Of a DNA stretch of 64,000 nt, positions 1 through 64,000 are shown piece by piece. The notes below the pieces were generated by a model that was not told where the DNA came from, did not search any database, and worked only from the letters and a program-made list of their open reading frames with translations. The DNA comes from Schmidtea polychroa (lineage: Eukaryota): contig CM097885.1 in NCBI GenBank assembly GCA_044892525.1, positions 71,796,001 through 71,860,000 of the forward strand. The letters are read 5' to 3'. A program made the translations under genes and the position numbers. Positions within the stretch are counted from its first letter, which is position 1; each line of letters starts with the position of its first letter.

Positions 1-1698
1 AATACACGAACACTACACAATAAAGAAGTTACTAAAAATCAGAACAAAAGAAGCTCAACCATCCTTTAATAAAATATGGTTTTGTATTTTTCAAGTGAAT
101 TTCGAAATTTGCCGATAATTGCCGAAAATTCGTGAATATCAAAAAAACATCGATATATTTACTGATTCATAGGCAAGCATTTTAATAAATAAAATGTCAA
201 TTGAAAAGAAATCATTGGTGAAAATTGAAAAAGAAATCTTATAAAAATATAAATAATTTTATAGATAATTTAATAATTCCTTTCTTTTATCGTATTGCTT
301 TTTTTTAATAAATCATTGTTTTAGAAAATTTAACAAAAAAACCATACTGTTGGAATGAATAATAAAAATCCCTAACAAAAATTATGTTTTCCCGATCTTT
401 ATTTGACTAAATGAATAAAATTTTAAAAAACTGCCACATTAAAAATAAATGAAATTTTAATTAAAAAATCACATAATTTATCCCTAATAATGGAAAACCA
501 AACCCATAAAATCATTTGTGCACTCATCGAATATCTCGTCATAATTTGTGACTAAAATTTCCTAAATGTGATGGAATTAATTGTCCCAGAATCTGTAAGT
601 GATTCATTCGGTCGCCTGCTGCACATCAATTATTCCCATAAAACTTTTGTGTCGATTTCATGTGACATTTCCTGTTTCGTGTCTATGAGCCAGCCAAGTG
701 GGCTGACTGTCACTGAACGGAATAGATGAATTTCAAATACAACCGAATTCGAATGTCGGTCTAGAACCACTGTCAGCGTTACTGGAGATAAAGCATAAAT
801 AAAGATTTTCATGTAAATATTTACAAAATTTACTGAAGGAATTACGAAATACTTTTAGTCATCAAGTCGGTGTTGATAACGGTACTTTGAATCTTTATGT
901 AATTTTTCTCATAATTTATGCATTTGTGTTAATTTCTTTCAAAGATTGAGTCTCTTAAACTAATGAGTTTACTTTTGTTTTAATTCGATAACAATAATTT
1001 TCAAACAAAAATTTACTTTTCAATAATAATTGGAGTTTTCTTATTATGACATTAAAGTCAAAAATTATTAGAATTTCAAATTGATTTTATAATTATATTT
1101 TTTTATATAAATTATAATTATTTATTATTATGATAAAAATGGAAAGTAAAACATTTGAAAATAGTCAATTAATCGTGATAAAGATAAAAGAATTATTATA
1201 GAAGTCCCAGTTATAAAATTCCAGTTACATAGAACTTAGTGGAAATTAAATATAAATTTGACATTAAAATGCATTTTTATTAACTTATTTAAAAGATTTT
1301 AATTGAAGATTTATTCCATTTCAAATCTGCATAGTTTATTTTCAATTGATTGTGTTGTTTTAATTTTTAACACGTTGACAACCATGTGAGTCACATTTGA
1401 CTCACAACTTTAAAACCGACATTTTTTTACTTTTGACTTTTTAATGTTTTTTTTTATTATTCGCCTTATTAAAACTTTAAGGGATTCTGCAAATTATGGT
1501 GCCAAGAATAATTCTGTTTTAAATAACATTTTATTGAACCAAGGGTGTCCAACCTTTTAGCTTCCCTGGGCCACATTAGACACAGAATGAGTTGTTTAGG
1601 GCCACACAAAAAATATAATGGCTGATGAGAAAATAAAACTTATGTTATATTTATTAATTTCTTATTCCAAAAGTAAAAGACGAAACCAAATTCAGAAA

Positions 1699-3487
1699 TT
1701 AGTGAGACACTTGACTTTGTATTTGATATACTAATGCGTCAATATTCGCTTCGATGCTAGTAGTTGCGATTCTTAGTGATTGCTCAAGGTGCTCATCAGA
1801 TAGTTTTATTCTTTGTGTGCTTCATCCATGAAAATAACTGCTCACAAATGTAGATGCTTCCAAATAGCGATGACATAAATAGGGCATGGTTGTGAAGCGA
1901 GAGATATTTTTCTTTGGGAAGATTTATCTTATAAAAGTAGAGTAAAGAGACTTGATGAAATTTTTCTTTAAGCTGAATGTCAGATTGTAACTCTATGCAT
2001 TCTATTTGAAAATGGGCTGGTAATAAGTTAATTTCGAATGAAAAGGAGTCGCAAATATACCAAAAAGTAGATCATTTTTTCGGAAATCTTGGAACCTATT
2101 CTCAAACTCCGGTATCAAATCTGAAAGCAAAGTTACATATTTTTCGTTGTTCAGAGGACCGTGTTTCGCCAAGGTGTTGAAATGCATAAAATTGTTTGTC
2201 TTAATTTGTGATTGCCATAATTTCAGTTTCATTTCAAATGCTAATATAGTTTGAAACATTGTATTAATAAGTTGGTCTTTACCTTGAAGACGTGAATTTA
2301 ACTCATTTAAATGAGTAGTCAAGTCTACTAAAAATGCCAAATCGGTGAGCCAGTATTCATTGTCAAGTTTGGGTACAAATTTCATTTTCGATTCCATAAA
2401 TGACTTGATTTCATTGCGCAAATCATAAAATCTTTTCAACATGTTTCCCCGGATTAACCATCTAATTTCCTAAAAGTAAATGATATCCTCCTATTCCGCA
2501 TCCATAATTTTAAGAAATTCCTGGAATTGTCGATGATTCAATCCCTTGGCTCTTATAAATTTTACAGCGTCGATGACAATTGGCATTACGTTTTTCATCT
2601 TTAAACATGTTGCGCATAAATTTTCCTGATGTACTATTTCATAAGACATAAATTTTGGGTGGCAAATGCATCGTCTTCTACTAATTTTGCAAGTCCTTCT
2701 CGTTTACCTACCATTGCCGGAGAACAATCAGTTACTATTTCAGACATTTTCGCAACGGACAAAGAAAATCGTTTTAGCGTAGTTTTCACCGCTTCTTGAT
2801 TTAGTTGTGCCTTTTAATGGCACTAAAGAAGCCATTTCTTCAGTGACGTTATATTCTTCATCAATACCTCTAATAAAAATTGCCAGTTGACCTGTGTCAG
2901 TAGCATCAGTACTTTCGTCAATCGCTAAAGCATAAAATTTAAAATTAGTTGCTCTACTCTCCAAAACCTGCTTCGACAGATTTTCCGATTTCTTCAATTC
3001 GCCTGGGTATTGTCTGGTGAGACAAACTGATTTTAGAAAATTCTTCTTTTTTATCAGGGCAAATTATGTCTGCAATGCTTTCCATGCAAAGCTTAATAAA
3101 ATAACCATCAGCAAATGGTTTGGAGTTTTGTGCTATCAAATTTGAAACCACATAACTAGCTTTTACGGTAGAATCCTTTTGAGTTGTAATTTTTTTTAAA
3201 AAACTTTGTTGAGATGATAGACTTTTTTTCAATTCTGTTATTTTGTCTTTTAGACACATTCCTAGATATGAATTAAATTTACTAGCATGTTTTTGCGTAT
3301 AATGCCTCTTCAAATTGTAGTCTCTGAAAACAGGTACAAATTCCCGACAGATTAAGCACATTGCCTTAGTATTTGCCTCAACAAAAAAGTAGTCATCTGT
3401 CCACTTTTCGTTGAACAATCTTCTTTCTTCCATAATTTTTCTCTTTCTTTTTCGTTCGATTTCTTTTTGTGGCGCTGTGGAAGCCAT
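1699..3487 (-). pseudogene. GTF2IRD2/SPIN-like hAT transposase, frameshifted into at least 4 pieces
   Basis: ORFs 2954-3487 (FNEKWTDDYFF, CLICRE, YNLKRHY), 2740-2997 (ALAIDESTDATDTGQLAIFIRG), 2002-2442 (WLTDLAFLVDLTTHLNELN). A C-terminal piece (SLFGSIYICEQLFS...LRIATT) ends at TAA 1699-1701. Confidence 0.88.
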
Positions 3488-4025
3488 ACTGAAATTAAAA
3501 AGATTGATAAATATTTTAAAAATGCAAATAAATACCCCTCGTGATATTATTTTTAATTTGCCTCCTAAATTTGTTGTTTAAGTTGGTAATGCCAATAAAC
3601 ATAAAATTTGAAATCATTTTGTATGCTGTTTTTTTTCTAACCTGACCGCATTTTTTTTACTTTATATTACGGATACCTAAGTATTTAATTTTCATAAAAA
3701 ACAAATTTCGATCATTTCTGGATCTAAAATTCAAAATTAATCCATTCCTTGAGTGGTTAAAAGTAGTAAATAAATTGTTAAATAATAATGATGGTTAAAT
3801 TTAACGGCCAATTTCGTAGCTGACAATACGTGTATAAATCAAATAAAAATACTCTCGTTGTATCAAATTCTAAAATTTAATAACAGGTTTTAAGATTACT
3901 GTAATGTATTGTTATATTTTATTTTATTTTATTTGTTGGCTTTTTTAGTTTCAGGTAAACAACAATTCTGCACGTTGCACGTGGAGAAGGTTTTTTACCT
4001 TTGTTTTTTTTAAAAAAATAAACTA

Positions 4026-4061
4026 TATAGCGATAATTTACCATGGTAAATTATCGCTATA
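4026..4061. repeat. Perfect 36-bp palindrome inside the hAT element
   Basis: TATAGCGATAATTTACCATGGTAAATTATCGCTATA equals its own reverse complement. Confidence 0.95.
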
Positions 4062-4112
4062 GAAAATGGATTACAAAATAAAAAATCCATAAAAAATTGT
4101 TAATTATTATTT

Positions 4113-4455
4113 CAAGCCAAAACCCAACCTAAACTATTCGGAAAACAAGTTTGGAAAATAGAACATATCAAATTTCAAGCCCAAAGCTCAACTTAGAAAA
4201 CTCAACCTAAACTATTCGGAAAACAAGTTTAGAAAGTAAATTATAATCTTGTATCTAACCAGTGTCAATCGAACTAAAGAGCCGAAAGAAATCTCAACCC
4301 AAACTATTAGGAAAATAAGTTTGGGAAACAAATTCTAATCTCGTGTCAAACTATTTACCCACTCAAGTCCGCGCGGATAATCTAAAACCATTAGATACAA
4401 TAATTGGATAAAATAATTGGATAATCTAAAACCATTAGATACAATAATTGGATAC
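4113..4455. repeat. Internal direct repeats of the hAT element
   Basis: Three copies of CAACCYAAACTATTMGGAAAAYAAGTTT, plus a near-tandem duplication of GGATAATCTAAAACCATTAGATACAATAATTGGATA. Confidence 0.8.
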
Positions 4456-5818
4456 CACAGAACCAATAACTAAGGTTTTACTTTTATTTTTTTTATAAAT
4501 AAAGTTTGAAGTTGAAAAATTGTTACTGTTCATTTTTTATAAAGTATTTTTTATTTTTCAGTACATACATTCACCCCAGCTGTCCCAAAACAGTTTCATT
4601 TAAAGGAGACTCGGCTGGGTTCTACATCTTTATTTACACAGCACGAATCATCAAATAAATAAATAACCAATAATTAAAAATAACACATCCTGAACAATAT
4701 AGGAAATTAACAGCATAACAATTACTAAAAAATTTTTTAAGTTTTATTTATAAAAATTTCAGAAGCACAAAAATGTACTGAAAATGCACATATTTCAAAA
4801 TGTTGTACTCACGTACCGAATCTCATAAAAATGTACTGGATTCAGTACTGAAACGGTAGCACTGCCTGTTTGCCAGATATCAGAAAAGCGAGTTAACGTG
4901 TACTTTGGACTTAAAAGTCCCGTGGTACAAGTGCAAAACTGGTACAAGCGCATATTGAAGATTAAACTCAACAGCACTAACAGAATGATTAGGGATTGTT
5001 TGAGAATAATTTTATGAATTATTATAAATTAATAGCTTCATTAAGTTGATGTTTTATTTTTAGTGTTATTAATGGTATTTGCAGCCCAAATCACTCATAA
5101 TTTGTGGAAGTTTACGATTTATCGTTGGGCCGCATTCATAGTAGTCTTAGGCCGCATGCGGCCCGCGGGCCGTGGGTTGGACAAGCCTGTATTGAACAAA
5201 AACAATTAAAATCAAAAAATTAACCACACGTTTTATGAACTCTATTGCAAAATTCGATACAATAATGGTTTAAACGATGTTGAACGATGTTGAACTGTTG
5301 TTCTGTTAGATTTGTGTCAGTACTACGTTCACGTTACCTGTTTGTAACTCTCCAAGCACTTTCTTCTTATTACCTTTTGTTCAACAAAATAGAAATTTAA
5401 AAATTCGCATTGTTGCCAACTTCAAAGACTTTCACCATATAATTATGATCAGTATTTATTTTAATTATACTCTCAATTCTTTGATTTATAATGAGTTTTT
5501 ATTTTCAGGTGAAAACGGTGCGGTGACTTATTAAATGTTCTTTCACAGTAATCATTTGCCATGGTATTTCAGGATTTTCTTAAAGAATCCGTGATGCTTT
5601 CTAATGATGGTTTCTAATGAATCGTGTTCTACAACAGTCAATTAAGTTGAGCTCAAATTTCCTAGTATCACTTAAACGTTGATGGTTTTATATGTAACAT
5701 AGGTATAATGCACTTATAAAAGGTAATGAAAAAGTCAGTTTTCTAAAATTCGTGTTTAATTAAAATACAATGATTTACAAAAATATTAAATGAGGTCATA
5801 TAAATATTTTTATGATTC

Positions 5819-5819
5819 A

Positions 5820-5887
<68 letters not shown>
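5819..5887. repeat. (ATT)n microsatellite
   Basis: Long ATT trinucleotide run; explains the poly-Asn ORF 5743-5934. Confidence 0.95.
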
Positions 5888-5889
<2 letters not shown>

Positions 5890-6967
5890 TTTATAAAGTG
5901 ATGAATTAAATAAATTAAATTTACAAACAATCAAATGATAATTTAAGCCTTTTGTTGCGAATAATATATTTAATACAAATGAAACAATTTTCGACTATAA
6001 GATAGTCCTTGCAAATTTCATTAATGAATTTAAAAAGGCTATCTTAAAATCCGAATTTTTTTCATTTGTATTAATATTATTAATATTATTAATTTTATTA
6101 TAATAATAATAATAATTATAATTATTATTATCATTATTATTATTATTGTTATAACTTAACGATTATATATAAATTTTTGTCAGTAAAAAAATGTCAATGT
6201 ACATTTTTCTGAAATCGCCTTATTTTAATAAACAATAAAACTGATTAATTACAAGTGTATTTCTGTTGAGATAAATTAATTTGTATTATTTATTAACACG
6301 ATTAAAATAATTCAATTAAACAAAATCTATTGATATTTAAAATTTGATTTTCATTATATTCATTAAATTCTTTTTCACATTCTATGATTCCCGCATTTCT
6401 AGTTTCAGGTTTTTAGAGAATAAATAAAATTTAATCAACCTATTCTGCCATGGGTAAATATTTGATTTTGTGCAACAGGCCTGGGAATAAATTTCCCTCG
6501 GTTTGTTCTAACCTCAATTAACCTCAAACGAATTAATTCTCCATCAACTTTAATAGATTCCTTAAAGAAATTAAAAGATTACCCAATATAAAATTGATGA
6601 TTTCGATAAACTTGAAACAGAAAACGTTATAATATTTGCTTGCATTATAACGATTTGGGAAGGGAATGTAGCAAAATGTAACTTTTGAATAATGGTTACT
6701 TGATTTTAATGGAGAATTAATAAACACGTCATAATTAAATGGTTTTTTAAAAATTTAATAAAATAATAATAATAATAATAAAATAATAATAAATTAATAA
6801 TAATAATCCAATTTTTTTTCCAATTTCACTACTGAATTTTTTTTTCCATTGAATTTATTAAAAAGAGAGTTTGAAGACTATAAGTCAGTATTATATCGAT
6901 GCTTTTTGATGCTCACGAATTTTCGGCATTGCCTTTTTCACTTGAAAAATATTATTATTAATATTAT

Positions 6968-8033
6968 TGTTGAGGTCCGTAAATTAAATTAAAATTTAAA
7001 TGAAATTTAGGCTAATAATTCAAATAGAAAGTAAGCGAAGAAAAAAGACAAATAAAAGCGGGATCATGCACAGAATCAATAGTAAAGGAGAGTGTGATGG
7101 AAACAGTATTAGAAAATGCCAAAAGCAATTACGAAAGGCAAGAATCCGGAAATCCGAGAGAAATCAATAAATGGTAAAATCATCGAAATCGAATGGGAAA
7201 ACAGGACAGGTATAGATTAGCTAATGGTCAACAAGATGATGATTAGGGATTTATCAGAAAATGGTTAGGAAGGGTCGAAAAGCATTCAAATGTATGGAAA
7301 CAGAAAACGTTAATTAATTAATTAATTGGTTAATGAAAAACCCAAGCTAATGGGAAACCCGAGCCAATGGAGAACCCGAGAGATAAAGGAAACCCGAGCT
7401 GGGTAAACAAGAAGAAAAGCAAACAGAAGGAAGATTTGGGCCCATTAGCTTGACACAATGATTAATGGGAAAAGAGCAAGGAGAAGATAGCGCGCGTAGG
7501 AAGACCGGAAGGGCCATTAATTATCTGGATTCGTTGGACCATTATGGGTGACAGCCGAAGCAAATATGTGGGAGCAAATGTCAAATGAAAGATTGACTCG
7601 GCAATAACCATTTGCCATCCTGATTTCGAAGAGTATATAAGGAAAGGGAAAATCAGAGAAAATCGGCATTTTGCCTCAGCTAAGGTTGGAAGAAACAGAG
7701 CTTAGGAAAAGGGCGAAAACGAATTAGGGAAAGTAGGGAAAAGAAGAAATAGAATTAGGAATACGGAAAGGCGAACAAGAAATCAAATCAAACAGAAACC
7801 GAGGAAAACGTGGGTCAATAGAATCTAAAGGAATAAAAGGTGAATAATATCTATTTGCAGAGCATCAACGCCGAGCGGAGAATCGTACAAACGGAACTTT
7901 GATTAGTAATTGTAAAGTGGTGATAATAAATTGTGAACCTGTTGTTTCAATATACGTTGGGTCGTTCATTGTTTTGATTTAAAGAACACTAGGAGTCAGA
8001 GGGAACCGACTTAAACTAATCTAAAACCCAACA
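6968..8033. mobile_element. Probable solo LTR
   Basis: Starts TGTTG and ends CAACA; TTAT on both flanks (4-bp TSD); less AT-rich than flanks; internal AAACCCGAG repeats; AATAAA near 7830; no ORF. Confidence 0.55.
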
Positions 8034-11000
8034 TTATTATTATAAAATTATNNNNNNNNNNNNNNNNNNNNNNNNNNNNNNNNNNNNNNNNNNNNNNNNN
8101 NNNNNNNNNNNNNNNNNNNNNNNNNNNNNNNNNNNNNNNNNNNNNNNNNNNNNNNNNNNNNNNNNNNNNNNNNNNNNNNNNNNNNNNNNNNNNNNNNNNN
8201 NNNNNNNNNNNNNNNNAATAAAGTTATATGTATTTAAATAAATAAAAAAATGCATTATAATAACATAACATTCAAAGTGTACACATATAAAACCATTATA
8301 ATTGATAAAATGCTATATTCTTACAATAGACAATTGTAATTCTACTTTCGATAGGTCTAACTTTGAAAAAAACATTTGACTGAAATAAATGTAAAAATAG
8401 CAAAATTATACTACAAAATAAGAATTTGTAATTATCTTGGGAGGTTTTCATCAAAACATCATTGGGGAAGGCCTCCTGTTACTACCGATTGTTATGATTC
8501 TATTATTCCCAGGTGTGTCATCACGAATAATTTGATATTAGGTCGTCATATTCGTTGTGAATTACCTATTAATTGGCATTCTAGCACTCGAAATATTCAA
8601 AGACAACTTACTCACAGAACGAACAGGAAACGATTTTAATGACGTAGTATATTATGGCGTATATTTACCGTGAGCGTGTTTTATATAATAGTAATAACCC
8701 ATAGGAAGCACGGAGTCATGATTCATTCACTTTGGCGCACGACTTCTAGCGTTCCGTCAGAAAAAAAGCACTGCATATATTTGAGGTGTTTTTAGCTGAG
8801 AATTAAATATTTCAATGATTTATTAAGATAATTTTAAATGATAAATAATGGACTTTTAGAAAATTTTTAGAACGAATTTTTTAAATTGAAAAATTGAAAA
8901 ATTAAATAAGCTTTTTAAAAGAAGTTTTATTAGTAAATAATTTTTAAATAAATATATTTTAAATATCGAAATTTTAATAAATGGTTTTGAAAATATTTTA
9001 TTTAACGCTGAAAATTTGTTTGAAAATTATACAATATTTCATTAAATAAATACTTGGAATTATGACGTTAACTTTTTAACCTGATTTAAAAAATAATTTA
9101 AAAGATGTGTTAGCAGCTTCAAATAATATATATTATTATTTGTATATTAAAAATCTATATCATTTTCCATTTCGATATTTTTACACAAAATAAATTTAAC
9201 ATTTATTAACAAGCAAATTTCTATGTTATTAAACTGGTCTCAATCTTGACAAACAAAACCTATCTGTCAAAACAAAATTCTCATTCACAAAATATAATAA
9301 GATAAAATATTTTCGCAGTCGTTCCTTGATTTATTAAAGAAAATAAAATTCATTAAACAAATAATGATAAGAAAACGAAATTTTAATTAATTGCAAACAG
9401 ACCATGTTACACATTTTACTGAGTTTCCATGTCAAATAAATTAATTTTTCTTATTTATATTCTCGATTTTACATATAATCAAAGTTGAATAATATTTATT
9501 TATTTAGATTTTTCTAAAATCTGATACAGAATTAGTAGTGCGAATTTATTATTGATGATATTTTATTTATTTTCATTCTGATAAAAGGTCAAAAATTAAT
9601 TATTTACTCCATTACTTTTGATAACATTGTTGTAGTGTGTTGACTATTACTAAATGTATTTTATCTATTTATAAGTTTAAGGTTATTTTATTAGGTCATT
9701 TATATTGTAATTTTATTTAATTTTAAATAATTTTGATGTATAAAATTAATATATAAATTTTTTTTTATTTCTCTGATCTAGTTAGAATCTTATAATAAAA
9801 GTGTGATCCAGCGTAACAAAGCTTTCAACACACAAGTAAGTTGGTGTGCTACTAATATAAAATTTATTGATTTTATTAAATTATAGAAAAAGTTGTTCAA
9901 TGGAATCGGGTGTATGCAACACATATTTAGGGTTTACTTTTATTAAGTGTTGTTTAATTTATTAATAAATCGATTATTAAGAAAATGCTTGGATGTTTTT
10001 AACCATAGAATAATAGTTGGCCTGGGATCATACTGAAACACTACTGGCAGTGCATTCAACGTACAAATTAATCGTTTATGCCTCTATAGAAAGTCTTGGT
10101 CGGTAGACGGTTGTTAGGAGATTGAAAAATGGGAAAGTTTTCGCGACAAAATCGACTAGTAAAAGGATACAGGAAGGCAAATAAAAACTTAATCGACTTA
10201 ACTTCAGTTTTATATTTAATATATCTTTTTATTTATTTTATTATATTTATTTATTTTTTTATTATATTTATTTTAGAATTGCGAAACTATCAAAATAAAC
10301 TCAAATTCTCCAAGTAAAAAAAAAATTGTTTATATGCAAATATCCAAAATCCTCATTGCTCATTTCTTTTTGTATGTTTTTATAAATTTTCTCGGCTCAC
10401 ACTTTGAGAACCTTCGGACTAACTGGCTTTTTCTCATAAATTTTTTTTATTCTTACAGTTATACGCATTTGGTGGTTTATCAATATGAACATTGGGGTAG
10501 AAAAGGTTTCAAATTAATAAATATAAATCAACAACTTTATATGTATAGTTTAGTATATATGTTGGTTTTAGTCGAATGATCGGAAACAGTGAGGATATAA
10601 GGATAATACGGCACAATTATTTTCTATATTTTCATTATTATATTTAGTGCTTNNNNNNNNNNNNNNNNNNNNNNNNNNNNNNNNNNNNNNNNNNNNNNNN
10701 NNNNNNNNNNNNNNNNNNNNNNNNNNNNNNNNNNNNNNNNNNNNNNNNNNNNNNNNNNNNNNNNNNNNNNNNNNNNNNNNNNNNNNAACCATAAATAATT
10801 GATACCGAAATTTAATTTACTCTGTCAATCACAAATCCTGAAAAAGCTATTGGGAAAGAAATTACAAACGAATCTCCCGATTAAAATCAAAATACTCAAA
10901 ATTTGATAATTGAAAAATTTTAATTAAATTTTGATGCGATATTAACAAGTAAGGTCTTTCGGTTGCCAACGAGCAGCAGAGCAGCCAGCCACGAGTAAAT

Positions 11001-12863
11001 TATGTTGTTAAATCACAATTTTCCTATGTAACATTGAAAATCTAGCATTTTTTGCTTTTGGGAATATCACACTTTCTCTAATCTCACATTATCCAATTCA
11101 ACCGGGAAAAGAAATTTATTTTTTTCATTTCAAAATTGCGAATATATCCCAAATTCCCATCCGAAATATCACAGCATCAATATAGAAAAGTAGCACATGA
11201 TAATGTATTTTTAATTAGTATTGCAAAAATTGAATTTGGATTTAAATTTTTAGTTTTTAATTAAGAATTGTCGGCTGTTAGGAACAGAAGGGGAGGGGGG
11301 TAGCCTTCTTTAGTTAATTATAATGTATAATTTTATGTTTGAAATGAAACCTTTATTTTTATATGCTTGAAAATCTTCAACCACTCAGTAATTAGATACA
11401 CCAATACCGCAATTTGTGTCGTTTATTGGTACCAGAGAAACACGCAATTCAAAATGGGACAAATTGCAACATACTGCAACAAAACTTTTATTTATATTAT
11501 TTTACATTATGAAGTAATAAGATAAAAGATGAGTAGAAATAAAACAACATAAAAACTAATCAATAAATTAAATAAAAATTCAATATAATAAATAAAATTA
11601 ATTAAAACAAACAAAAATTTTAAAATAAAATTAAAAAACGAAATTCTGTGAAAATTCAACAAACATTGGATCTGAAATTTTGCAGATTTGTTTTTGCAAA
11701 TAAATTTCTTTGTATTAGTTGATAGCAGCAGCCACAGATATTGTAACTTTTAAACTTAAAAGACTTCCATTGCATGTAAAATAACGCCGCCGCAACAAAA
11801 GCGCGAAAAAGTAAACTTAGATTAGGAAAATACTAAAACCAAATTAATTCATTCCAATTTATTAAAAAGTAATCAACGAAAAGCAACGCATATTTTTGAA
11901 AGGTTGATAAATTGACACGTTATTTGTCATATTGCGTAAATAGTTCATTATTGGTACTGTTCCGTTAGTTGGGAGTAAATCTTGTAGGCGTCTATTAAGT
12001 TAAACGTATTTTGACTCGGATGCCTCTGGATTTCTGAAACCGATTGATAACGTTGGATCAAATATTCCACCTGATCCTACTCTTTTCGGAAATGATTGAC
12101 CAGCTTGTAGACGGATCGATGTTGACAGTGGACCATGTGCTAAAATGTCCGATGCCAAACCTCCTCTGAATTATTATTATTTTCACACAATTGCACATGT
12201 TCCAAAAGCCAAGCGTAAACCTCGTAATCGGGTCCTGTTGCAGTCGGGTTTAACTAATCACACAAAGTAATTTAGGTTTGTGTTGACATAACTAAGTTGT
12301 TTTCACATTTAAGCCGTGCGCTTTTATCGGGTCACCACAATAACATTTAAAATATACTAATAAATTTATTTAAACGTCTTGTCTCGAGTTTCACTATGAA
12401 ACGCGTAAAATTAGATTTATATTTCGTAATAAAATTAATCAAATTTCAAAGATCAAAATCTGCAAATTCACATATTTCTCATTGGTTAAAAATAAACTGA
12501 ATCAAAGTAAAACTTTTTTGAAGAATTGAAGTAAGAAAAAGGAAATAAAAGAGAAGATCAAAAAGCATTTGAAAATTGAAACAACTAAATTCCAAAAAAT
12601 TGAAAAGGAATTTTTTATAGTTGAAAATTTTTTCATTTTATTGAATATACTTCGCAGCAAAAGGCTTAAATTATCATTTAATTGTTTAACATTTAATTAA
12701 TGCTGCTACCAANNNNNNNNNNNNNNNNNNNNNNNNNNNNNNNNNNNNNNNNNNNNNNNNNNNNNNNNNNNNNNNNNNNNNNNNNNNNNNNNNNNNNNNN
12801 NNNNNNNNNNNNNNNNNNNNNNNNNNNNNNNNNNNNNNNNNNNNNNNNNNNNNNNNNNNNNNN

Positions 12864-13170
12864 ATTTTAAGCTTTATAAACCAACTTTTTAACATGGATG
12901 AGATTAGATAATGAAAGAATAATTCCATTAAAAGCATTAATACTCTGAAATAAAATTTATATATTTCAACATTTCAAAAAACATAATCCTGGATCAATGT
13001 AAAACATAAATTGAAAGGAAAAGTGTGGAAGAAATAAAAGGATTTTAATCTTATTGCATTACAAGAAAATGGTTAAAAGAGTGTGAAAATTGTATAAACG
13101 AAAATTAATTTTGCAGTGAAATTGTAACAGTGATAGTGAATATAAATATTATTAACAATTTCCAGATAAT
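12864..13170 (+). repeat. Duplicated segment representing the empty (pre-insertion) site of the Gypsy element at 15243-20009
   Basis: Near-identical to 15090-15242 joined to 20010-20160, with a single GAAAG at the junction. Confidence 0.85.
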
Positions 13171-13298
13171 TTCCCATTTAGAAATTTTATTTTAATAAAA
13201 TATTTAATTAAATTAGATCACCAAAGCCCCTGAACATTCTCATTTCAAGGTTTATGTATTCAAAATTTTAAAAAACTGGCATTAGTTTAAACAAAAAG

Positions 13299-13514
13299 AA
13301 GTATATATTTGCGTATAAGTCGAGAAATTTACGTCAAATTTTCAAGTCAAAATAGTCACTTTGACTTATACGCGGGTCAATAAACGTGCAAATTAATTTT
13401 AATGAAATCATTAAACCTATTTTTATTTTTGTTACTTCGACTTATACGCGGGTTTCCAATTTAGGACTTAAAAACCTGTTAAAATTTACTCGACTTATAC
13501 GCGAGTATATACGG
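13299..13514. mobile_element. pogo/Tigger-like MITE, copy 1 (one end degenerate)
   Basis: Ends GACTTATACGCGAGTATATACGG followed by TA; inverted homologue of 27530-27728. Confidence 0.75.
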
Positions 13515-15314
13515 TACATTAAATCATATTTTGCAGAAAAGAACTCTTACGTAAACATTATATCAATAAAACAATTGCTCAAACTTTAAGAACTAACATT
13601 TTATATTTGCACCTTTGAATTTATTATTAATAATTATTATGATGTTTAAAAGATATTTGAAATCCTAATTAAAAAATTCAACGTTAGGAGATTGGGAAGT
13701 TTTAATGAAGACTCCAAACATAAGCTTGAATACCATACAGAAATACAATTGAGGAACAATATGGAATGCGACATTGAACACAAGATTCACAAGTCAATGA
13801 TTCCTCTCTTATCCAAGCTAAAGTTTTTAATTCGGAGCTCAAAACATTTATTATCTCCAAATATGTCAATAAGGGGAAAATTATTATAAAGTTTCATTGA
13901 ATTGTAGGTTTTAATTGAATTGCAAATTGTATCCATTGTTGACAGAAAACCGTTGAGTGAATTATCATAATCTGCATCTCCTCATTCAGGGACTCTACCT
14001 TCTCCCCACTATAAATTATGCTTTCAAATGATTGTAATAGGATATGATGAGTGTTATCAATTGCACAGCCTCAACGAGTCAATTTCATTCTGTAACAAAT
14101 TACTGACAACTTTGACAACTCCTTTGATTTCATTTGCCGCAAAATTAGTTAATTCACTAAATGTTGACAATTATATTCTCTGAATCATTGGGAAATAAGC
14201 TTTCGTCAAATTGAGGAACAGTAACGAATTAGTAACAAATTTTGTTGAAATTAACAATAGAAATGGACNNNNNNNNNNNNNNNNNNNNNNNNNNNNNNNN
14301 NNNNNNNNNNNNNNNNNNNNNNNNNNNNNNNNNNNNNNNNNNNNNNNNNNNNNNNNNNNNNNNNNNNNNNNNNNNNNNNNNNNNNNNNNNNNNNNNNNNN
14401 NNNNNNNNNNNNNNNNNNNNNNNNNNNNNNNNNNNNNNNNNNNNNNNNNNNTATATTTTATTATTAAGTAATGATTTCTTGATAGCATCATTAATTAAAT
14501 GTTAAACAATTAAATGATAATTTAAGCCTTTTGTTGCGAAGTATTTATTCAATAAAATGAAAGAATTTTCAACTAAAAAAATTGTCCTTTTCATTTTCCT
14601 GGAATTTAATTGTTTCAATTTTCAAATGTTTTTTGATCATCTCTTTTATTTCCATTTTCTCTTTATTCATTGGTTCAAAATAAAACGTTTTTTAAGAATT
14701 TAAAATTAAATTACAAATTAAAGTTTTTAAAGATTTTACAGCTAGTTCTTAATTTTTTTAATAAATAATATTTGAAAATTGAAACAGCTAAATTCATAAG
14801 GATTATTTTTATAGTCGAAACTTTTATCAATATATTCAATATGTACTTTGCAGAAAATATATATTATAATTTACTTGTTTAACATTTAATTAANNNNNNN
14901 NNNNNNNNNNNNNNNNNNNNNNNNNNNNNNNNNNNNNNNNNNNNNNNNNNNNNNNNNNNNNNNNNNNNNNNNNNNNNNNNNNNNNNNNNNNNNNNNNNNN
15001 NNNNNNNNNNNNNNNNNNNNNNNNNNNNNNNNNNNNNNNNNNNNNNNNNNNNNNNNNNNNNNNNNNNNNNNNNNNNNNNNNNNNNNNNATTTTAAGCTTT
15101 ATAAACCAACTTTTTAACATGGATGAGATTAGATAATGAAAGAATAATTCCATTAAAAGCATTAATACTCTGAAATAAAATTTATACATTTCAAAATTTC
15201 AAAAAACATAATCCTGGATCAATGTAAAACATAAATTGAAAGAGTTAGATATCTTTTTGTTTAAATAATTTGGAATTGGCTGCTTTTGTGAATTAATTAA
15301 AACTTGTTATTTAT

Positions 15315-16454
15315 TTGTTAGTTTCAAGATTTTTGCTGCGAAATTTAAAGATGGATCTAAAGATGGATTTAACTGGCGACCACGTCGAAAATCAAAATAT
15401 CATCGCCATTTCGAAATCGACAAAATCGCAAATGGAATGCCTACCGAAATCATGCCAAGACATGCTCACACTGAACATCAGACGATATGATGGACGAGGT
15501 TTAAAAGAAGCCGAAGAATGGATCAGGGATATAGAAGAATGGTTGCTGATAAATGGACAGCGATCGACAAGCACTTTCGATGTGTTATTAGTGGCAGAAG
15601 CAAAGACATTGTGGGGAAACGTCAGAGAAACAGAAACAACAGGTGTAAAAGTCAAAGTGTGGTTCTTAAATACGTTCACAATTACAAAATCAATAACTGA
15701 CAAAATCAGAGAATTGGCAGCTATGGAACAGGAAGATGATGAAAGGTTTGCAGCTTTTGAGATACGGCTAAGAAAAGCTTTAGCTGAAGTTGTAAATTCA
15801 GGACGATCAGAAGAAGATATTGTTCAAGACCTCATCGCAAATAAAGCACGCGATGCGAGACTGAGGGAGATACTATTGATGAAACCAGAAACAAAAATTG
15901 AAGAAACGAGATCATTGGCAAAAATATTTGAAATTAACAAAAATGTAAACCATAAAACAGAATTTATTAAAGCAATCGGTCAAAGAACATACGCTAGCGT
16001 GACTGAGGGAGGGAAGATGAAAATTCAAAAGAATACCCAAGATCCCATGCCTACATCACCAAAATGAAGACCAGCAGAAGACCCATTTAGTCACCACAGA
16101 TCAAGAAGAGACGAACATCCTATACGCGGACCAATACAATACGAAGGAAATAGCCATGGTCGTCGAGAACAATCTCCAAAAGAACAATTCTTCAGAAATA
16201 CGAGAATCCCGAATAGCTCAGAAAGGAAGCTACCGACAATATCCATGAAGAATATAGCAAGGAGGCTGTACAACGAAAGTAGGGGACTACCACAAGCATC
16301 GGTCCCAAAATTAACGGTAGGTGATTGTTTTTGCTGTGGCGAAAGGGGACATAAAAGGTATGAGTGTCCACTGGGAAATAAATGCCTGATATGTGGCAAG
16401 GAAGGACACGGGTTCCGAGATTCTTTTTCGTTACGGAAAGATGTTCCACACTGA
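15315..16454 (+). pseudogene. gag: Gypsy gag with two CCHC-type knuckles, interrupted by an in-frame TGA at 16065-16067
   Basis: ORFs 15315-16067 and 16245-16454 are in the same frame; CFCCGERGHKRYEC and CLICGKEGHGFRDS (last Cys lost). Confidence 0.85.
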
Positions 16455-16705
16455 TATCAAAGAATAGCGTGCATAGAAGAAGAAGATTCAAAATCTGAAA
16501 CAAGAGATTACACCGAGAACAGCCAGGATTTCAGAATGGATCACAGCAATATGGAAAATAGATACAGTGTCCCTGAGAAATATACTATATTGAGAGAAGA
16601 CGGAAAAAACATCAGCGACTCCATGGGTTTCATTTCGTCGGTGGAGTCAAGACAATAAATTGTGAAATAAGAAATAAACGACGAAGAGACGAGGTAGAAG
16701 AAAAG

Positions 16706-18664
16706 ATGTACCAGACGAAAGATGGAAGAAATTGGAGTAAAATAATGTTGAATAATGCCGAAACAGAGATGTTATGGGATTCTGGAGCATCAGTAACAGT
16801 CATGAGCAAGAATTTGTGGGAGAAAATAGGCAAACCAGAACTTAAACGTAGTATGATATTATTGTGCGGAGTTTTTTCAACTGGAGGTGAAGAAGCAATG
16901 GGATACATGACTATACCGGCCACATGGAATCAGAAGACCAAAATAATCACAGTAGTAGTGGTAAAAGAGATCAAACCCGAATTCATAGGGGGCATTGATA
17001 CAATGAAAGAGTTTGGAGTAAAGTTAGTGAAAATCAATAATATAGAAACGTCATTGATAAACAAAATTTACACTGATGAAAAAAGAATAAATAAAGCACT
17101 AGTGGCGATGGCAGGTGAGAATAATAAAGATATTGAAGGAATGATCAGGGAATTCGGCGGAATTTTTATGGCATCGAAATTCGATCTGGGATTAACAAAC
17201 TTAGTTCGACATGAGATGCGGATAACAGGAAGCCCAATAATGCAACATCCTCGACGTCAAATAATGCACATGGAGAAAAGGATTGAAGAACTGATAAAAG
17301 AGTTAATGAAAGCAAATGTTATTCGGTGTTGCAAGAGTCCTTGGAATGCCCCGTTAGTGATAGTAGGGAAGAAAGATGGATCTATCAAGATGTGTGTAGA
17401 TTATCGTGGATTAAATTCTATAACAGAAAAAGAGTCATTTCCTATGCCTAACAACAAATTCTTACTAGACTGTCTCGCGAATGCAAAAATATTTTCGTCA
17501 ATCGATTTAGGTCAGGCTTATAATCAAGTGGAGTTGGCTCCAGAAATTCAAGAAATGACTGCATTCAGTACAAGAGAAGGACAATTTTGCTTCAATAGAC
17601 CACCTTTTGGCTTAGCAACAGCTCCTGTGACATTCCAGAGACTGATGCACACAGTGCTAGAAGGAATGCTATTCAAGGGAGTAGTAGTTTATCTAGATGA
17701 TATCTTGGTATATGGTAAAAGTCAAAAAGATCACGATGAGCTATTAAGGGAAATATTCAGAAGAATTCAAGTGGCAGGACTGAAGATAAATCCAGAAAAA
17801 TGCAAATTCAATAAAACAGAATTGTGTTTCCTTGGTCACACAATTAACGAGAAGGGTATCCAGATCGAGAAAGCAGAAGTACCAAAAGGTTCAAAACAAT
17901 TGAGATCGTTTCTCGGATTAACGAACTACTATAGAAGATTCATCAAAGACTATGCCAAAATCGCCGAACCACTATACGCTGCAACATCTGGATGCGATAA
18001 AGATATAAATTGGACTAAAGAATGCAATGAGAGCTTCCAAACTCTGAAGAGACGGTTTTTCGAAGCACCTATCCTTGATTTTCCAAGAGAAGATAGGACT
18101 TTTATCTTAGACACAGACGCTAGTTTCGGAGCCATTGGTGCAGTTTTTAGTCAAATTACGGAAGATGGAGAAGAATCTGTCATAGCTTATGGCTCGAGAC
18201 ATATGTCATCACATGAAAATGGATACTGTGTAACCAGGAAAGAACTGCTCGCCGTACATGAATACGTCATGCATTTTAGAGAATATCTGTACGGGAAAAA
18301 ATTCATAATTCGCACCGACCACAAGTCATTGGTTTTCATGAACACTACAAAAACGCCAATCAGTCCGCAGTTCCAAACATGGTTAGCTAACCTGTCGGAA
18401 TATGATTTTGAACTAAAATATCGGAAAGGCGAAGAACACTCGAATGCAGATGGACTATCAAGATTAAAAAGTATGGTTTGCACCCAGTGTCAAACAAGAC
18501 ATGAAGAAGCNNNNNNNNNNNNNNNNNNNNNNNNNNNNNNNNNNNNNNNNNNNNNNNNNNNNNNNNNNNNNNNNNNNNNNNNNNNNNNNNNNNNNNNNNN
18601 NNNNNNNNNNNNNNNNNNNNNNNNNNNNNNNNNNNNNNNNNNNNNNNNNNNNNNNNNNCTATGA
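16706..18664 (+). CDS. pol: Gypsy pol: protease, reverse transcriptase, RNase H (3' part lost in an N gap)
   Basis: LWDSGA, SPWNAP, CVDYRGLN, YLDDIL, FLGH, DTDAS, TDHKSL motifs. Confidence 0.93.
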   Translation: MYQTKDGRNWSKIMLNNAETEMLWDSGASVTVMSKNLWEKIGKPELKRSMILLCGVFSTGGEEAMGYMTIPATWNQKTKIITVVVVKEIKPEFIGGIDTMKEFGVKLVKINNIETSLINKIYTDEKRINKALVAMAGENNKDIEGMIREFGGIFMASKFDLGLTNLVRHEMRITGSPIMQHPRRQIMHMEKRIEELIKELMKANVIRCCKSPWNAPLVIVGKKDGSIKMCVDYRGLNSITEKESFPMPNNKFLLDCLANAKIFSSIDLGQAYNQVELAPEIQEMTAFSTREGQFCFNRPPFGLATAPVTFQRLMHTVLEGMLFKGVVVYLDDILVYGKSQKDHDELLREIFRRIQVAGLKINPEKCKFNKTELCFLGHTINEKGIQIEKAEVPKGSKQLRSFLGLTNYYRRFIKDYAKIAEPLYAATSGCDKDINWTKECNESFQTLKRRFFEAPILDFPREDRTFILDTDASFGAIGAVFSQITEDGEESVIAYGSRHMSSHENGYCVTRKELLAVHEYVMHFREYLYGKKFIIRTDHKSLVFMNTTKTPISPQFQTWLANLSEYDFELKYRKGEEHSNADGLSRLKSMVCTQCQTRHEEXXXXXXXXXXXXXXXXXXXXXXXXXXXXXXXXXXXXXXXXXXXXXXXXXXL

Positions 18665-18879
18665 AAAATGTATGGGAACAACAACAAAAGGACATTTGGT
18701 TTCGAGAGCTGCGAGATATATTGGAAAATGGATGTACACGGGAGAAAAAGAATTGTTTTCTTTTTAACGTAAAAAATACATGAATTGATCGAGGATTAAT
18801 AACAGTAGAACAAAATACCTTAAACAAAAATATCTTAATGTTAGTCCCAGAAACATTTGCAGGTCTGTTAACAACAACG

Positions 18880-19824
18880 CTACATGAAGAACTATGTCAC
18901 ATTGAAGTTAAGGAAATATTTCATTATATGGAAAAGATATTTTATTGGCCGAAAATGCAAGAAACAATCCAACTCTGTTTACGATGTTGCGAGATCTGAG
19001 CTAAGAGAAAGATCGATCAGACAAGAACCAAGGAAACATTTATTCCTAGATATAGCTCTGAATTCCTAGAACAGATTGTTATAGATGTGACTTACATGGA
19101 AATAAACGCCATAAAAATATATATGGTAGTAATGGTGGACCGTTTTAGCAAACTGATTTCTTTAACTGCAATCACAAAGCAAGACGAAGGGACCATTTTC
19201 AAAACAATACTTAATAGTTGGATCTATCGATTTGGAAAACCGAAGAGCATTTTAACAGATAGAGGCCAAAATTTCGAAGGGAATTTCCTAAGACAGAAGC
19301 TACAGAAACTTGGAATCAAACAGGAATTCAGCTCACCTTACCAGCACCAATCAAATGGTTTAGCCGAAAGAGCCATACGAACGATAAGAGATCTTATTAC
19401 AGCAACATTGGCAAGCGGATGTGAAGAGAGAAACTGGCACGAACTTCTACCCAGAATAGAGTTCACTATAAATAACAGTCGACAAAGTGCTACAGGTTTA
19501 TCACCATTTGAGATAATTTATGGACGGAGTGTTAACCTACACTCTAACCTGAAACAAGCTGAGATATCAAGAAGCGAAAGAATCGAAGACGCGAGATTTA
19601 ACTCGAGTAAAGCCACAGACACTATGAGAGCTATGGATAAGACAATGAGGGGCACTCGTGTTTTCGAGGTGGGGAGGAGGTACTCGTACGTAAAGAGCCA
19701 CAGAACAGGCGCAAGGATGGTATGCAATACGATGGCCCATATAAAATCGCCAGATTTCTATCACCTCATCGAGTCGAACTACATTCACAAGAAGGAACGA
19801 AAGAAAGAAGAATCGAGTGGCTGA
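18880..19824 (+). pseudogene. Gypsy integrase (HHCC region disrupted, DDE core in 19087-19824)
   Basis: H..C H..FYWPKM..C..C zinc-binding region; TDRGQNF; SSPYQHQSNGLAERAIRT; TGLSPFEIIYG. Confidence 0.88.
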
Positions 19825-22019
19825 TGAAGTGGAAAAATTCTTAAGAAGAGGGAAAAGTTAGATATCTTTCTGTTTAAATAATTTGGAATTGGCGGTTTTT
19901 GTGAATTAATTAAAACTTGTTATTTATAAATTCTTTAATTAAATATATATTGTTAGTTTCAAGATTTTTGCTGCGAAATTTAAAGATGGATCTAAAGATG
20001 GATTTAACTGAAAGGAAAAGTGTAGAAGAAATGAAAGGATTTTAATCGGATTGAATTACAAGAAAATGGTTAAAAGAGTGTGAAAATTGTATAAACGAAA
20101 ATTAATTTTGCAGTGAAATTGTAACAATGATAGTGAATATAAATATTATTAGCGATTCCCAGATAATGTCTATAATAAGTTTAGATCGGTCATTCTTTTC
20201 TATTGAATCTGAATTTCCTTTGATCGTTTTAATGACTGTTTTTTTCTTAATTCAGTAGCACATGTGATTTTCGAAGGCATCACATATTCCACTAAAGTTA
20301 AAAGGGAGAATGAACACCAAAAGGAACTACCCAGTTTATTTTTGTTGATAGCACTTCAAGACTGGATAGACACAAAATAAATATTGTTTTATCAAATTTC
20401 GTTTTTGTTTGTTTAAGCTAGCAATTTCCAAACTATTTTTACCAAGGTCACTTATTTATTTAAAACTTTTGGTTGAACCCTTACTTAGTGAATATTTTAT
20501 AAAGCTTTCACTTCGTTATCTTTTTTATTAATAACAAGAAAAGCTTCATAAATCAAGATAAAAGCATTCCATATAAATTAAGTCCTGCCAGCTCTGGTTA
20601 ACAAAATTTTAATGCAATACTAATGCAATACTAATGCAATACTAATGCAATAGAAACGGTAAAGGCTTTTTGTATTTTTGAAATTAGATTAGCAAGGATT
20701 TATTTGAGTTCGTGGAACCTACTTTCGGAAAAGCTTGTTAAAACAATGCTAAATTTGTACCATATAAAAATTAAATGTTAATAATTAACAAGGTTGGTTA
20801 CAAAGATAACACGAAAGACAACTCAATAGACAAAAATAAAGAATCCTATCAAAGAATATATATAATTAGACAAAGAAAACGCAATAGTGATAAAATAATA
20901 TTGAAAGAGATAGTGAGTAAGGAAGAAATAGCAATTATTACTAATTGTTGTTTGAAAGAATGAATATGGACTGATGAGAAATTGATATTGCTAGAAGATA
21001 CGTTGTTGAAATTGTCAGTGATCAAAGTAAAATTTGCTGTAGTACGAATTAAAATACAGCATCTTTCGGGTAAAGTAAAGTCGGATATTATAAAAACTTT
21101 GATTTAGTAAAGTTATTGTTTGACAATAGGGCTTGTGCTGTAGTATTTGGTCCATTTTAAGGAAACCGGCTATTATAAAATCTGGTTAAAAAAAGAATTT
21201 TCTGGCAAAAGGCATTTTATTATATCCTCAAGTCACTGAGTAAAAGCAAAGTAATGCAAGAGGTTGACTTGGTTGTACCAAAATACAGACAAATAATTGT
21301 ATATTAAAGTTTTAGAGAGTGATATTCTTCACCAAGTGTCATAATATTATTTTGTTTTGTATATTTAACAATGTGAGGACGAGATTGTATTAAATTTTAA
21401 TATTTTAAAGTCCTTTGTTTTATTAAAGCACTTCAGTAGTCAGATTTAATAAATTATTTTCATATTTTAAGTTCCACTAAATTTATTTTTCCTTCTTATT
21501 ACACAAATCCATTAACAAAACCCCCTTAAATTTATTTAATCAAAAAATTGTATGCACTTCGCGAATTGTTTAAATATAATTGAAAAGATTTTTCTTAGGG
21601 AGAAAAAAATATTTATTCTACTGAGATTTGTCAACAGTGTAATTCACTTCAGTAATCCACGTCCTGGGAATAAATTTATGTCCAATCAGTCAGATTGTCT
21701 TTTACAAGTTTTTCCTCGACATTTTTTCAGTAATTTGGAATTATTGGGAATTTTTCGAGTATTCGCCGTTAATATGGAGTATTTAGAGTAATCTCCTTAC
21801 CAGTTTAGGATGCCTATAACATTCAATTGAAATATTTGTTTTAATGAATCATCATTTAAATTATTCACTTGAAAGTCAAATGATTTTCTTCATTAAATTT
21901 TAGGGAATAATATCAATTTAATATTTAACTTTTGTTATATATATATATATATATATATATATTAGCAAGAACATCACAGAGAATATTTTTAACAACTATT
22001 TATACAGATCTTTTGACTC

Positions 22020-23450
22020 GAAATGCTTTTCTTTTATAACTCCATTCATCGAATTCATATATTGTTTTCAAGTGCGTATCATCATTCAGCTAATGAAATG
22101 ATTGAAAGACAATTTAGAACAATACGAAATCCCATCCAAATTTTCTTGAAAGTTAAAATCTATAAAAAATATATAAAGAATAGCAAGCAGATGGATTGGC
22201 CACGGCTAGATCAGGTGTCAACTGGACAAAACCACCCTTATTGAATTTTCACGAAATCAAATCAACTCTCCAATGAATCAATGTAGGTCATAGACATGCA
22301 TACACGAAAGAAGGAAAGGCCGAATTTTGTTATTTTCTGTATATCTATGAAAATATTAATTTATTAAAATAATTTATTTGAATTTACCGATTGTGAATTT
22401 CTTTCAGCAAATTCTAATGTTTTGTAATTTAATGAATAAATTTGTCATACTCACACTTTTGAGTAGGAAAAGCGACTGTTTGTGTATATGTCTTAGGTGC
22501 AAAATTTAAGGGTGATAAATATTTTTAAAATTAGTTAGATTTATTACATTTAATACACACATGTCCTATGATAACAAGTTATATGTATTTAGAAAGAGAA
22601 AGCAGATCTCCACATTGTGGTATTATTTAGACCTTCAAGAGTTAGAATACGGTTTATCAAAATATTCAAGAGTTCTAATTTTTTCTATTCACTCAAAATC
22701 AAAAGGTTCCCAAACTTTTATGGTCATAATTTTTGGTGTGTAGATAAAGTCATGTGTGCTCTACATTATGCTGAGTTATTTTTCAAAGTGTTCAAAATTT
22801 GGGTTTTCTCAAACATGATTTAAAAGATTGATGTTGGATCATACCTTACAAGGTTTAACAGGGATCAAAGGTCATTTTGATTTGAACTCCATAAAAACAC
22901 TGAACAATTTCAAGAAAAAACCTTGAAAACCATGAAAAATCAATAAATTTGAGTTAACCTACATGAAAATATTAGTTTTTTTAGAGAAAAAAAGATCTTC
23001 AGCTGAGGGTTTTGTTCATTGAAGACGTGATCTGGCGCTGGCTAATCCATCTACTATGGCAGTCAAACTATAAACAAGATTCGAACCCGGAAGAGTATAT
23101 AGAAATATAAAATAAAGAAAGAAAAATAATTGCTATACAAATAGAAAAGAATGAATGAAAAATTTTTATTATAATGAGTCTCTAACTAATAAATAATTCG
23201 CTTTCGGTGATAAAGTATGAAATCCATACTATGGATAAAGGAGAATGTAATTACAAAAGATGATAATAGATATGATGGTCCTGGAGAAATAATTGAGAAA
23301 AGGGAAGATCAAACCTACGTGATTGAAATGCCAGTATGAAAAATAAAAACAAGAAATGTAGAATGGCTAAAAGAATTTAAAAACTAAAAGTATATTTTAA
23401 AGGATGGGGGGTGTAAGATGTATTTAAAAATATTATATATTCGTATGTTT
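22020..23450 (+). mobile_element. Degraded Gypsy integrase 3' end with PPT and LTR start
   Basis: SAYHHSANEMIERQFRTI; YDGPGEII...RNVEWLKEF; purine tract AAGGATGGGGGG followed by TGTAAG at about 23411. Confidence 0.6.
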
Positions 23451-24847
23451 GTGGTATGTTGAAATTGTTTAATTACATCACTTGGAATATTATTTATATT
23501 TATTTAAATTCACATATATTATATTGGAAAATTATTTTTGTTTTAATAATATATTCTTGAAACAACTTATGATTAAAATTAAATCTTCTTCTAATAATTA
23601 TTATTACTGATCATAATAAAAATTAAAGAGAGCATATGATTTTTTCGCATTTGTAACGCCGTATTTAAAAATAAAGTGTAATATAATTAGAATGTAAAGT
23701 AATGTTTATTAAAAATTATTAAAAGTTTTAATTGTTTAATTTTCATTGAGTGTTTAAAACTAAAATCTATTTTTTAATTAAATATGTATTTAATATTTGT
23801 TAATTATTTGGTCTTTTATTTTTAAAATTTTTTTAATTTGTTCAAATGAACAATTTACAATAAATATATTTTTTCTTTTGTACCTGACAATGGCAGTAAA
23901 CATGTCGAAATATAGTGTACAAGAGATGTTCGAGTGTCATTTTTTAATATTATTATTATTTATTGAATGAAAAATATTCTTTTAAACAAATTTATAATTT
24001 ATGAAATGGTTAATGCATAAATAAATTATAAATATATTTTGTTTTAATAATGTGGTTACCGGTAATAAAAATCAATATATAGACATTATGTTGATTATAC
24101 AAATGGCGAAAATAAATATTGTAATAATGATGATAATAATAATTATTATTATTAATAAGGTTATTTTATTTATTATTATTTTCATCAATTTTGACTTTTC
24201 TTTTACTAAAATAGTTTTATCGTTTAAAAAATTTGATAAATTTTGTATGCAATAGAATTAAAAATTAAAATATTAAATATATATATATATATTGCGAATA
24301 ACTTTTGTTTTATTTCACTCCATCATTAAGAATAAAAATATATATTAAATTATTACTAATAATAGTCAGGGGCTAATTTTCGATTAAAAAAATAATTGTC
24401 TAAAGTGAATATAAAATCAAAAGATTTCAATATTTTCAAAAATTACATAAAAAATAAATTTTCACAAGATTTTCATCCTTAATTTTTTTCCTGATGAAGT
24501 TTTTTATTGCTATATGTTGTGTGTAAAATATTAAAAATAATATTAATGGGCAGTCCTAAAAAAGGAAGAGAACGGAAATTATATTTTATTACTTTTGATA
24601 ATAATTTATTCCGTATAATGTTCATAAAATATCATCAAAACTTATTTTCTCCAATTTAATGTATTTATTTTTATTTGTCATTAAAATTTTCCAAATGAGA
24701 AAATTTAGAAATTTTTATACAGCTGATATAATGTTTCAAATATACAGTCAAACCTACGTGAGTGTAAAAATCTAATAACTACAGAAATGGGTAATAATTA
24801 CTAATAATTATTAATAAATATATATTATTAATAGTTATTATTAACAC

Positions 24848-36006: not shown

Positions 36007-39000
36007 TGGTTTCTACGGAGTGCTCCTATTCCCATTGTATCCCGTTCACAGTTTAATGTCCTAATAAAGATGTCTAGATGTTTTGCATTTTTCGATTGTT
36101 TTTTTAATTCTAATCCTAAGACAAATGTATCAATGTCTACCAGGTAAATTTTATTGTAATCTTGTTTGATGCACAATGTACATGTCGTATCTTTGGTGTC
36201 TAAGTAAGGAATAATTTCATTGAAATTTTAATTTTGCAGTGAGAGTTGAGGGTAAAATTCTGAAATTTCATATTGCCGGTTATTAGGTCTTTGCAAAATT
36301 ATGAGTTTGAGTCTGTGCGGTTTAAGTGAGGTATATACTTTTGCTAAATAATGTAGGACCTGAAAGACTCCAATTATTATGTGAGTTGATGATGAATTTT
36401 ATAGTCATATAAGTATTTGTACAAATAAAATTTACTAAATATTTTAAACACTTAAAACATTAAAACAATAAATAATCTCTAATGATACTGGATAAGGTCT
36501 TAGTGTCCTAGGTTAGTCTTCCAATTTGAAAAGGTAGATTAAAGGTTTTCTAATCAAAGTTTATTTTCCAAATAATAAGAAGGTTAAAACGGATAATATT
36601 ACTATTACAAAGGTTTTATAGATGCCCGTTGAATATTGCCCATAAAAATAAAAAATACTCTAACTTATTATGTTCAAAATTGTTTCAAAAGTTTTTTTTT
36701 AATTTTTTTTTATTTTTTACAAATTTTTATAATTAAATTTATAATTTATTTACATATTATTTACATAAAATTAGAAACCATGGTTTATTTATTATTCACC
36801 ACATATTTTTATTTTATTTATGCTTTTTGGGCACAATCGGTGAATATTCATAATAGTGTTTTTATATTTTTACATTAATTTCTTTAAAAATATCTTTCCA
36901 AATTTGTAAATTATAAAGCATAGTAAACATTTTGGAATTCATATTAACCGTTTAATAATCATTTACGACTTTTTTACTTTCTAGACAACTCTAGTGTAGT
37001 AAGACAGAATCCAGCAGAGTTTTTGACATTATATCTGTCATAGTTTTTTCAAAAATTAAAATTCAAAACGTTTTTTATATATTTCTACATATCAATAATT
37101 TATATGCATAATTTGTTTGATGTTGTGTTGGTGTGTTTAAGTTTTTTTCTACCATTTTCTTGATTTCTATAGTAAATGTTATTAATCATGAAACATAAAA
37201 ATTCAACACGCAAGCAAGTTTGTGTGTTTCCATAATATAAGAGTATTGATTTGCGTTATATTATAATGTTATTTTTCGGTACAAACAGGTGTAGCAGTTT
37301 GTTTAACATTCATTTATCCGACAAAAATTGTTTTAATTTTAAATGTTAAATATATATTTTTATTTTTATAATAATCTTAAATAAATAAAGTGAGCAAAAA
37401 TTTTTCTTTTGTGATTATCCTTCAGTCATTTACTTTGATAGTCAGTAAAAAGCATCAATAGGCGTAGAATCATTCTTTTAATTATCAAAATTATACACTA
37501 ATATTTTGAATGATATAGAATCACAATGAAAGTATAATTTTGTACTCTTCCTCAAATTTCTTTATTTCTTTTATACTAGTTACCTTTGGAAAATATGTTT
37601 TTATTTACACTTTAAAAATGGCAAACAATAAATTTAAACGTAACAATTCAAAATTCTACTGAACAAAAATCATGAAGTTTCTAGTTCATGAAAATCTTTC
37701 TTCATAATTATTCCCAAATTTCAATAATTTTATCCTGAGGTGTAAAGTATTTTTAGATGAAATAATATGTCAGCATATCAGGATATACTCAATAAATATT
37801 TTTATAAATTTATTTATTCAAATGTTCATATTTTCTCANNNNNNNNNNNNNNNNNNNNNNNNNNNNNNNNNNNNNNNNNNNNNNNNNNNNNNNNNNNNNN
37901 NNNNNNNNNNNNNNNNNNNNNNNNNNNNNNNNNNNNNNNNNNNNNNNNNNNNNNNNNNNNNNNNNNNNNNNNNNNNNNNNNNNNNNNNNNNNNNNNNNNN
38001 NNNNNNNNNNNNNNNNNNNNNNNNNNNNNNNNNNNNNNNNNNNNNNNNNNNNNNNNNNNNNNNNNNNNNNNNNNNNNNNNNNNNNNNACCCTGCATTAGA
38101 AATGAAAACATTATCTCGATAATTTATAATTTTTTCATCGTAAAATAGTTATTTAAATAATAATTATTATTTATTAATTAATAAATGATATAATAAGCTT
38201 GCGCTGGAAGTTTCAAGTTATGTACCAAACAAAATGAAATAGTTCTAGCCAATCGGCTTCAGGAAATTCCCTGTAGTAAATTTGAAGATTTTGTTCTTTT
38301 TTAATTGAATTATTTGTTTGTTTAGATCTTACTTTTATATAATGTTATTTCTGGTTTTTATACTCTAAAATAATTGTTTTCTACATTTATAATATAGATT
38401 ACATAAATATTATATACTTTTAATTATAAGCTCATTTACAATTTAGTTTTCAGTTTAATAATTACAACTACACAGAGTGATTAAAGAATTTAACAGTTTT
38501 TTAAGTACTTATTGTAACAGTACGTGGGGGGGGGGACACATCTTTAATAAAAACTTAAAATTCACGATCACTTAACCATTGGTTTTATTGTCAATATTTC
38601 GGTATAATTGCTCTGGTTGCTTCCTTTACCTTGACTTTAAATAATTACGCCGACTAATTTTTCTTTGAATTCACCTTTTAAATTTCCTCTAGTAATATTT
38701 ATGCATTTATCTGGTATTTCAATTCTTAGTTAAATGTCTACTTTTAACATTACTAATATGTTGTAGGAAATAAATAGCATCTGTGTAATAGGCCGATTGC
38801 GTATCAAATTCTTTTTTCTCTTTAAGGAATAATTGAACTTTGACCTATAATGTCGAAATTTACTTATTTTTTTGCACAATTCAACTTTTAATTCTTATAT
38901 CATTATTGACCGTTGACCATTGGTATTAATTGTGGAATAAAACTCATCTGATATAGAATAAAAATTCTAATTTCCAACAAACAAAACTTCATTAACAGAT

Positions 39001-39151
39001 GATTTACATTGAAATTAACAACTTAATGCGAGGGTAAGGTAAAAAAGCAGGGTTTTTTTGTTTTTATTTATAATATTGATAAAGTAGAAATCATAATATA
39101 AACTTAAAAAACGAGAAAAAAATTGGAAAACGTTAATTTTATAAAAAATTA

Positions 39152-39370
<219 letters not shown>

Positions 39371-39760
39371 GATAATGGTACATTTCTACATATTCAATAA
39401 AAAAAATATTTGCAAAATAATACATTTAAAATATGCAACTGAAAATCACTGCAAAAAACCGTGAATGCAAAGAAAAAGCAAGTCTGATCGTGTTTGTTTT
39501 GTTATACGCATGCCACTGGCGCACGCGTAAAATTCGAACGAGCATACAATAAATACAATGAAATACAAACGGGCGAGAACATATCACTCCAGATAAAAAT
39601 ATAAACATAATATTTATAAGTGGCGTGAGGCACTCGGGATAACGCGAATCGGAACACATTTGATACGCGAGAGAGTCTCGTTTGAGATGCATTCTTTAAA
39701 TCCATTAACTACTACTAATTGTTTTATTATAAATATTAATTAATTATGAACTATCTTATA

Positions 39761-39811
39761 CAGTGATCTTCAAACTGGGTTCCCTGAGCTTTTGAAGTTT
39801 GAAGACCACTG
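39761..39811. repeat. 51-bp fold-back resembling the fused ends of a hAT MITE
   Basis: CAGTGATCTTCAAACT ... AGTTTGAAGACCACTG (15/16 inverted match); no TSD seen. Confidence 0.6.
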
Positions 39812-40206
39812 AAGATAATTCAGTAATTAATTATGGATAAAATAAGTACAAATTCATTCATTCACTGGGAAACTAACAATCTCCTATTAAATTGTCATCA
39901 ATTAATTTATTTAATCAAAATTTATATCCAACCAATCATTTTCCTTAACACCCTTAAAATTTTAACATTAAATTCATAAAATTATCAAGTAAATGGATAA
40001 AATTTCCCTAAATGTCTCATTCCCCTTTGATATAAATAATCAGTTAGCCATTATTAATCAAATGAGTCTTAAAAATTCAAATTTAATAAATCTAAATTTA
40101 ACGAATCCTAAAAAATTTATTAAATTATATTAAAATTTTAATTAATTCAAATTTCAAAACAAAAATTAAATCTTCTAAATTGATATACAGTTGACTAGTA
40201 ATTATT

Positions 40207-40845
40207 CTATACTGAAACCTTCATAGATAATAATGTTGAACCTAAATCATATTCCACATAATGTTTAATCATCAACGTTTCTCGACACTGAACAGGGTAT
40301 CTATGCTGACAGGGCAACTCGTACACTTCATCGGCCTCCTCATACTCTGACAGACAAATGGAACCTGTATCATTAGCTGCGGTGATTTTCTTGACTTGTA
40401 ATTTCTCAATATCTGCCTCATTTGCTGGTGGAGGACCACTCTGTTCAAATTGCTTCATAATGCTCGTTACAAAATTGTCGAAACTTTGATCTGAAAATAT
40501 GTAATCTGACGAATCGGATCTAAAATCCAGCGGCAGCAATCCACCAAATAAATTTGATATTAGTTGGCCAAAAACACTATTTCTGTTATCAGGATCTCTT
40601 GGAGTAATAAAAAAGGAACCATCAGTTTCGTTTATAGTACTTCCACCAGGAATATGACGAATAAGATGAAAAATATTCAAGGCATCATCATCATTTTCCA
40701 TTGAGTTATCAGATTCAATTCTTTCAATAAATCCATCATTGCACGTCACACATTTACCATCCTGAGATGTGTGAACGTCCTTGTTGCATTTATGCTCATA
40801 GTAATTATCTGTATTAATCGAAGCCATTAAAGAAATCGTAGCCAT
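40207..40845 (-). pseudogene. Intronless, degenerate RNF115/RNF126-like E3 ligase copy
   Basis: N-terminal YY.HKC...C..C..GFIE zinc ribbon; DY...FDNFVT..M.QFE..GPPPA; RING-H2 remnant SICLSEYE..EVYELPCQH lacking the first Cys and the second half. Confidence 0.8.
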
Positions 40846-41180
40846 TAACGAAATTTATTTTTTTCCAAAACAAAACCTTCTCAAAAATTCTAAATCTTTT
40901 AAAAACAACTCTGATCACTTTAAACAAATCAAAAACTCTACCACATTCCAGAAAATCGAAAAAACTCGAACATAAATCCAAAATCTGAACTCACACAATT
41001 GTCCTCGTCTGTGTGCGCACACAAATCAATCCAATGTCAAAGTAAAAAGCGCACACAGACACGAGACATAAATGATAATTCACAAAAAAAAATGACACTG
41101 ATCGCGTCTGTGTGCGCATACAAACACAAACACCATCTCATAACACAACGCACACACAGACGCGAATTAACCTCATAATT
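40846..41180 (-). repeat. Hairpin-bearing leader, copy B (two tandem hairpins) upstream of the RNF-like ORF
   Basis: CGTCTGTGTGCGC...GCGCACACAGAC(A)CG hairpins at 41005-41065 and 41102-41165; downstream tract similar to 30957-31102. Confidence 0.7.
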
Positions 41181-41616
41181 CACCACATAAATTATCCTAA
41201 AACCAGCCATATTACATACATCATCAAAGCATAATTTTCCTCATTTATTTATTCACCTTAATCAATTACAATATTTTAAAATTAACATTGAATTTCACGA
41301 AAATAGATATTTTTATTCACGATTCTTTGGTAGCAACATTTATTATTGATTATTTATTATTATATAAAAGATTTTTGGACCAATGAGAAGAAAGAAAAAG
41401 GAAGTAAAAGAGAAGATCATAAAGCATTTGAAAGTTGAAGCAACTAAATTTCAAGAAAACGAAAAGGACTATAGTTGTAAATTCTTTCATTTTATTGAAT
41501 ATAGTCTTCGCGGCTTATATTAACTGTGTAAAATATTTAATTTCAATTTTTAATTAAAAATCGACAAAAAGTTAAACATACATGGTAACGATTTAATTAT
41601 AAGAAAGCGTCATTCA

Positions 41617-41657
41617 AACAGTCGTTTCGACAGATTTCTTGTCATCATCAGGTAGGA
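41617..41657 (-). ncRNA. Minimal hammerhead-ribozyme-like core (Penelope pLTR type), probably degenerate
   Basis: Minus strand CTGATGA-T-GACA-agaaatc-TGTC-GAAAC-gact-GTT; stems II and III can be drawn, stem I pairs poorly. Confidence 0.45.
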
Positions 41658-43549
41658 TATAATAACTATAGAAATTAGGGATTTTTAAACAAATTTATTA
41701 ATTATATTAATTATTAATTATATAAAACCTTTTAATAAAACCATTTCATAAAACATATTATTTTTTAAATTTTAAAATATTGCAATTTAATTTAGTAATT
41801 TAATAATTATTTAATTTAACAACAACAATCCATACATACAATATACAAAAAAATATTTAAAACACAAGTATCCACTGCCTTTTGCACATTAATTTTCGGA
41901 TTCAATGACTTTATCAATAACTCTTCACAGATTGCGCGTTCCCAATAATTACTGAAATTTTTTTAAAATTTTTAAATCAGACATTTATACTTACAGCTTT
42001 TATTGTGCTCATTTATATGGGTCAATGCATTCGGTGTATAATGTTCTCGATGTTCGAATACAGAGATTACAGAGGGAGAAAAATTTCCTTAATTATACTA
42101 ATTTCTTTAAAATCAACATAATTGTTTATGGAACAGAATACCCTAAAATCTAATAAAATTCATTAAAATGTTAATTAATTGATAATAGAAGTTAAATTTT
42201 TATCGCAAAAGTTCCATAATTATGATATAAAATGTCAAAGGTCAATTATAACATGTGATCAAATGTCAGGTATGCAAGAAGTCATAATTAATTACCTGAT
42301 CAGGTTAATTACAAACTTCATAATATTGTGTTAGTATTGTCTTTGTCAAGTATTGTGTATCAGGTATTTTATGATCTATCGATATTTATGTTTTATATGT
42401 ATATGATTTCTTTATAACAAGTATTAGTGTATGTTTCAAATGTGACTTGTTCAAGCTTATTATAAAATTGTATGTCATAATTTGGGTGGAAATAAATAAA
42501 TTGTTTTAATCAGTTGTTTTTTGGCAAAATAATAAATTTTTTGGAGTTGGTTTTATTTTCAACAGCATTTATATTTAGTTGTATTCAAGTGAACATATTG
42601 GATGAGAGTCATTTAGCAAATCATAGATTTAATCTTATTAGACATCAAATGTATCTTTATAAATCGAAAGAACTTGATGATAAAACAAGTAAATGATAAA
42701 AATACCAATTCTTAAGTACAAAAAATGCCTGAAATTTGTCAAACCTAGTGATATTTTAAATGGAACATTGTATCAAACATACAGAGTGATCAAACATGAT
42801 GATCCAAAAAGAGAACATCATGATTAAATTGCTGATGTAACAAAAGCACAAGGCAACATTTTGATAAATTTATTTCAATAAGAGATACTAATATTGCATT
42901 TTTTATAAATATTGGAGATTTTATCATACACCCAATTCTGTTTTTACACGAATTTGATTCAACACGAATTAAAAAGAATTTTTTTTCTCTTATTACAACA
43001 ATTGCTTTGTTTTAACACGATTTCCAATATTTTAGGTATGGAACCAATTACTATTTTCCATTCAGCCAATCTCACTTTTTACACGAATTTTTTAGGAACG
43101 TATCGTGTAAAAACAGAATTGGGTGTATTTTGGTAATAGACTGTGAGATTCTGTCTAAACAATAAAATAAAGTTCCGAAGGAAATAATTCATATAATAAA
43201 TGTTCGCGGACATAAATTAAAAGTCGATTTAATGTCTCGTTAAAACAATCATTTAAATGAAAAAGAATAAATATTAAAATTTATAAATGCATTCAGATGT
43301 TCGAGTTAAGTTCTAACTTTACCCTTTTGATCTCAAACAGTTCCTAGCCTATTATCACATTTTCCCCTTGTTACTTTAATCATTCAAGTTTTATATTTTG
43401 AAATCAAAATTCTTTCGACTGAATCCCTGTTTTCATGTTTTCAGCAGACTAAAAAAACATATTTTCTAAATAAATTATAACAATCTTAAGTAATAAAATT
43501 TATATTGCCTAATTTGACAACAATATTTGATATTTCCGGTTAGGCGCTG

Positions 43550-43950
43550 CAGTGCTCGAAGTGGAACAAAATATGTGCCGGGATAGGCATGCTGTGGCAC
43601 CCGGGATTCCAGGCTTTTATGCAGAAATTTTCAGTTGGGGGTGTTGCAAAACTTTGGGGGGGGGGTGTCCACCCATTTAATCATAAGTTTCAGAATATAC
43701 CTACCTATCCATTACTGCTGCTTGGGAAATTCTTAATTGAATAGAGAATAGAGAATAAAGAATATATATATACATACATATATGGATGTACTATGTGTGA
43801 CCTTAATTGCAGTATTTGTGTGCCTATAAAATGAAATAAGTACCGGGATAAACCTATAGGTTATATGAAATGAAGTGCCGGGATGCAATTCCGCCTACAT
43901 AATCAATGCCGGGATAATATCCCGGCTATCCCGCCTCACTTCGAGCACTG
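43550..43950. mobile_element. hAT MITE
   Basis: Perfect 14-bp TIR CAGTGCTCGAAGTG; 8-bp TSD AGGCGCTG; subterminal CCGGGAT repeats. Confidence 0.92.
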
Positions 43951-44571
43951 AGGCGCTGCTCTTTACAATTTACAAATTGTCAATTTCTTATATTTTACAT
44001 TTTTCCCTTATTTTTTATAATAATAAAAGTTCATAAACTTTTGTGGATCGAGAACTACTTTAAAAATGATCTTTTTCCTGACTCCCGTGGGCAGGAACTT
44101 GGTAAGAAAAGAACTGAATAAAAATATCGCCTTATTTTTTTTAGTCTTTTTATTTATTATATTTATTTAAGAAATAAAAATCTTGCTAAAAAATATAAAA
44201 TTCATTAATTTAACAAAAATCCATATCAGCCAGTCGGATATATGAATACTTATTTTCAATTTTTGAGTTATAAATTAATTAGGATTATTATAATAAAATT
44301 TTGTTGTAAATAAAAAAGTAACAGAAGAAAAGGTATTTATTTAAAAAAGATAGTGATTATTAAATTAATAAAACACAATGACAGCCAAATAGGTTCTAAA
44401 CTAGTCTGTAATTAAAAATCGCACTGAAGATCTTTAAAATCCAAAATTATGTATTATTCGATATAACAATTTAATGTGCTTGCTTGTCTTTAATGCTTGA
44501 TTAAATGTATTTGTCAAAATTAATACGATTGTTTCTGACATTTATATAATACAAGACATTTATATTATATC

Positions 44572-45125
44572 GGTTACATGACATTTAAACACGCGACAGA
44601 TAATCACACGACACTTAAACGCACAAACATATAATCTCAACAAAGTATGCATTTTAAACTTAACCAATACATTTTTATAGAGAAAAGGCTGTTTTCTTGT
44701 GTAGTAACACTAGGTTATTTATAATTGTTTTATCAAGTCAATTGGGCCTGAGTTTAACTGTTGTAATTATATTAAAAACTTCGAAGGATAAATTAATTTA
44801 ATGGAGGGAAGCAAAAACTAAAATGACAAAAGATATTAAATCATTAACGTCCTTTTGTTGAGAAGTAACAGTATCTTCTTGTGTTGTTATATCGTCGTAA
44901 TGAATAATATATTTTTATATAAAGAGTTTTATAATTTGAAATTTTTAAACAAATTTTACAATAATATTCAAACCCGTATCTTTATATATACTAGTGAAGA
45001 CTGTAATGCCTGTGCAACTATAATTATCTAAACCATTTGTGGTTAGTGATAATATCCGGGTGTTTAAATGTCGTATGTTTAAGTGTCGTGTGATTATCTG
45101 TCGCGTGTTTAAATGTCGGCACACC
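44572..45125. mobile_element. Mutator/Merlin-like MITE
   Basis: GG...CC ends; 8-bp TSD ATTATATC; about 41-bp perfect subterminal inverted repeat GACATTTAAACACGCGACAGATAATCACACGACACTTAAAC. Confidence 0.8.
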
Positions 45126-45819
45126 ATTATATCCTAATTCATTGGCATCATACAACTTCTTACGTTATTTCAATTAAATCTGATTTTGATATTTTATCAT
45201 CTATTACATATTTTGCTTAATTATTTAATTAAAAATTAATTAATTAAAACTTTTTAAAGTCAACACCATGTAATAAGTAAAAATAATAATTTTTATGTAA
45301 ATATTATAAGAACTTTGGGTTTTCACCTCTGATTTCTTTTCATTTTCAATTGACAAAATATTTATTAAACAATTGACTATGAATCAGTACAGATATCGAT
45401 GTTTGTTTTTTTAAATATCAAAACAAAAACATCGATATACTTAGTCAATTTTTTAATAAATACATAATGTCAATTTTATGTATATATGAAAAATTACATC
45501 TTTGCCTGTTTTTTAAAAATTGACTCTATCCACCAATAACAGTTTTATTGACAGGCAAGCAAGGCGGTTGCTTCTGACTTCGCTTTTTCGAGGTTGGAGA
45601 AACGGTGTGACAGAACTTCATTCGACAACAAAGATAATATTTATCTACAAAACCATTCTGTATTTTAATAAACTGACATATCGTTACCAAATACCATCTA
45701 TGATTAGAAATAAATTATTTTGCTTATAACAAAAATACAATATAACTTTATAAATATTTTTAAAGCCTATTGCAGTTTTTAAAATTAAATGTATCATTTA
45801 TTTTGTATATTTGGGTAAC

Positions 45820-46230
45820 CATAAGAATAATGATATAGTGATCATGGACCAAACCTTGAAAAACAACCAAAACACAATTGCACACCTGGAAGACATATTG
45901 ATAGCAAGCCCAAAAAGCAAAACAACTAAATGATATCGAGAAACTGTTTCAAACTCTTGATGCCGCAAATCTAAAAATCAACATCCAGAGATATGAATTA
46001 CTTAAAAAGGAAGTTGATTTCCTAGGACATACATTAAACGAAAAAGGCACAAAACCAATAGAAAAGAAAATAAATACAATACAACAATTCAAACTACCAA
46101 ACACAAACACGCTCTTCAATGAAAGACAAGGTATTAATAGGCTTTCGCCCATTAATTTCGTAATACGGCAGGACAATTGTGATAGTAATTTCCTCCACCC
46201 TACGAAGGAAAAGACAACACACAATCATCC
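45820..46230 (+). mobile_element. Gypsy reverse transcriptase relic
   Basis: IAHLEDILIAS and EVDFLGHTLNEKG fragments. Confidence 0.65.
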
Positions 46231-46249
46231 CCAACAAACTCATAATAAA

Positions 46250-47110
46250 ATCTTGTTTTATTATAATTATTAATTAGTAACATGCCTGCTGTTATTGGCA
46301 TGTGTTTTTGGTGGTAGGTGATATCCTCGGGTAAAATTGCCTCAAAGTCTGCAAATATTATGAATGGTGGGGTTATGGTTTTTGTAAAATTACTAAATAT
46401 AAAGTTTTTATTTTTAGGTAGGGTGTATAGAGTTGTTCCTATCTGGTTTTAATGCATAAGGCGATATGAATATCAAATGCATTTTTATGTCTAAATTCGT
46501 TAAGACAATGGGGGCACTAGATCACTTTAATTCTAAGGCTGCATTCACTGTTATAGTGAAAATTCATTAATCTTTGTAAGTTAGAAACTGCGGTGTAATG
46601 AAAATTATCATCGTCTTCCAATAAAAGTAAGTATAGGTCTTCACCACCTATAACCTTAGATTGGTGAATGATATCTAATTGGGGATGATGTGGAATATAA
46701 GTATCGTCAACTATATTTTCAAAGGGCTTAGAGGGGGTCTTTCTATAAGTTAAAACATTTATTGATAAATTTAAATCACTATTTTGCCTATCAGATTTAG
46801 AAATGTCACCCAATTTAATTTGGTAATCAAAAATGGGGTCAAAATGATAATTTTCATAATGATAATTTTCGTAATGATAATTTTCATAGGAACTAACTCT
46901 ATTTCTATTTATATATACTACATTACGTTTTAAAAGTGCTAAAATACTATATATAAAGCACATGTGCTCAGTGTTTTTGACGTTTACTATTGCCTTTTTA
47001 ACATATAAAGCCGATGGTGTGGAATGCAACTATGTCCAGCTAGCCTATTCATATGGGTAAATTTGTTAAATCGTAAATTCTTTCTAGCCCCCTAAAATCT
47101 TTCTCAATTT
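46250..47110 (-). pseudogene. Maverick/Polinton protein-primed DNA polymerase B, N-terminal relic
   Basis: KKAIVNVKN..HMCFIYSILA, SINV, LLLLEDDDNFHYTAVSNLQRL (ORF 46517-47029), then C..C and PPFIIFADFEAIL...YHQKHMP exonuclease motif downstream. Confidence 0.82.
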
Positions 47111-48755
47111 CAGGTTCGTCGTCAATATCGATCGAACCGTCTATTTGATTATTTACTGAACCACCTATTTGAACACTTATTTGATCTATTTTAGTAATTT
47201 TAGAGTGGACACAAGACCCAAGACTAACAGCAGGGGGTTTATTATTATTTAGATTAGTATTGTTTACATTATTATTTACATGTTTTATGTGCTGTTTTGT
47301 ATTTGCATGTTTTTGTATTATTATTATTTATATGTTTCGTTGCTTGAATTATAGGTTTTGTATTTAAGTGTTGTGGTATTATATGTTGATTGTTATTTAT
47401 TTTGATAAACAATTTCTTTTTATTTAAAGGAAGCCGATTTAAATGTGATTTGTGAATATTATAAAACTCTATATATTTAATGCTATGGGATGTCTCGCAT
47501 ATTGGAGATATAAAGTAGTTGATGCCATAGAATCTATGACCGTAATATTTTTTCATATTGTTATGGCATATATTTGTATGATCATTTAATGACACGCAGT
47601 AACGTGGGTACAATTTATTTGATGAATTATAAATATATATCAAATATATTAATAGATTTAAATATTAATAGTTATAAAATAAAATATCTTTATTAACAAT
47701 TCTTATGCCATTTTTATTACATAATAATTATGAATCGGTATAATAATCGGAATATCTAAATAATGTATTGTAATATTATTATCAGAGGTATAAAATATGG
47801 GAGGTATGAAATCATAAATATTATTNNNNNNNNNNNNNNNNNNNNNNNNNNNNNNNNNNNNNNNNNNNNNNNNNNNNNNNNNNNNNNNNNNNNNNNNNNN
47901 NNNNNNNNNNNNNNNNNNNNNNNNNNNNNNNNNNNNNNNNNNNNNNNNNNNNNNNNNNNNNNNNNNNNNNNNNNNNNNNNNNNNNNAATATTATTATTTA
48001 ATAATTATTTTCATAACCACTTATTAATTTCACAATCATTTTCAGGAACATTTTCATAATTCTTTTCAGAAATATTTTCATTATTTTCAACATTTTCATA
48101 ATTTATAAGTCGTTATGAAATAAAGTTAATTATCAAACTCGATTTTAAATTAATTTTTAAAATAATAATAATGATATATAAATAACATTTTGATTCCATA
48201 TCGGAGTTATCCTCAGATTCATCCCCATAAGAAACGGGAGCATGATTAATTTCCTCCTCAATAGATGTGAGGGCATATTCATCAGAAACATCATTAATAT
48301 TTGGGGCATATTCAACATTTGAAGTATCATCACCTAAAGTTTTTCTAAATTCATTAATTAAATAAAATACATTTACCCGTTGATTCCATGATAATATCTT
48401 GTGTATCGTTCTCAATAACATTTTCACCGTCATTAATAGTCTGATCAACTAAATAATTTTTAATTTCAATTAAATTTAAAAATAAATTTATTTAATGAAA
48501 CATCTTTTTCATCGTCACTTATAATAATTGGCAGTTCTTGATCATAGTTGGCGGCCTCAGTGACTTCATACCATAAATTCTCTAAAATAATAAATAATAA
48601 TAATAATAAAAATAAAATAATTTACCGTTTTCTCCTGCCAACATGGCACGTAAAATATATGCGTGTTCTCTATTTTGATATTTGTAAAAATTGATTTTGT
48701 AAAAATATTTTTTAAAAGTGACGAATTTGAAAATTGTAACTGTTTATAAAGAAAA

Positions 48756-50900
48756 CATGGGCGTCCGCAGGAATTTTTCCAGGGGGGACAAAAAAACAAA
48801 GTAGAGAACTTCTACATATTAATGTAATACTTAAACATTTAACAATTAGTATCATTTAAATTTTTGTTATGCTCATTTACGAAAAAAAATTGTTACTATA
48901 TATAATCAGATTAATAATAGTATATTGATGATTTCAATTAAAGTCATTTTTATCGTTGAAACATTAATGTGATTTTAGGTTAATAGACAGAATCAAAAAA
49001 CGTAAAAAAAGTTCTTTTTTGTATATTTTCCATAAATATTTATTCAATTATAAAACAAAATTACAGACTTATTCATAAATATTACTTTTTGAAAAGAAAC
49101 TGCAAACATCTTGACCAAATTTATTGATCACTTTGTCCATTATTTTTCGCTTTTTTACTGTCATTGATTCTGTCACGATGAACACTCATCATGCAAAGTC
49201 CAGAAAGTCTATTTTCACACATTGTTGACATTAGCCACGTTTTGACTCTTCTCAGTGTGCTAAATGATCTTTCAACAGTGCAAGTTGACACTGGCAAAGT
49301 TAAAGCAATAAGAACTGCTTTCTTAATAGCTGGAAAAAGGTCTGTGAATTGTAATAAATCCATCATTCCATCGCGACTTTTGATTTCAAAATCCGACTTT
49401 TTATTTGACCACATCTCAAAACCAAGTGCTTGCCTCAGCATCAAAGTTTTCAATTTGATATTACATTAGGAGGTTTTCTGTGTGAGTTTTGAATTCATCT
49501 TTTGAAAGTTTCAACATTTTCACTGGGTGAAGTGAAAATAGACTAAAATTGATTTTATTATTGTCATTGAATCTGGCCTCCAACGATGAGATGATTGAAT
49601 CCAAGTATAGTATAAAGACAGATCTACGAAAATATTCTTCAACAGTTGAACCACCATTTTTTGAGCGGTTTGTTTGCCTCTCAACTGGGTGTTTAATTGT
49701 TCTGCCAATTTCTCACTTTGAGAAATAATGGTCTGAAAAAACTCTTCGGCATTTTGTCTGTGAGTGTGGAAGATTTTTAGTAGCTCTTGGACCTGGTCAA
49801 AAACTTTCAGAATTTTTAATTGTGTTGATTGTAGGGCTTGTGCTACTGACTCTAATTTTGAGGAGCAGTAAGTGATGATTTGAAGACAAATTAGAAAACT
49901 TGATGTACTTGAAGCACACTGTAACTGGTGGGCATTCTGTCGTGTTTTGCCATTTGCTTCGATAACCAGTGAACTCAGCTGATCAAAAATGTCTTCAAAA
50001 CTTGCAGAAAAAGGTCTGACGCTTTTGTATTTTTCAGACCAACGTGTTTCTTTGGGCTTTCTCGAAAAAATTTAATAATGCTCTTAATTGTTCCAATTGT
50101 ATTCCTAACATCTGGTACAGCATTGAGATCATTAATCACAATATTAAGCCGATGTGATGTACAATGCACAACAACAGCTTTAGGCTATTTGGTCCTAATT
50201 TTTGCCTGAACGCCACCTTCTTTGCCAGCCATTGTTGAGCAGCCATCATAGCCTTGGCCATACATTTTTTCAAGGTTTAATCCAAACCTTGGGCACTGAT
50301 CAATGATTTTATCAGCTATGGATGTAGCATCAAAATGATCCAGTTTTGTAAATCCAATGAGTTCTTCATGGATAACAGTTTCTGTGCTGCTAGAATTCAC
50401 AAAACGAACTCCTATGGAAATTTGTTCGTTTCGAGATATGTCAGAACTCTCATCTCAAATGATTGAAAATCCAATGGATTTATTGGCCATTGAAACAATT
50501 TCTTCCCTTATGGCTTCTTCAGTCAACTTGATTAGCTCATGTTCTATGCGCACAGGTGTGTATACTGCATTGGCTGGTGAAGTTTCCAAATGATTTTTGA
50601 GTACTTCAACTCCAGCTTCAATCCTGAAATCGTAGAGGCTTTGCACATTTACACTTACACTTGTTTTTCATTTATGTCAGTTGCCCCACAGAACAAAATA
50701 CTTGATAAAATCGGATCCAATTTTTTCCTATTATTTTCAACTTGGCGCTTTAGGGCACTGTCTATTAGATAAACAATGTTCAATTCTGGCGTTTCCTTTA
50801 ATTGTAAGAACTTTGCTGCACAAGCCAGTGCATTTTTATGCCACGGACTTGATTAGTGACTTTTGGCACTTTCATGAAATTCTTTGTATTTTATAAAAGA
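48756..50900 (-). mobile_element. Decayed hAT (Tip100/ZMYM1/THAP12-like) transposon
   Basis: YGQGYDGCSTMAG, HCTSHRLN and VSTCTVERSFSTLRRVKTW in broken ORFs; one terminus CATGGGCGTCCGCAGG at 48756, other end not found. Confidence 0.8.
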
Positions 50901-52017
50901 CCCTGTGATGAATGTACCTTGAAAACCACGATTTATTGGTTGGGAAAAAGTATGCAAAATTTGCAAACTGCTCCTTTTAAACGAACTGAATAACTCAGCC
51001 AGGGTGAGTCCTGTCAATCAAAATCAAGGAAGGGGTAGAAAGGGAATAAATGCATTACGTTGCAGTATTTTAAAACTTAAATATATTTTAAAAACACATT
51101 TTGACACTAAAGTTGATTTATTTAACAAAGACATAATAAAACTAAAATTATTAGATTAAAGATTCAATAATTAAAACAAAATATATGACATAATGAACAC
51201 ATTAGATATGTGATGGACAAATCTTCTAGAAATTATAACTGCTCATTGATGTATTTATCAACAAAACATCAAAATAGATAAAAATTCAATATTTAAAACA
51301 AAACAAGTGTGCAAATAAAATTATAAGCAAACTAATTGGTAGAAAATTAAATTCTATATATTTAATGATTATACTAAAAATTCTTTAGAAATATAAAAAA
51401 TTGATAAAATTTTCAAATTTACGATAAAAAATACGTGTGCATCATATAATATATGACATATATCAATTCTAATCATCATTTACTTTTAAATAAAGTTTTA
51501 ACATGTGAATTAAATATTCATAAAAGATACGTTAACTGTATAAAAATAACAATTTATCATAAAAACATACGTGTAACACATAAAAAAACACGAATCAAGC
51601 CATTAAAATTAAATTTTAACTATACATTATGTAAATACAAACTTTAAAAGCTACTTTAACCATGTGAAAAATACAAATTTATCGTAAAAACATGTGTGTA
51701 TTACACACAAAATAAGATACATAACTTTTAATCAAGCTATTTTATAGAAAATTAAATTTTATCTATATAATATATGAATAAAATTCCAAGAAAATTACGT
51801 TAACTACATGAGAAATACAAATTTATCGTAAAAACATGTGTGTATTACACAAAAAGGACAAACTGAAATTGTAATTCCGTCATTTTGTAGAGAATTAAAT
51901 TCTGTTTAAACATGGTTACACTTAAATCCCAATCGGACCTTGGAAAAGGGACAAAAAAGAGAAAAACAGTAGAGTATGGTAGGATGAAGAGCCGGGATCA
52001 TATTTAAATTTAAAAAT

Positions 52018-52080
52018 TGATGAGTTATGCCGATGAGTCACTCGATGAGTCATGCCGATTAGTCACGGCGATGAGTCATA
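52018..52080. promoter_or_regulatory. Cluster of TGAGTCA (AP-1-like) motifs in a short tandem repeat
   Basis: Five approximately 10-13-bp units with core GATGAGTCA, three of them exact TGAGTCA. Confidence 0.35.
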
Positions 52081-52159
52081 AAAACCCCTGTGTGGGTAGG
52101 AGTAGGAGTTATATGTCTTTGTTTAGTAAAACGATTAATCATATGTCTTTGTTCCAGGC

Positions 52160-53460
52160 TCCTTATTCTATTATATTCGAAGAGACCTATGGGTGTGATG
52201 ATTGCTGTTTTTTATGTCTTCCGTTCTGATAGGTATTTGATGATAGGTTTTTTCTAAGTCTATTTTTCTGAATATTTTTGTTTGTTAAATATGTTAATGA
52301 TGTCGTTTATGATTGGAATTGGGTATTTGTCGGCTGTTGTGATGTTGTTTAGTACTCTGTAGTCTCCACAGGCTTGCCATTCGCCATTCGCCATTTGCCT
52401 TTCCTTTAAGCATAAGAGCTGATGAGCAGTTTGAGTTTGAATGTTTAACGATTTGGTTTTCTAGTAGTTCGTCAAATATTTTCTTAGGTGAATGTTTGGC
52501 TGTCACCAATTGTCAGTGCTATCATTGGTGACTTTATAAGCTTCCCGACTCTTCTTTGTCGAAGAAGCAGGGTTTGTTACATTTATATGCTTTATTCCCG
52601 AATTTATTGTGGTAGTAACAATAGTTTTGGTTTGTGCATTTATTAGGGTTGTTCCATGTCTTGTTTCTGTTTGCCTGTTTTCATAATATTGTGTTCTCTG
52701 GATTCTCTTCTTTGTAACTGTGTTATGTTTTTACTTAGACTTTTGTTTTCGATAATTATTTCGTCGAATTTTCTTACCAAAGTTGAGAGGAGTTTGTTCG
52801 TTTCTGTAGTTTCTGAGCTGTTGTTTACAGGTATGTTTTGTTCATTGTTTTTGAAATAATTTTTGTTTTGGTAGGTTCTACATATTGTCGGGTATATTTC
52901 ATCGTTAATTTTGTCTGCTATGTTTGACAGGGTTCCGATGTCTGTACAATTACTGACAGCTAGAATCCGGCGTATTTCTGGTGGCATTGCGCGTATGAAT
53001 ATGTCTTTGATGAATTCTTTTGACCCAATGCTTGTTATCTTTGGTTGCAGATATTCGAGTTTTGCTTTTAAATTTCGCAGAAATGCAGACGGTTTGTCGT
53101 TGCGGTAACGATTCGTTACCCAATTGAATATCTTTCAAGCACGATTTTAGTAGTTCTCGTCTGTTGATTTTGTTCCGATTTATTAATGTATTATATAGGT
53201 TTTCGAAAAGGTCATCGTCTTTTGATATTTCGTCTATTCTATCGACTATCTCGTTGAGGATGTTGATGGGGATGGCTGCAATTATGTGTGAACAGACTGT
53301 TTTTGATGATTTTATGCCTGATAGGCTTAGTGTTAATTTGGAAAATTCTAGCCATTTTTGTGGTGTCCCTTTTTCATCTGTAAAAATATTTGGGATATTT
53401 GCCTTGGAATTAAGTACTGAGTTAAACCTCGAGGGTTAGGCTTGAGTCTCGCTACCACTG
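52160..53460 (-). mobile_element. Decayed Gypsy element 5' part (PBS, gag, start of RT)
   Basis: PBS-like TGGTAGCGAG at about 53450; gag fragments (KPSAFLRNL, MPPEIRRIL); RT start (KANGEWR, KIDLEKTYHQIPI). Confidence 0.72.
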
Positions 53461-55004
53461 CGTTGCTTGAATAGTGATCATATGACAAGAATTGAAAATA
53501 AATGAAATTGGATAAAAAGAATAATCATGAAGAAGACCAAAGTTTGTATTGAGAGAAAGATAACGTTGTGAAAATATTATAAAATCAGTTTAAGAAATAC
53601 TTTTATTCGATATTGCTCGAATCTGTTTTACTGTCATCTAACAATGCGTAATAATTTACATGTATTTAAGCATTTTCTAAAAATTTCTTTTTGTCACTTT
53701 TGGAATGACTGCATTAAATCGTTTTCGTCGATAAGTTGATCTTACGGTTACTGTGATAAGAGTAAAGGTCCAAGGATGTGGTTACCTGGGAAAGCTTAGG
53801 AAGCACTATATAATACTGTCGATATATTATTATTAATTAAAGTATATAGGTACATAACAATAAGGTTAGGTTTTTAAATTTAGAAATAAAAATTTGGAAG
53901 ATATTTTTGTGATTATTTCTTACCTAATTGATCCGTACACTTTTCTTTACCAAAAACAACATTTGCATGCAAAATTTCGAAAATAATAATTTTGTTCTAA
54001 TTAGCTATTGAAATCACTTTGTTTTTGTAATATTAACTATTTTAAACTTATTTATCTTTTTTAATTAGAAAGTAGGCATGATTCAGAATTGAGTAGATTA
54101 ATTTGTGTAAGTAATGAGTTCTGTATGTGTTTAAATGAGCTAATTCTTGCTTATTACATATTCTCGCGCAGGTGAATTAAAACAAGAAAATATTGAAGTC
54201 TTTTGATTTGAGCTTTTACAAGAAATCTAAAATGGCCGGCTGTTGACTTGTGCTTTATTAATGAATATTAATTGTATTATGCTGTGAATGCCCATAATAA
54301 TAAAATAAAATAATTATTAAAATGATTGGAGAAAATCAATAAATATAAAAGGGAATTTTTACAGATTCAGGACATTTTACAGATTATAAGAGGAAGATAA
54401 GCAAGCTGATGGTAAATTTAAATTATAGGATTGTCTCTAATACGTGTAAAGTACGCAATATCTTTATTAAAAAATTCAAAAACTACAGTTGGATTGTGTT
54501 TGGATCTTGTTTATCAATTGACATCTAATGAATGTTATGCCATAAACATTGGAGAGACTTTCCGTTATCCATGTACTCGAGTTCTTGGATATTTTTGGTC
54601 TAATGACTTCATTATTATTAGTGAGGAGATGGATATGTCCCTTCCACACCACTACCCCCCCCCCCCCCCTCCCGGACAAATTTTTTTTAAACTCGGAATT
54701 TTATAACGAACATCAAATTATATAGTCTATATATAGAAAAATTCCATAGTTTCCATGGAAAGTGAGCTCCAAAGTCTCGAACTTCAACATCAAATGTCAT
54801 AATTTAACATCATTCATATATTATCAAACATCGAAAATCTTATATTATAGAAATAAAATCATATTCTTCCTAAATTTTCCCAACTCCAAAATTTACCAAA
54901 ATTTAAAAAGTCCCAAAAACAAATTTCCCAAAATTTCACAAATCAAAATTTTAAAAATGGTACAAAATCTAAAGTATATTTTTTTAAATCAAACACAAAA
55001 CATG

Positions 55005-55253
55005 CAAGTAGTGAGGAATCTATGCACCCCACCACCACCACCCCCAAAAAACCAGCGTTATTAACCCATATTTTCCACATTTATATGCTTTTTTACCCCA
55101 TATTCTTCACTTTTTTTAACTTTTAAACTTTGTCCCCTATTGCCATTAACCCTTAATTTCTTCCCTTAAAAGTAAAAAAGTTCGGAATAGATGTATTTAT
55201 AGATTAGTAATTCCGAGAAAAGGTAACGGGGTGCATAGATTCCTCACTACTTG
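55005..55253. mobile_element. Mini element bounded by Maverick-type termini
   Basis: Perfect 26-bp inverted repeat CAAGTAGTGAGGAATCTATGCACCCC at 55005-55030 and 55228-55253; no TSD. Confidence 0.75.
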
Positions 55254-55396
55254 GTCTTAAGGATTTAATGTTATAAGGATTTAATGTTATAAGAATATCA
55301 GATTACCTAATTCATAATGATCTAGGTCGCCTGATCACCTTAAGGTTTTGAAAGTTTTAAAAATAAAAAATTTTATGAAAATAGTAAAACTGCTCT

Positions 55397-55408
55397 GAGG
55401 GGACAGTG

Positions 55409-55441
<33 letters not shown>

Positions 55442-55490
55442 CACTGTCCCCTCAACAGTTTTTTTTGATCCGGATCATTTTTTTTTTTTT
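55397..55490. other. 12-bp GC-rich stem with T30 loop, then T8, a 12-bp palindrome and T13
   Basis: GAGGGGACAGTG (55397-55408) / CACTGTCCCCTC (55442-55453); TGATCCGGATCA (55466-55477). Confidence 0.8.
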
Positions 55491-55569
55491 ATTTATCAAC
55501 CTCTTTCGTTTATCAAATCTCTTCCAATATACAAGCTGGCCAGACTCATACATCAGAATCAATCCGATA

Positions 55570-55795
55570 ATAGCAGCACGCCTTATTATTCGCTTCTCGC
55601 TCACGAAGTCGATTTCAACGGCGTTTTAAGCGTGCTGCTCGAAAGTACAAATGAATTCGAAAGAGAATTCGAAAGAAGTCCGAAAACAACCAAGAAATAA
55701 ATGTGCACATTATAGAATCGATCCGGGGGTGTTCGAAAGACAGGTGGCGATAATTACCGGTTCGCCACCATCACCCGTTTCAATATTTTTTTTTT
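55570..55795. ncRNA. GC-rich structured non-coding region, candidate Pol III RNA (orientation uncertain)
   Basis: Stems AGCAGCACGC/GCGTGCTGCT, GAATTC/GAATTC, GGTGGCGA/TCGCCACC and GGGTG/CACCC; minus-strand A-box-like TGGCGAACCGG; T10 run at 55786-55795. Confidence 0.45.
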
Positions 55796-55944
55796 CATAT
55801 TTATGTTTAAAAAATAATTAATTAATAAAAAAATAAAATAAAATAAAATAAATAAAATAAAATATACAAGTACTTTATAAATATAAGATACCCACACTAT
55901 TATTTTCAAATTTTTAATATTATTTTTATGTTGAAAAAAAACTA

Positions 55945-56015
55945 ACCACAGTTAGGATTTGAACCGCTATCTATTTGAACCACTGTGTCAGTCTAGCCCA
56001 CTGCGCCATCAAGGT
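55945..56015 (-). ncRNA. tRNA-like Pol III cassette 1
   Basis: A box TGGCGCAGTGG at tRNA position 8; B box GGTTCAAATCC; 71 nt; T8 terminator; stems mostly decayed. Confidence 0.75.
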
Positions 56016-56185
56016 TTGGATTTTTTGTCATTTTTTAGACTATAAATAATCGATTCAAGTTAAAACGTTTTTGATCTTAAATTTCCAAGAGTTGCCGTTG
56101 ACCAATCATCTTTAAAATTTGTACAAGTACTAAATCGAGTATGCTGATCAATATTTTGTTTAAAAAAAAAAATTTGAAAAAAAAT

Positions 56186-56257
56186 GACCGAAATGGGATT
56201 TGAACCCATTGGTATTGGCAATGCAGTCGAGTGCTATTACCACTAAGCTATACTCAA
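56186..56257 (-). ncRNA. tRNA-like Pol III cassette 2 (tRNA-Cys-like 5' half)
   Basis: A box TAGCTTAGTGG; D stem GCT/AGC; GACTGCA anticodon-like motif; perfect T arm ATGGG-TTCAAAT-CCCAT; 72 nt; T8 terminator; anticodon and acceptor stems poorly paired. Confidence 0.8.
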
Positions 56258-56421
56258 TATGAAATAAGTTGTTAATGTGTGACTATTTATTGATGAAATT
56301 AATAATTAATTATTCATTTTCTCGACAACTACCACTCAGATCCATCTGAAAATTTAAATATATACTAAAATCAGTACGCTGAATCAGATTCCGTTGAAAA
56401 AAAAAATATCGAAAAAAATTG

Positions 56422-56493
56422 ACCAAAATCGAAAATTGAACCCGGTACTCCCGGTGATAAAATTGAAGCCTATTCCCACTCCGCTATAATGGC
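56422..56493 (-). ncRNA. tRNA-like Pol III cassette 3 (tRNA-Asp-like 3' half)
   Basis: A box TAGCGGAGTGG; degenerate B box GGTTCAATTTT; partial acceptor stem GCCATTA/TTTTGGT; 72 nt; T7 terminator. Confidence 0.65.
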
Positions 56494-56551
56494 TTACATA
56501 ATATATTTAATTAATCCTATTGTGTGTGTGTGTAAATTTTAATATATAAAA

Positions 56552-57844
56552 ATGAATAATATAAATCTTAAAATTCAAGAAAAAAATAAATTAAATCTTG
56601 ATTATAATAAAGAATTTACTCATGAAATCAAGAAAAACGATGTACTTAAAATCTCCCCAACTTCAGGATCTATTGCAAACTTAAATCGTAGGGGTGATAT
56701 AGTTTTTCAATCTCTTCAAACATCAAACCCAATAGATATTTGTAATGCCAAATTATATTACAAAGTAGAATTAGAAATTGAAGCAAACAAAGATATAACC
56801 CTAGAAAATAATTTCTTTCCAAATTTATTCTCCAATATGAGATTAAAACTAGGATCATCAGAAATTGAAACTGTTTTACATCCGGGAGTATATTCTACAA
56901 TGTTAAATTTTATTTTGACTGGTTGTGATTATAAAAACGAATATGGTGAATTAACAGGTTGGATTCCTGATGTTAATAAAGGGGATTTAGATAAAGATGG
57001 TTTAGATGTAAACCATGGTTACTATAAAAGAGCTGAACTTTATAAATCTAAAAAATTTGAAGGTTATTTTGAATTAAAACACTTGTTTGGATTCCTTCAA
57101 AACTATAATCGTATACTTCATAATGTTTTTATAGAATTCATCTGTAATAGAGTAGAAGGTGATAAAAGATTGTTCTATGGAGCTGTAGATACAAAAGCTA
57201 AATTAAAATTATCAACACTTGAATTACATATACCTGAATGGACATTAAACCCACATTCTGAGATTAAACTCCTTGAAAGATTAAATTCCAACAAGTCTAT
57301 AAATGTAAATTATTTAAATAGAATCTGTAGTGAATTTAGTATGACAGAGGGTTCAACATATTCTATAAAGGTAGCAAATTTAGCATACCGACCAAGATAT
57401 ATCTTGATTGGATTCAAAGAAGTAGATTCATCTTTCCAAAAAAATAACAACTTGTTTATTCAAAAGATTGGAGTTGATAATTTAAAAACAATCCAAATTC
57501 AATTAAATAGTTCTTATTATCCAATAAATAGAATGGAATTTAATATTGAAAATAATGAAAACATATTCCCATATCTAAATTATATTGAAACATGTTATGA
57601 TTTCAAAGTTGAACCGCAATTAAGTTTAGAAGATTTCAAAAATTTATATTCTATATTTTGTATAAATGTATCAGACCAAGATGATCGATTAGCCATAAAT
57701 AATGTTGATGTTACACTTCATGTAACAAAGGATTCTAATTTTAAAGCTAAAGTATATACATTAATATTAGAAGAAAAGAAAATAGAAATAAAATTATATG
57801 GTGGAAAGATTTCAATAATCGAAAATGTTAGGGGAGATTCTTGA
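56552..57844 (+). CDS. Maverick major capsid protein (double jelly-roll, PY-like), 430 aa
   Basis: Size, beta-rich pattern and motifs (LENNFFP.LFS..RL, RPRYILIGF, YYP, F..LYSIFCINVS) recalled from Polinton capsids; viral gene context. Confidence 0.8.
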   Translation: MNNINLKIQEKNKLNLDYNKEFTHEIKKNDVLKISPTSGSIANLNRRGDIVFQSLQTSNPIDICNAKLYYKVELEIEANKDITLENNFFPNLFSNMRLKLGSSEIETVLHPGVYSTMLNFILTGCDYKNEYGELTGWIPDVNKGDLDKDGLDVNHGYYKRAELYKSKKFEGYFELKHLFGFLQNYNRILHNVFIEFICNRVEGDKRLFYGAVDTKAKLKLSTLELHIPEWTLNPHSEIKLLERLNSNKSINVNYLNRICSEFSMTEGSTYSIKVANLAYRPRYILIGFKEVDSSFQKNNNLFIQKIGVDNLKTIQIQLNSSYYPINRMEFNIENNENIFPYLNYIETCYDFKVEPQLSLEDFKNLYSIFCINVSDQDDRLAINNVDVTLHVTKDSNFKAKVYTLILEEKKIEIKLYGGKISIIENVRGDS

Positions 57845-57873
57845 TATAATCCCTGATATTTTAACATTTTAAA

Positions 57874-59115
57874 ATGTCTTTAAATAAATATTGGAGATGT
57901 GAAACTTGTAATTGTCAAGTTACAAGACATCATAAAGCAAGCCATCTTAAAACTAAAAAACATACAGGAGGCGATTTGCAATCTTCAAAAACAACATCTT
58001 CAATATTAAAACCTTTTACTACAGAAAAATATCCAGGTGAAAGACATTTATTTAAACACAACTATACTGAACCAGGAACACGTCTAGATATTAGATTAGA
58101 TGAAAATAATAATCCCAAACAAGGAGAAGAACCAATAAATAGAATTGATCAAGAAGCTTTAAAACATGACATTGCATACAATTCAACAAATCTTAGAGAT
58201 AGACATGTTGCAGATGTGAATTTAATACATGATTTAAATAGTATCCAAAATCCATCAACCCAAGAAAAGATTCAAAGAGCTCTAGTTAAATTAGCAATGA
58301 AAGGTAAGATTTTCATAGGCTTAGGACACAGTCCGATCACCATGGGTGCAAGACTTCCTAGGAAAGCGAAAGATGTTGCTTATAAAAAGATTATCGAACA
58401 AGCAGAGATTGAAAGATCCAAGACTAGTTTACAAACCCCAACAGAATCAGAAATAAAATATGCAAAGGAATTACACCATGAATTTAGAAAAAATAAAAAA
58501 TATTTAAAAGTTCAAGTACATGAAAAAGATCAAACATGGTCTGCAGATTTAGTCTTTATGCCCAAATCATCAGACCCTGAAAAATATAAAATAATTTTAA
58601 CTGTAATAGATTTATATACAAGATTTGCTTTTGCAAGATGTTTAGAAAATAAAACAGGATATTCTATTACAGAAGCATTTGAAAATATATTTGAAGAAAA
58701 TCAAAGAATCCCAAAATATTTATGGTGTGATAAAGGAACAGAATTTTATAACAAAGTTTTTACAAAGTTTTTAAATGAAAATGATATTAAATTATATTCA
58801 ACAGAAAACGAAGGAAAAGCAGTCGTAGTTGAAAGATTAAATAGAACATTAAAAAATAAAATGTGGAAATATTTTACTGCTATTGGAAAACAAAAATGGA
58901 ACAATGAATTGTTACAAAAGATTGTAAATGAATATAATAATGATGTACATAGTTCTATAAAATTAACACCTTTAAATGCTTCCATGAAGCCTGAAACCAT
59001 TAAAGTGGTAAATATTGAAAATGATGTTATTGAAAAACCAAAGTTTAAAATTGGTGACCGAGTAAGAATATTTAAATATAAAAATAAATTTGAAAAAGGA
59101 TTCACAGCAAAATGA
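57874..59115 (+). CDS. Zinc finger - parvovirus-type PLA2 - retroviral-like integrase fusion; probable premature TGA, frame continues to TAA at 59244
   Basis: C..C...H..TKKH finger; HNYTEPGT, LKHDIAY, RHVAD (PLA2); WSADL, WCDKGTEF, VVERLNRTLK (DDE). The stop sits at the W expected in KG.T..W, followed in frame by TNEIF...ITY...GRFY..ELQK. Confidence 0.92.
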   Translation: MSLNKYWRCETCNCQVTRHHKASHLKTKKHTGGDLQSSKTTSSILKPFTTEKYPGERHLFKHNYTEPGTRLDIRLDENNNPKQGEEPINRIDQEALKHDIAYNSTNLRDRHVADVNLIHDLNSIQNPSTQEKIQRALVKLAMKGKIFIGLGHSPITMGARLPRKAKDVAYKKIIEQAEIERSKTSLQTPTESEIKYAKELHHEFRKNKKYLKVQVHEKDQTWSADLVFMPKSSDPEKYKIILTVIDLYTRFAFARCLENKTGYSITEAFENIFEENQRIPKYLWCDKGTEFYNKVFTKFLNENDIKLYSTENEGKAVVVERLNRTLKNKMWKYFTAIGKQKWNNELLQKIVNEYNNDVHSSIKLTPLNASMKPETIKVVNIENDVIEKPKFKIGDRVRIFKYKNKFEKGFTAK

Positions 59116-59255
59116 ACAAATGAAATTTTTATTATAAATAAAATAAATTATACAACTCCAATAACATATAGCATCTTTGATTTAAATAATGAAAAAATAT
59201 TAGGTAGATTTTATAATAATGAACTGCAGAAAACAGATTTTTAAGTCGACAAGCC

Positions 59256-60062
59256 CTAAAACAAACTTTTCCATATTTCAGCTTCTTCTCTATCCAAATA
59301 AATATAATTATATTTTTCTTTCCAATGATTATCAACAAACATATCAAACATATTCTTATCAGGTTCAACATTTGAAAATAAATCATTATAAATCATATTC
59401 TTATCACGGCGATCTAATTTAAAAAATATAAAACAATTGGAATTATTTCTTATTGAATTTTTATCTAAAGCATAATATGTTTGAGATATATAAATAACAT
59501 TACAATTATTATGTCGACCTCGTGTAAAGTAACTCTTTTGAATCTCTTGATTTTTCATATTAACAACATCATCAAATATAACTAGATTCTTTTTATCTTT
59601 AGGAAGTAAATCACAATGTAAAACATCTTCAGGTTTATTAGAGAATAAAACTTGAATTGCCTCCTGCCCTTCTTCACAAATATAATCATTTTTATTACTA
59701 ATATCTGATTCTAAAATCTTTTCCTTATACCAATCAACCATATCACAAGGTTGAAAAACTTCTTCAGGACACCTATGTTGATTTTTAAAAATATCAATTA
59801 TTGCTTTTTTAGTTAATTTATTTTCAAATCCACATTTCAAAAGTTGTAATTCTGGTTGATTTATGGTTTCAGAATAAAAGATTAAATTATTATAATCTAA
59901 AAAATCATCTTCAAGTAACATTCTCAAAACAAGTACATTCTTTCCACATCCAGAAGAACCAACAATTAATAATCTAAAATTATCAGGAAATACTTTATTA
60001 TTGAATTTACTCTTATGTCTATTTAAAATTGGTTTCCAAATTATTGGACTTCGTACATCCAT
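59256..60062 (-). CDS. A32/FtsK-like genome packaging ATPase
   Basis: Walker A GSSGCGKN, Walker B LVIFDD, FTRGRH and ISQ.Y...IR.N motifs. Confidence 0.92.
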   Translation of the reverse strand: MDVRSPIIWKPILNRHKSKFNNKVFPDNFRLLIVGSSGCGKNVLVLRMLLEDDFLDYNNLIFYSETINQPELQLLKCGFENKLTKKAIIDIFKNQHRCPEEVFQPCDMVDWYKEKILESDISNKNDYICEEGQEAIQVLFSNKPEDVLHCDLLPKDKKNLVIFDDVVNMKNQEIQKSYFTRGRHNNCNVIYISQTYYALDKNSIRNNSNCFIFFKLDRRDKNMIYNDLFSNVEPDKNMFDMFVDNHWKEKYNYIYLDREEAEIWKSLF

Positions 60063-60077
60063 TTTGTTTATTATAAA

Positions 60078-60686
60078 ATGACCTCAAAGAGTTCCTCTAC
60101 TGAAGAATCTTTGCAAGAATTAATAAATTCAAATAAAAGTAAATCAGTAGTAATTGATGGTAAAAAATATTTTATTGGAAAACATGTAAAAGAACAAGTT
60201 AGAGCGAAGCTCCACGAAGCTAAAGAAGGTGGCATTCTTCCATTAGCTGCTTTAATACCTGCAATCATTGCTGGTTTATCAGGTGCTGCTGGAATAGCTG
60301 GAGGAATTGCAACTACAGTTCAAAAAGCTAAAGAATCTCAAAAGACAGACCTAGAAAAAGAAAAACTACAAACTGAAATCGATTCAATGAAGAAGGTAGG
60401 GCAAGCTAAAGGGGGAGTGTCCGTTGGAAAGGGTCTCTATCTTAATCCATATGAGGGGAGTCGGCAAAAGTCTCAGGGCAAAGGTCTCTATCTTGATCCT
60501 TATAAAGGTAGAGGTTTAAATGATTTTTTAAAAAATCAAATTTCTACATCTGAATCTTTATCTTCAAAAGATAAAGAAGATTTAAAAAAAATATGTAAAT
60601 CTTTAAAGAATGGATGCCTTTGTAAAACTAAAAATGGTAAAGGATTATACTTGAAACCCTTTCCAACGGATCCTTTACCAAAATGA
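60078..60686 (+). CDS. Putative virion core precursor with an adenovirus pX-like hydrophobic segment and repeated GKG-LYL motifs
   Basis: GGILPLAALIPAIIAGLSGAAGIA resembles adenovirus pX GGILPLLIPLIAAAIGAVPGIA; three GKGLYL copies plus GRGL. Confidence 0.65.
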   Translation: MTSKSSSTEESLQELINSNKSKSVVIDGKKYFIGKHVKEQVRAKLHEAKEGGILPLAALIPAIIAGLSGAAGIAGGIATTVQKAKESQKTDLEKEKLQTEIDSMKKVGQAKGGVSVGKGLYLNPYEGSRQKSQGKGLYLDPYKGRGLNDFLKNQISTSESLSSKDKEDLKKICKSLKNGCLCKTKNGKGLYLKPFPTDPLPK

Positions 60687-60708
60687 TACCATTTTTAATA
60701 CCATAAAA

Positions 60709-61578
60709 ATGGTATATGAAGAAAGATTAGCACTTTTAAAAAAATTACAATCAGAACAAGATAAATATAATAAAAAAGATACAAGTCAACATGCTGAATC
60801 TATAATATTAAATGAGGTAATAACACAACAACAGGGGCCAACAATTAAAGCTATAAAAGGATTAAATGAGCAAGCAAAATTTAAAGAGTTAGAAGATGGA
60901 GGAAGTCCCCATGAACAAAAAATAAAAAAACTAGAGTGGAAGGAAGAATCCAGTGAAAGTCATCCTGAAAGAAATCAAAGAAAACGCAGAAGAATTTCTA
61001 ATGCGGAAGAAGAAGAAGAAATGTTTTTAAAAACAAAACCTCTTAAAGTTGATCCTAAAATTAGAGATGATTTACCTCCTTCAATTAGACCCACATTTAA
61101 TACTAATACTGAAGGATATCAAATAATAACAATTAATAAACAAAACTTTACTTTATATTCAAATTCAGAAAATAAATCACGTATTCATTCACAAAATGTT
61201 TATAATAATGAATATTTAGACTTTGAATTTACAGATGATTTTTATAGATTACTTTGTGGATATTCTTCAGATGATCTTGAAGAAATTAAAAAATATTTAA
61301 ATTTAATAAGATTAATAAGAGCTAGTTCTAAAGCAAAATATATTCAAGATTTAAAGAATTATTTAGATAAAAATGAAAAGGGTTATGTTGTTACAGAGGG
61401 AGAGGGATTAATTAGTGAAGGAAATCCCATCAATCTTTTTATTGAATTAAGAAAACTATTAGCTGCAAGGAAAGCAGGACATAATAATTTAGATTCTGAT
61501 ATTTTAAAGATTTCTAAAGATTTGTTAAAACAAGGAATAATTTCAAAAGATAAATTTAATAAGTATACGAAGTTATAA
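60709..61578 (+). CDS. Maverick-associated protein of unknown function, 289 aa
   Basis: Clean ORF in the viral gene block; C-terminal helical motif NP..L..LR.LLA...AGHN...I...L...GII, recalled from other Polinton ORFs, preceded by GEGL. Confidence 0.7.
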   Translation: MVYEERLALLKKLQSEQDKYNKKDTSQHAESIILNEVITQQQGPTIKAIKGLNEQAKFKELEDGGSPHEQKIKKLEWKEESSESHPERNQRKRRRISNAEEEEEMFLKTKPLKVDPKIRDDLPPSIRPTFNTNTEGYQIITINKQNFTLYSNSENKSRIHSQNVYNNEYLDFEFTDDFYRLLCGYSSDDLEEIKKYLNLIRLIRASSKAKYIQDLKNYLDKNEKGYVVTEGEGLISEGNPINLFIELRKLLAARKAGHNNLDSDILKISKDLLKQGIISKDKFNKYTKL

Positions 61579-61600
61579 ATACGAAGTTTTAAAATACAAA

Positions 61601-62053
61601 ATGACTCCTTCAATATTAGATTTTTTAAAAACATTTGGAATAAATGCAAAAACAAATTTTGATTTAAAAGATTATGCAAATTATTTAAATTTAAAAATTA
61701 AAATATTAATGAATGATGAATTATCAAGTCTGGAGAGTCCCCTGAATATAATAATCAATTATCAAAATTCAAATGAAAAAGGATCTCATTGGGTTTGTAT
61801 ATATAAGAAATCTATCTACTTTGATTCTTTTGGGATTAAACCTACTAAAGAAGTTGAAGATTATCTCTTGAGGGGTTCTCCGATTGATTCCCCAAATGGT
61901 TATACTTTTAACTCTTTACAAGTTCAACCTTTGAATACTAAAATATGTGGTATTTTAAGTTTATATGTTTTGTATAGATTGAATATGGGGCATACGCAGG
62001 ATTTTGAATCTATAATTCAAGAAATTTATAATGATCTAGAATCTCTACTATAA
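61601..62053 (+). CDS. Adenain-like cysteine protease
   Basis: GSHW, YFDSFG and Q.....CG give the H-D-C triad and oxyanion Gln. Confidence 0.92.
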   Translation: MTPSILDFLKTFGINAKTNFDLKDYANYLNLKIKILMNDELSSLESPLNIIINYQNSNEKGSHWVCIYKKSIYFDSFGIKPTKEVEDYLLRGSPIDSPNGYTFNSLQVQPLNTKICGILSLYVLYRLNMGHTQDFESIIQEIYNDLESLL

Positions 62054-62101
62054 GGATTTTTACTATAAGGATTTTTACTATATGAATTTACTACTAAAGA
62101 A

Positions 62102-62866
62102 ATGGAGCTTCACAACCCTCCGGAAGATAATTTAAAAAAAATGGTAAACATAATGTCAGATAAATATTCAAGAACTTTATCTATAAATTCAAAAGAATCA
62201 GAGTTTACTATAAACTTTCAAGATTCAATTAAATTAGATCAAAATTTAAATTATGAATTGGGGCTATTATGGTTTTGTGCTTATAATACTATTTTTAATA
62301 TAACTAAAGATAATAATAAATTTACTATTCAAACTCGTGATGGGCATAAACCAGAAATTATAACAATAGAACCTGGGGCATATGAGATAAAAGATTTAAA
62401 TGATATACTTTCTAAAAAAACAAATGAAGGAATTAAAATTAAAATGGATATACCAACTTCAAAATGTGTAATGACTTTGAAGAATATAAAAATTAGTTTT
62501 TTAGATAATTGTTTCTTTCACACAGTTTTAGGATTTAAACCTATGGATATAACAATAAAAGAAGATAAAATAATAACATCAGAACATATTATAAAAATAA
62601 TAAATACAAACACAATAAATATTCATTGCGATTGTATAACAGGTTCTTATAATAATGGTAAACAAACAAATGTTTTATATTCCTTTCCCTCAAACACAGT
62701 TCCTATGGGATATAAAATAGTTGAAAGAATGAATCCTCCAAATTATTTACCTTTATGTAGAAAATATATAATGGATATTAATTTTAAAATTCTTAATCAA
62801 GAAGGAGAATTGATTGATTTTAATGGAGAAGAGATTTCAATGTATTTACATTTGAAACAGGTTTAG
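62102..62866 (+). CDS. Minor capsid / penton protein (single jelly-roll, PX-like)
   Basis: F...I.L, YN.I.NI..NN.F, I.PGAYEI.D.N, I.I.CD.I.GSY.NG....LYSF, ID.NGE motifs typical of Polinton pentons. Confidence 0.85.
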   Translation: MELHNPPEDNLKKMVNIMSDKYSRTLSINSKESEFTINFQDSIKLDQNLNYELGLLWFCAYNTIFNITKDNNKFTIQTRDGHKPEIITIEPGAYEIKDLNDILSKKTNEGIKIKMDIPTSKCVMTLKNIKISFLDNCFFHTVLGFKPMDITIKEDKIITSEHIIKIINTNTINIHCDCITGSYNNGKQTNVLYSFPSNTVPMGYKIVERMNPPNYLPLCRKYIMDINFKILNQEGELIDFNGEEISMYLHLKQV

Positions 62867-62906
62867 TTCCTCTCAGGGGACTCCGTCCATTTTAAATTAT
62901 TAATAA

Positions 62907-63239
62907 ATGAGTTCTTATATTCCATGTAATAGAGGTGGTGGAACAATAAAAACAGGGTTTAATACAGAAGAAATATTAACTTTAACAGAAAATAAATATA
63001 TTAATGAAAGAGGTGATTCAATGAAGGGTGATTTAATTTTAAATGGACACAAGATAAAAGAATTATCTTTTCCAACTGATGAAGCTGATGCAGTTAATAA
63101 GAAATATGTTGATTTAACAACAACAAGAATTGAAAGTTCATTAACAACAAAAATGGAATCAAAGCTTAATAATATCGAACAACGATTTAATGATAAATTT
63201 GACAAGTTACAAAGTCTGTTAATCTCTAAAGATAAATAA
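62907..63239 (+). CDS. Small fibre-like protein with a phage-tail-fibre-type repeat and coiled coil
   Basis: GDSMKGDLILNGHKIKELSFPTDEADAVNKKYVD matches the recalled G..M.G.L.M....I..L..P....DA..K.YVD pattern. Confidence 0.6.
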   Translation: MSSYIPCNRGGGTIKTGFNTEEILTLTENKYINERGDSMKGDLILNGHKIKELSFPTDEADAVNKKYVDLTTTRIESSLTTKMESKLNNIEQRFNDKFDKLQSLLISKDK

Positions 63240-63242
63240 CTT

Positions 63243-63914
63243 ATGGATAAACAAATTATGGATAAACAACTTATGGATAAACAACTTATGGATAAACAAA
63301 TTATGGATAAACAACTTATGGATAATAAATTTAATGCAATATATAATATAATAAATGAGATGATTACATCATTTAATGCAAGACTTGTAAAATTAGAATC
63401 TCATACAACACACATTAACAGCATACACACCATTAGAAAAAGAGCTGCTGAATTAGAACAGAATAAAACATTATTAGCAAATACATATAAACATTTTATA
63501 GAACCAATTTTAATAACAACAAACAGTAAAGAATGGTCTTGTTACATGATTGTAAAGATTATTGATCCATATTTCTTTTTATTTAATGATGATGGTGAAA
63601 CAATGAAATGGTTTGTGAAATGTGATTATAATAGTAAGTTTGAAAAAGGTGATGTTATAATGACTAGTTATGATTTAACACGAGGGTTTTGGCATGATAA
63701 TACTCAAACAGGTAAAGCACACAAAGTTAGAAGTAAAACTATTGATTTTAAAAGCACACTTGTGCATTATATAGATTTAATATTTTATGAAAAAAAGGTT
63801 GATGTTGATGAAGTTCGTAAAGCATTATTCGAGTTGTATAAAGATGAGCTCACAACAAGATTTTTCTATGATATACGGGTGTTGGTAGCTGATAAAGTCT
63901 TGTTGAGAGTTTAG
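63243..63914 (+). CDS. Hypothetical viral protein with N-terminal MDKQ(I/L) repeats
   Basis: 223-aa ORF; five 15-bp repeats encode the pentapeptide; coiled-coil then beta-rich region. Confidence 0.65.
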   Translation: MDKQIMDKQLMDKQLMDKQIMDKQLMDNKFNAIYNIINEMITSFNARLVKLESHTTHINSIHTIRKRAAELEQNKTLLANTYKHFIEPILITTNSKEWSCYMIVKIIDPYFFLFNDDGETMKWFVKCDYNSKFEKGDVIMTSYDLTRGFWHDNTQTGKAHKVRSKTIDFKSTLVHYIDLIFYEKKVDVDEVRKALFELYKDELTTRFFYDIRVLVADKVLLRV

Positions 63915-63976
63915 GTTTTAATTATTCTTATTAGTTAAATTCTTATTAGTTAAATTCTTATTTTAGTTTTATTAAA

Positions 63977-64000
63977 ATGGATGAGGTTCAAAAGATGGAA
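63977..64000 (+). CDS. Probable start of the next Maverick ORF (MDEVQKME...), truncated by the window end
   Basis: AAAATG context like the other viral genes. Confidence 0.35.

Follow-up and report, generated by a model that had tools for sequence, protein, structure and literature searches.

Three tRNA-like units and a fourth A/B-box head followed by a 390-nt stretch, all at the capsid end of a Maverick/Polinton, would together form an optional RNA polymerase III (Pol III) locus, whose likely product is a long RNA acting in trans. This reading is drawn from sequence comparison, and we regard it as plausible, though not quite as probable. The Pol III motifs of the locus are retained across subfamilies of the element, the locus is linked to Maverick ends, its long unit carries paired changes, and sister elements dispense with it. 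The window, meaning the whole stretch of 64,000 nucleotides that was analyzed (71796001-71860000 on contig C1), comes from a 781-Mb, AT-rich animal genome, and the features discussed below are listed in Table 1.

Table 1. Positions in the window of the Maverick, its genes and the parts of the candidate Pol III locus.
Feature	Position	Strand	Remarks
Maverick/Polinton	55007..64000	.	Runs about 6 kb beyond the window end; protein-primed DNA polymerase and right TIR seen in sister locus L031
Left terminal inverted repeat (TIR)	55007..55381	+	Starts AGTAGT; sister copies align from 55007
Predicted terminator of long unit	55365..55389	-	T4, T4 and T6 runs at TIR inner edge
Fourth unit, candidate long Pol III RNA	55386..55776	-	A/B-box head and a stretch of about 390 nt with conserved predicted fold
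3' hairpin of long unit	55390..55458	-	A-run loop of variable length; one pair changed on both sides
Helix B of long unit	55511..55569	-	59-nt hairpin, 24 predicted pairs, several G-U; 89-97% identical to older subfamily
Helix A of long unit	55573..55638	-	7/7 pairs in both subfamilies; 4/7 changed on both sides
B-box-like motif of long unit	55715..55724	-	A at tRNA position 54; 5' half predicted to pair with 55467-55478
A-box-like motif of long unit	55757..55767	-	Relaxed A/B pattern match, 0 in 200 shuffles
Short unit U1	55934..56015	-	A box, B box, T8; inner A-box-like and B-box-like word; 1-2 copies per element end
ORF-module junction	56058..56061	.	Most sisters have a module of about 240 bp with a small ORF here; window subfamily without it
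Short unit U2	56177..56257	-	Most tRNA-like, T stem 5/5; 26.7 bits here, 32.4 bits in L065 and L071 versions
Short unit U3	56412..56493	-	A box intact; B box without conserved final C; T7 then T10
Major capsid protein, double jelly roll, 430 aa	56552..57844	+	PF21738 E 6.7e-26; reads away from cassettes
Retroviral-type integrase with PLA2-like domain	57874..59115	+	PF00665 E 7e-12, PF08398 E 4e-7
A32-type packaging ATPase	59256..60062	-	PF04665 E 1.4e-8

The identification of the element as a Maverick, already made in the preliminary description, is confirmed by its TIRs and by Pfam matches to capsid, integrase, ATPase and polymerase, the last being a protein-primed DNA polymerase B in L031 (PF03175, E 6.9e-15). 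The PLA2-like domain of the integrase ORF (57874-59115) is of the parvovirus type, and this ORF ends at 413 aa. ORFs 61601-62053 and 62102-62866 may be the cysteine protease and the minor capsid protein of the usual Maverick gene set; Pfam returned only C39 at E 0.05 for one and nothing for the other. Seven 15-bp tandem repeats (63216-63350) span the stop of one small Maverick ORF and run into the start of the next. The total length is about 15 kb, up to a 383-bp repeat at the far end, read in L031, which matches the left end in inverted orientation at 93%. In all 29 sister loci, the alignment begins at 55007 or, in L026, slightly inside it. Within the TIR (55005-55253), its own first 26 bases are repeated inverted about 225 bp in, and the inner AGTAGT repeat is also found in other TIR types. 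CATGCA flanks the element on both sides as a 6-bp target duplication, and the element stops three bases earlier at its right end than other copies do. Both (AGT)n-ended TIRs and a 6-bp target duplication are given as marks of Mavericks in the available part of PMC8097293.

The host Maverick is a high-copy element, with well over a thousand copies in the genome. An 18-base capsid motif has 1,934 exact matches genome-wide, and the family is both young and large, with 40 scored matches at 96-100% over 55700-56700. One relative (L260-L261, C1:171000-186400, C1 being the contig of the window) shares 96-98% identity with the window Maverick in capsid, integrase and ATPase, whereas the polymerases are only 56% identical and the TIRs differ. 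Thus, the family is a mosaic of exchanged modules. At L129 and L142, Maverick pieces are embedded in or adjacent to another inverted-repeat element, one with C-run/G-run palindromes, and the piece in L129 includes the whole U2-ORF-U1-long-unit block. Elsewhere, the window holds an LTR-retrotransposon pol region with protease, reverse transcriptase, RNase H and integrase (15351-19824), a hAT transposase with a BED finger (25396-27279) and a single-exon ORF with a zinc ribbon and a RING finger, likely a host E3 ligase gene (40207-40845).

The three short units, U1 to U3, have the minus-strand positions and motifs first ascribed to them. A strict pattern (A box, 30-36 nt, GGTTCRA and a T-run), written after the units had been seen, occurs three times in the window and in 0 of 300 dinucleotide shuffles, and the A box alone occurs three times against a shuffle mean of 0.17. 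The A-box T residues at 56486, 56250 and 56008 place tRNA position 1 at 56493, 56257 and 56015, so that the 5' ends are 236 and 242 bp apart. T-runs of 7, 8 and 8 begin at 56418, 56184 and 55941 (U3, U2 and U1, respectively), and U3 starts 58 bp from the capsid ATG at 56552. Of 94 distinct units, 90 reach the T-run after 73-75 nt.

Compared with functional tRNA genes, the units have an A box, a B box at tRNA spacing (without its last C in U3) and a T-run, and none of them forms the full cloverleaf of acceptor, D, anticodon and T stems. ARAGORN called no tRNA in the window cassettes or in the cassettes of other loci tested. With the Rfam tRNA model, only U2 scores in the window, below the cut-off of 29 bits, in line with the low or pseudogene-like scores that had been expected. 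Two of ten other loci scanned carry the higher-scoring U2, and host tRNA genes reach 62-74 bits. The stems had been described as decayed, but the decay is incomplete. In the commonest versions, 4-7 of 7 acceptor pairs are left in younger types and 0-4 of 7 in older ones, and the T stem has 4/5 pairs in the unit adjoining the capsid gene and 2/5 in the third unit. Across 14 unit types, a box-filtered set, 12 types have 1-2 of 5 T-stem pairs, and the acceptor stem, counted in exact register, has 0-6 of 7. For U1 and U3, folding is no stronger than in shuffled sequence (z +1.4 and +0.3).

Box retention was also measured without a box filter. U1 chosen by its upstream flank alone gave 43 distinct sequences, with perfect A and B boxes in 33 and at most one mismatch per box in 39. 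The comparison across subfamilies used an older subfamily whose capsid protein is mostly about 80% identical. Between old and young U1 (8 and 30 units), the boxes are 95% identical and the interiors 51%, a value that includes indel misregister and counts one old copy (L159) as young; capsid DNA is 82-88% identical between old and young (nine old loci). These differences indicate that the promoter signals were kept and the tRNA fold was not. Promoter boxes, length and terminator are retained in the short units, whose tRNA fold is lost, and the aligned copies bear out the earlier proposal that the Pol III boxes, and not a decoding fold, are under selection.

U1-U3 resemble host tRNA genes and one another (shuffle p 0.001-0.02), which fits descent from host tRNA genes. 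U1 scores about equally against host Tyr-like, Arg and Lys genes. An origin of U2 from tRNA-Cys, considered for its anticodon-like GCA, found no support: the pattern search matched no host gene. Host tRNA genes are found in tandem arrays, with periods of 424 bp for tRNA-Lys(TTT) and 278 bp for tRNA-Arg(TCG), and host SRP RNA forms a tandem array with a 593-bp period. The host Pol III arrays lie on C4 near 76.66 Mb (L168, L202, L204), on C140, C333 and C474 (L191, L195) and on C2 near 31.93 Mb (L208). About 0.5 kb outside a cassette-less Maverick, two tRNA-Tyr-like host sequences stand 254 bp apart (L264:5140-5435); one has an intron-like insert (Rfam 35.3 bits), the other is cut, and the B-box word is that of U1 and U2.

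A tRNA-derived SINE was rejected as the source, since no free copies were found. In the first 18.5 Mb of C1, 42 of 42 U2 places lie beside Maverick parts (37 by long-unit match and five by capsid match), as judged by comparing the lists of U2, long-unit and capsid matches and by reading four of the five capsid-only cases. All 40 long-unit places on C1 likewise go with Maverick parts. Genome-wide counts of a U2 15-mer (1,424), one U1 variant (1,162) and a long-unit 19-mer (2,645 exact matches) are of the same order as that of the capsid motif. The preliminary description had named absence from sister copies together with a SINE match as the adverse outcome; the locus is absent from 8 of 8 cassette-less sisters, and no free SINE-like copies were found. 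It is highly unlikely, in our estimate, that the cassettes are neutral baggage, captured host tRNA pseudogenes or SINEs riding with a successful Maverick. The host tandem arrays could be captured in one step, the locus is dispensable and the B box of U3 is damaged in its commonest form, all of which suit such a passenger. However, boxes more conserved than the capsid gene around far less conserved interiors do not, nor does the constant company of other Maverick parts, and the spacers of the host tRNA arrays show no match to the Maverick spacers.

The fourth head (55767/55724) lies 240 bp beyond U1 and was missed in the preliminary description. Its alignment reveals no likeness to host tRNAs or to U1-U3 (p 0.26-0.71), so its promoter status depends on two short motifs, one of them doubling as a palindrome within a predicted helix. 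No T5 occurs for 386 nt behind the head, although this scarcity of T-runs is not significant (P 0.57), and a T4 at 91 nt into the unit could stop part of any transcripts. The long unit has an MFE of -133.1, with z -8.2 on the cassette strand and z -4.2 on the opposite strand. The cassette strand folds better in all 43 distinct copies folded, and in neighboring DNA likewise, by about 11 kcal.

Helix A and the 3' hairpin of the long unit have pairs that changed on both sides. The two forms of helix A occur in 73 younger and 12 older copies among the 101 scored, and its doubly changed pairs are all transitions. The doubly changed pair of the 3' hairpin is A-U in 24 and G-C in 13 of 38 copies. In helix B, pairing is preserved by 10 of 12 variants common to several copies and by 5 of 17 singletons (Fisher p 0.008), although transitions alone would preserve it in a fraction of 0.67, which the shared variants do not significantly exceed (p 0.18). 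Among 12 diverse copies, 97% of cells are paired, and none of 500 shuffles attained the covariation score; 26 of the 500 matched the number of doubly changed pairs, with the structure taken from the same alignment. G-U pairs often alternate with Watson-Crick pairs, and perfect palindromes and inverted repeats occur within the unit.

No Rfam family matches the long unit at E up to 10. Descent from SRP (7SL) RNA was rejected, with no Rfam hit and an alignment p of 0.12-0.97 against the host SRP gene (240 bits). A likeness to 7SK has no support, with no Rfam (RF00100) hit; the genome search was blank, as were its controls. A search for antisense matches between the long unit and the rest of the Maverick gave nothing over 11 nt.

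Such a stretch could instead work as a single-stranded DNA hairpin in strand-displacement replication or packaging, its paired changes arising by template-switch repair of inverted repeats. The long unit abuts or sits in the TIR, and the palindromes, the inverted repeats and the exclusive transitions at doubly changed pairs all agree with a DNA hairpin. Against this, the stretch is missing at one end in the window subfamily and at both ends in sisters with 99% identical TIRs. The limits of the unit also match the A/B-box head and the T-runs, and the many G-U alternations speak against pairing in DNA. We therefore rate the DNA hairpin as very improbable. The idea of a VA-like decoy, which the preliminary description attached to the short units, fits the 390-nt folded unit better than the three 72-nt units, which have no common fold.

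The arrangement of the units was compared in 40 cassette-bearing copies, of which 16 were chosen for visible cassettes and 24 by open frame from the remaining relatives. U1 and the fourth head are present in 40/40 and the long-unit body in 39/40, whereas U2 and U3 occur in 18/40 (in three of them behind the body) and are missing in 22/40. Gaps between units are about 150-500 bp overall (U1-U1 176-244, U1-head 154-506, U2-U1 median 485 in 30 cases). The locus is therefore not the fixed regular array first described: unit number, order and spacing vary, and the even spacing is specific to the window subfamily, where it results from the absence of the ORF module of about 240 bp. That module (L071:456-725, minus strand) encodes 89 aa rich in E, K and R with no Pfam family; it lies between U2 and U1 in most copies and beside the capsid start in others. 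The module adjoining the capsid ATG is U1 in 16 copies, U3 in 15 and the small ORF in 9.

The locus is tied to the ends of Mavericks. Cassettes always lie between the element terminus and the first gene, and both terminal genes are flanked in long-TIR elements. Every unit mapped points outward. Among 40 evenly picked long-unit places on C1, 25 are by the capsid start and 8 by the polymerase start, the other 7 being in Maverick fragments that are broken or rearranged. Some elements have the locus at both ends, as seen in 17 outward-facing pairs among 100 places listed; in the window copy and in 3 of 3 sister copies read whole, it is at the capsid end only. Locus motifs stand beside 56 of 66 capsid-motif places in the first 18.5 Mb of C1.

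Other members have no locus at all. Of the first 30 capsid loci, 12 have no cassette within 1.25 kb: nine run directly into a different TIR, two have a cut ORF module and one is masked. Eight of these nine were read over 20 kb; they were without a cassette or long unit at either end in 8 of 8 cases, their capsid identity is 86-97%, and the TIR pairs are 92-99.6% identical in six. One of them (L055) has a single 48-nt partial U1 match about 2 kb outside the TIR. The absence from eight sister elements means that the locus is not required. No cassette was found in a second Maverick family of the same genome (one whole element and two partial ones). A locus at one end being enough suits a product that works in trans, and elements with the locus at one end or at neither are easier to explain by a diffusible optional product than by a required cis signal, with a partial barrier role possible.

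These distributions bear directly on the proposal that the cassettes are a cis-acting tDNA barrier, on which TFIIIC and Pol III would block the spread of heterochromatin over the capsid or polymerase promoter and the RNAs would be irrelevant. The short units retain boxes, spacing and terminator but share no fold, they occupy the position between terminus and first gene that a barrier would take, and a cassette lies within 60 bp of the capsid ATG in 31/40 copies. In fission yeast, tDNA barriers depend on TFIIIC and Pol III according to the part of PMC2040200 that was available. The yeast barrier is independent of orientation, whereas all units mapped here point outward. A barrier would also leave the paired changes of the long unit unexplained, and it is hard to reconcile with the bare polymerase end of the window subfamily, with the copies that have the small ORF beside the capsid start and with complete sister elements lacking any cassette. 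The insulator first proposed as protecting capsid expression is not supported as a necessary part of these elements, and we consider a barrier unlikely to be the main role.

Under the favored reading of an optional locus with a trans-acting product, the cassettes would have been captured from the tandemly arrayed tRNA genes of the host, and host TFIIIC, TFIIIB and Pol III would load onto them. The short units may be kept as promoter platforms that hold the locus open, their RNAs of about 75 nt being by-products. The long RNA would act in trans. Its most likely role would be that of a double-stranded decoy or a precursor of small RNAs, through the 59-nt helix B. It might thereby blunt host RNA silencing and help the Maverick family multiply.

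Alternatively, the RNAs of about 75 nt from U1-U3 could themselves be the effectors, like the vtRNAs of MHV68, for example as sponges for La or tRNA-handling proteins. The constant unit length and the acceptor pairs kept in younger types are compatible with this role, and a lone vtRNA partly restores virulence in MHV68, as reported in the available part of PMC4337559. The same source describes the vtRNAs as resembling each other in sequence and structure, unlike U1-U3 (PMC4337559). The diverged interiors, the scant acceptor pairs of older types, the two T-stem pairs of most types, the shuffle-like folding of U1 and U3 and the many copies without U2 and U3 also argue against short effectors, which we judge improbable.

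Four sequencing runs guessed to be RNA were read as contigs; they may hold DNA, and their depth cannot rank parts. Run X1, possibly DNA, covers 24 of 30 bins, including the capsid gene, the short units and the body of the long unit, and leaves out 55727-55886; its summed contig depth over the long unit greatly exceeds that over the capsid gene, a difference that does not rank the two. In run X3, possibly DNA, one contig over 55600-55783 extends past the predicted start of the long unit, and runs X5 and X6, with the same proviso, gave only short A/T-rich pieces. The viral contigs searched contained no capsid relative and no match to helix B. Among 16 metagenome loci, none has cassettes, and only L073 (50% capsid identity) has long upstream DNA. 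Relatives from other species at 73-74% came without DNA for a cassette check.

In its predicted working, the locus resembles TMER and VA loci, and it is a member of neither group where membership could be tested. The TMERs (tRNA-miRNA-encoded RNAs) of MHV68 are likewise tRNA-like Pol III units without a decoding role, clustered at one end of a double-stranded DNA genome amid small ORFs, and one Maverick unit has hairpins behind its head as TMERs do (PMC4337559 and PMC4378190, each in part). However, three of the four Maverick units end at a T-run without a hairpin, and the heads have no cloverleaf. By the TMER definition of a tRNA-like head with one or two hairpins, U1-U3 are without the hairpin, and the long unit has hairpins but a head that is not tRNA-like by alignment. 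TMERs are further defined by Pol III transcription and by their processing to miRNAs. The Maverick long unit is, moreover, a branched fold of about 390 nt, its carrier integrates, its host is an animal of invertebrate type, and it is known here as sequence.

Adenovirus VA RNA I and II and the EBERs of EBV are similar in placing a folded non-coding RNA behind an internal A/B-box promoter, as described in the available part of PMC4378190. From the same part, the VA carrier virus belongs to the broad double-jelly-roll lineage that includes the Maverick, and a possible decoy of dsRNA sensors or Dicer is common to both, for the Maverick only as an analogy (PMC4378190). Unlike VA RNA, the Maverick long unit measures about 390 rather than about 160 nt, is accompanied by extra short tRNA-like units and is optional in its family. 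Rfam scans at E up to 5 and 10 gave no hit to the VA family, whose RNAs are also defined by inhibiting PKR or saturating Dicer or export.

tRNA genes are known from virophages, Polinton-like viruses and MELD viruses (PMC6905037, PMC12220804 and PMC8502044, in the parts available). In those sources the genes are detector-grade and are read as decoding aids, whereas the Maverick units fail ARAGORN and keep boxes rather than anticodon arms. Helenus and Cassandra (TRIMp3) elements share a tRNA- or 5S-derived Pol III promoter in their terminal repeats, with conserved boxes and an RNA unlikely to be a working tRNA (PMC10886601, in part). There, the promoter makes the template for reverse transcription; the Maverick, in contrast, copies as DNA, and its units point outward and end at T-runs. 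Clustered A/B-box units at a domain border also form the cen1 tDNA-Ala barrier of fission yeast, according to the available part of PMC2040200. The Maverick units differ in being carried by a mobile element and dispensable in sisters, with a barrier activity that is putative.

Mavericks are known through their proteins, and the literature searched, mostly open papers, contained no Pol III RNA locus and no regulatory RNA of an animal Maverick. The words "tRNA" and "noncoding" are absent from the animal Maverick papers PMC8097293 and PMC10748475, and "VA RNA" is absent from PMC8502044. Similar loci in other Mavericks would have escaped notice, as standard tRNA detectors do not pick up such units.

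A further-reaching proposal is that an animal Maverick encodes a Pol III RNA that counters silencing, working as a 390-nt decoy or small-RNA precursor in the manner of VA RNAs or TMERs, alongside promoter-only tRNA remnants, and that this module let lineages outgrow cassette-less sisters to more than 1,000 copies and may recur in the Mavericks of other animals. Taken as a whole, this proposal is rather unlikely. If true, Mavericks would have gained the same kind of anti-defense tool as adenoviruses and gammaherpesviruses, independently and from host tRNA genes. Close relatives with the locus at two ends, one or none offer a natural experiment on whether a non-coding module accounts for escape from silencing and for lineage expansion.
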